A stretch of DNA of 64,000 nucleotides from a virus (Duplodnaviria > Caudoviricetes). This document shows positions 1 through 64,000 of the stretch, piece after piece; the first letter of the stretch is position 1, and each line of letters begins with the position of its first letter. The DNA lies in IMG/VR virus record IMGVR_UViG_3300037047_000246; one strand, given 5' to 3'. The notes beneath the pieces were generated by a model. It was not told the origin of the DNA and did not search any database. It worked only from the letters and a program-made list of their open reading frames with translations. The position numbers and the translations under genes are program-made.

Positions 1-956
1 TAGGCATTCTGGTGGGCGGTGGAACTTGGAGTGCTGGGAAAGACAAGTCATTGGTCCAGGTAACTGGAGGGTGCGAACAGTTTCTCCCGCATGTTGAATC
101 TCATTTTCTCAGATACGTCGGTGGCTGCTCCGTTAGGCGGAAGACGGCACATGAGCACAGCACTTGTGAAGTTTCTACTTGGTCAGCAGTAAAGCACTCT
201 CTCCCGTTTCGGACTTTCCTCGATCGCTTAGGCTACAGACTAGACGCGAAGAAATCGACTAAATCCGTCCCGTGGGTAATTTTTAAGAGTTCAAAGCCAG
301 TCGTAGCCGCATTCTTGCGCGGTCTGTTTGAGACTGGTGGCAGGCTAGAGCATGGGGGAAGCGCTATTTCGTTTGCGACTGCCAGCAGTAAGCTGGCCAC
401 GGAAGTCCAGCTTCTTCTTTTGAACTTTGGCATTACCTCGAGCGTACACGTCAAAACCAACAAGAATTATCCTGGTCGGAACTATTACTGCTTGCGTGTC
501 ATCGGTCATGAATCCCGCAAGATCTTTGCCCGAGAGATTCGTTTCATTACCGAACGCAAGAACACTGACCTGGACCATGGGGCGGGATCGGGTCGTGATG
601 CTTCCAATGTCATCCCGAATCAGTATGCGCGGCTTCGACGAATTCTCGAGTCTGTGCCGCATGGCTCGACTCAGAAGAAAGGCGATGGCCCCAGGATTCG
701 CATAACCAAGCTGATTTCCAGCTCTGCTGATCCTGAACGACGAAGCGCCATTTCGTACGATTCGGCCAGGCGTCTGGTTAGTCTTGGACGTGAGCTTGGT
801 GCAGATGTCGTCGCACTCGACGAACTGGACGCCATCTGTCGGGCTAATTACTTCTGGGACTCAGTAGTTTCGGTCAAGGAGAGCGAGGGTGAAGTAGCGG
901 ATTTGTTAGTGCCGAATGGGCATGAATACGTCGCGCAGGGCATGACGAATCATAAC
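1..956 (+). mobile_element. Intein (C-terminal part) in terminase, with LAGLIDADG endonuclease domain
   Basis: Ends ADLLVPNGHEYVAQGMTNHN|S (His-Asn at 951-956, +1 Ser). Second LAGLIDADG-like motif reads FLRGLFETGG. Confidence 0.85.
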
Positions 957-2129
957 TCGTCAGCAGATCAGGTTTATCGCGCTGTCAATCCGTCTATCGC
1001 CCAGTTCTCCCCCAAGGACCCGAAGAACAAGCATAGGGCCACCGGCCCATCAGATGGCCGCGCCATCATGATTTCGTCTCCAGATGCAAGAGACGGGTTT
1101 TTCTACCATCAGTACCAGCTAGCGCTCAGCGGCGGAGTTGCTGCCAAAAACATGCTGATGTTGCAGGCGCCAACTTGGGAAGTCAATCCGACGCTTGACA
1201 AGAGCTACTACGAAGTCGAGTTCAACAAAGATCCTCGGTCGTTCATGACCGAGCATGGCGCCGAGTTTTCTGACCGCGTGCGAGGCTGGATCGAAGACTC
1301 CAGGGACTTGATCGAATGCGTGCGCCCTGGGCTCAGGCCTCTGGTGCGAGGAGCGCCAAGGGAGCTGTTTTGGGCTGGTGTGGACTTCGGGATTGTGCGC
1401 GACGGCACCGCCATTGCTTTGATACACTTTGTCAACGGCAGACTGGAGCTGGCATATCATGAAGTGTGGTATGCCGGCAAGAGTTGGAAGACTGCTAATC
1501 CGCATTTGTCTGTGCCGCCTACGGAGTACGCCAAGAACTTGGAAGGCGTATCTCGCCTCGATGTGGCAGAGATCGCTGAGTGGTTCCGCATTCTGTCGTC
1601 AAGGTTCTACATAGACAAAGGGGTGTTCGATCAGTGGGCAGGGCCGATCTTTGAGCAGGAGCTGCACAAGCGAGGTCTTAAGCAGTTTGAAATGAGAAAT
1701 TTTTCTGTGACAGACTCGTCGCATGCGTACCACATAGCCAAAATGTGCATGTTTGGACGACAACTGAGCTTGTATGACTACCCTCTGCCGCAGCAGATGG
1801 AGTCAGATTCAACAATGATGAAGCACTCCCCGCTCATATCTGAAATGCTGGAGCTTCAGGCTACGTCAGGTGGCAAAAACATAACTGTAGTGGAAGCTCC
1901 CAAAGTTGCAGGCAAACATGATGACCAGTCCGACGCCTTGGTCCGCGGTGTTCTGCTGGCTGCAGAGTATATCAAAGCCCATCCTGGCGTTTTGGAAATA
2001 AGCGCCAACCACATCACGTCGCCTGTTCAGCAGGTTGCTGCCCCATCCAGTTACCACAGGTACCACAGCATGCGAGCTCGCATGCACGGCGGTCCGGACA
2101 AGCACAGGACGGTCACTGCTCGAAGATAG
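1..2129 (+). CDS. terL: Terminase large subunit, 5'-truncated by the window, intein-containing
   Basis: Frame is open from the window start. C-terminal nuclease motifs WAGVDFG..DGTA, DQW and GKHDDQSDAL are present. Lies directly upstream of the portal. Confidence 0.85.
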   Translation, partial: GILVGGGTWSAGKDKSLVQVTGGCEQFLPHVESHFLRYVGGCSVRRKTAHEHSTCEVSTWSAVKHSLPFRTFLDRLGYRLDAKKSTKSVPWVIFKSSKPVVAAFLRGLFETGGRLEHGGSAISFATASSKLATEVQLLLLNFGITSSVHVKTNKNYPGRNYYCLRVIGHESRKIFAREIRFITERKNTDLDHGAGSGRDASNVIPNQYARLRRILESVPHGSTQKKGDGPRIRITKLISSSADPERRSAISYDSARRLVSLGRELGADVVALDELDAICRANYFWDSVVSVKESEGEVADLLVPNGHEYVAQGMTNHNSSADQVYRAVNPSIAQFSPKDPKNKHRATGPSDGRAIMISSPDARDGFFYHQYQLALSGGVAAKNMLMLQAPTWEVNPTLDKSYYEVEFNKDPRSFMTEHGAEFSDRVRGWIEDSRDLIECVRPGLRPLVRGAPRELFWAGVDFGIVRDGTAIALIHFVNGRLELAYHEVWYAGKSWKTANPHLSVPPTEYAKNLEGVSRLDVAEIAEWFRILSSRFYIDKGVFDQWAGPIFEQELHKRGLKQFEMRNFSVTDSSHAYHIAKMCMFGRQLSLYDYPLPQQMESDSTMMKHSPLISEMLELQATSGGKNITVVEAPKVAGKHDDQSDALVRGVLLAAEYIKAHPGVLEISANHITSPVQQVAAPSSYHRYHSMRARMHGGPDKHRTVTARR

Positions 2130-2152
2130 CCCTGTTATCGAGCACACACCGC

Positions 2153-2410
2153 GTGAATGCTGGAATACGAGACACCGCTGCCTGGCAAATAATCGAACAG
2201 CTGCTTGAGCACGTGTGGGGTAAGGACGATATGACAGACAGTCAAATACTGTCTGTCAGCCTCATGTTCCACAAAGCCGGAGGCTCATGGAAGCGTCTTA
2301 TGGAAGGCGAAAGAGACCAGATAGGCATTTTGGAGGAATGTGTGGGAAATGTGCTGCAAGCAGAAAAGCTTGAGAGGATAGCGGCTTCGGTGTCTGGCAA
2401 GCTGGGGTAA
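2153..2410 (+). CDS. Hypothetical protein
   Basis: 85-aa ORF in the co-directional head operon. Confidence 0.6.
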   Translation: MNAGIRDTAAWQIIEQLLEHVWGKDDMTDSQILSVSLMFHKAGGSWKRLMEGERDQIGILEECVGNVLQAEKLERIAASVSGKLG

Positions 2411-2415
2411 CGTTC

Positions 2416-2760
2416 TTGATGTCAGCCTCCAAGCCGATTTCTGCCAAAAAAGACTTCGACCGAGTTCCGGTCGACAACATCTTCGATAAGTACTTAGCCA
2501 TATCGAAGAAGCTGTCTGACGTGTCTGTGGCCATCGGTCAAGTTGTTGAAGAGATAATTTCACTGGACCGAGAGATACGTCAGTGCGATCCCGCCAACAA
2601 GCTCATGATGTCGCAGAAGCTCCGAATGAAGGTATTGATTGGAGCTATCTTTCCAGTCCGTCAACACATCGACAGGCTCACGACCAGAATGAACGCTTGT
2701 GCGGCTTTCCGGGAAGCTGTTGTGACAGACGCGTCGCGTGCTGATCCTGCTTTTGAATGA
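2416..2760 (+). CDS. Hypothetical helical protein
   Basis: Stop overlaps the portal start (ATGA). Confidence 0.6.
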   Translation: MMSASKPISAKKDFDRVPVDNIFDKYLAISKKLSDVSVAIGQVVEEIISLDREIRQCDPANKLMMSQKLRMKVLIGAIFPVRQHIDRLTTRMNACAAFREAVVTDASRADPAFE

Positions 2761-5651
2761 GTAAGACAATGGGCAAAAAAGTTGGCGTGCGGCCTGGTGG
2801 TGCAGTCGGCAAGTCTGTCGCTCGTGTCGACAGTCAGCAGGCAATGAAAAAGCCGCTGACCAAACTTGAACGCCAAGCTCGCAGAGAGGCCAAAAGTCAG
2901 TCAATAAGGGTAGCGGCGTACTACGGCGACATGGGTAACTCAAGTTCCATGGCCATCGGACACGCCGAACAGAATTTTTACAGCCCTCAGCTGTCTTCAG
3001 ATTTCTTGGAGCTGCCTCAGGCAGAGCGAGAAAAGAGAGAGCTGTTCAGGTTCTGGTATACTTCGCATCCAATAGTCGGCGCGTCCATCGACTTCCACTG
3101 CTTTCCGCCCGGGGCCCCGGTAATGATGAAAGACGCCACGGTCAGTCCCGTGGAATCTCTGAAAGTTGGTGATGAGGTCGTCAACGGGTTCGGGGAACCA
3201 ACTAAGGTTGTTCAGACTTTCAAACACCATGTATGCGGGCCTATCACTAGGTTCAAAGTGCGCGGCGTGCAATCGCATATCGATTGCACCGAAAACCACC
3301 CGTTCCTTGTCTATCGCTCTTCCCAGATAGACTGCAAACACAGGAAATGCGCCAGTTCTGACCCTGGAAAGCCACGATTTGTGTTTGCAAGAGATCTGCA
3401 GGTGGGCGACTATATCTGTTCACCTTCTCTGGTCAGTGCCAAGCCTGCGTTCAATAAGCGTCAGTTGCGCTTGCTTGGGTACTATGCGGCTGAAGGGTCG
3501 ATATCATACACGAAGTATCTCAAACTTGATAGAGTTGTGTTCACACTCGGTGCTAGCGAGTTCAATACCATTGCCGATGAAATCGCTGAAGCGTTCAGCG
3601 CCGAGTATGCGCACCCGGCGCGAAAACGTGTTAGGAAAGATTCCAGCGCATGCGAGGTCAGGTGCTACAAGAAAGACTTCGCCGAGTTTTGTCACAAGCA
3701 CGTGGGAAGCGGCTCCCACAACAAACAACTTAGTCTAGACATAATAGACTCCCCCAGGGAAGATATACTTGAATTTTTGGGCGCATATTGGAATGGTGAC
3801 GGGAGCCTCACGAAGAACGGGTACGTCGCCACCACGATATCCAAACAGTTGGCTCATCAAATATTCGCTTTGGCTCTAAAAGTTGGGTGGGCGCCCACAT
3901 TGCACGTGGTGAAGCCAAAACGCCGCGCTAGCGGTTTTAAGCCTAAGGGGGACGTATATAGGGTCATCGTCCCGTACCGTGTGCACTCCGAATTTGCCAA
4001 GTACGCCAACTTTGTGCAAGACGGGTACACCGCCAAGTCCACTCGCGAGTATCAGGTCCGAGTTGACTCCAGCGTGCTAAGGCGGGTCGAAGAAGTCGAG
4101 ACTGTTCAATATGATGGTTTTGTTTACAATATCGAAGTTGATGGCGAAGGAGACCGCAAAAGTTACGTCGCATATGGGTTGGCTACCCACAACACCGATG
4201 TGCCTATGTCCAAGATTCGTCTTGCGGCTCCGAAGGGCAAGGACATAAAGCGCAACAAGCAGATTTTGCACTTCTACGAAAACATGTGCAGGCGTTTGCG
4301 CCTATTCCAAACGCTTTACGACGTGACGCATGAATACTGGCTTCACGGCAACGTGTTCATATTTTGCGAAGATCACGACCTGTCCGACGAGCTGCCAGAA
4401 GAGCTCATGGGAAACGGGTCCGGCGAGGATATGGACGCAGTGGGCGAGATTACTGCAGACGGCGTAGCTGTGCTGAAGCAGGAGCCCAGCGAAGCCCAAG
4501 ACAAGTCCAAGCTGATTCAAAAGTTCGTGCAGGACAAATATGAGGGATGGCACCGTCTGCAAATTTTGCCGCCCGAACAAGTGAAGCTGGAAATCTTCCA
4601 GTACACCAATCGCGTGCAGATGGAGCTGGTACCTAGCGAGAAAGATCGCCTGGCTGTCACTAAAGCTCAAGAGCAAAACGATCCGGAAGCAAAAAGAATC
4701 GCTGACGACATTCCTGATCAAATCAAGGACAACTTGCTAAGCGGCCAGCCGATTCCGCTCAACGCGAGCCCGTACGACGATTTCCTGTGCTCGTCGTTCT
4801 GTTACCATCTGGCGCACAAGCGCTCGCCTTACGACGACCGCGGCGTCTCCATCCTGGAAAGGTGCCTCAGGTCGCTGCTGTATCAGGATAAGCTTCGCCA
4901 GGCCCAGACCTCCATCGCTTCTCGCGCGATGACGCCCAAGCGCATCATTTGGGGCGACAAAATGTCGCAACCCGATGTTGATGACCTCAGAGACCAAATA
5001 GATCAGGCACTAATCGACCCTGACTTCACCATCATCACCAACTTTGAGGTTCATTGGGACGAGATTGGGGCTAGAGACAGGCTGTTGGATCTCAATACGG
5101 AGTATGAGATCACCAACAAGATGCTGTTCATTGGCTTGCGCATCACCGAATCGATGCTGACTGGCGAGTCCACTTACTCGGGCGAGCGCATCCATCTGGA
5201 TGTCATGAACACCATGTACCTGCTCTACCGAGAGACGCTCACCGAATTTGTGGAGCAGCAGCTGTTTGCTCCAGTGGCGGAGAAAAAGGGCTTCTGGGAG
5301 GAAGACGAGTTCGGCAACAGGCAGCTTTTGTATCCTAGGCTCCAGTTCACTCGTTTGGCCCTGCGCGACAACACAGAGATGCAGGACTTCATGTTCAATC
5401 TGTATGGGAAGGGGTCCATGCCGATTGACTACATTTACGATTTGTTGAACATCGATTCTGAAAACGCGCACGAGCTGCTCAAGAGAGATATGTTCGGTCC
5501 GAAGGACGCGACGTTCAACGAGGTATTGAGGTCCATGTACCCGAAGATAGGCGAGAAACTTGCTGAAGACAGCAACGCTACAGGCAAGGTGGCTGGCAAC
5601 ATCGGGCTGACTGTCTCCGACAAGGAGGGAGACAGGTTCGGCAAAGAGTAG
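2757..5651 (+). CDS. Portal protein, intein-containing
   Basis: Position between terminase and protease; about 600 aa after splicing; helical portal-like segments (WYTSHPIVGASIDFH|TDVPMSKI; RG.SIL.RC). Confidence 0.75.
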   Translation: MSKTMGKKVGVRPGGAVGKSVARVDSQQAMKKPLTKLERQARREAKSQSIRVAAYYGDMGNSSSMAIGHAEQNFYSPQLSSDFLELPQAEREKRELFRFWYTSHPIVGASIDFHCFPPGAPVMMKDATVSPVESLKVGDEVVNGFGEPTKVVQTFKHHVCGPITRFKVRGVQSHIDCTENHPFLVYRSSQIDCKHRKCASSDPGKPRFVFARDLQVGDYICSPSLVSAKPAFNKRQLRLLGYYAAEGSISYTKYLKLDRVVFTLGASEFNTIADEIAEAFSAEYAHPARKRVRKDSSACEVRCYKKDFAEFCHKHVGSGSHNKQLSLDIIDSPREDILEFLGAYWNGDGSLTKNGYVATTISKQLAHQIFALALKVGWAPTLHVVKPKRRASGFKPKGDVYRVIVPYRVHSEFAKYANFVQDGYTAKSTREYQVRVDSSVLRRVEEVETVQYDGFVYNIEVDGEGDRKSYVAYGLATHNTDVPMSKIRLAAPKGKDIKRNKQILHFYENMCRRLRLFQTLYDVTHEYWLHGNVFIFCEDHDLSDELPEELMGNGSGEDMDAVGEITADGVAVLKQEPSEAQDKSKLIQKFVQDKYEGWHRLQILPPEQVKLEIFQYTNRVQMELVPSEKDRLAVTKAQEQNDPEAKRIADDIPDQIKDNLLSGQPIPLNASPYDDFLCSSFCYHLAHKRSPYDDRGVSILERCLRSLLYQDKLRQAQTSIASRAMTPKRIIWGDKMSQPDVDDLRDQIDQALIDPDFTIITNFEVHWDEIGARDRLLDLNTEYEITNKMLFIGLRITESMLTGESTYSGERIHLDVMNTMYLLYRETLTEFVEQQLFAPVAEKKGFWEEDEFGNRQLLYPRLQFTRLALRDNTEMQDFMFNLYGKGSMPIDYIYDLLNIDSENAHELLKRDMFGPKDATFNEVLRSMYPKIGEKLAEDSNATGKVAGNIGLTVSDKEGDRFGKE
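3099..4193 (+). mobile_element. Intein (365 aa) in portal, with LAGLIDADG endonuclease
   Basis: Starts CFPPGAPVMMKD, ends SYVAYGLATHN|T. Motifs LLGYYAAEGS and FLGAYWNGDGS. Confidence 0.92.
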
Positions 5652-5674
5652 ACCCCCGTTGCCGGGGTTTGTTT
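5652..5674 (+). terminator. Possible intrinsic terminator after portal
   Basis: ACCCC...GGGGT stem followed by TTGTTT, immediately after the portal stop. Confidence 0.35.
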
Positions 5675-5737
5675 GCATGCCGGCTCGGTCTTCGCCGTCC
5701 ACCATGGCAGTTCTGCCCTTTTGATGCCTGAGCTGCC

Positions 5738-8314
5738 ATGATGGACGACTACGGACTATTTCTGTTGCGCACTGGCGGCGGCAAGACTGTAAGCGAAAAA
5801 GAGGAAGCCGACACTGAAGAACAGTGCTCCGGTCACAGAGACAGGCCGCACAGCCGCGACAAGGCGGGCGTTGGCGCTCCGAAGCATGACAATAGAAGAA
5901 AGCGCATTATGGACTTCGCAGATCCTGATCTGCAGGAGCCGGCGGAGCGCGACGTGGACTTGTCCAAAAACTACAAATCTGCGGCCAATCCTGCGCTCAA
6001 TCCTGCGCTCAAGTCTCAGCCTGAAGAGTCAGCGGACTTCAAAGGGATGCCAGGATTCGTATCTCGCCCTTTGCAGTCTCTCGCTCGAAGGGTGAACAGC
6101 ATCAGTCCTGCCTTCCAGGAGGAGATGAGCGAACAGCAGCATAAGATTCTTGCGCCCTACAGAAGAGCTGTGGAGCAGTCCAAATCGATGTCCAGGGACG
6201 ACAGGAAAGCCTACGTGACTCGGGCCGCCAGGAAGGTGGCCAACGAGGTGGAGATAGCCGTCAACCATTTCGACAAGGCTTCAACGATGACGTTCGGCAA
6301 CCCCAAGACTGCTGCAGAGGACATCGCCGAAGCTTGGGGCATTGAAGGCAATTTCTTTGCTCGCGCCGGGATAGTCGAGGCGCTCAAGGAAGCTGCCATG
6401 AAGTCCGATCTGCCTGCGTCGGTGAAAGTGCCGGTGATGAGCGGCGCCGGCGGCAGGATAGCTAAGCCCGAAGCCGTAAAGGCTTTGCTCAAGAAAGACG
6501 AAAAGAAAACGCATGCTAGCGAAGACGATGTCAAGCGATTTGTCGCCATAGTGACCGCCCACGGGATTTTGCGCAAAAACCCGAGCATGGTCAAGGCTAA
6601 AGACCTGGTGGATCCAAAGCAGCTCACAAAGATCATGGCTCAAGTCAGCGCTGTGCAAGATTTGAACAAGGTCATGAGCTCTTGGCACGACATGGTGAGT
6701 CGTTTCAAGCCAGGCAACAGCGACATAATCGACGTGTCCAGGGGAGAATGGGACGCAGTGTTGAGCAAGCTCAACAGCTTCATGCGAGGCTCCAAGGCTT
6801 TGCAAGTGGACCCTAGTCAGGTGATGTCTGTTGTGGCTGAAGACTACGCAAAAGTGCACGGCAAAGTCCCGAGCGAGTTGAGAGCTGTGTTGGAAGGGTT
6901 CGGCGTACCTCCTAAAAGTTTCGGCGATTCGGAGAAGTCGAGTCGTGGCGAAAGCAAAGGCGGCGGGGGAGTCGGCCAAGAGCTCGGAATTGATTTCGAA
7001 GAGATGTCTGTGGACGACGCGTTCATGGACAGCGTCACTGCCAAGCTGGAGGCGATTCGCAAAGACGAAAAAAGCAGAGAGGACCGCGCGAAGCCGGTTC
7101 CCAGCCCAGCTAAGGGAGCTCGCGGCTTGGATGCCGACCTGGATCGTGATGACGACAACAAGGACTCTCGGCGCCCAATGGTCCGCGGTTTGAGCACGTC
7201 AACTTCTTATGGGGACTCCAGTCACAGCATGATCAAGACATCGACTTACCACGGAGTTGTCAACCAAGGACACCCGACCGACTCTGCCGGAACGTCGTCA
7301 TACAATTATGACAAGCGTTATTTCGGCAAAGAGCACTATGACTCCATCATAGCTGCAGCCAAAAAACTGCTGGATGAAGACTGGTTGAAGTACGGATGGG
7401 GTGAGTCTAGCGACGTTCCTGTGCGCGCGGCTTTGGACCTCGCCGTTTGCACAGCCGACGGCGGATTGTATCAATCCAGGATTGATGCCAACGTTTACAA
7501 CATGCTTCTCAATCGCTTGGCAGGTTGGGACTATGACATGTTCAGTGAGACTATTCTATCGGGTCAGAAGACCAGAAAGGCCGCGTCCATGGCCACCTCC
7601 CCCGCTCGTGCAATTTTGAAGATCGCCGACGACCTGCGCGCGACTCGGCCTGACATGGCTGTGCAAATCATCAAGAACCTGCACGAGCTGGTGCGCGTAT
7701 CGACTGGTGCTCCTGGCGCGTCGGCTGCGGCTCCGGAGCCTGCCCATGGTCATGGCCAGGGACAGTCCACGGATTTCGAGAAGGGCGTGGCTGAAGAGGA
7801 GCGCAAGCTGATCGAACAGATGGTGAACCAGGTGGCGGATCAGTATGCCAAAGAGGGCAGGGACGTCTCCGATGATCAGAAGAGGAGCATGGTTGAAAAG
7901 ATCAGGTCCATGCTCGAACAAGGTCTGGACCCCAAGACTGGCGACGTGAAGTTTGCCAGTCTGATCGGAGAAGCCAGGGCTCTGCTGGCCTTGGCCCGCA
8001 TCGCCAGCATCATTCCTCGGTACAAGGGTCAGCTTCCTGCGATTCTTGCGGCTGCCAATAAGCTCAAGGACAAGAAGAGCGCCGGCAAGGGCAAGGATGG
8101 CAAGAAGCCTGCCAAGGGCAAGGATGACAAGAAGCCTGCCAAGAAGCCTGCCAAGAAGGAAGACAAAGAAGAGGCGCCCAAGCCTGCGATTCCTTCCAAG
8201 AAGGTAAAGGACAGCAAAGTCAAGGGCAGCGGAAAAAAGGTAGACACATCCTGCAATTCGAAGTCCAAGCGCAAGGCGTCTGTCGTCTTGTCTCTTGATG
8301 ATGTCAACTGGTGA
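5738..8314 (+). CDS. Large hypothetical, probably virion (internal head) protein with Lys-rich KKPA-repeat C-terminus
   Basis: 858-aa ORF inside the head module; low-complexity tail GKDGKKPAKGKDDKKPAKKPAKK. Confidence 0.7.
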   Translation: MMDDYGLFLLRTGGGKTVSEKEEADTEEQCSGHRDRPHSRDKAGVGAPKHDNRRKRIMDFADPDLQEPAERDVDLSKNYKSAANPALNPALKSQPEESADFKGMPGFVSRPLQSLARRVNSISPAFQEEMSEQQHKILAPYRRAVEQSKSMSRDDRKAYVTRAARKVANEVEIAVNHFDKASTMTFGNPKTAAEDIAEAWGIEGNFFARAGIVEALKEAAMKSDLPASVKVPVMSGAGGRIAKPEAVKALLKKDEKKTHASEDDVKRFVAIVTAHGILRKNPSMVKAKDLVDPKQLTKIMAQVSAVQDLNKVMSSWHDMVSRFKPGNSDIIDVSRGEWDAVLSKLNSFMRGSKALQVDPSQVMSVVAEDYAKVHGKVPSELRAVLEGFGVPPKSFGDSEKSSRGESKGGGGVGQELGIDFEEMSVDDAFMDSVTAKLEAIRKDEKSREDRAKPVPSPAKGARGLDADLDRDDDNKDSRRPMVRGLSTSTSYGDSSHSMIKTSTYHGVVNQGHPTDSAGTSSYNYDKRYFGKEHYDSIIAAAKKLLDEDWLKYGWGESSDVPVRAALDLAVCTADGGLYQSRIDANVYNMLLNRLAGWDYDMFSETILSGQKTRKAASMATSPARAILKIADDLRATRPDMAVQIIKNLHELVRVSTGAPGASAAAPEPAHGHGQGQSTDFEKGVAEEERKLIEQMVNQVADQYAKEGRDVSDDQKRSMVEKIRSMLEQGLDPKTGDVKFASLIGEARALLALARIASIIPRYKGQLPAILAAANKLKDKKSAGKGKDGKKPAKGKDDKKPAKKPAKKEDKEEAPKPAIPSKKVKDSKVKGSGKKVDTSCNSKSKRKASVVLSLDDVNW

Positions 8315-8357
8315 TACGTCTTCTATGCGAATGTTTCTGGAAGACTTGGAGATGAAC

Positions 8358-8852
8358 ATGAACAAGCGCCTCGCCAATCAGATCCTGACGAATTTGGAAC
8401 ATGCTGCGACTGAGGTCGAGCAGTTGGCCGAGAACGGCCACATCGATGCCAAGACTGCGTCTGAACTCGTGTCGGCCATCGACGGGTTTTCGGATCGCTT
8501 CGAAGTCGCTGCCTTCGGCGCCGACTCGTTCCGTCGTCGTCAGGCCCGCGTGCTGCAGTCCGACAAGGACGAGCCGTACATGTCCACGTTTGACAATCCG
8601 AACAGTGTGCTGCAGTCCGACAAGGACGAGCCGTACATGCACGGAGTGTCTGAAAGCTTCAACAGCAAGGCCATCGGCACGTTCGACGTGGACCGCAGCA
8701 GCACGGTCACTGATCGTGACGAGTACCAGGTGCGCGACCTCAACCCGCACGCCGGCGGCACCAAGAAGCAGCCTTCGTGGACCAAGGGCCCGGCCGGCAA
8801 GAGCACGAAGCTCGGCTCGAATACCAAGCCCGTCAAGACTTGGGCTCCCTGA
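8358..8852 (+). CDS. Hypothetical virion protein with internal VLQSDKDEPYM duplication
   Basis: GGAG RBS before ATG 8358; codon usage like the highly expressed structural genes. Confidence 0.7.
   Translation: MNKRLANQILTNLEHAATEVEQLAENGHIDAKTASELVSAIDGFSDRFEVAAFGADSFRRRQARVLQSDKDEPYMSTFDNPNSVLQSDKDEPYMHGVSESFNSKAIGTFDVDRSSTVTDRDEYQVRDLNPHAGGTKKQPSWTKGPAGKSTKLGSNTKPVKTWAP
8550..8639 (+). repeat. Exact 33-nt direct repeat (8550-8582 and 8607-8639)
   Basis: gtgctgcagtccgacaaggacgagccgtacatg occurs twice, 57 nt apart. Confidence 0.95.
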
Positions 8853-8893
8853 ACTGACGCGGATTTGTGCAAGAGTCAGCTCAGGAGGCCAAG

Positions 8894-9580
8894 ATGCGTC
8901 CGGTAATGGCATTCGTAGATGAAAGAGCTCTAGCCCAGCATTTCAAGACCGGGGACACTGTCCAGAAAGCTAGCTTGAGGGACTTCACCCCGGCCCCATA
9001 CTACGGCCGTGTCTTGTATGCCAACCCTGAAACTGGAGTGGTCGTTGTTCAGTGGCCATGGGGCGCGGAGCAGGAGTATCCCTCCACTCTCAATCGCGTC
9101 ATGGTCGGAGAGGCCGGCAGTCCCACTCCAGACTTCAATCAGTGGTACGAAAATTGGGACGCAGCCAGACACGGAGACGATGCCGACACTGGGTACTCCG
9201 CCATGTCTGCTAAAATCGCGTCCGAATTTGAGCTCAAAACGATGCCGTTGTGGAAGGCTGCTTGCAAGCTCATGCACCACGGCGCTGACGAAGTGGCAGC
9301 GTTTCGCAGTCTTAGCGCCGAATTCGGGGACGAGTTCGGCGCAGACACCATACGGCGCACTGCTGCCAATTTGTACGAAACTTCAAGGCGCATGGCTGTG
9401 TACTGGCACGATTCTAAACGCCGGTACAGGGTGACTCGCCGCGAGCGGGACTCCAAGGTCTATACCTGTCCTCGGTGCAAGTCCATCCTCAAGCCTCGCG
9501 TCTTTAGGCAGAACCAAAAAGTTTTTGCCTGCAGAGGCTGCGGGTTCACAATCCATCCTGAAGACTTGTTGATTGGGTGA
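8894..9580 (+). CDS. Hypothetical protein with C-terminal Zn ribbon
   Basis: AGGAGG RBS; CPRC...CRGC motif. Confidence 0.75.
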   Translation: MRPVMAFVDERALAQHFKTGDTVQKASLRDFTPAPYYGRVLYANPETGVVVVQWPWGAEQEYPSTLNRVMVGEAGSPTPDFNQWYENWDAARHGDDADTGYSAMSAKIASEFELKTMPLWKAACKLMHHGADEVAAFRSLSAEFGDEFGADTIRRTAANLYETSRRMAVYWHDSKRRYRVTRRERDSKVYTCPRCKSILKPRVFRQNQKVFACRGCGFTIHPEDLLIG

Positions 9581-9708
9581 TTTGGATTGGTGGAGTTTAG
9601 TCCACGAGTTTTGCCTAATCCGCCTTTGCTGCTGCGTTGAATTCGGTCTTCGCTGCGTCGGCTCTTGGTTCAAGACGCGTCGTTAGCCTTGTTTTGCGCA
9701 GATCTGGC

Positions 9709-10329
9709 ATGATTGCACAAATCAATGCTCTGTACAGGATCGCCACGGCTCTAGAGAGCATCGACCCGCTGGCGTCTTACGAACTCAGTTCCAATTTGCG
9801 CAAGATGATCGCTGGCGAAGTCAGATTCTTGCTTGAGCTTACGCCGATGAGCAAGAAGCTTTCTCATCCAAATGATCAGTTGGAAATTTCAAAGAGCGCG
9901 GACGGTTGGCACACCACGCACACCAACGTGGATGGTAACTGGACGAGGGAGACCACTGGTTGGCGCCTCACTCCTGCAGATGTGCTCAAAGTGATCAAAA
10001 ACGAAGTTGTGCCTGGTCCGGCCACTGATGAAGCTGTGGCGGTGCTAGAGCAAGACATTTCTTCAGGGAATGCGGTCGGCATTCCTCGCGGCGACGAAAT
10101 GGGCGGCGGCTCAGTGTCTTTGCCCGAGGCTTCCCAAGCCGAGTCGGGCGGCATCATGGACCCTGACGAAGGCACGTGGAGCGCCCAAAGGTACATGAAT
10201 CCGGAGTCAATCTGGGACGTGGCCTCGGTCAACACCGTCAAGCGTGCAATCGCAGCTGCCAAGTTCAACCCGGCACTTCGGGCCAAACTTGCGCCGATGT
10301 TCAAGAAGATCTTGTCGGCCAAGCGCTGA
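9709..10329 (+). CDS. Hypothetical protein
   Basis: Co-directional ORF in the head module; start uncertain (track starts at 9637). Confidence 0.6.
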   Translation: MIAQINALYRIATALESIDPLASYELSSNLRKMIAGEVRFLLELTPMSKKLSHPNDQLEISKSADGWHTTHTNVDGNWTRETTGWRLTPADVLKVIKNEVVPGPATDEAVAVLEQDISSGNAVGIPRGDEMGGGSVSLPEASQAESGGIMDPDEGTWSAQRYMNPESIWDVASVNTVKRAIAAAKFNPALRAKLAPMFKKILSAKR

Positions 10330-10379
10330 CAGCTGAACCCACAGTTCTTTCAGGTTTCTATGCCATGTGACTAGCAGAC

Positions 10380-13300
10380 ATGGCTACTCGACGCTACGCC
10401 AAAGCACTGGTGTCCAATAAAGACATCAAATTTGATCGATGGATGGATGAGATTCGCGCGCAAAATGAAGGCGCGGTCCCCAAGAACCACATCCATCGCG
10501 TCGCTAACGTCATTCTCAGGAAAGCTGATCCGAAGCAGTACCTGCTGAGCCACGCGACGATTGTGGCATCGGTGGACACGTATGCGCCGAAGAATGTGAA
10601 GCTTGGTAGGCAGACCAACCGCGGCGTCCAGATTGACGTCAGGTATCCAGACTTTCGGATTAAGCCTCAAAACCACAGCCTCATTAACAACAACTGCTGT
10701 CCGCCAGACACTATGATTTTGATGCAGGACGGCACAGAGAAGCCGATTCAGAATGTTGTTGTCGGCGACATGGTCATCTCCCACACGGGACACGCTCGCA
10801 AAGTGACGCAGGTCTTTGTCCATCCTCACAAGGGATTCGTTTACTCGGTAAGGCGCCGCGGCGACTCCCGTCGACTCGTGGTGACCGGTGAGCATCCTGT
10901 GCATACGAATAGGCCGACGCGTGTCGGGGCGAGAACATGCTTCAATCCTGCTGCCCCTTTCGAATTCGTATCTGCGGGGCTGCTCAAAAAATTCGACCTG
11001 CTGCATACGCCGAAGCTTCAGTCCTCTTCAGGATTTGAAGTGTCTCCAGGAAAGGCCAAACTCATCGGGTACTTCTTGGCTGAAGGATATTTTTACAAGC
11101 AGTCTCCGAATCGAGTCAGCAGTCTCTTTCGAGACGCGTTTCCTGGCCTGGCCAGCATTCCGTGCAGCTTGGAATTTTCTCTGTGCAAGGACGAATCTGA
11201 TACAATCGCTGCAACGATTGTCAGGCTCCTTAGAGATGAATTCGGTCTCGATGCGGTGGTGAAGCCTTCGCGCACAACTCCGAACGGGATCGTTGTTTCA
11301 AGTTCTCGTTCTCTAGAAGCGGTGCAGTTTTTTCTACATCATTGCGGAGAGGGTGCTGCCACCAAGCGCGTTTCCTTGGACGTGATGGGTATGGATCCAA
11401 CACTGCAGCTTCTAGTGCTGCAGGGTTGGCTGGAAGGTGACGGCACAGTCAAAAAGACTCTCACCGGTTGGCTTTCTGCTTCCAGCTCTTCAAAAGATCT
11501 GGCCTCACAATTGATCCACATTGCTCATCGATGCGGCATCGTGGCTTCACGTTTTTCAATTGTGAGATCTGGCAGAAGGCGCGTGAAGCTAGCTAACGGT
11601 TTCTACTCCACTGTTCAAGATGCTTCGAAAGTTTGTTATTCGAACGTCATCACGATCAATTCTTTGGACGCTGAAGCAGCTGTCCGCGGATCGTGGTTGG
11701 AAGAAGCCCACCGCACAGCCGCTTCCAATTTGAAGAAGCATTCGTTCCTGCAGTTTAGAGTTCAACCCGACAAGATCATCACTCAGATCTTGGACGTTCG
11801 CCGCGAAGATTACGTGGGGACGGTGTACAACTTTGAAACTGAGGTGGACCACAGTTACGTCGCCAATGGTGTCGCTGTGCACAACTCTGACGCGTGGGAG
11901 AGGTCGTTGCTACTCTCCACCTACAGAACGTTCATCGGCGCGCCAAATTACCTCGAGCACATTCAGCTGCCTGAATTGTCCAAGGGCTTCATCATTGACG
12001 CCATCTCGCGGGATCTTGGTCAGACCTGCTACATCGACATCCTAGTTGGCACCGATCGCAAACATGGCAAGCTCGTGTCCGACATCCTGTCCGGCGAGCT
12101 GGCAGCCCTCAGCATGGGCTGCCATTTGCCTGGAACGCGAGTCACGCTCGCTGATGGCACTATCATCCCGATCGAGGACATTCGTCCAAATATGTACGTG
12201 GTGTCCCAGAAGGGCAATCCTTGCCGCGTTGATAACTTGCAAGTCAGGCAAAACCGGTGGTCGATCCGGCGCATTAAGGCGTCGGGGTTGCCCGCGTTGC
12301 TGTCGACAGACAACCACAAATACTATGTGGTGCCCCGCCAAGATCTGAAAACCGAGAAACGGTACGGCCGCAATATTCTTTTGCCTGCGCCATATCGATT
12401 GGAGCACATGGAAGCTGGCGACATCCGAAAAGGAGACGTCGTCGCCACGCCAATCCCCACTGCTGTTGCCGCGCCGACAGTGTCTTTGCAAGAGGCCCGA
12501 CTGCTTGGTCTGTGGATAGGCGATGGATGGAAATGGGAAAACAAGCACGATTCGACTGTTGGCATTGGTGTTTGCTGCGACGCTGCAGACATTGAACTGT
12601 CGAGCGAGATCGAGCAAACGATCAACCAAATCTCCTGGAGCGCAGGAGAAATGCGGCTCGCAGTTGGCGGGCAAACGCCCAAGCGTGTGTCCGTGTCCAC
12701 GCGTCGCAACGCGCGCTATTTGGTGTCATCCAGCCGCGCCGCGCGGCGCATTATTGATGCGCACACCACTGGCAGGAAAGCTCTAGACAAATCCATCGGA
12801 CAAGATGTCATGTCGTGGCCGCAGGCGCATCAATTGGCATTTCTGTCGGGAGTTGTCGACTCTGACGGCTGTGTCAGCACGACCCGTCGCGGCACCAAGC
12901 AAGTATTCATATCGACCCGCAATGAAAACCTGGCCAACCAGTATTTTTTGATGCTCGCCCGATGTGGAATTGTTTCCACGGTGTCGGCTATCAAGCGGGG
13001 CGGCACGCGAATGCTGCCCGGGGCTTCCGGCACAGACTACCAGATACGGATTCGCAATGATCAGGTGACGCAGATTCCGGCGCTCAAGATCCGCCGCCAC
13101 GCTGCCGACATCCGGTACATACCTGGCAACTCCGATCGATGGATTGCAGGCGAATATCTGTTCTCGCGTGTGAAGCAAGTGGATAAGCTTGAGCATTCTG
13201 GATTTGTCTACGACATGGAAGTGGACGACGACCACTCCTATGTGGCAAATGGCGTGGGGGTGTCCAACTGCATCTCTCTGTTCACTATCTGCACCAAGTG

Positions 13301-14420
13301 CGGCAACATTGCAGCCGACGACGCGCAACTTTGCCCGTGCGTGCAATATGAGGGCAAAGGCACTCCGTACGCGGACGAAGACGGCGTTCAGCACCCGATT
13401 TCAGAGTTGATCGGGCATGTGACTGTGCCAAATTCCAATCAGTTCATCGAGGCCTCGTGGGTGAAAAACCCGGCATTTAAGGGTGCCGTGCGGCGGAACT
13501 TCTTGAATGCCGATACCGTGGCCATTGCTTCAAAGCTCGGCGAAGCTGCGCGAGTTTACGAACTCAAGCAAACGGAGTCACATCCTGACGAGCTCAAGCG
13601 CGCAGCATCCACGCTGAGGCGAGCTCAGGGACAAGACGAAGAGATTCCTGTAGACGACTCCGCTGCTGGTCAGGGGCAAAGCACCGATCAGGGGCAAAGC
13701 ACTGACGGCGGACAGAGCGATTTGGACGACCTCAGTCAGAGCGGAGATCTTGGCGGCGACCAAGGCGGAGATCTTAGCGATCTTGGCGGCATGCCTGGGC
13801 CGAGCGGCGGACCCGGTGGACCCGGTGGCGGATCCGGTGGCGGATCCGGTTTAGGTGGCCAAAGCCAAAGCGGACAAGGTCAGGGTCAAGGTCAGGCAGA
13901 CAGCAAAGGTGGCATAGAAGAGATGCTTGAACAAGCTCAACGCATGCTTGTTGAGAATCTTGTCAAAGCTCTCGGAGAAAAGCTCGCCCCCAAGCCTGAA
14001 GACGTGGAGAGCGTTGTGTCGTCTCCTGACTGGGAAGTTGCTGGAGGCAACGACAATTTGGTGCATGCGTCCACGGATTTTTCGGCTAAGCTTCGCAAAA
14101 AGTTTAGCAACAAGAAGCTGATCCGTTGGGCTGAAAACGTCCACCGCATTGTGCATGAAGGCGGACAAAAGGCAATTGCAGCGCACAGGATCAGTACTCG
14201 CGATCTAATAGTCCTTTCATGGATTGAAGATCGCATGAACGGTCGCAGTTATTCGTCAAATCTTTACAAGATAGCGATGAATGTTGGCGCACCGTCTTCG
14301 TACCCCAGCATGAAGTCTTTTGTGGCTGCATGCGACATGAAGCTTGGAAGAGCTTCTACGGACTCAGAGCGAGAGTTTTTCATTCGGAAAGGCAAGATTG
14401 CCTCTCTGGTTGAGTTTTAA
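10380..14420 (+). CDS. Prohead (capsid maturation) protease with two inteins and a G/Q/S-rich C-terminal extension
   Basis: Spliced product of about 566 aa has INNN|SDAW, NYLEH and LSMG|C motifs typical of phage prohead proteases. Lies before scaffold and capsid genes. Confidence 0.75.
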   Translation: MATRRYAKALVSNKDIKFDRWMDEIRAQNEGAVPKNHIHRVANVILRKADPKQYLLSHATIVASVDTYAPKNVKLGRQTNRGVQIDVRYPDFRIKPQNHSLINNNCCPPDTMILMQDGTEKPIQNVVVGDMVISHTGHARKVTQVFVHPHKGFVYSVRRRGDSRRLVVTGEHPVHTNRPTRVGARTCFNPAAPFEFVSAGLLKKFDLLHTPKLQSSSGFEVSPGKAKLIGYFLAEGYFYKQSPNRVSSLFRDAFPGLASIPCSLEFSLCKDESDTIAATIVRLLRDEFGLDAVVKPSRTTPNGIVVSSSRSLEAVQFFLHHCGEGAATKRVSLDVMGMDPTLQLLVLQGWLEGDGTVKKTLTGWLSASSSSKDLASQLIHIAHRCGIVASRFSIVRSGRRRVKLANGFYSTVQDASKVCYSNVITINSLDAEAAVRGSWLEEAHRTAASNLKKHSFLQFRVQPDKIITQILDVRREDYVGTVYNFETEVDHSYVANGVAVHNSDAWERSLLLSTYRTFIGAPNYLEHIQLPELSKGFIIDAISRDLGQTCYIDILVGTDRKHGKLVSDILSGELAALSMGCHLPGTRVTLADGTIIPIEDIRPNMYVVSQKGNPCRVDNLQVRQNRWSIRRIKASGLPALLSTDNHKYYVVPRQDLKTEKRYGRNILLPAPYRLEHMEAGDIRKGDVVATPIPTAVAAPTVSLQEARLLGLWIGDGWKWENKHDSTVGIGVCCDAADIELSSEIEQTINQISWSAGEMRLAVGGQTPKRVSVSTRRNARYLVSSSRAARRIIDAHTTGRKALDKSIGQDVMSWPQAHQLAFLSGVVDSDGCVSTTRRGTKQVFISTRNENLANQYFLMLARCGIVSTVSAIKRGGTRMLPGASGTDYQIRIRNDQVTQIPALKIRRHAADIRYIPGNSDRWIAGEYLFSRVKQVDKLEHSGFVYDMEVDDDHSYVANGVGVSNCISLFTICTKCGNIAADDAQLCPCVQYEGKGTPYADEDGVQHPISELIGHVTVPNSNQFIEASWVKNPAFKGAVRRNFLNADTVAIASKLGEAARVYELKQTESHPDELKRAASTLRRAQGQDEEIPVDDSAAGQGQSTDQGQSTDGGQSDLDDLSQSGDLGGDQGGDLSDLGGMPGPSGGPGGPGGGSGGGSGLGGQSQSGQGQGQGQADSKGGIEEMLEQAQRMLVENLVKALGEKLAPKPEDVESVVSSPDWEVAGGNDNLVHASTDFSAKLRKKFSNKKLIRWAENVHRIVHEGGQKAIAAHRISTRDLIVLSWIEDRMNGRSYSSNLYKIAMNVGAPSSYPSMKSFVAACDMKLGRASTDSEREFFIRKGKIASLVEF
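10695..11885 (+). mobile_element. Intein a (397 aa) in protease, LAGLIDADG
   Basis: CCPPDTMILMQDG ... SYVANGVAVHN|S. Motifs LIGYFLAEG and LQGWLEGDG. Confidence 0.92.
12120..13268 (+). mobile_element. Intein b (383 aa) in protease, LAGLIDADG
   Basis: CHLPGTRVTLADG ... SYVANGVGVSN|C. Motifs LLGLWIGDG and FLSGVVDSDG. Confidence 0.92.
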
Positions 14421-14462
14421 AGCATTGATGAGGAAAGTCCCCAATAGGAGGCATTTCAGGCC

Positions 14463-15632
<1,170 letters not shown>

Positions 15633-15642
15633 TGCAAGGTTT

Positions 15643-15674
15643 GAGGAGCCCAGTACTGCTGGGCTGGGCTCCTC
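15643..15674 (+). terminator. GC-rich hairpin after the scaffold gene
   Basis: GAGGAGCCCAG / CTGGGCTCCTC 11-bp stem; no U-tract. Confidence 0.4.
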
Positions 15675-15849
15675 GGAGACATACGCAAACAGGATACGCA
15701 GACGAGTTAACAGTTACTGAGGTTTGGTCAAAAAGCTGATTGACGACAATCTAATGGGGCAACGGTTTCGCGGCAACGGACTGAAACCACTCCAGAAGTG
15801 AAGCGTCGGACATGACCCGTAGACCAGGCTGAAGGAAGCTGGAGGAACA

Positions 15850-16518
15850 ATGGGAAGCATCGGTGGTCTCGCATCAGGCGACTTTCGCCTCAGCCAAGGG
15901 GCTCTGCGGATCCTGTATCACATTGCGAAGGACAACATTCCGGTCCTGGCAAGTGACGGGTTCACTCAGAACAACCCCAACGTGGTGGTCAACCCGCTCG
16001 CAGTGTCTACTACTCTTCCAACGAACGTGAAGAGGGGCGCTCTTGGCGGATCGGTCGCCTTCACTCGACCCGACGTCGGGTCCAATACCGTAGGCGGCGC
16101 CGTTCTCGTGAACGCGGCTTACGTGGTCAACACTCGGCCTCTCGGTCTCTTCATCAACGATGCGCTCGGCAATTCGTTCGAGAACACGCCCGGCGTGGCC
16201 TCGGGCAAGGGCCCGTTCGTCCGCGGCGGCGCGGCTGGCATCAAGATCTACGAGACCCAGCAGCAGACTCTCGTCGGCGGCGGCGCTGTTGGCGACCCGC
16301 TGGCAGCGTACGGCAATGGACAGAAGCTGTATGCGTCGGTGAATGGCTACCTGACCAATCGTTGGCAGGACTCGTACGAGGCGCAGTGGCTTACCGCGGC
16401 TGTTCTCGGATCTGGCGGCGGCGGCGTTGCCATCGAGCCGGACGTGACCTGTATGGGCATCGTCCTTTCACCCCCTGACGCAACGAGCGCCGAGCTCTTC
16501 GCCGAGCTCAAGTACTGA
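15850..16518 (+). CDS. Putative head decoration / capsid-stabilising protein
   Basis: GGAGGA RBS; Gly/Ala/Val-rich protein immediately before the capsid gene; strong codon bias. Confidence 0.6.
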   Translation: MGSIGGLASGDFRLSQGALRILYHIAKDNIPVLASDGFTQNNPNVVVNPLAVSTTLPTNVKRGALGGSVAFTRPDVGSNTVGGAVLVNAAYVVNTRPLGLFINDALGNSFENTPGVASGKGPFVRGGAAGIKIYETQQQTLVGGGAVGDPLAAYGNGQKLYASVNGYLTNRWQDSYEAQWLTAAVLGSGGGGVAIEPDVTCMGIVLSPPDATSAELFAELKY

Positions 16519-16532
16519 GAGGAGAAGAAGCC

Positions 16533-17420
16533 ATGGCATTCGGCGTACAGGTAGTTGACAACACCATCAAAGAGCAAGTGATCGACAGGTACATCGGTAC
16601 CTCTCAGGGTCGCAAGCGCATCGCTTCGTCGATGATTCAGTCGCTGCGCGAGCGCCGCGACTATAGCTCCGTCGGCCGCAAGACGTTCCTCGTCGAGCAG
16701 CTTCCCGACGGCGCTCTTCCGATCTACGACAAGGACCCTGATGTGGTCGCGTACGTGATCGGCGAGGAAGGCGAGAGTATCACCGCCGTGGCCAAGCCGC
16801 GCCGCGTGATCTTCCCGCTGTTCGAGATCGCGGCTCTGCCCAAGTCCCCGCTGACGCAGGTCAAGGAGCGTCGGTACGACCTCCTGAAGCGCATGCAGGA
16901 CCTCGGCAAGGCCCAGATCCAGGCCGCTGAAGACGACCGCGTCTTCTCGATCATGGACGCCATCGCGATCAACGGTTTCGACTCGCTTCCGGGCGGGACG
17001 AACCCCGACATCCCCGTGGTTGCCCCGATTTCCCCGGCCGTTCTCGCGGACGCCTTCTCGGAGATCGAGCGTCACGACCTGCGCGTCGCTCGCGTTTACA
17101 TGAACGCGACTGACTACGCTGACATCCGCAAGTTCGGCCGCGACGTGCTCGACATCGAGTCGCAGGCGACCCTGTGGAAGACCGGCATGATGGCCACGGG
17201 CTGGAACGCCCAGTTTGTCGTGTCGCGTCTCGTGCCGGCCGGCGTTGTGTACATCTGCTGCGAGCCCGAGCAGTTCGGCCGCATCCCGGTGCGCACTGAG
17301 CTGACCGTGCTGTCGGCGGACAACCCGGAAGAGCGCACGATTGGCTTCAGCATGTTCGAGAACATTGGCATTGGCGCATATAACCCGCGCGGCCTTGTTC
17401 GTCTCATCGTTCAGCGCTGA
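16533..17420 (+). CDS. Major capsid protein (HK97-like fold expected)
   Basis: 295 aa, last gene of the head module, strongest codon bias, GAGGAG RBS; PIYDKD and PLFEIA motifs recalled from large-phage capsid proteins. Confidence 0.8.
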   Translation: MAFGVQVVDNTIKEQVIDRYIGTSQGRKRIASSMIQSLRERRDYSSVGRKTFLVEQLPDGALPIYDKDPDVVAYVIGEEGESITAVAKPRRVIFPLFEIAALPKSPLTQVKERRYDLLKRMQDLGKAQIQAAEDDRVFSIMDAIAINGFDSLPGGTNPDIPVVAPISPAVLADAFSEIERHDLRVARVYMNATDYADIRKFGRDVLDIESQATLWKTGMMATGWNAQFVVSRLVPAGVVYICCEPEQFGRIPVRTELTVLSADNPEERTIGFSMFENIGIGAYNPRGLVRLIVQR

Positions 17421-17438
17421 GAATCGGTTCTGAGGCTT

Positions 17439-17477
17439 TCTTGAGGCCATCCACATAATATGTGGATGGCCTCAAGA
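17439..17477. terminator. Perfect 18-bp inverted repeat after the capsid gene
   Basis: tcttgaggccatccacat-aat-atgtggatggcctcaaga. Confidence 0.7.
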
Positions 17478-17526
17478 CTATTTGCCATTCTCGAACAAAC
17501 TTATTTCTTTTATTGTAAGTTCGAGA

Positions 17527-19146
17527 ATGGACTCTTGCTCCATATGTGGCAAATCAGAACCTGAGGTGGCTTTTTATTTCCGGAAAGCCAAAAACGACAA
17601 ATCCTACGCGTCTCCATACTGCAAGGAATGCGAGCGGAAGAAAGCCCGTGAGGCTAAAAAGCTCAGATATCACGACCCAGTTAAGGGTCAAAATATGAAA
17701 GCACGGGCAGCTGAGAGAGCGTCGCAGCCTGAATATCGGGAGGCAGTCAATTCTGCATTTAGGATCAAGTATTCAACTGACCCACAGTATAGGCAATCGG
17801 TGCTTGACCGTATGCGGGACAACAGGGCAGACGACGTCAAAAACCGGGTAATCAGGAGTAGGGCCGCTGCTTATTACCAGCGCAACCGCAAGCGCATAGT
17901 GGCGCAGAATACTAAGAGGGCGGCGGAAAATCCAAGGATCAGAATTCGCGGCTTCATGCGCGGGAGAATAAGCGAGGCGCTATCCAGTCATGGGAAATTG
18001 AAAGGTGGAGTTGCATCTTTGCAGTATTTGAATTATTCTTGGGAGGATCTATATCGCCACCTGGAGTCTCAATTTGCGGACTGGATGAATTTTTCGAATT
18101 ATGGGTCTGGGCCCGGCACGTGGCAAGTTGACCACATAATCCCGCAGGTTTTCTTTCCGTATGATGACATGGACTCGGAGTTATTTAGGTGGTGCTGGGA
18201 CCTGAAGAATTTGCGCCCACACCCATCAGATCTCAACGCTCAAGAAGACGATAGACGGCATTTACTGGGTGATCCAAGGGACATCCGACTCTTGTTTCAA
18301 GAGTTGCGGTTACCTCGAGTGGAGTTGAAGGAAAATCAGCAGGATGTGCTATGTGCTGCTGCTAGAATCCAGCCAGTGGCTGGAGCCTGCTCAATGTCTA
18401 TGGTTGGTCTGAACTTCCTTGATTCAATATTCACTACCCGATTCGGGTCCAGTACTGCACGATTCCCATCTCTGGAGAAAGCGCTGCTCAACGACCAGAT
18501 GCTGTACGAGGCTGTCATATGTCTAATCAAACGAGAGGAAAGAGTGACCCCAGGGGCAGTCCACTCGGCCATCAGGTACAGAGTTAGGACTCCTGGTCAT
18601 TTCTTTCCGATGGCTGCAGTGTCCGTGCTCAAACGATACGGGATGGGCATGCACGTGTTCGACCCGTTTCTCGGATGGGGCGGTCGATGTATGGCTGCCC
18701 TATGTACGGATGTCTCGAGTTATACCGGGTGTGATTTACAGTCAGAGGTCGTAAACGGGTGTTCGACTCTCGCTCACGCTTTCGGTTCACCACGGCCTGT
18801 AACTGTGCTGCATGTCGATGCGCTGGAGTTTCTGAAATCTACGAGTCAAAAATTTGGGTTGATATTCACAAGTCCCCCGTACATGGACACTGAGGACTAC
18901 GGGATAGAGTCGGATGCTATGCGTGCCGGGTGGTTAGACTCATTTGTTTTCCCGCTAGTGGAACAGTTTAGTACTCACTTGGAACACGGAGGTCGGGTTG
19001 CGCTACACTTGAAAGATGTTAAGGGTGCACCAACTTTTACTGCATATCACGCAGCGATGAAGGCTTATGGGTTTGTCCAAACAGGCAGACACAAGTACGG
19101 CAGAACATGGACGCAATCCGTGTATGTTTATGAACGTCCTTCATGA
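17527..19146 (+). CDS. Zn-finger + HNH-like nuclease fused to an N4C/N6A DNA methyltransferase
   Basis: CSIC..CKEC; WQVDHIIP...NLRP..N (HNH-like); VFDPFLGWGG (motif I); FTSPPY (motif IV). Confidence 0.8.
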   Translation: MDSCSICGKSEPEVAFYFRKAKNDKSYASPYCKECERKKAREAKKLRYHDPVKGQNMKARAAERASQPEYREAVNSAFRIKYSTDPQYRQSVLDRMRDNRADDVKNRVIRSRAAAYYQRNRKRIVAQNTKRAAENPRIRIRGFMRGRISEALSSHGKLKGGVASLQYLNYSWEDLYRHLESQFADWMNFSNYGSGPGTWQVDHIIPQVFFPYDDMDSELFRWCWDLKNLRPHPSDLNAQEDDRRHLLGDPRDIRLLFQELRLPRVELKENQQDVLCAAARIQPVAGACSMSMVGLNFLDSIFTTRFGSSTARFPSLEKALLNDQMLYEAVICLIKREERVTPGAVHSAIRYRVRTPGHFFPMAAVSVLKRYGMGMHVFDPFLGWGGRCMAALCTDVSSYTGCDLQSEVVNGCSTLAHAFGSPRPVTVLHVDALEFLKSTSQKFGLIFTSPPYMDTEDYGIESDAMRAGWLDSFVFPLVEQFSTHLEHGGRVALHLKDVKGAPTFTAYHAAMKAYGFVQTGRHKYGRTWTQSVYVYERPS

Positions 19147-19192
19147 TATTTGTTCTGTAATTGGCGGACACCTCGCCTTGTAAAGTGACTAC

Positions 19193-19492
19193 ATGAGTCG
19201 CCGCCAGTCTCCTTTTCCCAAGTGTGGCCCTGGCAGACCCGAGTTGAGCGCGGCCGAGAAACGGCATCGAGACAAATGCAAGCGCTTGGCGGACAAGCTC
19301 AGACGCACGGGCGTTGACGCCGCATACTACGTGGTTAGCGAATCCGGAAAGCTTTGGGGAGCGTTCGCGGAATTTTCCGGATGGAGCGGCGCAAAGCGGG
19401 CGCTTGACCTGTCCAGTCTGCCGGTCGGTTCTGTGGTCCTTCGGTCAGACGGCGTGGAGCTGGCGAGGCGCCACGCAAAAATTCCCTGCTGA
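19193..19492 (+). CDS. Hypothetical protein
   Basis: 99-aa ORF filling the gap after the methyltransferase. Confidence 0.5.
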   Translation: MSRRQSPFPKCGPGRPELSAAEKRHRDKCKRLADKLRRTGVDAAYYVVSESGKLWGAFAEFSGWSGAKRALDLSSLPVGSVVLRSDGVELARRHAKIPC

Positions 19493-19806
19493 CCCGCTGG
19501 CATGCCATCGACGTTTTGTCGGCAGGCTGTGCGATGCCTGCAAATCGCAAGTCTTCCGTGGCCAAGCGGAGCCCCGGCCCCATCGGGCGCTACCTTGACT
19601 TGATCAGGCGCCGCAAGGTGCGCTCCTTGCTGGTGCTGTGCAGGTTGAGAAAACACATCTCCGCAGCAGAGTTCAGCTCCGCGTGCAAGGAGGAGCTGGA
19701 GTGCGCGTTCGCCCTGGCTGCCACCTTCTTTGCTCTCGGATTGGTTGCGGGAGCAGCGGCTGCGCTGCTCGCCTGGCGGTGAACGTCCTGGAAAGTCCTG
19801 CCCGGA

Positions 19807-20406
19807 TCAGTCGCTTATTGTGACCCTCAGCAGCTGGCCGCCTACAAGCGGCACTTGGATTCCGTCTTTGATCTGCATGAACGTCTTCTTGACGTCCATC
19901 TTGACGTCCAGGGCGTCCAGCACGCCTTTCACCTGCGTCCAGCTGATGGACGCCGTGCGGCTCGCTCCACCCGCGGATGCGATCCGGTCAGAGCTCTTCT
20001 TTATAGCTCTCAGCACATCTGCCGGAGACTCGAACAACCCCATGTCCCTGTCCATCGAGCCGCCAAGTTGGGTGACGTCGTACCCCTCCTTGTACCGGCT
20101 TATGCCGAACATGGCATGTGCGCCGCTCGGTGTGACTCTGAGAATGTTGAACACCCCGTGGTTCAAATTCGGCAGATATACGCTCAGAAGCTCCTTCTCA
20201 GGCACTTCAGTCGCCTTTTCCGGGCTCCAGATGTCGCTGACCAATTTCCAGCTGCCGGCGGCAGGTGCGCTGGGGTCTTTGCCGGTGCCGTTGCAGCGCA
20301 GGCAGTCCTCCAGCGTTCTTGCATCAAACCCGCTGCCTCTGCACTGACTGCACTGCTCCGGACCGCGCACGGCGGCTACTCTTGCGGCGATGGCGAAGAC
20401 GTTCAT
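19807..20406 (-). CDS. Hypothetical protein with DnaJ-type CxxCxGxG zinc-finger repeats
   Basis: CSQCRGSG and CLRCNGTG; N-terminal IAARVA motif. Confidence 0.7.
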   Translation of the reverse strand: MNVFAIAARVAAVRGPEQCSQCRGSGFDARTLEDCLRCNGTGKDPSAPAAGSWKLVSDIWSPEKATEVPEKELLSVYLPNLNHGVFNILRVTPSGAHAMFGISRYKEGYDVTQLGGSMDRDMGLFESPADVLRAIKKSSDRIASAGGASRTASISWTQVKGVLDALDVKMDVKKTFMQIKDGIQVPLVGGQLLRVTISD

Positions 20407-20508
20407 GACCGAGTCTGCCGATTAAAAATTCGGCAGACGAATTGGCGCTAAGTTTTGCCGGGGCTACGTTCGGTATGGTTCGTACTGAAACCCATACTGG
20501 AGACCCAC

Positions 20509-22863
20509 ATGGCGCCCATAAGTTACAAAATCGCAGAAAATCTGTACCTCGTCGAGCAGGTAGTTTGCAACAAAGCCCCTCAGGCAAAGCCAGCAGACGT
20601 TCCGACCAATCACATCGTCGTCATCGACTGCTCCGGGAGCATGTCCGGGGACTTGCCCAAGATCAGGGAGCAGCTCAAGCGCAAGATGCCCAAGCTGCTT
20701 GGCGAAAAGGACACACTGTCTGTGGTCTGGTTCTCCGGCCGAGGTCAGTTCGGCACTCTGCTGGAGGCCGAGCCAGTTTCGACTCTTGCCGACCTGCAGC
20801 AGGTCAATCAAGCAATCGACAGGTGGCTGAGGCCTGTGTGTCTCACCGGCTTCAAAGAGCCCTTGGAAGAGGTATCCCGGCTTGTCGAGAGGATCGCTAA
20901 GAAGCACCCTGGCGCTTTCTCCATGTTCTTTATGTCCGATGGGTGCGACAACTGCTGGTCGCGCCAAGACATCATGCAAGCGGCGCAGCAGGCCGCCGGC
21001 GGTCTGGCTGCTGCCACCTTTGTCGAGTACGGATATTATGCGGACCGGCCGCTGCTGGCTGCCATGGCGGAGAAGTCTTCCGGCGCGCTGATATTTTCGG
21101 AGGATTTTGACCGGTACGCGCCGCAGTTCGAGTCGGCCATGCAGAAGCGCCCGATTGGTGCCAAGCGCATCGAGGTGGCGGTGGCCGGAAATCCTGTCGG
21201 AGGGTTTGCGTTCGCTTTGTCTGGCGCAGACCTTCTCACTTTCGCAGTCGAAGACGGCAAAGCGTCGGTGCCCGAGGGCACGAGCACTGTCGCGTACCTG
21301 TCCTCCTCCGGTGTCGGAGTGGTGGCCAAGGACCAGCTGACCATGTCGGCGAAGGATGCCGCCCGTGGCGACAAAGGCGACGGCACGCTGGCACTAGCTT
21401 ACGCGGCCGCGTCGCTTTATGCTGTGCGCATGCGTGCCGACGTGGTGCTCCCAGTGCTCAAGAGCTTGGGCGACGTCGCATTCATCGAGCAGTTCGCCAA
21501 CTGCTTCGGTCGCCAAAAGTATTCGGAGTTCACGGATGCGACCAAAGCGGCGGCGGCGGAAAAAGATCGGCGCTGGACTCTGGGTTACGATCCGGACCGC
21601 GTGCCGCCGGAAAATGCCTTCACGGTGCTTGATCTGCTGCAGATGCTGCAGTCGGACGAGGGCAACCGGGTGCTGATGGAGCATCCGAGCTTCAAGTACA
21701 GCGCCATCGGCCGAGGCCGCATCGACGCCTCCGAGCAGCTGACGCCTGAAGAGCAAGCCGAGGTGGAGCGGCTCACCGCGCAAATCGCTGCAGCTGGCAA
21801 GAACACCAAAAAGGTGGCGGAGCTCACAGCCAGGATAGCATCTATTGCTGCCAACAAGCCGAAGGCTTTGGAGTTTGAGGCCGATCCGGCTCCGGACGGT
21901 TACCCTATTTCGAGTCTGACGTTCAACGAGGACCGACCCAACGTCTCCATTCTGGTTAGAAAGCCTGGGACTGTGGATTTGTCGAGTCGCGTGGCTGAAG
22001 AGCTGGACGGGCAGTTCCCGGGCCATTTCCCAACGTTTATCTGGCGCAACTACGCCATCATCAAAGACGGCTTGGTGAACGTCGACGAGCTGCCAGTGCG
22101 CGTGACGTACAGCACCGAAAAAATTTTGCAACAGTACGAGTCCGATGGCACTCTGCCGCGCGCCGCTTTCGACGACATCGGTTGCGGCGTAGTTGTGTTC
22201 CACCTGCGCAAGCTGCCGGTCGTCAACCGCCAGATGGTGCGATCGGTGTCGGCGGCAAAGTTTTTTGCCACAAAGTACGAGCTCGTCCAGGCCCAGGCTG
22301 CCCAAAAGGTGTTCAACGGCTTCACCAAGGAGCTGCTGCTTGCCAAGAAGGCAGAAGGCATCGCAGCGCAGTACGGAGACGAGGCCGCCGCTTGGCTCAA
22401 GGAGCAGGGCATCAGCGACGGCGGATTCTCGCCCAAGACGGTGCAGGCAGAAGCGACTGACTTTTATATGGGCAAATGCCTGAAGGTGTCTCTCAAAGGC
22501 TTGTCTAGCTTGCCTTCGCTCAAGGACCTGCGCGAGCAAATCAAGAAGGGCAAACTCAACGCGGCCGGCAAGCTCATGAAGCCGCATTTCGACCGGGTTG
22601 AGGCTTTCTTGGCCAGCGACATCTCCCAGTCAGCAAACAGGGACGCGGTGCTCGAAACGTGGCTTGAAGTGCAGGCCAACGCAGCCCGGGACAGGGCCCG
22701 GGGTCTGATCTACCAGATCGCGCAGACCACGTTCTGCTTGGTGGTGGGGCAAGTCTGGTTTTCAGAATTCTCGTCGCTCGACGAGAACTCCATGGCCATC
22801 GACACCGATGAAGGGCGCGTCGAATGCAAGGCGGAGCTTTTGGAAACGCGCATCAAGTTGTGA
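20509..22863 (+). CDS. VWA (von Willebrand A) domain protein
   Basis: MIDAS VIDCSGSM and FMSDG; GGAG RBS before ATG 20509. Confidence 0.85.
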   Translation: MAPISYKIAENLYLVEQVVCNKAPQAKPADVPTNHIVVIDCSGSMSGDLPKIREQLKRKMPKLLGEKDTLSVVWFSGRGQFGTLLEAEPVSTLADLQQVNQAIDRWLRPVCLTGFKEPLEEVSRLVERIAKKHPGAFSMFFMSDGCDNCWSRQDIMQAAQQAAGGLAAATFVEYGYYADRPLLAAMAEKSSGALIFSEDFDRYAPQFESAMQKRPIGAKRIEVAVAGNPVGGFAFALSGADLLTFAVEDGKASVPEGTSTVAYLSSSGVGVVAKDQLTMSAKDAARGDKGDGTLALAYAAASLYAVRMRADVVLPVLKSLGDVAFIEQFANCFGRQKYSEFTDATKAAAAEKDRRWTLGYDPDRVPPENAFTVLDLLQMLQSDEGNRVLMEHPSFKYSAIGRGRIDASEQLTPEEQAEVERLTAQIAAAGKNTKKVAELTARIASIAANKPKALEFEADPAPDGYPISSLTFNEDRPNVSILVRKPGTVDLSSRVAEELDGQFPGHFPTFIWRNYAIIKDGLVNVDELPVRVTYSTEKILQQYESDGTLPRAAFDDIGCGVVVFHLRKLPVVNRQMVRSVSAAKFFATKYELVQAQAAQKVFNGFTKELLLAKKAEGIAAQYGDEAAAWLKEQGISDGGFSPKTVQAEATDFYMGKCLKVSLKGLSSLPSLKDLREQIKKGKLNAAGKLMKPHFDRVEAFLASDISQSANRDAVLETWLEVQANAARDRARGLIYQIAQTTFCLVVGQVWFSEFSSLDENSMAIDTDEGRVECKAELLETRIKL

Positions 22864-23123
22864 TGCAACTTGTAGTGCCTCACCACATAGAGTTTCAACA
22901 GCATCCGGACGTGCTTGACATTCGCGTAATCAGGTACAGAGTTTTGTGCCGCAGGTGCGGATGCTGTTGTGAAGCTTCCCTGGACACATATTCGTACCTC
23001 AGCACTGGTGCGGGCGACAACAGGATACTGAGGCAGCTCATGCAGGAGTGGGAGATCGCGTTCCCCGCAGATTGCGACGAAGCTGCCTCTCTGAACCTAA
23101 TCAGGTCTGTGCAAGAAACCTAA
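22863..23123 (+). CDS. Small Cys-rich protein (CRRCG), paralog of the next gene
   Basis: TGATG overlap with the VWA stop; C-terminus DCDEAASLNLIRSVQET. Confidence 0.7.
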   Translation: MQLVVPHHIEFQQHPDVLDIRVIRYRVLCRRCGCCCEASLDTYSYLSTGAGDNRILRQLMQEWEIAFPADCDEAASLNLIRSVQET

Positions 23124-23137
23124 GGGTCCGGCCAAGC

Positions 23138-23398
23138 ATGACTGCTCACCAAGTCCAGTTCCACGCCTCGTCGGATGTTGCGACGAGCTTGCGGATGGGA
23201 TATGCTCTGCGGTGCCGCAGATGCGGCTCCAACGTCGCGGCATGGCTCGACATGAGGCATTTCAGGAACGTTCTCGGCACCAAAAGTCTCGAAGAGCGGA
23301 TGCACGTCAAGCTCGAGCTGGAGTGGACGCACCAAGTGCCTCATGACTGCGACGAAGCCATGGCGATCAACACGGTGCGCATGGTGCAAGAGTCGTGA
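23138..23398 (+). CDS. Small Cys-rich protein (CRRCG)
   Basis: C-terminus DCDEAMAINTVRMVQES. Confidence 0.7.
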   Translation: MTAHQVQFHASSDVATSLRMGYALRCRRCGSNVAAWLDMRHFRNVLGTKSLEERMHVKLELEWTHQVPHDCDEAMAINTVRMVQES

Positions 23399-23441
23399 GT
23401 CTCGCGCATTTTGTGGTTCGAATTCCGGCGCTTGGGCTACC

Positions 23442-23470
23442 TTGACTCGACCCGGACGAAGTGTTATTTT
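23442..23470 (+). promoter_or_regulatory. Sigma70-like promoter
   Basis: TTGACT-17 nt-TATTTT with extended -10 TG; predicted +1 near 23477, the A of an ATG. Confidence 0.6.
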
Positions 23471-23476
23471 TGAATT

Positions 23477-23515
23477 ATGCACTCGCTTAGATCTGACTGG
23501 AACTGCCACTTGTAA
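23477..23515 (+). CDS. Probable leaderless leader peptide MHSLRSDWNCHL (UAA stop; read-through gives LPRGPP...)
   Basis: ATG 6 nt after the -10 box, no SD; in frame with the downstream gene. Confidence 0.5.
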   Translation: MHSLRSDWNCHL

Positions 23516-23587
23516 CTACCTCGCGGTCCCCCGTCGCCGTCGCTGCTACCAACACCAGAGCAAGTGACGATTGAGACGGAGGACATC

Positions 23588-23953
23588 ATGAAGCAGTCAG
23601 TTGTAAGCATCAAGCATTGGATTAAGGCCAGCATGGCCGAATCGCTCGAGATCCGCAAGCAGATACGCGCATCTGAGGGCGACGAACGCTCCCGCCTCTG
23701 GGGATGTAAGCGCAGCCTTGGTGACGACACTCGCCATATGCTGCTTGCCTACGCGTTTCTGCGCGGCAGGCTGTACTCGGCGACAGAGTGGAAGTGCGCC
23801 CCCAATAACAAACCCCGCCCCTCCTTCGTGCAGCATTTCCTTGAGGTCTCTTTGCCCAAGGGAGAGCCTTTGCCGGCCGAGTGGGATAAAGATAGCATCA
23901 AGGCGTGGCTGGCCCGCCCGATGGCCTCCGAGGCCAAGGAGCAGGCAGCATGA
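23588..23953 (+). CDS. Conserved phage hypothetical protein (RHxxLAYAFLRG type)
   Basis: GGAGGA RBS; motif recalled from genes next to PTH2 in phages. Confidence 0.75.
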   Translation: MKQSVVSIKHWIKASMAESLEIRKQIRASEGDERSRLWGCKRSLGDDTRHMLLAYAFLRGRLYSATEWKCAPNNKPRPSFVQHFLEVSLPKGEPLPAEWDKDSIKAWLARPMASEAKEQAA

Positions 23954-24396
23954 GGACGATTGTCAAGACCGAGCTTGTGCCAGCCGAGGAGGTCACTTAC
24001 ACGACGTACGGCTGCGACCTGTGCGACTTCACGTCGGACGATGAAGACAACATCAAGCTGCACCACGGCAAGGAGCATGCGTGCAAGCGCAAGATGGAAG
24101 TGGACGGTGTCGAACTGTATTGGTTCGACACGGAGGAGGATGCCCAGACCTGGATCGAGCAGGATGAGTACGGCGCCGATGAGCGCAAGGTGCGTTGGTC
24201 TGACCCCGGATGGTACACCGCCTCGTGGTCGACCGGGCCGTGCAGGCGCGGCTGCTGTACGCGAAGCTGCCGATCGCTCGAATCTGTGGGCTCCTACCTG
24301 TCTGAACTGGAGTACGCGGCCGAGCAGGCCGAACAGCAGGCTGACAAGAAGCGCCGCCTGGCTCAGGCGATTCGCCAGGAGGTTGGCGATGGCTGA
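23950..24396 (+). CDS. Hypothetical protein with C2H2-like zinc finger
   Basis: CDLCDF...HHGKEH; ATGA overlap with the previous gene. Confidence 0.7.
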   Translation: MRTIVKTELVPAEEVTYTTYGCDLCDFTSDDEDNIKLHHGKEHACKRKMEVDGVELYWFDTEEDAQTWIEQDEYGADERKVRWSDPGWYTASWSTGPCRRGCCTRSCRSLESVGSYLSELEYAAEQAEQQADKKRRLAQAIRQEVGDG

Positions 24397-24715
24397 GAAG
24401 CTCTTTCTGGTCACTCGCGCAGATCTGCGGCCGGGTCAGCAGGCGGTTCAGGCTGCCCACGCAGCACACCAGTTTTGTGTCGATTTCCCAACTGAGTTCG
24501 CGGCCTGGTTTGAACGTTCCAACACTTTGGCAATGCTCACTGTGCCCGACGAACAGGCGCTGCGGCAGTTGGCTGACCTGGCAGATGACTGGGACTTGAA
24601 GTTGTCGATGTTTCGCGAGCCTGACCTTGGCAACGCTTTGACTGCTTTGGCGCTCGAGCCAGGTTCAGGCACCAGAAGGCTGTGCCGCAATCTGCCGCTA
24701 GCTCTCGGCGGCTGA
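24389..24715 (+). CDS. Peptidyl-tRNA hydrolase, PTH2 family
   Basis: LVTRADL.PGQQAVQAAHA, FREPDLGNALTALA; AGGAGG RBS. Confidence 0.85.
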   Translation: MAEKLFLVTRADLRPGQQAVQAAHAAHQFCVDFPTEFAAWFERSNTLAMLTVPDEQALRQLADLADDWDLKLSMFREPDLGNALTALALEPGSGTRRLCRNLPLALGG

Positions 24716-24788
24716 CTACCTCGGAAATTTAGCTGCCTGGAGCGTAGCGGCGGCCAGTGGAAGCCATCCGCGCGAAAGGTATCAAGAA

Positions 24789-25022
24789 GTGACATTCCCG
24801 GTGACCGAATCAGACCTGTGGAGCGTATACCCACGGGCGACCCACTGCTGGAGGCTCGTATCCACTGACGCGGACCGGGTCGAAGTGTACGAATGCGATC
24901 GGTGCTCGGCCAGGAAGTTCATCTACAACGACGTGAACGTTCAAGTGTATGACGCGGCTGGCCGAGAAGCGTCCATGGTCGAGTGCGAATACTACGGGAT
25001 AGCGAACGTTATGGAAGAGTGA
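24789..25022 (+). CDS. Small Cys-containing hypothetical protein
   Basis: HCW...CDRC; C-terminus CEYYGIANVMEE. Confidence 0.6.
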   Translation: MTFPVTESDLWSVYPRATHCWRLVSTDADRVEVYECDRCSARKFIYNDVNVQVYDAAGREASMVECEYYGIANVMEE

Positions 25023-25069
25023 CTCTCGGCGCATTTGTCGCGCAGTTTGCGAACAAGGATAGCACACAA

Positions 25070-25159
25070 GCCCTCGTAGCCCAGCGGTCGAAGGCAGGCG
25101 GCTTTAAACCGTCCACGAGCGAGAGCTCGTCACCGGGGGTTCGACTCCCTCCGAGGGCA
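25070..25159 (+). tRNA. Class II tRNA with anticodon UUA (ochre suppressor); amino acid uncertain (Tyr/Leu/Ser-like)
   Basis: Acceptor GCCCTCG/CGAGGGC with A73; D arm GCC/GGC; anticodon stem GGCGG/CCGTC with loop CT-TTA-AA; variable arm ACGAGC-GAGA-GCTCGT; T arm GGGGG-TTCGACT-CCCTC; CCA not encoded. Confidence 0.9.
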
Positions 25160-25160
25160 C

Positions 25161-25721
25161 TTACTGCGATCGTGACAGCTTGGCAGCTATTTTTTCGAGC
25201 TGAAGCTGGAAATTTTGCAAAACAAACGGCAGCGCTATGGAAACCCTGCCGTCTCCACGGTCCGCGCCGTATATTGTCAGATCGAACGCTCCCCAAGACA
25301 CTGGCGCAGGCAGCGGTCCTGCCGTTTTGGCACCAGGCATGTACGACAGCGTCACGTGCGGCTTGAACTCAGGCCATTTGGCGCTGTACGACACTCCTGA
25401 GAGGTCGAGCTCCTCTTTCAGGTCTCGCTCCAACTGCATGAGCTCAGGGGACTGCACCGGCAGGATAACTGGGGTGCCGTGGTGGCCCGGGTCGAACGAA
25501 GCCACTTCGCTGCATGTTAGCGTGAACGGCGACGTTCGGCGCGTGACCTTGTGGCAAGCCACCATTGCAGCCGCAAGCTGCTCCATCGATGCTCCGTCGC
25601 CGAGGTACACCACAGTCACGTGCATTTCAGACGCTGCTTGAACGTCGCCCGGCAGCGCGCCTGACATTTGCGCCAGAAGTCTGCCGACTTCCTGCGGGAC
25701 TCGCAGAGCTATCATGGCCAT
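25161..25721 (-). CDS. 2H phosphoesterase (LigT / Acb1-like)
   Basis: Two HxT motifs: MHVTVVY and KPHVTLSY. Confidence 0.85.
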   Translation of the reverse strand: MAMIALRVPQEVGRLLAQMSGALPGDVQAASEMHVTVVYLGDGASMEQLAAAMVACHKVTRRTSPFTLTCSEVASFDPGHHGTPVILPVQSPELMQLERDLKEELDLSGVSYSAKWPEFKPHVTLSYMPGAKTAGPLPAPVSWGAFDLTIYGADRGDGRVSIALPFVLQNFQLQLEKIAAKLSRSQ

Positions 25722-25753
25722 AAGGCCTGCAATCGACAAAACGTTTATCGAGC

Positions 25754-26650
25754 ATGCAGCGTGTGAACGATTTGTATTTGGGCCGCAACGCGCTTGGGCA
25801 CGCCGCATATGCCGGGCGCAATTTCGCTGTCGGAGACCTCGTGGCGCAGTTCTCTGGCGACATCTGCTCAGCTGAGGATCTGCCGGAAATATCGTCCCCG
25901 GAGGACGACAGGTACATGCAGGTGGGCAGAAGCGTCTACATGGGCCCTTCTGGCTGGTTCGACGATTACTGCAACCACTCGTGCGATCCGAACGCCGGCG
26001 TGGCGGACGTCGACGGGTCCATGTGGCTGATTGCCATTCGGCCGATTGAGGCCGGAGATGAAATCGTGTGGGACTACTCCACCACGATGGACGAAGACGA
26101 CTGGGAGATGGATTGCCGGTGCGGCAGCCCTGCGTGCAGAGGCCGAATCCGAGACTTCAAGCACCTGGAGCTCGGCTTGCAGCTCAAGTACGTCAGCCTA
26201 GGCATAGTGCCGGACTTTGTCCTGCAATCAGTGTCGCCTGACCTGCTGTCCTCGGCTCTCCGGTTCATGTCCGGGCAAGAGCCGGACGCGCCTTTGCTGG
26301 AGAAGCTTGCGCTGTCCATAGACGGCCCAAGCAAAAAGAAAAGCAAGGGCAAAGGGGGCAAGTCGCCTCCGACTGTGACTCTGCTCGACGTTGAAATGAC
26401 CGAGGACGGCGGCGTCAAACAGAGCTGGGGCGTGTACGCTGAGGGGCAGAAAGTTGGCGTACACTCGGTGACCGACGCCGAGGGGGACACGAAGATACTG
26501 GGCAACGATCTGGACCTTGGCGAAGGCGGATTGACCGCGCAGCAAGCAGTTGCCCACATCCTGCAGGGTGCCCATCCGAGGTACTATCCGAAGCCTGGGA
26601 AAACTGTGGTGCTGGACAGCGCATTCGTGCACAGCGCCTCTCGGAGCTGA
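25754..26650 (+). CDS. SET-domain protein-lysine methyltransferase with post-SET Cys cluster and C-terminal extension
   Basis: YCNHSCDPN, IEAGDEIVWDY, CRCGSPAC. Confidence 0.9.
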   Translation: MQRVNDLYLGRNALGHAAYAGRNFAVGDLVAQFSGDICSAEDLPEISSPEDDRYMQVGRSVYMGPSGWFDDYCNHSCDPNAGVADVDGSMWLIAIRPIEAGDEIVWDYSTTMDEDDWEMDCRCGSPACRGRIRDFKHLELGLQLKYVSLGIVPDFVLQSVSPDLLSSALRFMSGQEPDAPLLEKLALSIDGPSKKKSKGKGGKSPPTVTLLDVEMTEDGGVKQSWGVYAEGQKVGVHSVTDAEGDTKILGNDLDLGEGGLTAQQAVAHILQGAHPRYYPKPGKTVVLDSAFVHSASRS

Positions 26651-26699
26651 GCCGGCGCGTGCGCTTCGCTGGACCTGGAGAACGTTTGAGAGGGGGGTT

Positions 26700-26927
26700 T
26701 TACTGCTTGGCCCAGCGGCCGCCGGCTGCCTTCTTGTAGACCCACCTGCCGCTGCATGCGCCGTCGACGTTGATGGAGTAGAACGCAACCTTGGTGTTGC
26801 CGGGCGACGAATCGTAGTTCTGGAGGCAGATGCGGCGGCCCGCGTTGTCCATATGGCCGGGGATCACTTGCGGTTCGCTCTTGCCGGCCACGATCACGGT
26901 GATCTTCTGCATGCTTTTCTTATTCAT
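26700..26927 (-). CDS. Small hypothetical protein
   Basis: 75-aa ORF with a purine-rich RBS filling the gap. Confidence 0.5.
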   Translation of the reverse strand: MNKKSMQKITVIVAGKSEPQVIPGHMDNAGRRICLQNYDSSPGNTKVAFYSINVDGACSGRWVYKKAAGGRWAKQ

Positions 26928-26992
26928 GATTTGCCTTCTTTGCCGTTGTGCCCCCATGCAGAACATTACAACTTGCATGGTCCGTCCGTGAC

Positions 26993-27409
26993 ATGGACAA
27001 CATGACTCGGCGACAGCGGTCCAGGCACATGTCTCAGATCAAGGTGTCTGGCACCAGACCTGAACGGGTGCTCAGGCAAATGCTGAAGCAGCTCACCGAG
27101 TCCAGGATGCTGTACAACGTGCGCGGCATGCCCGGCAAGCCAGACGTCGTGGTACCTGCCCTCAAGCTTGCCGTGTTTGTCGACGGATGCTTTTGGCACG
27201 GATGTCCGGAGCACGGCAAAATGCCTAAAAGCCACAAAGAGTACTGGGTGCCTAAAATAGTCGGCAACATGATAAGAGACGAGGACAACGTTGTGGAGTT
27301 GGAAGGCCTTGGATGGACCGTATGGAGGGTATGGGAGCACGACTTGCAGCCCGGCTCTGCATTCAACACCAAGCGCAGGTTGGCTCGCAGGTTGGCTCGA
27401 CTGATTTGA
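26993..27409 (+). CDS. vsr: Very short patch repair endonuclease
   Basis: RSRHMSQIK...TRPE, PGKPDVV, FVDGCFWHGCP, RD..N...L...GW.V.RVWEH. Confidence 0.92.
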   Translation: MDNMTRRQRSRHMSQIKVSGTRPERVLRQMLKQLTESRMLYNVRGMPGKPDVVVPALKLAVFVDGCFWHGCPEHGKMPKSHKEYWVPKIVGNMIRDEDNVVELEGLGWTVWRVWEHDLQPGSAFNTKRRLARRLARLI

Positions 27410-27432
27410 ATTTTGATGCTGCTCGCTCGAAT

Positions 27433-28461
27433 ATGGATCTTGCTCAAAGAGTAGCTGCGCTGTACTGGGAGCTGAACAAAAAGACGTCGTGCGGAGACAG
27501 TTCTCTGGCCGAGTGCCCACAAGGCGCCGAGCCGGCCGACGTCGACCCCAGCAGCGCAGCCCAGCAGCTCAGAGACATTGCGGACCGGATCGACAACTCA
27601 TCGGCGCCATCGCTGATGCTAGTGACCGGGTCTTTGGCCAGGCTTGCTCGCCGCATCAGGCAAGCCGACGCCAACTCGCTCGCCAAGAGCATTCAAGAGC
27701 GCATCTGGCAGGAGCTGATCTCATTGATGCCTGACGGCACTTGGGACTTTTCGGTGGGCCGCGGCTCTTCGGGCGGCTTGTACGACACCAGCTGGTCCGG
27801 CAAGGGATGGAGAGACGGGTACGTGTCTTTTGGGGCCAAGCCCGCCGCATGGTCCAATGCAGCGCTCATAGGCGGCATTCTGTTCAGGTTCAGGTACCAG
27901 TCAGAAGGGGTCATTCCGGCGAAGGGCACTCCGGAGCACAGCCAGTGGCTGCAGAACCGGGATCTCGGCTTCGAGGGGAATGTGGCCGAGAACGGCGTGC
28001 TCAGCGGCGGATACTACAACCACCAGCCCGGCGGCACGGTCGACACGTTTTCTGCCGGGTCCTCTCCCTCCGGCAGCACAGGGCTGCCGAAGTTGCAAGA
28101 CACTTGGTTCGGCGACGCCGTGTTCGAAGTAGCCAGAGACGAGTCAGTTCTGAGCTGGAACTGGAGCGACCCCTCAGGCACCAGGCGAAGCATCCAAGAA
28201 GTGATAGACAGCATTGCTGCCCACCCTCCTGTCGGGGCGATGTCCAAGAATAAGCAGACTCTGCTGAAGATGAACCCCTACACCAGCGTGCGCAAGTTCG
28301 TCAACCAGTTGGTGAAAGAGCGCAGGAATCAGTTCTACACTGACGAGGCCGCGATGGTGGCTCAAGCCGAGGGCACGGTCGTCAATTCTGTCGTGGAGTC
28401 TCTGAAGAAGAAGGGCTTCGAGTACGTGGTCGGCAAGTCGCCACATCTCGCCAAAGTCTAG
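27433..28461 (+). CDS. Hypothetical (putative virion-internal) protein
   Basis: Starts MDLAQRVAALYW; shares an AAQ.LR.IA..IDNSS.P module with 55379-55855. Confidence 0.7.
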   Translation: MDLAQRVAALYWELNKKTSCGDSSLAECPQGAEPADVDPSSAAQQLRDIADRIDNSSAPSLMLVTGSLARLARRIRQADANSLAKSIQERIWQELISLMPDGTWDFSVGRGSSGGLYDTSWSGKGWRDGYVSFGAKPAAWSNAALIGGILFRFRYQSEGVIPAKGTPEHSQWLQNRDLGFEGNVAENGVLSGGYYNHQPGGTVDTFSAGSSPSGSTGLPKLQDTWFGDAVFEVARDESVLSWNWSDPSGTRRSIQEVIDSIAAHPPVGAMSKNKQTLLKMNPYTSVRKFVNQLVKERRNQFYTDEAAMVAQAEGTVVNSVVESLKKKGFEYVVGKSPHLAKV

Positions 28462-28513
28462 CCCGGCGTGCGTGCGACTGGCAGGTCTTTGCCCGCAATG
28501 CTCGCGCCGCGCG

Positions 28514-28813
28514 CTAGACGTCCATCACCTGCCTGACCGCCACCCATTTGCGAAGCTCCGACACGGCGCACCCAAATCTCCCTTTAACTCGCCGACTCCG
28601 GCCGTAGTCGGTCAAGAAAACGAACACTCCGGTATCCGACATATGTCCGAAAAGTCGCGTATGGAATCCTGCGCGCACAGCCACAGCGTACGTCCTTCTC
28701 GGTCTGCCCGAATACGGTTCCATGACGGCCAAGACAATCAGGTCTGCGCCGGCGCCTACCGGGTGGGACCACATGACGGGCGGAATTTGTATCGGCGCTT
28801 TGGCCAGCTTCAT
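28514..28813 (-). CDS. Small hypothetical protein
   Basis: ORF ends ..AVRQVMDV, resembling the shared C-terminal motif. Confidence 0.5.
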   Translation of the reverse strand: MKLAKAPIQIPPVMWSHPVGAGADLIVLAVMEPYSGRPRRTYAVAVRAGFHTRLFGHMSDTGVFVFLTDYGRSRRVKGRFGCAVSELRKWVAVRQVMDV

Positions 28814-28979
28814 TTTTCCATCATTTCCTGCAGCAGATGCTGATCGCACCCGAGCGCTAGCGCACGCGATTGAGTGCGCATCCCGCACACGTGCGTCGCG
28901 ACCTCGCCGCAGACGGCAGCAGTTTCCCGGACAAACGTCCACTGGTGCATAGCCCCGGATACGTCTGCCGAGTCCGAAT

Positions 28980-30824
28980 TTACTCGGTCGTCCATTCAGA
29001 AGCGTCCAGTTCGCCCACGCCAGACTCTGGGCTGCCCAGCACCAGGTCTTCCTCTTTCGCCATTCTGCATTCCTCGTCTGTGATGGACCCGCGCCGAAGC
29101 ATCAGGTCCAGGATCAGGTTGACGTGGTTGCGCTTGGCTTCATGCATTTTGCCTGATGCGCCAAAGTAGGAGGCTCTCGGCCTGGGCAGAATAGACGCCA
29201 GGAACACTGACTGGGCAAGAGACAGTCGAGAAGGGTCTGTGCCGAAGTAGTGATTGGCCGCTTGCCCGATGCCCCAGATATCTGGGCCGAACTCCACGGC
29301 GCTCAGGTACGCTTCCAGTATCCTGTCCTTGGTCATGCGCTGCTCTATCGCCATGACCAGAAAGAACTCTTGGACTTTGCGAGACGCTGTTTTGTCCCTG
29401 CTCAAGAACATGTTTTTGGCCAGCTGCATGGTGATCGTGCTGGCCCCACGAACGAACTTTCTGTCTTTGACATTATCCCGGATGGAGTTTCGCACAGCTT
29501 CCACGTCGATGCCTTTGTGGCCCCAGAATCCGGGGTCTTCTGTGGTCACCACGGCTTTCGCCATGTACGGGGAGACGTCGGCCAAAGACACTTTGGCTGG
29601 CCATCCGGCAGCGGCTGACTTGCCTGTGCGGCGGCCTGTGGAGGAGTAGATCGTGCGCGCAAAAGGTTTGCCGGACAGGGCTGCAGACACTTTGTCCGGC
29701 AGCTCCAGCACCTTGCATTTGTTGACGAGCTCGAAGAAAGCCTCAGGCGTTTTTCCGCTTTGCTCGCTCACTTTCGCCGCGCTTCGCATCTCCCCTCCCA
29801 GGCGCATGCCTACAAGCTCTTGCTTCATCGAGTCCGGCACAGCTTGCAGCACGTCTGAACACGGCGTCCAGCCCATGCTGGCTTCCAGCTTCCAGCTCTC
29901 TGCGTCTCTCGACGCCAGCATTTTCAGCGGCACCTGCCCCGCAGTCACGTCTGCCGACCACGACCAGCGGCGGGCAGACTGCACCAGCATCTCTCCGCTC
30001 ACGCAGGTCTCAGGCAGCGTCACAGAGTCTTCTGCCACGGCCCCGTGCTGGCCTGTGGCAGACTTGAACTGGGCCTGGACCGAGATTCGGGCGCCGCCTT
30101 CGCCGGGCGCCGCCGTCACCGCTGCCTGCGCGCCGGCTACGGACAGACCCCAAGGCAAGTCTGCTCTGGCCGCCGCAGCCGAGAACGACACCGAGCCGCC
30201 TTGAGACTGCACGTCCATCACCTCGAGTTCGTGCAGCCGGATGCTGTGGCCCCGGGCAAACAAAATGACTTCTGGCGACTTGGCTTCAGTCTTCCCTGAG
30301 CCTTTGATCACGCGCATGGAGTGGCTCTTTGCCTGACCCCATTTGGACTGCACGATCAGACCCTCCAGCAGCACTTCGACCGAGGTGTCCAGGTTCGCGG
30401 TCACGCAGTCCGCTTCCACCTTTGTGCCGCTGCCGTCGATATCCTCCCACAGCAGCGGCACATTCTTTATTCGAATGCGCATTGATCGGCCAGACGCCCC
30501 AGCCTCGCTCTTGGCTTTCGGCCACCGGCCGCTCATGGTGATTTTGCCGCCTTCAGCGGTCACCTGCTTCGGGGAGAGCTTGTAGTCGAGTTCGATCAAA
30601 GCGAAGCTCAGCACAACGTGCCGAGCCTTGTCTTTGGACGTCATGTCGAGACCGCTCAGCCGAACCCCGCTTCTGGTCAAGGACACCTGTTGCACGGCGG
30701 CGTCCCATCCCCTGGCCTCGAGCTCGCCAATCAGCGCTCTCTTCGCCAAGACAGGAGCGGACAGGTATGCTGCCGCCCCGAGTGCAAAGACAGACAGGGC
30801 GGCCGCTTTTGCGCGTTTTCGCAT
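28980..30824 (-). CDS. Peptidoglycan transglycosylase (GT51, MtgA-like) with N-terminal membrane anchor and beta-rich domain
   Basis: TEDPGFWGHKGID, GASTITMQLAKN, RKVQE, KDRILEAYLS.VEFG; no transpeptidase domain. Confidence 0.9.
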   Translation of the reverse strand: MRKRAKAAALSVFALGAAAYLSAPVLAKRALIGELEARGWDAAVQQVSLTRSGVRLSGLDMTSKDKARHVVLSFALIELDYKLSPKQVTAEGGKITMSGRWPKAKSEAGASGRSMRIRIKNVPLLWEDIDGSGTKVEADCVTANLDTSVEVLLEGLIVQSKWGQAKSHSMRVIKGSGKTEAKSPEVILFARGHSIRLHELEVMDVQSQGGSVSFSAAAARADLPWGLSVAGAQAAVTAAPGEGGARISVQAQFKSATGQHGAVAEDSVTLPETCVSGEMLVQSARRWSWSADVTAGQVPLKMLASRDAESWKLEASMGWTPCSDVLQAVPDSMKQELVGMRLGGEMRSAAKVSEQSGKTPEAFFELVNKCKVLELPDKVSAALSGKPFARTIYSSTGRRTGKSAAAGWPAKVSLADVSPYMAKAVVTTEDPGFWGHKGIDVEAVRNSIRDNVKDRKFVRGASTITMQLAKNMFLSRDKTASRKVQEFFLVMAIEQRMTKDRILEAYLSAVEFGPDIWGIGQAANHYFGTDPSRLSLAQSVFLASILPRPRASYFGASGKMHEAKRNHVNLILDLMLRRGSITDEECRMAKEEDLVLGSPESGVGELDASEWTTE

Positions 30825-30864
30825 CACAGATCTGACATTTGAGTTTTGATTACTTTCGTGCTGC

Positions 30865-31074
30865 ATGGCAATTAAATTCTTCAACATAGCTGCCCGCGTG
30901 GCGTGCTTGGCGCAGCCGCTGTCCGATCGTCCGGACTACGGTTCAAACACCAACCCGGCTCTGCCCCGCGGCGGCGAATGCGGATGCGGCGGGGAGTGCA
31001 AATGCGGGGGCGGAGAGTGCGAAGGCGGGTGCAAATGCTGCGCCAGCAAGACTTCGAAACCGCTGCCTACTTAA
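30865..31074 (+). CDS. Small Cys-rich, metallothionein-like peptide
   Basis: GGECGCGGECKCGGGECEGGCKCC tail; N-terminal IAARVA. Confidence 0.55.
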   Translation: MAIKFFNIAARVACLAQPLSDRPDYGSNTNPALPRGGECGCGGECKCGGGECEGGCKCCASKTSKPLPT

Positions 31075-31666
31075 TCGTGGCTCTGGCTCTGGCTTTGGCT
31101 CTGGCTCTGGCTCTGGCTGGAATTTCTTCTCGCCATTTCCCGAATAATCCGAGCTTGCTGGCATGATATACCGCCGGTGCTAGGTACACCCATGCATCCC
31201 ATGGCATATCTGATTTGAGAGTGTTGCACCTCCAGCAGCATGGAACTACATTACTTTTCAAGTATCCGATGCTGCTATCCTTTCGATCCAAAGTAATTTC
31301 CGAATCTCTACTTCTACAATAGTAGCACGGGCATCCTAGCAGCATTCGTATATCTGATAATTTCAGGTTGCTTTTTTGCCCCTTGTTTCGTACTTTGTTC
31401 CAGTATCCGCACGCTCTTCTATATGCATCGTCGTGTGCCTTTGCCGTGGCTACATTCTTGACATTCTTCTGACTATCGCATTTTTTACAGGTTGTCCTGA
31501 AAGACACGAAAAGATATTCCATGTGTTTTATGACATGACCACTGAACATGGTTAAGAGTTTTTCAGTTTTGCAAACCACACAAACTCTCTTTTCTGTCTG
31601 CTGTCGCTTTTCTAGATGGACAATGGCCTCACCCATCTTGTTTGACTCAAATTTATTGTTAGTCAT
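31067..31666 (-). CDS. HNH endonuclease (free-standing, homing-type)
   Basis: CVVC..CKKC; CYYC..ITLDRKDS.IGY..NVVPCCWRCNTLKSD; AT-richer than flanks. Confidence 0.85.
   Translation of the reverse strand: MTNNKFESNKMGEAIVHLEKRQQTEKRVCVVCKTEKLLTMFSGHVIKHMEYLFVSFRTTCKKCDSQKNVKNVATAKAHDDAYRRACGYWNKVRNKGQKSNLKLSDIRMLLGCPCYYCRSRDSEITLDRKDSSIGYLKSNVVPCCWRCNTLKSDMPWDAWVYLAPAVYHASKLGLFGKWREEIPARARARAKARARATIK
31078..31117. repeat. Hexamer tandem repeat (CTCTGG)n encoding the Ala-Arg tail of the HNH gene
   Basis: tggctctggctctggctttggctctggctctggctctggc. Confidence 0.85.
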
Positions 31667-31769
31667 GTGCTGGTAACGTCATAAACGTTTTATGGGAAGT
31701 ATTAGCACAATGACCTTGTCACCATTTGTGCAGGTAAAGTCTCATGTGTCAACTGCACAGGAGACTTTC

Positions 31770-32795
31770 ATGGAAATCAAGTGGCAGCGCGGCAAGTTCC
31801 ATACTTTCTTCGCAAAGATGAAGATTCGGATCGGCGGCAAAGACAACACCGTCGATGTGATCCACCAGAACGACGAATTCGAGTACGACGGGTCGATCCT
31901 GAAGTACGCTGGCGCTGAAGTGCCGTCCACACACCTGCGCGGAGCTATCGAGAGCGGATGGGCCAGCCAGGTGCAGTACGACGAGACGCCGGTGGACAGG
32001 TTTGTTGCGGACAGGGACGTGGCTAAGGCCACGACCGTCAACCGGGACCTGAGCCGCGTGCAGCGCGGCGGCATCAAAATGGATACGGACAGCCTTGACG
32101 AGGAGACCGTGCTGGAAGTCAATGACCGCGGCAAGATTGAAAAGGCCAGCGCCGGCGTTCGGCCAAAGGTATTGACCAAGCAGGACAATCGCCGCGGCAT
32201 GTCGATGTCCACCAGCGACGCGGATTCTCAGGAAGGCGTTGTCGTGGGCAGGGTCAGGTCTGCCGCCAAGATCAAGGTGGAGGACGTGACCAAGGAGCAC
32301 GGCCTGGCTAGGCAAATCGAAAACCGCGGCCTCGGCAAACCCATACTGGACAAGAGCAAGATCAGGCAGGTGGAAGGCATCACCATCAAGACCAGCGTGT
32401 CCAACATCGATCGGTCGGCAGCGGTGTCCGACGTCAGCGACGGCGAAGGCGTGGTTGTTGGCAAGGTGCGCCGGTCGGAAAAGGTGTCCACGGGAGGCAT
32501 CGAAGTCAAGGACACCAGCAACGTGCGGGCCGGATCCGTGGCCGCAGAAGCGTTCCAGCCTCGCAAGGGCGCGATTGCTATCGACACCAAGCTGCCGCCC
32601 AAGATCCGGATGGCCAGGCGCATCGATCCTGCGTTCCCCGCTGATTGGTCTTTTACCGGCAAGCTTGCCGAGCGCCTCGCCGCGGCCAAAGCCCACGGCA
32701 TCACCCCGCAGTTCCTGGAAGCTCTGTACGCGGCCGAAGGCGACCAGTTCAGGAAACTCTTGGAAAAGACCTTCCCCAAGCAGTTCAGCGGCTGA
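31770..32795 (+). CDS. Hypothetical protein with internal SD...EGVVVG.VR repeats
   Basis: AGGAG RBS; strong codon bias. Confidence 0.75.
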   Translation: MEIKWQRGKFHTFFAKMKIRIGGKDNTVDVIHQNDEFEYDGSILKYAGAEVPSTHLRGAIESGWASQVQYDETPVDRFVADRDVAKATTVNRDLSRVQRGGIKMDTDSLDEETVLEVNDRGKIEKASAGVRPKVLTKQDNRRGMSMSTSDADSQEGVVVGRVRSAAKIKVEDVTKEHGLARQIENRGLGKPILDKSKIRQVEGITIKTSVSNIDRSAAVSDVSDGEGVVVGKVRRSEKVSTGGIEVKDTSNVRAGSVAAEAFQPRKGAIAIDTKLPPKIRMARRIDPAFPADWSFTGKLAERLAAAKAHGITPQFLEALYAAEGDQFRKLLEKTFPKQFSG

Positions 32796-32842
32796 AGCCT
32801 CCGCCGCTCCCCATCGCCCTTTGATGCTCCGTGTGTGCCAAC

Positions 32843-33184
32843 ATGAGCACCACTCGCTTGGCAGGCCCGATAGTCTACATCCAAGAAGAGCTGTCCGATG
32901 CGCGCCTGCGGTGCGACGAGCTCAAGCACATGATGGTGCGGGCAGTGGAGCTCATCAACGCGAGCAAAAAGTCTGACCACTTCTACGCCGTGGCCGGCGA
33001 CATCATTTACAACGCGCCCCAAACTCTGGTCAAGCTCGAGAAGGCGCTGGACGCGGCTGCAATGGCCGTCAACCACATGGACTCGGAAGAGATCCGAGCG
33101 CTGATACGTCCTGAGAAAGTGGACGCGCTCGAAAGAATCCTGGACGAAGTCAGGATGAAGCTGCCGCGCCGAACTGGCGGATGA
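32843..33184 (+). CDS. Hypothetical helical protein
   Basis: Co-directional ORF with biased codons. Confidence 0.7.
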   Translation: MSTTRLAGPIVYIQEELSDARLRCDELKHMMVRAVELINASKKSDHFYAVAGDIIYNAPQTLVKLEKALDAAAMAVNHMDSEEIRALIRPEKVDALERILDEVRMKLPRRTGG

Positions 33185-33194
33185 GGACACACAA

Positions 33195-34397
33195 GTGAAC
33201 AAAGACGACTCCGATCCCAGCGGGTTCGTGCTGAGCGACGCGGCGATGTACGCGTTTCAGTGCCAAGAGGTGTACCCGGACTTGCTCAGTTTTGCTGTGG
33301 CGATCCCGGATCACCTCAAGCCGCTGTTTCTAATTCCTGTGATGGTGCAGACAGCTTCCGAGCCCTCGGACGAGCTTGTGCATATCGCCGCCCGGGTGGC
33401 CAGGCAGCACCTGCCTCCAGTGCAGAGCTTGCCCACTGGAGGCCCAGGACTGACCCCTTCTGGCAGCAGCGACGCCACGGACATGTTCGGCGGATACTCG
33501 ACGTTCGACAACAGGGACACCGAGCCGAACGTGCCTCCGGTCGCAGAGGGGTCTGTCAACGACGCATACCTGGATCCCGGGTCTTTGCCCGCAGCGCAGC
33601 CGCAAGACCAGTTCGTGGACGGCGAGCCCCGGTACGACGCCAGAGTGTGGAATCCTGACAGCACCAGCTACATGACAGACGGAGACTCCGCCGACATTTT
33701 CGACGAGGGATATCCGTACAGGTCAGATCACCAGGTGCGTCACTCGAGCCAGCTGCGCCCGGTGAAGGTGCGCATCGCGATCAAGCCAGAGATCCTGCAG
33801 GAGCACGCCCCGGGCAACATCCAGGACAACGCGGAGAGCTGCTCTTGCAGCTTCGTGTCGTACATGAAGCGCACCCGGATGTACACGTTCTCTGTGCACT
33901 GCGGCAACGTTCCTCACATGGTGCGCGCCGTGCTGTCGGCGATCGACGAAATCACCATGACCTGCGACTGCCCGTTCTGGCGCTGGGGCGGCCCCGAGTA
34001 CCACGCGAAGCAGAACGAGTATATGCTCGGCCGGCCCCGCGGCACTGCAGGGCCGCCTGACATCAGGGATCCGGACCGCAAGAACTGGCTGTGCAAGCAC
34101 GCGTACGCCGTGCTGCGCCATTTGGAGCGGCACGTGCAGCGCATCGTGGACGAGAATTGGGCCCTGGACGACGATGACCTGCTGCTTGAAATCGACGCGG
34201 AGTGGGACAGGTTGAGCGAAGAGGCTGCGACTCCCATGCAGAAGGTGGAAGAGCAAGACCCGGACGTCATCGAACCTGCGGAAGAGCCTGTCGAAGCGCA
34301 AGAAGAGCCGGAGCCTGAAGAAACCGAGCCAGAGCTCGAGCAAGACCCCGGCGCAGAGCCTCCGGAAGCCACAGTCAAGCTCCACATCCGCAGGTAG
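33195..34397 (+). CDS. SWIM-type zinc-finger protein with acidic tail
   Basis: MTCDCPFW...LCKHAYAVL. Confidence 0.75.
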   Translation: MNKDDSDPSGFVLSDAAMYAFQCQEVYPDLLSFAVAIPDHLKPLFLIPVMVQTASEPSDELVHIAARVARQHLPPVQSLPTGGPGLTPSGSSDATDMFGGYSTFDNRDTEPNVPPVAEGSVNDAYLDPGSLPAAQPQDQFVDGEPRYDARVWNPDSTSYMTDGDSADIFDEGYPYRSDHQVRHSSQLRPVKVRIAIKPEILQEHAPGNIQDNAESCSCSFVSYMKRTRMYTFSVHCGNVPHMVRAVLSAIDEITMTCDCPFWRWGGPEYHAKQNEYMLGRPRGTAGPPDIRDPDRKNWLCKHAYAVLRHLERHVQRIVDENWALDDDDLLLEIDAEWDRLSEEAATPMQKVEEQDPDVIEPAEEPVEAQEEPEPEETEPELEQDPGAEPPEATVKLHIRR

Positions 34398-34398
34398 A

Positions 34399-36090
34399 CT
34401 ATAGCTTTTTGAACCACAACACCTTCTCTGATTCCATCACTTTAGTCAAGCCTGCAAATTTGACCAATTCTTGCTCTGTCAAACCCATGTTGCTGGCTTG
34501 GGCATATACGGTCTTCTTATGTATGGCCTTGATCGTCACTGGATCAAGATAGTGATATGATTTGTCTGTGTTGCCTAGTTTAACCCAACCAGCTGCCGCG
34601 TATATTGTGCCTGAGTGTCCTACAGTCGGGTCACTGAAACTAGTGATGGCAATGGTTTCACGTTTTTCTTTCTTGAATGCCTTAACAAACCTGTTGATCA
34701 AATTAGAGCCAGCGTTACTGGTTTTGAATGATGGGGATATACAAAATCGTTTGAGCTCTCTCAGACTCTTGTTCGTGAGTGTGGTTCCGGATAGCCTGCT
34801 TACTTTGGCACACGTGCACTGTCTGATCGGAGAACCGAATGAGCATGCCGCCACTAGTATTCCTGACTGAGTGAATGCTCCATAGTGACAGGCATTTTTG
34901 GTGAAACCTATGTAATGGTATTGGCTGAAGAATGCGCAAGCCGCGTCGGCAGATATCGAGCTGATTGTTAGACTGTTCAGGTCGTCTGTGATTGGATCCA
35001 CTGTGATGGACAGATGTCTGCTTAGGATCGCAAAGACTCTTCCAAGGTTTATTTCATGTTCCCAAATTGATATGAGCTTGTAGTTTGTGTGCCTCTGAAC
35101 ATAAGTGGCTTTGCCTCTATCTCGTGACGTTCCAACATATCCATTGTGCTTGAAATCATGCCAAAAGTCCCCCTGACATTCTACAAGTAAATTCGCTTTG
35201 GGAATATAGAAATCGAACGAATATGGGCCCACTTCATACTGGCGTTCATATTTCGTTCCGATTCTTTCTAATGTTGATTTGACCAGTCGCTCTGTCAGTG
35301 GATCAGATAATTTGGCTTTCACTGCCGGAATGTTTACGATTGATGATACGCCATACTTTGTCCGTATCGTGTTTTTTAGTTTTATGCTTTCACATTTTTT
35401 ACATGTTACCTGTCCAGCTTGACTAACGAAATATGCTATCGTTGTTGGTTTGCGAGTCGAGCAGTGTGGACAGATATGGATTATCTTTTTGCTTGAGTGA
35501 AGAGTTAACGTTGCGGGATCGTATCCGAATTTGATCTTGGTAGCTTCTGTGTCGATCAGATGGACTAACCCACAGATCATATTTCGGTTTTTGGCGCCGT
35601 AATCTGACGCAAAGGATTTTTTGTTCACATCCGATTTTGTTGTCGCATGCAGCGAGGCAAGTCCGATGCAGTCTTGGCATGCGGCTGACTTACGCTTACT
35701 GAGCGTGTTTAAGCATGACTCATACCTTTCGTCGCAAAATTCACATATTGCAACTACTCTTTTAGCAGAGAACGGGCCTAATGAATTCGGCAGGTATCCG
35801 AATTTAGTTAGTGTTGCCTCTGAATCTATTAATTCGCTTTTGGCACGTGAGCTAGTGACCTTCAGAAAAAACTCGTGCCTATCTTCATCGGTGTTTTTCA
35901 TAGAGTACGAAGTAGATATCGAGTTGCATTTCTTGCAAGCTATTGGCACTCTCCTACGTTGCGTAGCGAATCTGTTCATGCAAAATTGGCAGACCGCAAT
36001 TACCTTTCTGTGAGATGACTGACTAAGACTGCTCGGCAAATAGCCGAACTGCAGTAACGTTGATTCAGAGTCAATCACTGAGGTTAGCAT
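34399..36090 (-). CDS. Zn-ribbon repeats + Vsr/DUF559-like nuclease + Mom-like GNAT domain
   Basis: Three ID.E.T...FGY.P..L...S.K..I..C..C repeats; FDFYIP...LLVECQGDFWH; FFSQYHYIG..ELKRFC..SFSDPTVGHSGTIYAAAGW. Markedly AT-rich and antisense to flanks. Confidence 0.8.
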   Translation of the reverse strand: MLTSVIDSESTLLQFGYLPSSLSQSSHRKVIAVCQFCMNRFATQRRRVPIACKKCNSISTSYSMKNTDEDRHEFFLKVTSSRAKSELIDSEATLTKFGYLPNSLGPFSAKRVVAICEFCDERYESCLNTLSKRKSAACQDCIGLASLHATTKSDVNKKSFASDYGAKNRNMICGLVHLIDTEATKIKFGYDPATLTLHSSKKIIHICPHCSTRKPTTIAYFVSQAGQVTCKKCESIKLKNTIRTKYGVSSIVNIPAVKAKLSDPLTERLVKSTLERIGTKYERQYEVGPYSFDFYIPKANLLVECQGDFWHDFKHNGYVGTSRDRGKATYVQRHTNYKLISIWEHEINLGRVFAILSRHLSITVDPITDDLNSLTISSISADAACAFFSQYHYIGFTKNACHYGAFTQSGILVAACSFGSPIRQCTCAKVSRLSGTTLTNKSLRELKRFCISPSFKTSNAGSNLINRFVKAFKKEKRETIAITSFSDPTVGHSGTIYAAAGWVKLGNTDKSYHYLDPVTIKAIHKKTVYAQASNMGLTEQELVKFAGLTKVMESEKVLWFKKL

Positions 36091-36478
36091 GATTTATGAA
36101 TACCATTGTGTGGCATGCGGTAAATCCCAGGATGAAGAGTGTTCGGTGGACACTTTCAAATCTTACAGGCCGGTCTGCCAAGACTGTGGGGGCTTGTGCG
36201 AATATGTGTTCAATCCATCCGGGGTGCAGTTTGTGCTGAAAGATGGTCCTAGTGGGTCATGGCCATCTAAAGGCGAACGCATAAAGAAACAGCGCGCGGC
36301 TTCCTCCGCAGCAGCCGGCAAAAGGCAAAAAGAGCGGTACAAGAATCCGTCGCTTGTTCCCAACTATCTAGGCCGAGAGACGGGAACCTGGGCCGAAGCT
36401 CAACAAGAAGCTGCAAAAGACAAGGGTCAGGAAAGCGCCGCGACGTACTCTGCACTGATCAACAAGACAAAGAGCTGA
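36089..36478 (+). CDS. FmdB-family zinc-ribbon protein
   Basis: MIYEYHCVACG...CQDCGG. Confidence 0.85.
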   Translation: MIYEYHCVACGKSQDEECSVDTFKSYRPVCQDCGGLCEYVFNPSGVQFVLKDGPSGSWPSKGERIKKQRAASSAAAGKRQKERYKNPSLVPNYLGRETGTWAEAQQEAAKDKGQESAATYSALINKTKS

Positions 36479-36609
36479 GAAGGTCCCTCCGGGGCTGCGC
36501 AGTGGCGGAGTCCGCATTCAGGACGTCCCATGGCTGCAGCCGGCTGCGGGACCTGTCGGTTTTTTATCAATCGCGTACTTGAGCTCGCCCGTGGCGCAGC
36601 TGGAAGGAA

Positions 36610-37242
36610 TTGCCGATGCGACAGTTGTCGATTCAGCGCCGCAAACCGGGGCTCGTGGACTTGCTGATCATCAGGACGGCCAACGCTGTGGCCTACAAGC
36701 TCCGGTGGTCCAACAATTTCGACGCCGCGGTCCCGGTGAATTTTCTCGAAGTGCCCCAATCCGGCTACAGGGACCCCGCGGTGTCTGATGCCGGCGACAC
36801 GACTTTGTACGGAAACAGGGTGCGCGCGGTGTTCAACCCTGCGACGTTCGGCATCCCGGACGACTCTCCGTGGTGGCTTCGGGTCTCTCCGCTCAACGCC
36901 GCAGGTGCGGAAATTCACACCACGCCGCCGCTCATGGTGGTGGCGCCCGACCCTAGCGGCTCGTATTTGCCTCAGCTCTCCGTCACCGGAGTCGCCCCGA
37001 ACGTGGTGGACCTCGCCCACGCGCTCGAGTTTCATCTGCCTCGGCAGATGAAGCATTTCAGAGTGCAAAACCTGGCCTCCATGTTCGTGGCGTTTCACCC
37101 CGGCGGGCCAGAGATGCAAGTGCCGGCGTCGCCCACGCCAAAGGACCTGAGCTGGGGATCCACGAGCTCCTCCATTTTCGTTCGAGGAGACGGCGCCGCT
37201 GTACCATTCTCCATGATGTTCGCGCCGGCATACACGATCTGA
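36610..37242 (+). CDS. Hypothetical beta-rich (probably virion) protein
   Basis: Biased codons; within the structural cluster. Confidence 0.7.
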   Translation: MPMRQLSIQRRKPGLVDLLIIRTANAVAYKLRWSNNFDAAVPVNFLEVPQSGYRDPAVSDAGDTTLYGNRVRAVFNPATFGIPDDSPWWLRVSPLNAAGAEIHTTPPLMVVAPDPSGSYLPQLSVTGVAPNVVDLAHALEFHLPRQMKHFRVQNLASMFVAFHPGGPEMQVPASPTPKDLSWGSTSSSIFVRGDGAAVPFSMMFAPAYTI

Positions 37243-37263
37243 AGCTGAGCGCGGGAGACCAAC

Positions 37264-37770
37264 GTGCCGAACGACAGCACAGAATCTCAGCAGGCGCCCT
37301 CGACGAGGACCCGGTCCAGGGCTGTGGAGCTGCAAATTGCGGAGATTGAGCTGGAGACAGCCAAAGTGGAGAAGCTGCACGCGCAGCGGCAGGCCGAGCT
37401 TCAGATAGAGCAGCAGCGCATGCAGCTCAGGCAGCAGCGAGTGCAGTTGGCCATCACGTTCGTCGGCCTTTTGGCAGCTGCCGCCGCCTTGTACAGCAGC
37501 TGGTCCACTAGCCGCAAAAGCGACGAGAGGTACGAAAAGACCAGCCGCGCTGTTGTCGCCATTGGCTCGGCGCAAGTCGAGCAGTACAAGGCGGTGGAAG
37601 ACCTGAGAGGCTACACGGCCGAGGTGGCGAGCGCTGCCCCGGTCTTGATTATTGTCCCGGCTTCGGCGTCTGCTGCGCAGCCCAGAGTCGCCGCGTCCGT
37701 GTCGAGAACGCCCGTTCGCAGACCTCCTCCGGCGGCACCAGCTCCGCCGCCAGATGTGCCGACCTTTTAG
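37264..37770 (+). CDS. Coiled-coil, single-transmembrane protein
   Basis: Q/E-rich helix, TM segment LAITFVGLLAAAAALYSSW, Pro-rich tail. Confidence 0.65.
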   Translation: MPNDSTESQQAPSTRTRSRAVELQIAEIELETAKVEKLHAQRQAELQIEQQRMQLRQQRVQLAITFVGLLAAAAALYSSWSTSRKSDERYEKTSRAVVAIGSAQVEQYKAVEDLRGYTAEVASAAPVLIIVPASASAAQPRVAASVSRTPVRRPPPAAPAPPPDVPTF

Positions 37771-38167
37771 GGCGCTGTGGCAAGTTTGCCCACAATCTGC
37801 AGCAGTCCGTACCAGGTCTCGGTCTGGACAAACTCCGGTGCGTGCGTGACTGCCGCCCCGACCTCGCACACGGTGCATTTTCCGTGCAGGCCGGTCGGCG
37901 ACCCTCTGCGCCTCGTCTTGTGGCAAGCCAGATACGAAGCTGCAGGCTTGTCCAGGAGCTTGTCCAAGGCGCCTATGGCAGAGCGCAGCCCTGCAGACTT
38001 CGTCCGGAGCTCCAAACCCGCGTGGTGGGCGCACCGGCAAAGGTGCCCCGACAGGCGCCCCAAGCTCAGTTTGGCGGACAGGGTCCGCGCGCAGTGACCG
38101 GTCTGCAGTCTGCAGCCTAGACAATGATGCGTTTTTTATTCGGCGTGCTACGTCAGGAGAACTGCAC

Positions 38168-39295
38168 ATGTCCATCAATCTCATCCGAGTTATCAACCAG
38201 CAGACGACTCATCGTTCAATTCTGTTGGACAAATTGGACGACGGCCAAGCGAACACCGAAGGGTACGCGCACAAGAATGTGAAGCAGAAGGTGTACGTGC
38301 CTTTTGCCAATCCGCTCAATCCGGCCGTGCGCGGCTACACTGACCTCGTGCTGACCGACCGCGTTCTTCTGTCGTCTGACGTCGGCGGCACGATCAGCGG
38401 CCTCGTGGCTGCCGGGCGCGTCCTCGCCTTCGCTTTCAGCTCCGCTCTGAAGGCGACGCCCACGATTTCTTCGGTGGCCCACGTCGCTGGCGAAACAACC
38501 ATCACGGGCACGACGTACCTGTCGGTTGTGCCGGACATCACCTACGTGGTGTTCAGGACTCCGGGCGGAGTGACGCAGAAGGTGCCGTCTGCGGCGTTCG
38601 CGTTCTTCAACGCCACACAGATCAGGGTGCAAGACGCGGCTGTCACCATCGGCGTCCCGACCGAAGGCTGGACTGTGACTGTGGAAGCGAACTGCGCGCT
38701 CAGCAACGTGCACCCGATCGGCAATGTGGCGACGATCACCACGGCGATCCTTGAAGTCAACGGAGACGTCACGATTTCCGGCGCGAACTTCACCTCCACT
38801 CCGCCGCTCACTTCGTCTGTCGAAGTCATCGGACTCGGCCCCGTGCCTCCTCTGACTCAGGCGGCAATTCTGGCTGGCGGCGGCGTCTTCACCGACGTGT
38901 CCATCGTCATCCCGGCTGCCATGATTGCCGGCGCCGCGGAAACCACCACCATGGTGCAGATTGTGGCAGAAGGCTTCACCTCTGTGGCCACCGCCTTGAT
39001 CATGACTCCTGTGCTGACTTCGGCGCAGAAGGACGTGCCTATGGCCGGAGACTTGACCATCACCGGATCGAGCTTCCTGTCGACTGCGCCCGAGGTGTCC
39101 AGCGTGGTCATCACTGGCACTGGAGCGATCACGCTCACGTCCGCGGAAATCATTGGCGGCGGCGGCACGTTCCTCGACGCTTCGATCGTCATCCCGGCCG
39201 CTCTGTTCACCAACGGTCCAATCGCTGCGGCCACTTCGTCGGCCCAAGTCTTGGCAGACGGCCTGTCGTCGGCAGTGGTTGCCGTCATCCCGTAG
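38168..39295 (+). CDS. Virion protein with three IPT/TIG-like (Ig-like) repeats
   Basis: AGGAG RBS; repeats P.I.S.....G..TITG..F.S..P. Confidence 0.7.
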   Translation: MSINLIRVINQQTTHRSILLDKLDDGQANTEGYAHKNVKQKVYVPFANPLNPAVRGYTDLVLTDRVLLSSDVGGTISGLVAAGRVLAFAFSSALKATPTISSVAHVAGETTITGTTYLSVVPDITYVVFRTPGGVTQKVPSAAFAFFNATQIRVQDAAVTIGVPTEGWTVTVEANCALSNVHPIGNVATITTAILEVNGDVTISGANFTSTPPLTSSVEVIGLGPVPPLTQAAILAGGGVFTDVSIVIPAAMIAGAAETTTMVQIVAEGFTSVATALIMTPVLTSAQKDVPMAGDLTITGSSFLSTAPEVSSVVITGTGAITLTSAEIIGGGGTFLDASIVIPAALFTNGPIAAATSSAQVLADGLSSAVVAVIP

Positions 39296-39674
39296 CGCAC
39301 TCTTCGCACAGCGCCAAGCATCCCGCCGGAAACCCATCTCGCCTGAGCTGGGCGCACCGGCGCGCTCCCAGCTTGCGGCCTGACTCGTCGGCCGGGACTG
39401 CGGCCGGGCGAACGCCGCACAGACAGCATATTTTTCCAGCGCAGTATGCAGCGGCCGCTTCGCTCGCAGCGCGCCGCCTGTACGCGGCCTGGCGCCCTGC
39501 CGACGACGCTTTCTGCCGCTGCATGATCCGAGCGGAGTTGCGCTCGTAGTACTGCCTCTTGCACACAGCGCACCGGTACTGCATAAGCTTCATCCCGGCG
39601 CAGTCTGCAGTTTCAATTTCGTAGAAAATTTGCATTCCGTGCCAGCGACAGCTTCTGACTACGATGTTTTTCAC
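39285..39674 (-). CDS. Small Cys-rich hypothetical protein
   Basis: GTG start with GGGAGG RBS; CRWHG...RCAVC. Confidence 0.45.
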   Translation of the reverse strand: MKNIVVRSCRWHGMQIFYEIETADCAGMKLMQYRCAVCKRQYYERNSARIMQRQKASSAGRQAAYRRRAASEAAAAYCAGKICCLCGVRPAAVPADESGRKLGARRCAQLRRDGFPAGCLALCEECATG

Positions 39675-39773
39675 GCATGCACCTCCCCATTAACGCGTTA
39701 TTTTCCTTGATTGAGTCTGTTATGCATATTTACATATGAACCACTGAATACTCATCGATAAGGCAGGTACACA

Positions 39774-40583
39774 ATGCGCGTTGGAATCGTTCGCTCGGAC
39801 ATCAGCAAGATTTTTCTAAACGACGTGGAGAGCCGATCCCAGCGCTGCTTCTCGATGGAGCCGCCCGGCCAGACCAGGTACCTGCACAAGCCCAGCTCGG
39901 TGGAGCTCCTTGCGGTGCTCAATCAGCATGCGTGCTTGACTTTTCAGGGCGCGGACCAGAACGCGGCAGTCGCAACCAACGGCCTGGACGGCGACAAGCT
40001 CAACATCCGCACCAGCCCGACTGCCAACTTCGTTCAGGTGACTGTGACGGCCGGCGCAGCAGTGACCAAGGTCCAGATTGCGGCTGAGCTCAACGCGGCT
40101 TTCCGCGCGGCCGGGCTTCCGCTCGTCGCTCGCATTTCGGGCTTGAACCAGCTGACGATCGACACCACGACCAAGGGTCCCGGCGCGTACGTCGAAATCA
40201 GCGCAGTGCTGCCTGCTGCTGGCGCTTTGCACGTCGTGCTCGGTCTGGCCGCGGCGTCTGCCACCGGCCTGTCCGTTGCGGCCTTGCAGGCAGTGACTTA
40301 CCCGACTCCCGTCACTGTGGACGTGTCGATTCTTTCGCTCACTGCGCTTAGCACTTTCGCGCTCATGGCGCTTCCGGCCCAGCTTGCTATGTACGAAGCC
40401 ATTGCTGACGTCGTTGCGCCCAGGTTTGTGGAAACCGGCATGGCGCTGCTGTCGTTCGCATACGGCAACCTGTCCAAGATGCGCTCTGCCTCGTTCCAGC
40501 CTGGCGGCGCCCACGGCGGACTGCCAGCCGGTATCTGCGCAGCCATTGTGGACGACGACGGCGTCACTCCTATGGTTGTTTAG
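39774..40583 (+). CDS. Hypothetical virion structural protein
   Basis: Ala/Val-rich, biased codons. Confidence 0.7.
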   Translation: MRVGIVRSDISKIFLNDVESRSQRCFSMEPPGQTRYLHKPSSVELLAVLNQHACLTFQGADQNAAVATNGLDGDKLNIRTSPTANFVQVTVTAGAAVTKVQIAAELNAAFRAAGLPLVARISGLNQLTIDTTTKGPGAYVEISAVLPAAGALHVVLGLAAASATGLSVAALQAVTYPTPVTVDVSILSLTALSTFALMALPAQLAMYEAIADVVAPRFVETGMALLSFAYGNLSKMRSASFQPGGAHGGLPAGICAAIVDDDGVTPMVV

Positions 40584-40616
40584 TTCCGCGAAGATTGTTA
40601 CTGGTAGAGTTCGTTC

Positions 40617-40652
40617 ATGAGCTCTGCTAAAACTATCCGCTTCATCATCTGA
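40617..40652 (+). CDS. Possible leaderless uORF MSSAKTIRFII (UGA stop) upstream of the release factor
   Basis: TGgTAGAGT extended -10 ends 6 nt before the ATG. Read-through would stop at TGA 40692-40694, overlapping the RF start ATG. Confidence 0.35.
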   Translation: MSSAKTIRFII

Positions 40653-40690
40653 CATAAGCTCGTGCTGAGCTTCCAATGTAATTTCCTTGC

Positions 40691-41351
40691 ATGATCATCG
40701 AAATACGCGCAGCAGAAGGTGGACAGGACGCCAAACTTCTCGTGCTGGAACAGCTGAGCGTGTACGCAAAGCGCGCCGCTCGCCACTGTCTTTGACCTCG
40801 AAATCTTGGACCAGCGCCCAGGGTCGGTGACCCTGCGGTCCACAAGCCCCAAAGCAGAAGAGTTTTTCCGGAACGAATCAGGAGGTATGCGCTGGCAGCG
40901 GGTGCCGCCCACCGAGAAGCGCGGGCGTGTGCAGACCAGCACAGTTACTGTGGCAGTCTTGCCGGAGCCCGATTTCGAGCAGATGCGCATCAGAGACAGC
41001 GACCTGTCTTTTCGCACCTGCAGAGGGTCCGGGCCTGGCGGACAGAATCGCAACAAGCTCGAGACTGCTGTGCAGGTCACGCATGTGCCGACTGGGCTCT
41101 GCGTCCGGTGCGAGACTGAGCGGTCGCAGCTGCAAAACAAGCAGGGAGCGTTGGCGCTGCTCCGAGCTCGGTTGTGGCAAATTCAGCTGCAGGGGCGCAT
41201 CGACGCGCGTGCTGCTGACCGGAGGCAGCAGATAGGTTCCGGAGAGCGCGGAGACAAGCGCCGGACCATAGCTTTGCAGCGAGACCAAGTTGTCGATCAC
41301 GTGACTGGCCAGACCTGGAAAGCGAAAGCGTATTTGCGAGGTGAGTGGTAA
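40691..41351 (+). CDS. Class I peptide release factor, RF1-like (PxT, GGQ), lacking domain 1; split by a +1 frameshift at CTT-TGA-C (40790-40796)
   Basis: 0 frame MIIEIRAAEGGQDAK...ARHCL*; +1 frame DLEILDQ...ESGGMRWQRVPPTEKRGRVQTSTVTVAVLPE...GSGPGGQNRNK...SQLQNK. Confidence 0.85.
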
Positions 41352-41400
41352 TGCCTTTATGGGACCATTCCAGCATGAGCTGGGGGTGTGGAATCCTCGG

Positions 41401-43146
41401 CTAAGGGTTCCACACCCAGCGCTTCTTTCCCAAATCCCAGATTTTGCTGTAGCCCTGGCTTTCGCGCAGTTCAGTTTCGGTGTGCGTGCTTTCGCGTTCT
41501 TGTCCGCGTTTGCGCAACCCCGATTTGTTGTACCTTTTGCCAGCTTTTGTCCAGTAATAGCTTTGCGGCACGCAACCGTCGTTTTTGAACCCTAGCCGGT
41601 CGTACACTCGTCCGGTAAACAGCCTGTTGTCAGAGAACGAGACTATGGACGCCGGACGAGCGTCCGCCACAAACCGGCGCAGCAGTCTCGACCACACTCC
41701 ATGGACTTTGTAGTCAGGGTCCGATGCCATTCGAATGAGTTCCCACGGGTGAGCTGACTGCCTAGTCGGTTTTGCAAACGAGCAGCAAGCAACCATTTTC
41801 CCGTTTGCAAAGGCTCCGTAGCTGGCGGCAGACCTACATCGGCCAAGATAGTGGAAAGACTCGTAGAACGCATTGGCGCTGGAGTTGGGTACTCGCTCTA
41901 TCTTTGCTTCGGAAGCTCTCCACGCGTGCGCCGGACGGCTCTTCATCAGCCTATTTCGGACGATTTGCTTGATTTGCTGCTGGCGCAGCAGCCATTCGTC
42001 TTCGTACACTGCCATTACGCCGAGCCCGCGTTGCACGGCGTTCTGGTACTTGGTCCAATCGCGCTGTTTGGATCCAGGAAGGGAATGCCACTTCGTGCCC
42101 TGGAACTCCAGCACGATTGCATGCGTCTCGACGAACATGTCGTACGACAGCTTTCCTATTTTATGCTCCAGACGCACGTCCAATCCCAAGCTTCGCACGA
42201 ATTCGGCCAGTTCTAGTTGGCCGCTGGACGTGCGATTGGTGCTACATCCGCATGTCAGCGCTGCACCTGCTCTTATGTGGTCCCAGCGAGGCGCATACTC
42301 TTTGCCGCACGCGCCGCATAAAGCCAAAACAGGACTGGACGTTCGCGTAACTTTGTCCAGGATGGCGAAAGGGCCCGCCGGCAAGTCGCTTGGGCTGATC
42401 GGGGGCTTCATGGCCCGAAGTTGTTCCCTGTGTTTGGCGAACCAGCTGTCCACGCCGCTTCGGCATTTGCCGCAACACACTGTGCGACCTCGCGTCACAT
42501 TTTGCACGACAGCCTGAAAGACGCCTCCGCAATCGCACTGCCACTCCAGTTTTTTGTTCGATCGCAACGCCAGCTCCGTTGCAAAACGCAGTCGCAATCG
42601 TCCAAACTTTGTGTTTGCCCAAAACTCGGCAGGCATCGTGTTGCATTTGCCGCACGAAGTGCGGTGGCCTCGCGTCACCTCAACCATGGTCGCCTGCGTG
42701 TCTTTGCCGCAGTCGCACACCCACCAAACGCGTTTGCTGGACGCCCGAAGCACGCTCTCCGGGAATTTCATTCGGAGCTTGCCGAATTTGGACTGCTCCA
42801 TGGTGCTGGAGTCCACTTCGTTGCATCTGCCGCAAGACTTGGCGCGTCCGTTGGCTACCCGAACGATGGGAAGCATGGCGGTTTTGCCGCAGTCGCACAG
42901 CCATTCGACCACCTTGTTGGATCCATTCTTGTGGTCCTGAGGGTGCGCCATGGATAGGTGGCCGTATCGGGTAGTCTCCCAATGCGACTGCGGCAGCAGG
43001 TTGCACTGGCCGCACGACTTGATTTTTCCATTGAACACGCTTGACCACGGACGTAGTACGCCTTTGCGTCCGCAAGAGCAGTCGTACCTGGTGAGCTGCC
43101 CTGACCATCTGGTCTTTACGGTTTCGCCTGCAGACAGCGTTAGCAT
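41401..43146 (-). CDS. FG.L...W.CDCG zinc-finger repeats + PD-(D/E)xK nuclease + Mom-like GNAT domain
   Basis: Four CDCG/CSCG repeats; YDMFV...VLEFQGTKWH; FYESFHYLG..WELIRMAS..SFSDNRLFTGRVYDRLGF. Confidence 0.8.
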   Translation of the reverse strand: MLTLSAGETVKTRWSGQLTRYDCSCGRKGVLRPWSSVFNGKIKSCGQCNLLPQSHWETTRYGHLSMAHPQDHKNGSNKVVEWLCDCGKTAMLPIVRVANGRAKSCGRCNEVDSSTMEQSKFGKLRMKFPESVLRASSKRVWWVCDCGKDTQATMVEVTRGHRTSCGKCNTMPAEFWANTKFGRLRLRFATELALRSNKKLEWQCDCGGVFQAVVQNVTRGRTVCCGKCRSGVDSWFAKHREQLRAMKPPISPSDLPAGPFAILDKVTRTSSPVLALCGACGKEYAPRWDHIRAGAALTCGCSTNRTSSGQLELAEFVRSLGLDVRLEHKIGKLSYDMFVETHAIVLEFQGTKWHSLPGSKQRDWTKYQNAVQRGLGVMAVYEDEWLLRQQQIKQIVRNRLMKSRPAHAWRASEAKIERVPNSSANAFYESFHYLGRCRSAASYGAFANGKMVACCSFAKPTRQSAHPWELIRMASDPDYKVHGVWSRLLRRFVADARPASIVSFSDNRLFTGRVYDRLGFKNDGCVPQSYYWTKAGKRYNKSGLRKRGQERESTHTETELRESQGYSKIWDLGKKRWVWNP

Positions 43147-43218
43147 GCTCGATCTTTGGTAGTGTTTTCTTGCAGCCACGTCCGGGAAACAAAGAGCTGA
43201 GGCATACGCGGAAAATAC

Positions 43219-43461
43219 ATGAACACTAATACAGAAAACGAGTTTGAGACGCACGACATTTACCTGGCTGCCTTTCTGGCTGTGTCGTCATGCACCCTGC
43301 TGCGCCGGCGCAAGCAAGCCAACCGCGTCTACTTCATCTTCACCAACCCTGCCGGTCCAGTCCAAGACCTCCGGGAAGCCTTCTTTTCGGGGCAAGCTAA
43401 AGTGTCCGCTCATGAGTACGCACAGCGCATCGTGGCGTTTAAGCAGTTGTGTTACGAGTGA
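43219..43461 (+). CDS. DUF5659-like small protein
   Basis: FETHDIYLAAFL...RVYFIF pattern. Confidence 0.7.
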   Translation: MNTNTENEFETHDIYLAAFLAVSSCTLLRRRKQANRVYFIFTNPAGPVQDLREAFFSGQAKVSAHEYAQRIVAFKQLCYE

Positions 43462-43527
43462 TCGAAGGCAAGACGCTTGCGCGAGTCAGAGGCGTAGTTG
43501 CGTCCCCTCTGAGCGCCAGGCGCTCGG

Positions 43528-43770
43528 CTACGGTTCCACGGCTTGTTGGACGACTAGCTCGTCGAAGCTCATTTCCCGCACTTTCACGCTTTTGACGTTC
43601 TTGTCCTTTGCATGGGAAAGAACGTGCTGCATGAGTTTATCAACAGCCTCGTCCTCGCTCAGGCCGTCAGCTCGCAGCTGCGGATTGCTGGCGGCGTAGG
43701 CCAAGAAGGGTTTGTGGAAGGCCACAGGGTAAATCGGGTCCTGCTCGGTTTCCACCACGATGATTTCCAT
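43528..43770 (-). CDS. Small hypothetical protein (possibly HicB-like N-domain)
   Basis: A...G.SEDEAV..L pattern. Confidence 0.45.
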   Translation of the reverse strand: MEIIVVETEQDPIYPVAFHKPFLAYAASNPQLRADGLSEDEAVDKLMQHVLSHAKDKNVKSVKVREMSFDELVVQQAVEP

Positions 43771-43805
43771 GAGAGAGTTTACACTTTCGATTGGCCGTCT
43801 GGAGC

Positions 43806-44171
43806 ATGGCAAGGGTAATCGTAGCCGGTCGGTGCTCGTTCTTTCAGCCAGACTTCTTTGAAGCCGGCCAGCGCAAAACAGGAGTCACCTGGGCTGAACT
43901 GACTTTGCGAGCTTTTTCCAACGGCGCTCTGCTCGCTTGGCCCCTTGCAAACGGCGCCGGCGTGCCGGACTCTTCCGTGTCTTCAGGCGCTGTGTACTTC
44001 GACGAGGTGGTCGGATGCGCCGGATTTTACCGCCTCAGGTTCTTTCCGGACAGGGTTGGATACTGGCGCCTGGTTCTGCAGCACCCGACAGCCGGCGAAT
44101 GCTCGCTGGAGTTTGACTCTGTGCCTGCTCAACCGTCTTCATCCGGGCTGACGGCCCAGTTTGGACCATGA
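43806..44171 (+). CDS. Virion protein with a beta-sandwich module
   Basis: GGAG RBS; FY.L.F...G.W module like those in 44168 and 52642. Confidence 0.6.
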   Translation: MARVIVAGRCSFFQPDFFEAGQRKTGVTWAELTLRAFSNGALLAWPLANGAGVPDSSVSSGAVYFDEVVGCAGFYRLRFFPDRVGYWRLVLQHPTAGECSLEFDSVPAQPSSSGLTAQFGP

Positions 44172-45388
44172 CTGCTTTTTTGCGACGCACTGTCCCCTCA
44201 GAGCTGCTGCTGACGCTCCGAAATGACCTCGGCCAAGCGCAGGACGCGGACGAAGTCGTATGGACTGTGCTTTCGTCCAGCGATGGCCATCCGGCGTCAG
44301 GCGTCCGAATGCGGGCCGTCCGCACCGGAGTGGGGTCTTATGCGGCAACTTGGTATGCAGACTGCCCAACAGGCCCTTACGAAATCGCTTGGGAGTACAA
44401 GCAAGACCCGGGCGACGCATGGTCCAAGGCTACAGATCATTTTTTCGTGATAGATCCGGACCAGATCGCTCGTGCGGGTCGCGTCGTCGGCCTTCCCGCT
44501 CCGGGCACGCTGGCGTTCGAGTCGGGTTCGCTTGTCGAAGGGCAAGACGGCCTTGTTTTGCGCTTGTTGCAAGACGGTGTGCCTGTGGACGCGTTCGACG
44601 TGTCCTGGACCATCCTTGACTCGGCTGGACGCCAGGTCACCGCCAAAACCGCGGCCGCCAGGGCAGCCGTCGGCGTCTACTGCGTCGTTTGGCATGCGGC
44701 CGGAGCCACGAGCTACATGGTGTTGTGGGAATTCAGGCAGTCTGCAAACTCCCCGCTGCAATCGACCAAACAGGACTTTTGCGTCGTCAGCCGGTCGTTG
44801 CCGTACGCAGTGGTGGTGAAGCAGTATTACCCGACGTTCGCCAGAAGCTCTGGACCTAGCAGAGCCTTCGCACATGTGGCCTGCCCCGCCAGCTGCTCTA
44901 CGCACACGTCCTCGTGCGGCTCGTGGACGTCGTTTGGCCCGTGCGTCTCTTGGCAGCCTAGCTGCGCCGTTTCCAGCGACTGCGTGTGCAGGTGCGACGC
45001 CGCGCAACCAGTTGCGAGGTCTGTACACCTGCCCCGCACTGTGCTGCCCAGCGGCGGAGAGTATACGGACCAGGCAAAGTTTATCATTCCCGCTGGCATC
45101 AGTCGAGTCGTCTTTTGGGTAGAATATGAGCGGGGGTCTGAAGATGGGCAAGCCATAGTCAGGCTCATGTGGAGCAACGGCGTAGACGAGGTTCACGACA
45201 CCAGATGTCAAGACGGGACTTTGCTTGCAGAAGACATGCTTGTGCCGTTTCCTGAATCTGGCGGCGTTGCGTCTTTCTCGGTGTCTGCTGACGTCATAGG
45301 TGGTATGACAGGAGTTAGACTGCTGGTTGCTGAGTGCGGAGATGCTAGCAACCCTGGTATAGCGGAGATTTATGTGACAGCTAGTTAG
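44168..45388 (+). CDS. Virion protein with two repeated beta-sandwich modules and a Cys-rich linker
   Basis: YAATW..GPYEIAWEY and VYCVVW..SYMVLWEF repeats. Confidence 0.65.
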   Translation: MTAFLRRTVPSELLLTLRNDLGQAQDADEVVWTVLSSSDGHPASGVRMRAVRTGVGSYAATWYADCPTGPYEIAWEYKQDPGDAWSKATDHFFVIDPDQIARAGRVVGLPAPGTLAFESGSLVEGQDGLVLRLLQDGVPVDAFDVSWTILDSAGRQVTAKTAAARAAVGVYCVVWHAAGATSYMVLWEFRQSANSPLQSTKQDFCVVSRSLPYAVVVKQYYPTFARSSGPSRAFAHVACPASCSTHTSSCGSWTSFGPCVSWQPSCAVSSDCVCRCDAAQPVARSVHLPRTVLPSGGEYTDQAKFIIPAGISRVVFWVEYERGSEDGQAIVRLMWSNGVDEVHDTRCQDGTLLAEDMLVPFPESGGVASFSVSADVIGGMTGVRLLVAECGDASNPGIAEIYVTAS

Positions 45389-45395
45389 GTCGCCA

Positions 45396-45857
45396 ATGTC
45401 AACCAGATCAGTTGAAAAGTCAGAGTCCGCAGTTTACCACGTTTATTTGTCGTGGCCTGAGTTTCGCAAACTGATTGACGGGTCTATTGCTAGCTTGGCT
45501 TATGTGCACATCAATCAAGCCAGGAATGGCTTGAAGGTGTTGACGCAAGAAGCAAGTGGCATACGTTATTGCTGTACGCTCCTAGGCAGTGATCAGGTTG
45601 CGCTCGAGGATTGGCGTCAGAATTTCGAAAACAACACCGTGGTGGCAGGGGTTCTCAGTCGACTGCTTATGATAAAGTTGTTTGACATGTCTAGCTCTGA
45701 TGCCAGCTACGTCGGCACGGCACCAAGGGGTTCCAGCGCAGAGGATCCAGTGTGGATGGTGAACAGAATTAGTTTCGACGAAAGCGGTACTCCGGTCGAC
45801 AGTTTGTGGGCCGGACCGGCGAAGTGGTCCGATAGAACTGCGCTGACCTATAGTTGA
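45396..45857 (+). CDS. Hypothetical virion-associated protein
   Basis: YVGTA..GS....W...RI...W.DR..LTY motif recalled from tail-gene clusters. Confidence 0.6.
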   Translation: MSTRSVEKSESAVYHVYLSWPEFRKLIDGSIASLAYVHINQARNGLKVLTQEASGIRYCCTLLGSDQVALEDWRQNFENNTVVAGVLSRLLMIKLFDMSSSDASYVGTAPRGSSAEDPVWMVNRISFDESGTPVDSLWAGPAKWSDRTALTYS

Positions 45858-45927
45858 AACAGACCTGACTCTGTTGCTGAATTGAATCATTATTTGGTAG
45901 GATGTCTCACGAGTTTTTATTGAAGCC

Positions 45928-47496
45928 ATGGCTGCTCCTGTCTACAGCACCGACCTTCAGGATATCGCGACTGCGGACAACGTGCCCGCAGAGACGTGGA
46001 ACGAGCCTACAGGGTCTGTGGCCGGCGCCGTGCCCGCCCCTGGCGACACTGAAAACCTGATCCAGGGCGTAGGTGGCGTCAGCAAGGCGTGCGCTGTTGC
46101 AGGCGGCGGACTTTGCGGTATGGGCTTCGCTGCTGCGGCACCCAAGACCATCGCAAGTCCGAACGCGATCTTCTCGTGGATCTTCTTCGCGTCTCCTGGC
46201 GCGCTGCAGACTGAAGCAAACGGCGGGCTCCAGATCATCGCTGGCAACACGGCAGCGAACTACAAGCGGTTCTACATCCGGGGCAAGGACACGTACGCGT
46301 ACTCCGGGTGGATTTGTGTGCCGGTGGATCCGAACACGACTGCGCAGGCTACGTACGGATCTCCCAGCGGGGTCTGGCAGTACTTCGGCGGCGTTGCGTC
46401 GACGACCGTGACGATCTCCAAGGGCAGCCCGTTCGCAATGGACGTGATTCGGTTCGGCCGCACCCTGCAGTGCGTCGGTGGTGATCTCGCCAACGGCTAC
46501 GCGACCTTCGTGGGAGCTGCCGAGAAGAACGACATGAATGTCGTCGGCAACTACAACCGCTGGGGCCTGCTCCAGGACATCGGCGGCAGCTACCTGCAGC
46601 AAGGTCTGTTCTTGATGGGAACGGCTACCACAGCCGTGGACTTCAGGGATGCGAACAGGACAATCAGCATCGCGGACACCAAGCGGGTGACGGCAGCGTT
46701 CAACGCTTTCGAGGTTCGCAACGCAAGCAGCCGCGTCGACTGGGCGAACTGCAACTTCACGGCGCTCGGCACCACGTCTCGTGGCAACCTGATCGTGACT
46801 GACAACGCCACGGTGAACCTAACCACATGCGTGTTCACCGGCATGGGGACGTTCGCGTTCCAGTCGAACAGCACGATCCTGACATCGACGTTCCGCCGCT
46901 GCGACATGGTAACGACGGGCGGGGCGACCTTCACCGGTTGTACGTTCGACGGCAGCTACGGTGTAGCCGCAGTCAGGACCACCAGCATCAGCGTGGTGAC
47001 GGGCTGCGAGTTCGTTTCGGCTGGCACCGGCCACGCGGTAGAGGCCACCGTTGCTGGGTCGTACAACTCGAACAACACGTACACCGGGTACGCGACGAAC
47101 AGCGGTACCGCTGAGAACCGCGCGTTCCACAATTCGTCTGGCGGGCACATCGACCTGACGATCACGGGTGGGGACACGCCGTCAGTGCGGAACAGCGGCG
47201 GCAGCACGACGAACGTGATCGTGCCGGAAGTGACGCTGACCGTTAGCAGCCAGGTCAGCTTGGCGGGCGCCGAGATCCGCGTCTACGACATGGACGGCGC
47301 TCTGCCCAGTCTGGGGACAGAGCTTGCGGGGGTGGAGTCGAACGTGGGGGCGAGCTTCAGCTTCTCGACCTCGGCGGGCAACCAGGTCTGGCTGCAGATC
47401 ATGCTCGACGGGTACAAAGAGTTTGGTCAGCAGCTTACGATGCCAGCCACGAACGGCAGTTTTATTGCGTTGCTCCGAGTTGAGACGAACGCGTAG
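45928..47496 (+). CDS. Tail/fibre-associated protein, probable beta-helix
   Basis: T/G/N-rich repeats (CNFT, CVFTG, STFRRC, CTFDG). Confidence 0.65.
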   Translation: MAAPVYSTDLQDIATADNVPAETWNEPTGSVAGAVPAPGDTENLIQGVGGVSKACAVAGGGLCGMGFAAAAPKTIASPNAIFSWIFFASPGALQTEANGGLQIIAGNTAANYKRFYIRGKDTYAYSGWICVPVDPNTTAQATYGSPSGVWQYFGGVASTTVTISKGSPFAMDVIRFGRTLQCVGGDLANGYATFVGAAEKNDMNVVGNYNRWGLLQDIGGSYLQQGLFLMGTATTAVDFRDANRTISIADTKRVTAAFNAFEVRNASSRVDWANCNFTALGTTSRGNLIVTDNATVNLTTCVFTGMGTFAFQSNSTILTSTFRRCDMVTTGGATFTGCTFDGSYGVAAVRTTSISVVTGCEFVSAGTGHAVEATVAGSYNSNNTYTGYATNSGTAENRAFHNSSGGHIDLTITGGDTPSVRNSGGSTTNVIVPEVTLTVSSQVSLAGAEIRVYDMDGALPSLGTELAGVESNVGASFSFSTSAGNQVWLQIMLDGYKEFGQQLTMPATNGSFIALLRVETNA

Positions 47497-47507
47497 GAGA
47501 AGTAGTC

Positions 47508-49007
47508 ATGCCTCTGATCGACCACACGAATTTCGACACGATGCTCAAGCAGTCGAGCAGCCCCCGAAACGGGACGCCCGATGGCAATGTGTACTTCGAC
47601 ATGGTGAACAATGAGATCCAGCTCATTGGCGCCAATGAGCTGGCCCAGGTCAACTTTGGGGCGGGGATGGTCGACAACCCGCTGAACAACTTCGACGGGA
47701 TCACGCTCCGAGCGCTGTACAACTTCGAGAACGCGCGCCGCAGGGTTGACGAGACGCTGCGGTCCTTCCTGCGTGCCACGGACGGCGTGTTTCGGTTCGC
47801 AGGCGCGTTCGCGTTCATCAACGGCGTGAAGCTCGATGGGACCGACCGCAACAAGATCCGCAGCTCTGGCTGGATCGAGTACGCCGACACTCCCGGCGGA
47901 ACAGATGTGGACCGCATCTATCACGGGGTACTTTCACTGGTCGACATCCAGAACACGACGGTGCCGCTCTACGCGCTTGTGGAGACAACGGACGAAGCGT
48001 CGCTCCAGGCAGCCACCTGGTCTGCGTTCGTGCGCGAGGGCGACATCAACGAAGCCGTACAGGTGTACGGCGACACAGCCTACGGAGACATGGGGGCAGG
48101 CGACTTCGACTACACGTCTCGCACCTTGGTCGTGCGCGTCCGGTCCTGGGGCTACAACCCCGGTGAGACGACCAGCATCCTGACTGGTATCTCGGAGTTC
48201 AGCGGGTTCTCGGCAGGCTACGGCGTTGGCGAAACCGTCAACCCGGCCAACATCTACCAGCTCGCGGACGTGTTCGGTGGTGCTCAGATCGCTCCGTGGA
48301 CCGGCATGAAGGTGGAGAAGCTCGCGTCTCCGCAGACCGAGACTGGCTTCAACGAGGCGGACGGCAGTTTTACTTGGGTGCTGCACAACACGGGCGGCGG
48401 CACGGTGCAGGAGTGCGCGGCCTACCTGGACGCGCTTACGCTCCAGAACGCCGATGTTGATGATGGTGACGGCAGCTACAACGGCCAGAAGGGCCGCGTG
48501 TGGTACAGCCGCAACGCGTCCGGTAAGGTCGTCACCGCCTCGATTGGTGGGGACGGCCTGTTCATCGAAGGCCTGTCGACTGCTGAAAAGCAGAACGTCA
48601 TCATGACGGACGACAGCGGGGCGACGAAGACCTACCCGTACTTCCCGGAGATCCAGATCACGGTCGGCGCCGCTGCCGTCGCGGATCCACTGGCCTGGTG
48701 GCACGTGTTTTACGCGAACGGCGCAGGCGATCTCGACTTCGACAAGGCGGGTGCCGTCACGGTCAACGACGCCGACGGCGATCCGATGAAGGGGATCGTG
48801 TCGGTGGACCACGTGGCGGGCAAGATCTCAGTCCCCTACGCGTTCGACACCAACACGCAGGCGGGCCTTCCTGCCGGGCAGCCCAAGGACATGGTCGTCC
48901 AGGTGGAAGGCGACGGCGGCTGTGCACAGGCAATCTCGTACTTCACCGTGACCCGCACCGCTGTGGTGCCCGTCATTTGCGCACCGCCCGCTGACTCCAA
49001 CGCGTAA
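47508..49007 (+). CDS. Tail-associated structural protein
   Basis: AGGAG RBS; in operon with flanking fibre-like genes. Confidence 0.65.
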   Translation: MPLIDHTNFDTMLKQSSSPRNGTPDGNVYFDMVNNEIQLIGANELAQVNFGAGMVDNPLNNFDGITLRALYNFENARRRVDETLRSFLRATDGVFRFAGAFAFINGVKLDGTDRNKIRSSGWIEYADTPGGTDVDRIYHGVLSLVDIQNTTVPLYALVETTDEASLQAATWSAFVREGDINEAVQVYGDTAYGDMGAGDFDYTSRTLVVRVRSWGYNPGETTSILTGISEFSGFSAGYGVGETVNPANIYQLADVFGGAQIAPWTGMKVEKLASPQTETGFNEADGSFTWVLHNTGGGTVQECAAYLDALTLQNADVDDGDGSYNGQKGRVWYSRNASGKVVTASIGGDGLFIEGLSTAEKQNVIMTDDSGATKTYPYFPEIQITVGAAAVADPLAWWHVFYANGAGDLDFDKAGAVTVNDADGDPMKGIVSVDHVAGKISVPYAFDTNTQAGLPAGQPKDMVVQVEGDGGCAQAISYFTVTRTAVVPVICAPPADSNA

Positions 49008-49017
49008 GGTAGGGCAC

Positions 49018-51189
49018 ATGAGTGTCCTCGCCCCGGTCATCGATCACCTAAACCCCGTCACGAGGTACGTGCACCTCCGGGCGGGGTGCAGGGCGTATCA
49101 CCCGGTGGACGACATCTACGCCGAGATCAGAAACCTGCGCCGCACCGACGAAACGCTGCGCAGGTACCCGGTGCAGTGCGTGGCGGCAGGCAACGTGCCC
49201 AAGGGCGGCGGCAAGTTCACGCCGCGGTACATCGTGCTTCAGCACGGCTGGCGGATCGTGCCCGAAGACGTGTCGCACGTCCTGTCGGTCACGGGCGAGC
49301 AGCTCACGGCCGAGGGCGGGGCGGGACCCGACTGCTTCGACCTGTCCACTATCTCAGCCAGCTCGAAGGTGATCATCCAGTACGAGCCCCCGGCGGCCGA
49401 GGTGATCGTGATCAGCAGCACCCCTGGCGGCGACGCTCCCACCGTGCAGGAGATCGACGCCCAGCTCAGCGCAACCCACGGAGCGGGCGCCTGGGGCGGG
49501 ACGGCTAACGTCGACTACCCGGCCGTGGCCGATGCGGTCCGCACCAACTTGACCACCGAGCTGGGGCGCATCGACGCGGCCGTCAGCTCACGTGCCGCCC
49601 CTGGCGCCGCCATGGCGCTCACCGTAGCGGAGCGGGCGGCAATCGACACGGCGCTGTCCGCCGTTCACGGGTCTGGCGTCTGGGTGGACAGCGGTGCCGC
49701 GCCAGATGCCGGCCAGGTTGCTTCTGCGGTACGAGCCGAGCTGGCCACAGAACTTGGGCGCGTGGACGCAGCCGTGTCCACCAGAAGCTCCCACAGCGCT
49801 GCGGACGTCAACGTGGCCGTGACCAACGCGCACGGGGCCGGGTCGTGGGTGGACACGGGAGCCGCCCCCACTGCCAGCCAGGTGGCGACGGCCGTCCGTT
49901 CGGAGCTCACCACGGAGCTGGGGCGGGTGGACGCCGCCGTCTCCTCCCGCAGCAGCCACAGCGCGTCCGATGCAGCTGCTGCCGTGCGGTCCAACCTGTC
50001 GACCGAGCTGGGGCGGATGGATGCGGCCGTCTCGACGCGCAGCGCGCACAGCCCAGCTGACGCTGCGTCTGCCGTCAGAATAAATCTCGCTGCAGAGCTG
50101 GGGCGCATCGACGCTGCCGTTAGCACTAGAAGCTCGCATGCGCCCGCGGATGTGGACGCCGCGCTGGTTGTGTCGCACGGAGCAGGGTCATGGGTGGACA
50201 GCGGCGCTGCGCCTGCAGCTGACCAAGTTGCGCAAGCAGTGCGGTCCAATTTGGTCACAGAGCTTGCGCGACTGGACGCTGCTGTGAGCACCAGAAGTTC
50301 GCACACGGCAGCAGGCGGGGCATCTGCCGTGCGGTCCGAACTGGCGGCGGAGCTTGCGCGACTGGACGCTGCTGTGAGCACCAGAAGTTCGCACACAGCT
50401 CTGGATGTGGACGCTGCACTAGCAGCGACCCATGGCGCCGGCTCTTGGGTCGACAGCGGCGCACCCCCGTCAGTCGCTCAGACGGCGGCTGGGGTCAGGT
50501 CTGAGCTTGCGTTAGAGCTCGGCAGGGTGGACGCAGCCGTGAGCACCAGAAGTTCGCACACTGCGGCGGACGCTGCGCTCGCAGTCAGAACAAATCTCGC
50601 TGCAGAGCTAAGCAGAATGGACGCAGCTGTCAGTTCGCGCGCCGCTCCCGGAGACGCCATGGCGCTCACCGCGAACGAGAGGACTGCCCTGGACGCTGCC
50701 CTGTCCGCGTCCCACGGGTCGGACTCGTGGGAGGGAGCGGACGCTCTGAGCGCGCAAGACGTGGCGCAAGCGGTGCGGGCGGAAATTGCGGCTGAGTTGG
50801 GGCGCGTGGACGTTGCTGTATCTACCCGGAGCTCGCATATGCCGGCGGATGTGGACGCAGCCTTGTCGGTTTCTCACGGCGCAGGGGCTTGGGGCGACGC
50901 TTCTTCAGATCCGGCAGCCCTGGCTGCAGAGCTCGACAGCGTGCTCAGCGCGTCTCACGGAGCCGGTGCTTGGGGCGCGTCAGTAGACGCGCCCACCCCG
51001 GAGCAAGTGTCGGCTGCCGTATGGAGCGAGCCTGATTCGAATGCTGGGGCGGGCACGATGGGGGCTCGCATGCAGCGATTGGATGCGCTTGTGAGTTCAA
51101 GAGCAACGGCCGGGCAGGGCTTGACTCCTGAGCAGGCGGCGGCTCTGGACGCGGCCAAGAAACTAATCATGCTTGTGTTTGCCAAGTAG
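49018..51189 (+). CDS. Fibre-like protein with about 10 tandem AVRxELxxELGRxDAAVSTRSSH repeats
   Basis: Repeats visible directly in the translation. Confidence 0.75.
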   Translation: MSVLAPVIDHLNPVTRYVHLRAGCRAYHPVDDIYAEIRNLRRTDETLRRYPVQCVAAGNVPKGGGKFTPRYIVLQHGWRIVPEDVSHVLSVTGEQLTAEGGAGPDCFDLSTISASSKVIIQYEPPAAEVIVISSTPGGDAPTVQEIDAQLSATHGAGAWGGTANVDYPAVADAVRTNLTTELGRIDAAVSSRAAPGAAMALTVAERAAIDTALSAVHGSGVWVDSGAAPDAGQVASAVRAELATELGRVDAAVSTRSSHSAADVNVAVTNAHGAGSWVDTGAAPTASQVATAVRSELTTELGRVDAAVSSRSSHSASDAAAAVRSNLSTELGRMDAAVSTRSAHSPADAASAVRINLAAELGRIDAAVSTRSSHAPADVDAALVVSHGAGSWVDSGAAPAADQVAQAVRSNLVTELARLDAAVSTRSSHTAAGGASAVRSELAAELARLDAAVSTRSSHTALDVDAALAATHGAGSWVDSGAPPSVAQTAAGVRSELALELGRVDAAVSTRSSHTAADAALAVRTNLAAELSRMDAAVSSRAAPGDAMALTANERTALDAALSASHGSDSWEGADALSAQDVAQAVRAEIAAELGRVDVAVSTRSSHMPADVDAALSVSHGAGAWGDASSDPAALAAELDSVLSASHGAGAWGASVDAPTPEQVSAAVWSEPDSNAGAGTMGARMQRLDALVSSRATAGQGLTPEQAAALDAAKKLIMLVFAK
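49528..50850 (+). repeat. Modular coding tandem-repeat array, including an exact 47-nt duplication (50260-50306 and 50350-50396)
   Basis: gagcttgcgcgactggacgctgctgtgagcaccagaagttcgcacac occurs twice. Confidence 0.85.
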
Positions 51190-51203
51190 GAGCGCATCCC
51201 GGG

Positions 51204-51446
51204 TCACGATAGCATCACAGCCTGCACTACCCACTCGTCGAGGCCATCGCGCACCGGGACGTAGTTGTCTGCGCAAAATCCACGTGGATTGTGGTCTATC
51301 AGCCACTCGACGCCCTGCTGAAGATGCTTCGGGCATAGCGGCTTGAGCACCCCGTCGTATTTGCGTCGGAACATGTACGCAGCATCGCCGCAGTGGGCGC
51401 ATTTCGTTTCGCCGGCCGACTTGAATGAGCCGGAGGCAGGATTCAT
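51204..51446 (-). CDS. Small Zn-binding hypothetical protein
   Basis: CAHC..LCPKH; C-terminus LDEWVVQAVMLS. Confidence 0.65.
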   Translation of the reverse strand: MNPASGSFKSAGETKCAHCGDAAYMFRRKYDGVLKPLCPKHLQQGVEWLIDHNPRGFCADNYVPVRDGLDEWVVQAVMLS

Positions 51447-52117
51447 CGGATCTGCCCGGACTCCATGCCGTCGAACACAATCTTCACCCAGTCCGGGTGC
51501 TCAGTGCTGCGGGTCGGGTGGTCTCTGCGCGGAGACCCCAGCCGCTTGAGCACTACGCCGTGAATGAAGCCGGACTTCGAATCGGTCGTGTCGCGATGCG
51601 CCTTGGCCACCCGAAGCGCTTCTTCGAGGTTCTCGGGGGTCGCCGCTTGCTGCTCCACTGCGCGGACGTTCTCTGTTCCTTCGCCAAGGAGCTCCACTAG
51701 CCTGTCGTGGCGTTTCTCTAGCCTCTCCTGGCTCACGTCTTCGGACCCGGCCCGAATGACGTCCCAGAACGTCAGGTTGCAGACGACCCCCTTGTCGTGT
51801 CGCCACGACCCCCTCTTGGTGGGGGTCCAAATCTCGCCATCCAGCACAGTCCCAGCCGGCAGGTTCAGAGCGGCAACCTGGTCTTGCAGGTTGTCTGGCA
51901 TGGCAATGGGTTTGCGCTCGCGCGTCCACAGGGCGGCCGAGCCCTTGGTGTCGACGATCAGCAGGCACCGGAAACCATCAAATTTGTGCTCGAGGACGTA
52001 GCCTTCGAACCCGCCTTTCATGAAGAGGGCCATGCTGATTCGGATTGGCTTGAACGGATAAAGCCACCATTTCATGGCGCTTGGTACTTGGTTGGGTTCT
52101 TGATTTACGTTAGACAC
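51443..52117 (-). CDS. ATP-dependent ligase, adenylation domain only
   Basis: EHKFDG (motif I), VLDGEI (III), FWDV (IIIa), HGVVLK (IV variant), WVKI (V); no OB-fold. Confidence 0.8.
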   Translation of the reverse strand: MSNVNQEPNQVPSAMKWWLYPFKPIRISMALFMKGGFEGYVLEHKFDGFRCLLIVDTKGSAALWTRERKPIAMPDNLQDQVAALNLPAGTVLDGEIWTPTKRGSWRHDKGVVCNLTFWDVIRAGSEDVSQERLEKRHDRLVELLGEGTENVRAVEQQAATPENLEEALRVAKAHRDTTDSKSGFIHGVVLKRLGSPRRDHPTRSTEHPDWVKIVFDGMESGQIR

Positions 52118-52122
52118 TCCGC

Positions 52123-52599
52123 CTATGTCTGCCTATGGGGCGTGGCTGTGAACTTGTGCTTCTCCGGCACAGCGACTCGCTTCATGACTTCGTACAGCAT
52201 TTGCCGCGCTTCTTGCCGCCTGCGCGAAATCTCTTCGCGATGTGTTTTTCTGCTAAGTATGGTTTTTTGTCGGCCGCTCGTACGCTTCCGCTCCAGGTAT
52301 GCGGTCATCTTGGCGGATTTGTAGTATTCTGCCATACATGACTTGCACTTTTGATCTCGTCCATCGGACGACGTCGGGTGCTTGCGGAATTGTGAAACAG
52401 GCAGGCGTTTGCCGCACCCTCGACAGTCTTTGGTGGCGAGAGTTTGTTTCGGCTTCAATTTGCGTGCTTCATACCGGTTTTTTGCAATCTGTTTCGCACA
52501 ATCTGGGCACTCTGTGCGTCTGCGGCCAACACCTCGGCTCGCGAACTGTGTTTCTGGGAAAGATTCCTTGCATACTATGCAAGTTTTGTGAACTATCAT
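52123..52599 (-). CDS. Double zinc-finger protein resembling a homing-endonuclease N-terminus without a nuclease domain
   Basis: CIVC..CPDC and CRGC..CKSC; AT-rich. Confidence 0.55.
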   Translation of the reverse strand: MIVHKTCIVCKESFPETQFASRGVGRRRTECPDCAKQIAKNRYEARKLKPKQTLATKDCRGCGKRLPVSQFRKHPTSSDGRDQKCKSCMAEYYKSAKMTAYLERKRTSGRQKTILSRKTHREEISRRRQEARQMLYEVMKRVAVPEKHKFTATPHRQT

Positions 52600-52641
52600 T
52601 TGTTCCCAAAATACAATAAACTTACTGTAGAGAAGATCTGC

Positions 52642-53541
52642 ATGAGCGTCGTTTTCAAACGTGGTCAGGAAATGACCCGCGCCGAGGGATTGAATGTCTT
52701 CCTGAAGAAGCGGGACGGCACCCCGAAGAACGCGGCTGAAATCGCGTACGACATTTACGATTTCACCACAGGCGCCGAGATTCTTCTTCCTCCCTCTAGC
52801 CGCGTGCCGCAAAATCCGGCTGTGGGCGAGTACTTCGCGGCTTTTCGCATTCCGCCAGACGCCAACATCGGCAAATATCGCATTCGTTGGCGCTTCCGCG
52901 AATACCTGAATTCGAAGCAGGCCGAGATCATGCAAGAGTTCGCCATCGTCGGCGACTCGACTCAGGTCATCACCGCCCCTGGTGTGACGCCGACCGAATA
53001 TGACCTCATCCGCGGTCTTCGCATCATGCTGCGTGACGCGAATCCAGACAGAAATTATCATTTTGTCCCACCGGCGGGCGAGGAGTCCACAGATCAGTTC
53101 ACCAGGGTGTTCGGATATCTGTGGCTTGACGATGAGCTCAAAGAGTTTTTGCGCGTCTCCTTGGACTCTGTGAACATGTACGCTCCGCAGACGTTCTACG
53201 ACACTCTGGACCAGCTCATGCAGCAGCACCGCAATTGGCGGACCTTGCTGTTCACCGGGGCGATGGTGCACTCCATCAACGCCCTGGCGCTGAACTGGGT
53301 GGCAGATGAGTTTGACTACTCAATCGGTGGTGTTTCGCTCAATCTAGAAAAGTCGTCAAAGTATCAGTCGATGGCGAACGATGCGCAGACCAGATTCACC
53401 GACATGGTCACAGCAGCTAAAGAAACGGTCAAAGTGATTAGGGGCCTCAAGCAGTCTCGCTACGGCATGGGTATTCGCTCATCGTTCGGCCCGAGTGTAG
53501 GACGCGGTGCTCTGACGCCAAGACGGTTCCTTGGTATATGA
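52642..53541 (+). CDS. Putative head-tail connector / neck protein
   Basis: N-terminal beta module plus helical C-terminus (LRIMLRD..P; DYSIGGVSL); biased codons. Confidence 0.55.
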   Translation: MSVVFKRGQEMTRAEGLNVFLKKRDGTPKNAAEIAYDIYDFTTGAEILLPPSSRVPQNPAVGEYFAAFRIPPDANIGKYRIRWRFREYLNSKQAEIMQEFAIVGDSTQVITAPGVTPTEYDLIRGLRIMLRDANPDRNYHFVPPAGEESTDQFTRVFGYLWLDDELKEFLRVSLDSVNMYAPQTFYDTLDQLMQQHRNWRTLLFTGAMVHSINALALNWVADEFDYSIGGVSLNLEKSSKYQSMANDAQTRFTDMVTAAKETVKVIRGLKQSRYGMGIRSSFGPSVGRGALTPRRFLGI

Positions 53542-53594
53542 TTTTCTCCACGACCCAGTTGTGCCCCAACTAAGAACATACTAGACTTCTTTGC

Positions 53595-55220
53595 ATGACC
53601 CAGCAGATCTGCAAAGCATGCGGGCAATCGAAGGAGCTAGAGGGCGGGTTCTTTAGGAACTCAGTGAAGCTTAGCGGCTACGATGCTAAATGCAAAGAAT
53701 GCCGCGGCGCCAAAGCCAAGGCATATAGAGCAGCGCATGCAGAAGAGATCGCCAAACATCGACAAGAATACTACACTGATAACAGGGAAGTTATCCTGGC
53801 CAACAAGTGTTCATACTATCGGGATCACGTGGGAGAACTTGCGCGCCGTAAGTCAGAATACTGGCAAAGCAACAAGGATGAGATCAAAAAGCGTACATCT
53901 GAGTGGAGAGGGCGCAACAAAGAACTGCTGGCTCTGCGAGCAAAGCAATATAGGGACGCCATACTGAAATCGGCCATCGCCGTCTTGGGAGGAAAGTGTG
54001 CTGTGTGCGGCGAGGTAGAGCCTGAATTTCTGACTGTGGACCACATAAACAACGACGGCGCCTCTGAGAGGCGTTTGGGCGCCGTCAGTTGGAAGCGGCT
54101 GATTCTGGACGGGACTGCTGACCCTTCCAGATACCAGGTGTTGTGTCACAATTGCAACCTCGGGAAATATCGCCTAGACCCCGTCCATCACTTCAAGGAT
54201 GGAGCTGCTGTAGGTAAAGTACGCTCCTGTCCTACATGCGGCGTTGACAAAGATGAGTCTGAGTTCCGGGTTGGTCATACGCGACGGTGCCTGGAATGTG
54301 CCAGGCCATACCAGATTGAGCGCCGCAAAGCCATGATCCACGCACTCGGCGGGGCGTGCGTGTGCTGCGGGCTGGATGAATGGCACAAGCTCGTCGTGGA
54401 TCATGTCAATAATGACGGATTTGCAGCCAGAGCTTTGGGGGCGCGCAGCGGCGTGGACCTCTTGGCTGCCATAACGTGCGGCAAACTGAAGCGAGCTGAT
54501 CACCAGTTGATGTGTTGGAACTGCAACCACAGCAAGCATCGTGGTGGCGGATTGTGCGTACATCAGCGCAACGGTGTGTCGCTGCTTGGGGGAGTCACGC
54601 CGACCATCAGGAACACGCAAAACACGACGCCTATCGATGCGACCGATTTTCTGTTGTGGAGTGTACGCACAGGTAAGGCCGATCTCGGCGTCGCAAAGCC
54701 ATTTTTGGACGCTCACCACTATGCCGGGTTCGGTCGCGCCTCCAGCATTGTTTACGGTGCATGGGCGGATGAACTGCTGATAGGCATTGCGAAATTCGCT
54801 TCGCCGGTGCGCCAGGGCGTTGCCAAGTCTATTGGCCTGAGCGATTCGCAGGTGCTTGAGCTCGATCGATTCTGCATACACCCTGCATACCATGCCAAGA
54901 ATTTCGCGTCATACTTCATGGCAAAAGCTATCAAGCTGGTTGCTGCCAACAAGCCAGGCGTTCTGAAGCTGGTGTCGTTTGCCGATCCTCGATTCGGGCA
55001 TGTCGGCACTGTTTATGAGGCTTCCAACTGGCAAAAGCTGGGCGAGACGGCACGCAGCTATTACTACGAGGACGCGCAAGGTCAAGAAATCAACAAGAAA
55101 ACCCTGTATGATTTCGCGAAGCGCCGCAAGCTAACAGAGCGCCAATGTGCCGAAGCGCTAGGATATGAGAAGGTACGTACCCCTCCTAAGATCAAGTTCG
55201 TTTATATCATCAAGAAATAG
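53595..55220 (+). CDS. Zn finger + two EndoVII-type HNH domains + Mom-like GNAT domain
   Basis: GGKCAVCG..LTVDHINNDG..QVLCHNCN; GGACVCCG..VVDHVNNDG..LMCWNCN; FLDAHHYAG..LELDRFC..SFADPRFGHVGTVYEASNW. Confidence 0.85.
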   Translation: MTQQICKACGQSKELEGGFFRNSVKLSGYDAKCKECRGAKAKAYRAAHAEEIAKHRQEYYTDNREVILANKCSYYRDHVGELARRKSEYWQSNKDEIKKRTSEWRGRNKELLALRAKQYRDAILKSAIAVLGGKCAVCGEVEPEFLTVDHINNDGASERRLGAVSWKRLILDGTADPSRYQVLCHNCNLGKYRLDPVHHFKDGAAVGKVRSCPTCGVDKDESEFRVGHTRRCLECARPYQIERRKAMIHALGGACVCCGLDEWHKLVVDHVNNDGFAARALGARSGVDLLAAITCGKLKRADHQLMCWNCNHSKHRGGGLCVHQRNGVSLLGGVTPTIRNTQNTTPIDATDFLLWSVRTGKADLGVAKPFLDAHHYAGFGRASSIVYGAWADELLIGIAKFASPVRQGVAKSIGLSDSQVLELDRFCIHPAYHAKNFASYFMAKAIKLVAANKPGVLKLVSFADPRFGHVGTVYEASNWQKLGETARSYYYEDAQGQEINKKTLYDFAKRRKLTERQCAEALGYEKVRTPPKIKFVYIIKK

Positions 55221-55378
55221 AGCGGCTTTGTGCTCACTTGCCAGAGCGGCTTCGCGGCCGAGGAGCCGTCGAACGCATGATCTAACCCTGGTGCTGCACT
55301 TCGCAGAGCCGACATCCGCACTTTGCAGCTTTAATCAATAAGCTCTTTGTGTTGTGTTTGGGCAAATTGGAGGATCCC

Positions 55379-55855
55379 ATGACACCTGTCCAGGCAGCAC
55401 AAAGACTTAGGCATATTGCAGCGATGATCGACAATTCGAGCAGGCCCCACCGGGAGCTTGTGGCTGCCGAAATCCGCCGTGTGCTGGCCGCGATGGATAG
55501 CACCAAGTTCTTCATCTACGCGCAGACCTCCAGCGAAGGCAAGGATGTGGCGGGCAAGTCCTTCAATGTCGAGCAGTTCGGCGACGAGAGCGGACAGGAC
55601 GCTGCGAAGCGCACTGAGCTGGAGAAGGGCAAGGAGCAGGAAGTTGCTGCCGTCAAAACTTTGTACGTCGTGATGAAGAATGCGCCCGGAGTCCAGGCTG
55701 TCAAGAGGGCGGACGACAAGAACGCAGTATTTGTCCAGTTTGACAAGTCGATGTCCGAAGAGGCCGTTCTTGATATTGCCAAGAAGGCGATCCAGGGCGA
55801 CATGGTTGCGAAGAAGTCGATCGACGTGGGTAGTCTCAAGGTCGAAGCTGCTTGA
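55379..55855 (+). CDS. Hypothetical (putative virion-internal) protein
   Basis: GGAGGA RBS; N-terminal module shared with 27433-28461. Confidence 0.7.
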   Translation: MTPVQAAQRLRHIAAMIDNSSRPHRELVAAEIRRVLAAMDSTKFFIYAQTSSEGKDVAGKSFNVEQFGDESGQDAAKRTELEKGKEQEVAAVKTLYVVMKNAPGVQAVKRADDKNAVFVQFDKSMSEEAVLDIAKKAIQGDMVAKKSIDVGSLKVEAA

Positions 55856-55885
55856 CATCCAGATGCGCCGGCGCACATGTAATGT

Positions 55886-56257
55886 GTGTGCGTGAATTAC
55901 TGCGTCAAATGCTGGCAAAAGAGTGAGCTGAAAGTTCACCCTGACGGTCGCCTAGACTGCCCTTCATGCGGCAGCGTCGAAATTCCAAGGCACATGCACT
56001 GCGCCCGTTGCGGATTCGCATGCTTGCATGTGGAGGCAGGCGGAATTTACGGCTGTCCCAACTGCGGGGATCCTACGGACGTCGGTAGGCACAAAGTCAG
56101 GTACGAGTTCAATCAAGGGTGCGGCATTTGCGGCTTGCCTGGCCATATGCCAAAACCCGGGTTTATGGAGCCTGTTCCGTGCGGACACCCGAGGGTATTG
56201 TTCGGCTTGGCTCCAGGATTTTGCGAGCAAGACGTCGAAGAAATCATGAATGAATAG
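55886..56257 (+). CDS. Multi-CxxC zinc-ribbon protein
   Basis: Five CxxC pairs; C-terminus FCEQDVEEIMNE. Confidence 0.65.
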   Translation: MCVNYCVKCWQKSELKVHPDGRLDCPSCGSVEIPRHMHCARCGFACLHVEAGGIYGCPNCGDPTDVGRHKVRYEFNQGCGICGLPGHMPKPGFMEPVPCGHPRVLFGLAPGFCEQDVEEIMNE

Positions 56258-56486
56258 ATTGCCTAAATGTCTGTGCGAGTGGTGCCTGACGTACCAACTC
56301 ACCGAGTTTGGCCTGGATGCGCAAAACCGCGTGCCCGACGCAGCCGGAGTTGCCTTGCTGAGCGAAGGATTCTCGCTTCTGTGCAACGGGTGCGGCGCAT
56401 ACTTCAAGCAGCAAGGCAACTTTATCGACTTGGACTCGCCAGAGGGCGCGGCCATGCTCGCGGCTTCGGAAGTGCACAACAGCTGA
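56250..56486 (+). CDS. Small zinc-ribbon protein
   Basis: CLCEWC..LCNGCG; overlaps the previous stop. Confidence 0.6.
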   Translation: MNRLPKCLCEWCLTYQLTEFGLDAQNRVPDAAGVALLSEGFSLLCNGCGAYFKQQGNFIDLDSPEGAAMLAASEVHNS

Positions 56487-56561
56487 ATGTAAGCACAGTG
56501 TTGACTCAGCTGTTGTGCGCGCCAGCACTTCCCCGTAAGACTAGGTTTTGGAGGCGGTTCA

Positions 56562-56942
56562 GTGGTTGAATTGAATGACAGAGAAAGCGCCGTGCTGCGC
56601 ATTTTGATGGAAGTGCTGTGTCTTCTGCCCCCGAGCTCCAGAAGCAACGTGATCAAATCGTTTTGCGAGATCGCCCCAGACATGGCGGAGGAGCCGGAGG
56701 AAGCCGGAGACGTTTCTGACAAAGCTACGGCAAGCCCAAAAGAACGATCGGGCTCTCTCGTGGAGAGAGCCGTGGACATCCTCAGAAAGCACCCACAAGG
56801 AATGCCGGCCGCGCAGCTGATGCGACAGCTTGGGGTGCCGCGGCGAGCAACCTTCGCCGCGGCAATGGCTCGGGGAAAGCAAGCCGGTTTGATAGTGTCC
56901 GAGGGGCACACCCGTTGGACTCGCTACAGAGCGGCGAACTGA
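56562..56942 (+). CDS. Putative winged-helix DNA-binding protein
   Basis: DILRKHPQGMPAAQLMRQLG pattern; GGAGG RBS. Confidence 0.55.
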   Translation: MVELNDRESAVLRILMEVLCLLPPSSRSNVIKSFCEIAPDMAEEPEEAGDVSDKATASPKERSGSLVERAVDILRKHPQGMPAAQLMRQLGVPRRATFAAAMARGKQAGLIVSEGHTRWTRYRAAN

Positions 56943-57691
56943 CGGCGGCGCAAGAGCGGGCGCTGGTGCTGCAGGCGCAGCAGGGGTCGCAAGACGCCAT
57001 GAAAGCGCTTGTTGCCGCCAATTTCAAGCACGTCAAGTCGATTGTTGCTCGCTATGGGGCAAAGAACTCCGCCATAGAGGCGGAAGATCTGGTGAGCGAG
57101 GGGCTTGTTGGCCTGGTGCGAGCTGTGCCGAAGTTTGACCCCGGCGTCGGCACAAGGTTCATCACATACGCCGCGTTCTGGATTCGAGCCCACGTCATGA
57201 ACTTCATGACGTACAACCGCAGCGCGGTATACGGCGGCGGCGCGGTGCGCAGCAAGAACTTCTTCGCTATGCGCAGGGAGGCATCCAAAATGGTCGGCGG
57301 CGGCGCGAGCTACGACGACGTTGTGGACGCCATGCAGCGCAAGTTCGGTATCAAAAACCGCGCCGTCGCAGAGACGGAGCTCGTCCGGATATTTTCTAAG
57401 GACGTTCGTCTTGACGAGCCCGGGGACACCGGGGCGACCATGCTGGACACTCTTCGCGGCCCATACGATCCGGAGCAGCTTGCCGGGCAGCACGAGCGGG
57501 AGCAAAATCTTCGCAAAGTTCTGCTCAAGCTCCGGCCCAGGGATAGGTCCATCATAGAGAAGACCTTTTTGCACTCGGAGTCTACGCTCGCAGACGTCGC
57601 CAGAGGCATGGGCGTGAGTAGAGAGCGCGTGAGGCAGCTACAAAACAGAGCGCTTCGGCGGCTGAAAGACGAGCTGCAGCACCTGAATTGA
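56915..57691 (+). CDS. Sigma-70 family factor (RpoH/SigB-like; regions 2 and 4)
   Basis: EDLVSEGLVGLVRAVPKFDP..GTRFITYAAFWIRA; TLADVARGMGVSRERVRQLQNRAL. Confidence 0.92.
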   Translation: MDSLQSGELTAAQERALVLQAQQGSQDAMKALVAANFKHVKSIVARYGAKNSAIEAEDLVSEGLVGLVRAVPKFDPGVGTRFITYAAFWIRAHVMNFMTYNRSAVYGGGAVRSKNFFAMRREASKMVGGGASYDDVVDAMQRKFGIKNRAVAETELVRIFSKDVRLDEPGDTGATMLDTLRGPYDPEQLAGQHEREQNLRKVLLKLRPRDRSIIEKTFLHSESTLADVARGMGVSRERVRQLQNRALRRLKDELQHLN

Positions 57692-57717
57692 TTGACTTCC
57701 GATAGCTTCTGTTTTGC

Positions 57718-57918
57718 ATGGATAAGAACAACGGCGCGTGCAGCAACTGCGTAGACGAGCTTTTGCTGCGGCATAGGCGGGTCATATTCACCAGAATCGG
57801 GGAGCACAAGGTGACCATGCAGCTTGTGGCAGACGTGGACCCGGACTCCACAGAAACGATAGTGGACAGCAATGCTGCGAACTGCTTGAGCCGGGTGAAC
57901 ACGGACAACCACAAGTGA
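57718..57918 (+). CDS. Small hypothetical protein
   Basis: 66-aa ORF after the sigma gene. Confidence 0.45.
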   Translation: MDKNNGACSNCVDELLLRHRRVIFTRIGEHKVTMQLVADVDPDSTETIVDSNAANCLSRVNTDNHK

Positions 57919-57955
57919 CGTTCGGCGATTGGAGCTTTTGTCCGGCAGCCTGCGC

Positions 57956-58228
57956 ATGAAGTACGATTTCGGCACAAAGATGAGGCTCAATGCCTTTGTC
58001 ATTGACGAAATCGCGAACGCTCTGCATCCGTCGTTTAGCGATGTGGACCGCGGGGCGGCGCAAAACGCCGTCGCCGTAGGCATGTCTGCCAATGCAGAGC
58101 TGCACGGTCTGATAGGCAAGCTGTCAGAAGCTATGAAATCTGAAGTCGACAGGCAGAGGTCCGAAATGGACATACTGCCGTCCTTGTCCGAGCGCGTTGC
58201 CGCTGTTTGGCTCCATGGACGAAGATAG
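57956..58228 (+). CDS. Small hypothetical protein
   Basis: Helical ORF ending LSERVAAVWLHGRR. Confidence 0.55.
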   Translation: MKYDFGTKMRLNAFVIDEIANALHPSFSDVDRGAAQNAVAVGMSANAELHGLIGKLSEAMKSEVDRQRSEMDILPSLSERVAAVWLHGRR

Positions 58229-58305
58229 CCTCTGGCCACTGATTTTGATGACCGGCTTGCCTGTCATACTTGCTTTGGCTGCCGTGTGGTGCAGTTAGGG
58301 CAAAG

Positions 58306-58680
58306 TCACTTGGACGGCTTCTTCATTGGAGCTCTGCGGTTGCGTTCCTGTCTGAGCTCCTCTTGCATTGCCACGAGAAAAGAGCTTGTCTGGAAAGCCA
58401 CGAACGCTTCCGGATGACTGAGCAGCGCCATTTCGAACTCATGCTTGCGCTGCGCTCTGATCCCGGCCAGCTCCTCCGGGGCTGCTTTCGGCGGATCCAC
58501 GCCCAGTTTGGTGATCCAGGCTGTCATCAGCGGCTTGTTGTTTTTGAGACATTGCGACACCTTTTTCTTGGCGTCTTTGATGCGGGTGACCATGGCTGCA
58601 AGAAGCTCTTTCAGCTTGTCGTCAGGAATGTCGCCCAGACTGCCCAGTTCAAACTGCATGGGATACTTTACATGTAGCAT
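58306..58680 (-). CDS. Hypothetical helical protein
   Basis: 124-aa ORF filling the gap. Confidence 0.6.
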   Translation of the reverse strand: MLHVKYPMQFELGSLGDIPDDKLKELLAAMVTRIKDAKKKVSQCLKNNKPLMTAWITKLGVDPPKAAPEELAGIRAQRKHEFEMALLSHPEAFVAFQTSSFLVAMQEELRQERNRRAPMKKPSK

Positions 58681-58819
58681 CTGGCATGCGGTTCCGATTG
58701 ATGGAGTTTAGGTTTCAGCCGGTCATGCGGGTCGTGGATACTGTGTGCACGGAAGCCGGACGTAAACAGATTGACCCGGAGTGTGACGAATTCTTGATTT
58801 TTCATCGCCCTGCTCGGAC

Positions 58820-59230
58820 ATGGATCTGATCCGAATAGCTCGCCGTGTGAACGACAAAGGCAAGAGTAAGAGCAAGTCAAAAAGCGCGCCTAAACCACGA
58901 GCCAAGCCGCCGGCAAAAACGTCGTTGCGAAAGACGGCGCCGGATTTGGACGTGCCGGAGGTGATGTCGGATGTGCTGGACCCCGGGGTCGAGTACTCGT
59001 TCAGTGTCAGCCTGTCTCTGACGGTGGACTTCGAAGGCGACACGCATGAGGTATCGGAGGATCGTCTTCGCAAGAAGCTGAAGGCTGAGGTCGTGGCGGC
59101 GCTCAAGGGGGCGGCGCTCATTACCGGCAATGACTTCCAGCTGCGCACCAACCGGATCCTCATAAATCCAGTCACCGTGGAATCGGCCATGAACGACCAA
59201 ACTTCGGTCGGAGACAAGGAAGGCCGGTAA
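58820..59230 (+). CDS. Hypothetical protein with Lys/Pro-rich N-terminal segment
   Basis: MDLIRIARRVNDKGKSKSKSKSAPKP. Confidence 0.7.
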   Translation: MDLIRIARRVNDKGKSKSKSKSAPKPRAKPPAKTSLRKTAPDLDVPEVMSDVLDPGVEYSFSVSLSLTVDFEGDTHEVSEDRLRKKLKAEVVAALKGAALITGNDFQLRTNRILINPVTVESAMNDQTSVGDKEGR

Positions 59231-59239
59231 CGTCGTCGT

Positions 59240-59536
59240 ATGGAATCTAACACCATCAAACTCAGAGAAGAAACCACCAAGAAAATCAACCACATCGACA
59301 ACTCCATCATGTTTTGGTCGCTGCAACTGGGCCAAATTATGATGAAGATGCGAGAGATCGAGTCCCAGATTGGTAGTTTGTACGATTTCAAGAAGTCAGC
59401 AGTGCTGGAAGACCTGAAGGCTCAGGATATCGACATCAAAGACTGCGACGTATCCACCTTGGACTCTTCCACCGTGATCATCAAGAAGTCGCCCCCAACC
59501 GGCGAACCTGGCGAACTCAAGACTCCTGGAGAGTGA
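59240..59536 (+). CDS. Coiled-coil hypothetical protein
   Basis: In frame with the previous gene across TAA-CGT-CGT-CGT. Confidence 0.7.
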   Translation: MESNTIKLREETTKKINHIDNSIMFWSLQLGQIMMKMREIESQIGSLYDFKKSAVLEDLKAQDIDIKDCDVSTLDSSTVIIKKSPPTGEPGELKTPGE

Positions 59537-59537
59537 T

Positions 59538-60860
59538 ATGCCGTGGCCGCGGGACAGAAATCCAGACCCGAGAGAGCGGATGCAGCCGGCCTGGCCGCTT
59601 TCGCCTCTGCAGGCTTTCTGCCTCTCTGGATTGCGGCTCGGCGTCTGCGATGTGCGCTGGACTGATCCGGCCGAGTTGCCAGGCAACAGCCGGTTCACAA
59701 TACTAGGCGTCAACGTGTACCGAAGCTTTGGGTCCGAATATGGCCCCTACTACCGAGTCAATGCCGTGCCGGTGGGGGCCATGTTTTGGCGAGACGCGGC
59801 GGCGTCCAAAGTCGTTCTGCAGGAAGACGTCTCCAGCAGTTTTTTGCTCAATCCTGGCGGCGAATATTTTTTCAGGACAATGCACAGCCCGGTGGTTGTG
59901 GACCCGGTGCCGGGGGGCACCAACTGCGTGTCCATGAACGTGCAAGTGACTGTTGGCGGACAACCAGCGGCTGTGGACTGGATGGATCCTGCTAACGGCA
60001 TAATCAGGCTGTCGGCTTCAGGTACGTGGGACGTGATAAATCAGCATCTGTCGAGAGCCGCTGTGGATGCCGCTTTCGGCGGGCAGGCTGGGTCGTCGAC
60101 CGCGCTGCCAGCCGGAACCGTGTTGGCTAGTTACAGGTATCTGGACAACCAGTTGCCTGTATTGGACAAAAGGATTTTTTACAAGGTCACCACCGTAGCC
60201 AGCGATGCGGACGGCAGTTTGCTGGAAACGCCGTTGGAAGAGGCAGCTGGCTGCAACGCCTACGAAATAGAGAAGCTCAACTATATCTGGCGAGAGGCCA
60301 TACGCAGAAACCACTGGATGCTGGAGCACGGAGGCGAGAGAGTCAAAGCATTCATACGAAAGAATGCAGGATTCAGTTGCGGCTGCGGTTCCGACATGCA
60401 CGGGCAGGCCAAATCTGACTGCACGGTCTGCTTCGGCACAGGCTTCATCGGCGGATACGATGGTCCGTACGACATAATGTTGGCCCCGGACGACGCAGAA
60501 ATGGGCTACAAGCAAGACATGCGCGGCAGGTCGATGGTCAAGCAATACGAGACCTGGACGGGACCAAGTCCCCTCCTGTCTCAACGGGACTTTGTGTTGA
60601 AGCTCAACGGAGACAGGTACGGCATCGGACCGGTGCGCATGCCGAGCAACCGGGGCATGCAGCTGCAGCAGTTTTTCGTAGTGTCCCACTTGGACTCTGC
60701 CGACGTTCGCTACAAGGTGCCCGCTCTGGATCCTGCGACGTTCGCCTACCCACAGACAAGATACATGGTGTCAGGTCGCGGAGATGTCGTACCCATGATC
60801 ACAGATTCAAGGGTGCACGCTGAGCGAAGCAACACGCCGGCCGGCAAAAATGAAAGCTGA
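59538..60860 (+). CDS. Putative neck / head-closure protein with CxC..CxxCxGTG zinc motif
   Basis: WXDP..NVYRS (FN3-like) N-terminus; CGC...CTVCFGTGFIGGYDGP. Confidence 0.55.
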   Translation: MPWPRDRNPDPRERMQPAWPLSPLQAFCLSGLRLGVCDVRWTDPAELPGNSRFTILGVNVYRSFGSEYGPYYRVNAVPVGAMFWRDAAASKVVLQEDVSSSFLLNPGGEYFFRTMHSPVVVDPVPGGTNCVSMNVQVTVGGQPAAVDWMDPANGIIRLSASGTWDVINQHLSRAAVDAAFGGQAGSSTALPAGTVLASYRYLDNQLPVLDKRIFYKVTTVASDADGSLLETPLEEAAGCNAYEIEKLNYIWREAIRRNHWMLEHGGERVKAFIRKNAGFSCGCGSDMHGQAKSDCTVCFGTGFIGGYDGPYDIMLAPDDAEMGYKQDMRGRSMVKQYETWTGPSPLLSQRDFVLKLNGDRYGIGPVRMPSNRGMQLQQFFVVSHLDSADVRYKVPALDPATFAYPQTRYMVSGRGDVVPMITDSRVHAERSNTPAGKNES

Positions 60861-60865
60861 CGCCC

Positions 60866-61522
60866 ATGCCTGACGTGTCGACTACGGCCCTTCGTGCGGC
60901 CGTGTCCAGAATCGCAGACGACATGGTGGAGAACCTGGCTGTGCAGGGCCTGAGGGTACTCAAGAAGACTCTTGACGAAGCTGGCGTCCCGGAGAGTTTG
61001 AAGCAATACGAAGTTTACTCGCATGTGTCCGGCAACTCGGTGATTTTCGAAATAATTGTGGACGCAGACAAAGTAATGGCCACAGATCCGAGGACCATGG
61101 CTGCCATCAGTACTGAGTCGTCCAAGCTGCGAAAGCAAATGATGGCCAAGGTCTCTAAATCGTTCGAAATGGGCTCAGAAGGCCCTAGGCGGGTTGTCAG
61201 AGACGCCAGGACAGGAACTGCAGACGCCCGCAGCAGAGCCTCAGACTCCAGGAAACCGGCGCTTGATGCGCGACGCAGGATGGGTACAGGCGGCAGCGCT
61301 GCCATGGACCAGATAGAAAACCCTCGCGGCATGGAGCTCACGCCTAGCGGCAAACTGTCCGTGACTTTGGAGCGGTCGACTGTAAGCGGCAAATTCGGAC
61401 TGAAGTTGCCAAAAGACTCGTTTCAGGGCATTATGGGCGAGTTTATGACGAGGATCGAAAAGGTCTTATCCAACAGGTTTGTCGAAGAGATGAGCTCCAT
61501 ACTGGCTAGTCGTTCGCCATGA
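60866..61522 (+). CDS. Hypothetical protein
   Basis: Co-directional; ATGA overlap with the next gene. Confidence 0.65.
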   Translation: MPDVSTTALRAAVSRIADDMVENLAVQGLRVLKKTLDEAGVPESLKQYEVYSHVSGNSVIFEIIVDADKVMATDPRTMAAISTESSKLRKQMMAKVSKSFEMGSEGPRRVVRDARTGTADARSRASDSRKPALDARRRMGTGGSAAMDQIENPRGMELTPSGKLSVTLERSTVSGKFGLKLPKDSFQGIMGEFMTRIEKVLSNRFVEEMSSILASRSP

Positions 61523-62094
61523 AAATGTGCAGGATCACTAACCTGACTTCGATGAGTCTGGTCATCGAAGATATAGGAGTGCGGCTGCAGCCGGCAGGCG
61601 GTTTGAGCTCAGTAGTTGTGCAGGCGTCCACTGCCGAAGCGTCCATAGACTTGAAACGGTATGCCAAATGGCTGCGCATGGACAGTTTCGAAATAACTGC
61701 GCCGCGTGCAATGCCGCGCGCAGACCAGAGCCCGAGTGCGGCTCCGAGGCCGGCCCCCGCTGTAGCGGCCCCAGCCGTGCCGCCCCCGCCCCATGACAGA
61801 GACAAGCCTGAGCTGGATATGCTTCGACAGTCCGTGGACCGTATGCAGTCTCGCCAAGAAGAGCTGTTCGACATGCTGCGAGCAGCGTTTCGCGGGAGGC
61901 CTCAAGAGTCTTCTGCTGGTCAGACCAATACGGGGGCCCGCCCAGCGCCAGAGCCGGCGCCAGAGCCTGTCGTGCTCGTAGGCAATATTGTGCCAAAATC
62001 AGTGGAAGTGGCCGTGCACGCCAAAGAAGATGTGCACCAGAGAGACGACTTTGACTCGGCTCTGGCTGCTTTGAAAAAAGCCAGAGGCAAGTAA
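61519..62094 (+). CDS. Hypothetical protein with Pro-rich linkers and a coiled segment
   Basis: Directly upstream of the actin-like gene. Confidence 0.65.
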   Translation: MKMCRITNLTSMSLVIEDIGVRLQPAGGLSSVVVQASTAEASIDLKRYAKWLRMDSFEITAPRAMPRADQSPSAAPRPAPAVAAPAVPPPPHDRDKPELDMLRQSVDRMQSRQEELFDMLRAAFRGRPQESSAGQTNTGARPAPEPAPEPVVLVGNIVPKSVEVAVHAKEDVHQRDDFDSALAALKKARGK

Positions 62095-62124
62095 AGTAGT
62101 ACTCGATACGCAAATGGAGAAGTT

Positions 62125-63147
62125 ATGTCCAAGGACGACAAGCTGAAGAGTGACGCTAGCCAGGACGCTGGGGCGGGTCTTGACTGCGGCACTATGAACT
62201 TCGTGGCAGCGCGGCGCGGCAGCAACAAGGGCGTAAAGACGTCTAGGCTTCGCAATGCGTTTCTTGATTTGCCGCCAGAGCACAAGCGCATGCTCAAGCT
62301 GTCGAAGACGAGCTACATAGAATACGACGGACGTCTGCTTGTGATTGGTGACGAAGCCATTTCAACCGCCAATTTGTTCAACAAAGAGGCTCGCAGACCG
62401 ATGGCAGCCGGCATCATTGCGGCAGGCGAAATCGATGCTCAAGGGGTCATGGCTGTCATGGTCAGGCACTTGCTCGGAGACCCGAGACACGGCGAACCAT
62501 GTTGCTTTTCCGTGCCCGCGCCGGCGCTGGACGTGCAGGAGTCCGACACCACGTACCACAAAGCCGTGCTGTCGAAAATACTGACTGAGCTCGGGTACTC
62601 GCCTCAGCCAGTGAATGAAGCCCTGGCGGTTGTGTACTCGGAATGCGTCCAGGAGAACTTCTCAGGACTTGCGCTGTCGTTCGGGTCAGGTATGACCAAC
62701 GTGTGCCTTGCCTGCAACGCGATGTCTGCCCTTGAATTCAGCTTGGCACGAGGCGGCGACTGGGTGGATAGAGGAGCGGCGCGTGCAGTAGGTACGACTT
62801 CGGCCAAAATCTGCGCAATCAAGGAAGCTGGAGTGGACCTGGCTGCGACCAAGTCTCGAGAGGAAGAAGCCATCGCGTTGTATGTGCAAGCGCTTATCGA
62901 CTACGCCATGGACAACATCATCGCTCGCTTCTCCAGCGCCCGCGGGGAAATTCTCGTTCCGAAGCCGATACCGATCGTCATTAGCGGAGGAACCTCTCTC
63001 GCTGGCGGATTCGTCGACAAGTTCAAAGAGAGGTTTGAGCTGTACCGGAGCAAGTTCCCCGTGCAAGTGTCGGACATCAGACCCGCGAAGGATCCGATGA
63101 CTGCTGTTGCGTCTGGACTGCTTCTGTACTCGCAAATGGAAGACTAG
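62125..63147 (+). CDS. Actin-like ATPase (ParM/MreB/AlpC superfamily)
   Basis: GLDCGTMN (phosphate 1), SFGSGMTN (phosphate 2), ISGGTS (adenosine), DPMTAVASG (connect 2); GGAG RBS. Confidence 0.85.
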   Translation: MSKDDKLKSDASQDAGAGLDCGTMNFVAARRGSNKGVKTSRLRNAFLDLPPEHKRMLKLSKTSYIEYDGRLLVIGDEAISTANLFNKEARRPMAAGIIAAGEIDAQGVMAVMVRHLLGDPRHGEPCCFSVPAPALDVQESDTTYHKAVLSKILTELGYSPQPVNEALAVVYSECVQENFSGLALSFGSGMTNVCLACNAMSALEFSLARGGDWVDRGAARAVGTTSAKICAIKEAGVDLAATKSREEEAIALYVQALIDYAMDNIIARFSSARGEILVPKPIPIVISGGTSLAGGFVDKFKERFELYRSKFPVQVSDIRPAKDPMTAVASGLLLYSQMED

Positions 63148-63170
63148 TCCCTTTATTGATAGGCACGAAC

Positions 63171-63593
63171 ATGAACAAGTTTAGAGGCCTCACCATTCCA
63201 GTTTTGACCGAAACCGGTCTGTTCAGCCTTCAAGGCAAAACTCCTGCGGCTCCTGCGGCTCCTGCGGCTCCTGCGGCTCCTGCGGCTCCTGCGGCTCCTG
63301 CGGCTCCTGCAGCTCCTAAGACCGCGACCCCTGCGACCCCTGCGGCTCCTGCTTCGGCGCCCAAGACCATGCCGTCCGCCGCTCCGGTAGATTCGGCGGA
63401 ATACCTGAAGGAAGACTTTTCCGACGCACTCGCCGCTCAGGCAGTCGTAGCCGCGGAAGAAGAGCCGATGCTGCTCGAGGAAAAGCGTGTCTTGGACGCC
63501 GATTCGGAGTCCGATTCCGCGACCAGTGCGAGCACCACCCCCGCAGCGTCTGTCAAAGATCATCAGGATAAGGCCAAGAAACGCCGCAGGTAA
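63171..63593 (+). CDS. Low-complexity (PAA)8 protein
   Basis: Translation shows PAA repeats then an acidic segment. Confidence 0.7.
   Translation: MNKFRGLTIPVLTETGLFSLQGKTPAAPAAPAAPAAPAAPAAPAAPAAPKTATPATPAAPASAPKTMPSAAPVDSAEYLKEDFSDALAAQAVVAAEEEPMLLEEKRVLDADSESDSATSASTTPAASVKDHQDKAKKRRR
63243..63314 (+). repeat. 9-nt tandem repeat (cctgcggct) x7 plus one variant copy
   Basis: Seen directly in the sequence. Confidence 0.95.
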
Positions 63594-63599
63594 TACCTC

Positions 63600-64000
63600 A
63601 TGATGATGTCGTGGCTCACGAACGCCTCCAAGAGGCGTGTGATCGAGGAGCTCCGCAGCATACTGCATGAGCATCCTAGGTATAGATCTGACTCCAAGAA
63701 CGTAGTCAACAAGTTCTCGTTCAAAGAGCGGCCTCAGCGCGGCATCGTGGTGAGCGGCACATCAGCCGACCGGGTTGGCCTTTCGGCATCTGACTATGTT
63801 GGGCGGTTGTCGTCCTTTGTGATGCTGACCCAATACAAGGACTGTCCTGGCACGACAGTGGAGTGGGTGAGGGAAAACTTCCCTTTGCTGGAGCAATACT
63901 CGAAACGCAGAGACGTATTCCCCAGCCCTCCCGGCGCGTACCTCATAGAGGTGCAAAGTCTGCCTGATCAAGCCAGGGGCGTGCCCGGCAAATTCGTTGT
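63600..64000 (+). CDS. Hypothetical virion protein, 3'-truncated; not in the supplied track
   Basis: Open frame MMMSWLTNASKRRVIEELRSILHEHPRY... running to the window end. Confidence 0.7.
   Translation, partial: MMMSWLTNASKRRVIEELRSILHEHPRYRSDSKNVVNKFSFKERPQRGIVVSGTSADRVGLSASDYVGRLSSFVMLTQYKDCPGTTVEWVRENFPLLEQYSKRRDVFPSPPGAYLIEVQSLPDQARGVPGKFV

Follow-up and report, generated by a model that had tools for sequence, protein, structure and literature searches.

A prfB-like +1 frameshift signal in the gene for a predicted short RF1-type release factor of huge phages and Myxococcota

The prfB frameshift is the textbook example of a gene that measures the ribosomal activity of its own product, and it has long been treated as a device of RF2 only. 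Craigen and Caskey are said to have described this autoregulatory +1 frameshift in 1986, and the prfB cassette was reportedly defined by Baranov et al. in 2002 as an SD sequence, a 3-nt spacer and CUU-UGA-C. Both the mechanism of the prfB gate and its dependence on RF2 are established (PMC12421855). In their survey of more than 12,000 genomes, Prince et al. 2025 (PMC12421855) saw no prfA with a programmed frameshift and concluded that RF1 lacks this kind of control; among 8,164 prfB gates not one was TAG, and they inferred that the prfB gate is ancestral and has been lost repeatedly. The sole release factor listed in the GeneTack survey is prfB, Burroughs and Aravind 2019 make no mention of phages or frameshifting, and Borges et al. 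(bioRxiv 10.1101/2021.08.26.457843) report phage RF1 and RF2 and do not mention a frameshift. Our literature search found no paper describing a frameshift-gated short factor of RF1 type.

The locus analyzed here lies in a 64,000-nt stretch of phage DNA (the window), which is the minus strand of 137348-201347 in a complete 362,524-bp IMG/VR phage record with direct terminal repeats. The prfB cassette is now found at another codon of another, truncated release-factor paralogue, with hundreds of examples in Myxococcota and in huge phages. Our best overall explanation, to which we give slightly better than even credence on the strength of sequence comparisons, is that the gene encodes an RF1-type factor made of domains 2-4, gated by a +1 shift that would sense RF2, with a gate that is ancestral and has been lost in some lineages.

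The shift site and its conservation

The short-factor ORF starts at ATG 40691, three codons past an in-frame TAA (40679-40681), so it cannot extend further upstream. The +1 frame is open from GAC at 40794 to TAA at 41349-41351, and joining the two frames at CTT gives a product of 219 aa (P0003; Table 1). A first-pass annotation made from the letters alone had read the two parts as one colinear protein joined at CTT-TGA-C, and this join is borne out by RF1 models, by Pfam and by a PDB alignment that is gap-free across the junction. It had also reported that the internal SD is missing from this copy, and the 9 nt 5′ of CTT (40781-40789, CGCCACTGT) indeed hold no SD-like motif. RNA structure near or downstream of the site, a possible substitute for the SD, was not significant (z = -0.04 and +1.04), and consensus scans of 40400-41600 gave nothing promoter-like and a single weak match to a terminator, no better than chance. 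The public record for the window gene (P0004, 40905-41351) is a 149-aa fragment that starts at the Val before PPT.

Table 1. Positions of the short-factor gene parts and of other features mentioned in the text (window coordinates)
Feature	Coordinates	Strand	Basis or remark
Frame-0 segment, codons 1-34 (M1-L34), start of RF domain 2	40691..40792	+	ORF, Pfam
AEGGQDA helix-tip motif, inside the frame-0 segment	40712-40732	+	
Upstream position of the relatives' SD-like stimulator (CGG AGG xxT)	40781..40789	+	here CGC CAC TGT, without SD
Shift heptamer CTT TGA C: P-site Leu codon, frame-0 stop, next base	40790..40796	+	CTT 40790-40792; TGA 40793-40795; C 40796
+1-frame segment, codons 35-219 (D35-W219) and TAA stop: rest of domain 2, domain 3 (GGQ), domain 4	40794..41351	+	
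PPT, residues 72-74, inside WQRVPPTEKRGRVQTS	40905..40913	+	RF1-type codon-recognition loop
GGQ, residues 116-118	41037..41045	+	catalytic peptidyl-tRNA hydrolysis motif
Predicted junction peptide of the joined product			...HCL-DLEILDQRPGSVTLR
Type-II tRNA, anticodon UUA (ochre suppressor)	25070-25160	+	
PTH2-like ORF and 2H/LigT-like ORF (with two HxT/S motifs), flanking the suppressor tRNA	24389-24715; 25161-25808	+; -	
Paralogous large proteins with DUF4379 zinc fingers	34399-36090; 41401-43254	-; -	
34-nt element just past the release-factor gene	41410-41443		
635-aa protein with transglycosylase domain	28980-30887	-	

An extra T in a run of Ts is a common type of error, and the first-pass annotation had warned that a sequencing error or an inactivating mutation of this kind would look identical to a shift site. 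Although modest evidence alone, since the source sample may be among the DNA runs, rare variants do not show in contigs and DNA can be present in RNA libraries, Logan contigs from two DNA studies (groundwater at 39x and coal at 22x word depth) span 40300-41700 with 0 differences and 0 gaps, and a contig from a metatranscriptomic library spans 40300-40864, including the shift site, unchanged and unedited. The closest relative found is 82 % identical, is present in two further assemblies (an NCBI MAG and an ENA assembly) and carries the identical SD-less gate, CGC-CAC-TGT-CTT-TGA-C, within a 24-nt unchanged block. Compared with this relative, the frame-0 part has 12 synonymous and 2 non-synonymous codon differences and the +1 part has 63 and 31, so each part is under purifying selection in its own frame. 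The continuous form CTTGAC was looked for in the contigs and the closest homologues, and all of them keep CTTTGAC. With three assemblies in agreement, most relatives gated and both frames under purifying selection, the gate is no artefact of sequencing or assembly and the observation is confirmed; the probability that the locus reflects an error or a recent pseudogene is negligible.

Relatives were collected by a scan of viral contigs (at least 511) and a one-genome-per-species scan of prokaryotes (153), and the best 80 of each were examined, those from prokaryotes being almost all from Myxococcota and including the complete chromosomes of Minicystis rosea and Archangium gephyra. A +1 shift is needed in 145 of the 161 loci from huge phages and Myxococcota chromosomes (about 90 %, the window included). 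The shift codon is CTT in every one of these 145, the gate stop is TGA in 105 (72 %), TAG in 35 (24 %) and TAA in 5 (3 %), and the next base is C in 114, the same weak context as TGA-C in the window. GGAGG stands exactly 3 nt 5′ of CTT in 85 gated loci and some G-rich upstream motif in 115, and the 30 that have none (21 %), among them the window, show many different sequence forms. Absence of the SD, listed as a caveat in the first-pass annotation, is a minority state of gated relatives and no ground for doubting the shift, and the basal shift rate of the window copy is probably lower than that of its relatives because it lacks the SD-like stimulator common in them. The other 16 loci comprise 4 contiguous genes, 3 with an in-frame stop at the residue-35 column and 9 that our regular expressions did not parse and that are counted as unclassified (L033, L040, L053, L054, L086, L104, L148, L152 and L161), several of which show the +1-frame hallmark GGVF. 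The four contiguous relatives align through the junction without an indel, as predicted by a one-base forward shift.

The bare CTTTGAC heptamer occurs 83 times in the phage genome, so the heptamer alone is uninformative, and the weight lies in its exact position, its conservation across the 161 loci and the codon bias around it. CTT is used in 140 of 140 sequences at the site, whereas it makes up 9.0 % of the Leu codons in the rest of these genes; AGG is found at codon -2 in 87 of 140 (6.7 % of Arg codons elsewhere), and CGG at codon -3 in 101 of 140 (19 % elsewhere). That such rare codons dominate the site argues that selection acts there on the RNA besides the protein.

The two frames could also be read as a split gene, in which translation of the C-terminal protein starts independently of the 34-residue peptide and the GGAGG of the relatives is a plain ribosome-binding site. 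Ribosomes do bind well to GGAGG, and the window has a TTG 4 codons past the shift site, but over the 145 gated relatives the first +1-frame start codon lies anywhere from 1 to 92 codons past the site and none is conserved, so separate initiation fails to explain the arrangement. In addition, the +1 frame has no start codon suitably spaced from GGAGG, GGAGG itself is missing from the window, the invariant CTT and stop would not be needed for initiation, and the C-terminal product alone would lack the conserved helix-tip motif. We therefore regard a split gene as very improbable. The prfB-like programmed +1 frameshift that the first-pass annotation had proposed is, judging from these comparisons, very likely real in the window gene.

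Product class and history of the family

Residues 2-209 of the joined product align colinearly with positions 107-320 of the 347-position RF1 model at 198.8 bits, and the scores for RF2, PrfH and ArfB models are 128.7, 95.1 and 39.7 bits. Only this range of the RF1 model is covered, the full four-domain architecture is not present, and the score falls below the RF1 equivalog cut-offs (198.8 versus 400 bits for TIGR00019, 191 versus 423 for NF001859). Pfam places PCRF at 2-87 and RF-1 at 98-203, and PCRF scores 53.7 bits in the joined product compared with 31.4 and 16.3 in the separate pieces. PDB matches of the joined product are bacterial RF1 chains at 134-155 bits, RF2 at about 95 and PrfH at 56-68. 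The alignment to Thermotoga RF1 is gap-free at the junction and its last aligned residue is 301 of 342, which, together with the RF1 model range, means that domain 1, the N-terminal part that interacts with RF3, and the last ~30-40 residues are absent. The missing domain 1, the RF1-type PPT loop and the intact GGQ noted in the first pass are thus all found in the joined product.

The product cannot be placed in the other classes. It carries PPT and not the SPF of RF2 (prfB; TIGR00020), and it lies on the RF1 side of the tree. Its 95.1 bits to PrfH (TIGR03072) compare with a cut-off of 166.65, and no RtcB is found among the neighbors; its match to ArfB (NF006718, cut-off 100) involves residues 96-130 alone, and PCRF is present. 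No second RF-domain gene or other RF1-like piece was found in the phage genome. A single clade (SH-aLRT 99) takes in all 147 distinct short factors and leaves RF1, RF2 and PrfH outside; it lies on the RF1 side of the RF1/RF2 split, in a tree where the attachment of PrfH is a long branch without support.

GGQ is kept in all 147 short factors and Gln69 in 145, Ser83 and Thr84 are near-invariant, the helix-tip E-G-G-x-D is conserved, and E4, R6, A7, E9, G10, G11 and D13 of the frame-0 part are at least 95 % conserved. The tripeptide is PPT in 82, PPN in 38, PPS in 6, PPG in 5 and another form in 16, its third residue being T in about 60 % and N in about 29 %, and residue 81, after the tripeptide, is His in 94 and Gln in 53, with Gln in the window copy. 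In the RF1 structure of Laurberg et al. (2008), the Thr of the tripeptide reportedly recognizes base 2 of the stop codon, and Gln and Thr recognize base 3. We classify the gene from these alignments as that of a predicted supernumerary class-I release factor of RF1 type with domains 2-4 only. Given the loose tripeptide and the Gln at residue 81 of the window copy, the factor may not keep strictly to the specificity of RF1.

A protein search with the joined product returned 57 contiguous proteins among the best 120 matches, a ranking in which a full-length query favors contiguous proteins; a query with the C-terminal +1 part corrects this, and among 31 family members (50 %-identity representatives) it gave 26 fragments versus 2-5 contiguous proteins. 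GGVF, the +1-frame translation of the cassette, stands at the start of many of the 26 fragments. Ungated copies are scattered on the joint tree, with ~33 state changes and a largest pure ungated clade of 7 members, so some lineages manage without the gate. The gate is probably ancestral to the family common to Myxococcota and their huge phages and was lost repeatedly, because a loss takes one deleted base whereas a gain takes a set of coordinated changes at the same codon. On the tree, copies from phages are intermingled with those from cells, with ~19 label changes (at least 5 forced), a count that mis-binned contigs could inflate, and this pattern suggests repeated exchange of the short factor between phages and cells.

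Cellular copies have a host-like GC3 of 0.80-0.94. All 30 myxobacterial genomes tested have prfB, and 29 of the 30 have a weaker second match that we read as prfA. No recurring neighbor gene and no rtcB were found at four myxobacterial loci. Minicystis rosea (L174) has five RF-domain genes, namely RF1, a frameshifted RF2, a PrfH-like gene, a small fifth RF-domain match and the short factor. Its PrfH-like gene is directly downstream of an ORF that we take, from its motif, to be RtcB-like.

The three relatives without a frameshift that have an in-frame stop at the residue-35 column (L036, CTC TGA CTG; L077, CTA TGA CTG; L083, TAT TAG ATG) would require read-through. The genome of L083 has a CUA suppressor, which matches its own TAG, and that of L077 has a UUA suppressor, which does not match its own TGA. 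At another locus (L007; 2992-3099, 3139-3212), the first ~35 short-factor codons alone remain and end at TCC-TGA, with a tRNA-Lys gene 40 nt downstream among closely packed tRNA genes; this copy appears to be either a leftover or a gene that was broken when a tRNA inserted. Public records list many relatives under the name 'peptide chain release factor 1', as fragments of 170-215 aa.

Gate stop identity and phage context

Once the 34 codons had been translated, peptidyl-tRNA-Leu would sit on CUU with UGA-C in the A site. Fast release at UGA would free the 34-residue peptide and yield no factor, and slow release would let the tRNA re-pair on UUU, with GAC (Asp35) read next, so that the full-length 219-aa factor would be made solely via the programmed +1 frameshift. 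Output of the factor would rise as RF2, and with it the UGA termination capacity of the infected cell, falls. The RF1-type residues (Gln69, PPT and Ser83-Thr84) would direct its action to UAA and UAG, which end ~41 % of the phage genes (stops are TGA in 59 %, TAG in 24 % and TAA in 17 %), and a UGA gate with action at UAA and UAG would amount to cross-regulation and not autoregulation.

Since the gate is UGA and the decoding residues are of RF1 type, the window gate would, by analogy with prfB, sense RF2, and RF2 cross-regulation is plausible for this copy, whose gate stop is not one that an RF1-type factor is specific for. We rate RF2 sensing combined with RF1-type action in the window copy as an even call. 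The gate stop switches among TGA, TAG and TAA ~38 times on the tree without a change of decoding residues, which indicates that an RF2-directed design is not a rule of the family. None of the decoding residues of the 147 short factors covaries with the gate stop, and the columns that track it are residue 35, forced by the overlapping codon, and Q148 in domain 3, probably phylogenetic. The cross-regulation that had been suggested in place of autoregulation therefore stands, by inference, for the window copy and does not extend to the family, where the gate stop varies.

The same myxobacterial genomes offer a new comparison, as the prfB gate is fixed at TGA in 26 of 26 whereas the short-factor gate is TGA in 14 and TAG in 12. 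A dependence of the gate stop on host prfB status, with TAG where prfB is ungated, was rejected because all 26 classifiable prfB genes are frameshifted at CTT-TGA-C. TAA is rare as a gate, which fits selection for any weakly read stop because both host factors read TAA. The gate may respond to termination capacity in general, or the factor may recognize a wider set of codons than RF1 does. Whether the phage suppressor tRNA avoids or matches the gate stop was looked at in seven pairs of suppressor anticodon and gate, against a background of ~80 % TGA gates: UUA/TGA in the window, three CUA/TGA, one UUA/TAA, and CUA/TAG and UUA/TGA in the in-frame variants.

A short factor with relaxed or omnipotent recognition could instead read its own gate stop, UGA included, and so limit its own synthesis. 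The ~38 switches among three codons without covariation of decoding residues would fit such autoregulation, as would the variable third residue of the tripeptide (T, N, S or G), the frequent Gln in place of the next His, unlike canonical RF1, and the TGA and TAG short-factor gates of the 26 genomes whose prfB gate is always TGA. However, the window copy carries the canonical RF1-type determinants PPT, Gln69 and Thr84, RF1-type pockets reject G at the second stop position, as structural work has established, and TAA, a stop that any such factor would read too, is rare as a gate (5 of 145), as expected under selection for a weakly read stop. On balance, we consider this reading somewhat unlikely.

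The gate may also be a fixed attenuator rather than a sensor, keeping production of a factor that could be toxic at a low and fairly steady level, and here the loss of the SD-like motif in 30 of 145 copies, the window included, the many origins of ungated copies and the reduced fitness caused by over-produced release factors (PMC12421855) would be accounted for. Against this, a stop in a poor context (C next in 114 of 145) has been kept instead of a slow sense codon, and a shift in competition with release is bound to follow the activity of release factors, as has been shown for prfB. Because any competing shift responds to release, the attenuator differs from the sensor in emphasis and not in mechanism, and as a separate explanation we find it distinctly unlikely.

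With the gate read as a sensor, a possible and more tentative extension is that the short factor serves cells and huge phages as an RF3-independent, supernumerary back-up under termination stress, of a kind so far undescribed and made only when ordinary termination fails. Its relaxed loop could widen the codons that it reads or let it act on ribosomes short of canonical factors, or on those where such factors are trapped or lose out to a competitor such as the phage UAA suppressor tRNA.

The genetic code of the phage is the standard one (table 11 gives 92 % coding in crude gene calls), and it has four tRNAs, one of which is a UAA-reading suppressor, a type-II tRNA with anticodon UUA that lies between the PTH2-like and 2H/LigT-like ORFs. 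A PTH2-like gene is present in 13 of 50 RF-carrying phage records, and a CUA or UUA suppressor tRNA is found in the same 3-kb locus in six. A BLAST search with the suppressor tRNA against 50 phage records gave generic T-arm matches alone, and a viral-contig scan with the PTH2-like protein gave no match. In 38 of 80 phage loci, the short-factor gene is at most 1.5 kb from tRNA genes, often inside arrays of 5-11 tRNAs (L012, L015, L019, L021, L034, L052, L068 and L078 are among the tRNA-adjacent loci), and this proximity points to a translation-gene island in the relatives. The neighbors of the window gene are unrelated, and it has no tRNA island.

Two paralogous large proteins of the window have repeated treble-clef zinc fingers (DUF4379), an MTES_1575/DUF559-type nuclease-like domain and a Mom-like or GNAT C-terminal domain; from their domains they may be DNA-modification enzymes, and one of them is convergent with the release-factor gene. 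Just past that gene, a stretch of 34 nt matches deeper-covered contigs in three runs, with 3 differences, and is a short repeated element common to other DNA in those samples. Elsewhere, a protein of 635 aa ends in a transglycosylase domain (PF00912, 170 bits), an unusual feature in a phage.

Relation to known release factors

The family amounts to a natural experiment on what the prfB cassette needs, with CUU and a stop invariant, the SD-like motif helpful and dispensable, and the identity of the stop free. It also adds a new family of release factors that lack domain 1 and can be tested directly for specificity and RF3 dependence, and a concrete means by which huge phages may adjust termination in the cells they infect. 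For annotation, it means that public gene calls split short-factor genes into fragments.

Like the RF1 and RF2 of recoded phages (Borges et al.), the window gene is a release factor in a large phage with a suppressor tRNA, but its phage uses the standard code and the factor is truncated and frameshift-gated. With ArfB (YaeJ)/ICT1 it shares the GGQ domain (40 bits to the ArfB model, residues 96-130); ArfB has no codon-recognition domains and places a C-terminal tail in the empty mRNA channel, whereas the short factor keeps domains 2 and 4 and lacks the tail. PrfH (PMC1586002, PMC9304027, PMC12829566) is closer, being of similar size, without domain 1, with GGQ and supernumerary, and both retain a version of the codon-recognition domain. 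However, PrfH is coupled to RtcB, and no rtcB adjoins the short factor in the phage or in the four myxobacterial loci; PrfH has no RF1-type stop-recognition motifs and no known frameshift gate, and a separate PrfH-like gene coexists with the short factor in Minicystis.

From RF1 (prfA), the short factor keeps the helix-tip GGxDA, Gln-Arg-Val-Pro-x-Thr, the Ser-Thr after the loop and GGQ, but it lacks the N-terminal ~105 residues and the last ~30-40, forms its own clade and, in cells, is additional to the canonical prfA that we read in 29 of 30 genomes. The gate is set differently from that of prfB, as it lies in an RF1-type paralogue (PPT versus SPF), at codon 34, which corresponds to about position 140 of RF1 in domain 2 and not to ~25 codons into domain 1, and its stop is variable where prfB has TGA throughout in the same genomes. 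What the short-factor gate has in common with the prfB cassette is CUU, a frame-0 stop in a weak context (C), the +1 direction, a release-factor gene as its carrier and, in most members, a GGAGG-like motif 3 nt upstream that is absent from the window copy, together with a likely history of ancestral presence and repeated loss.
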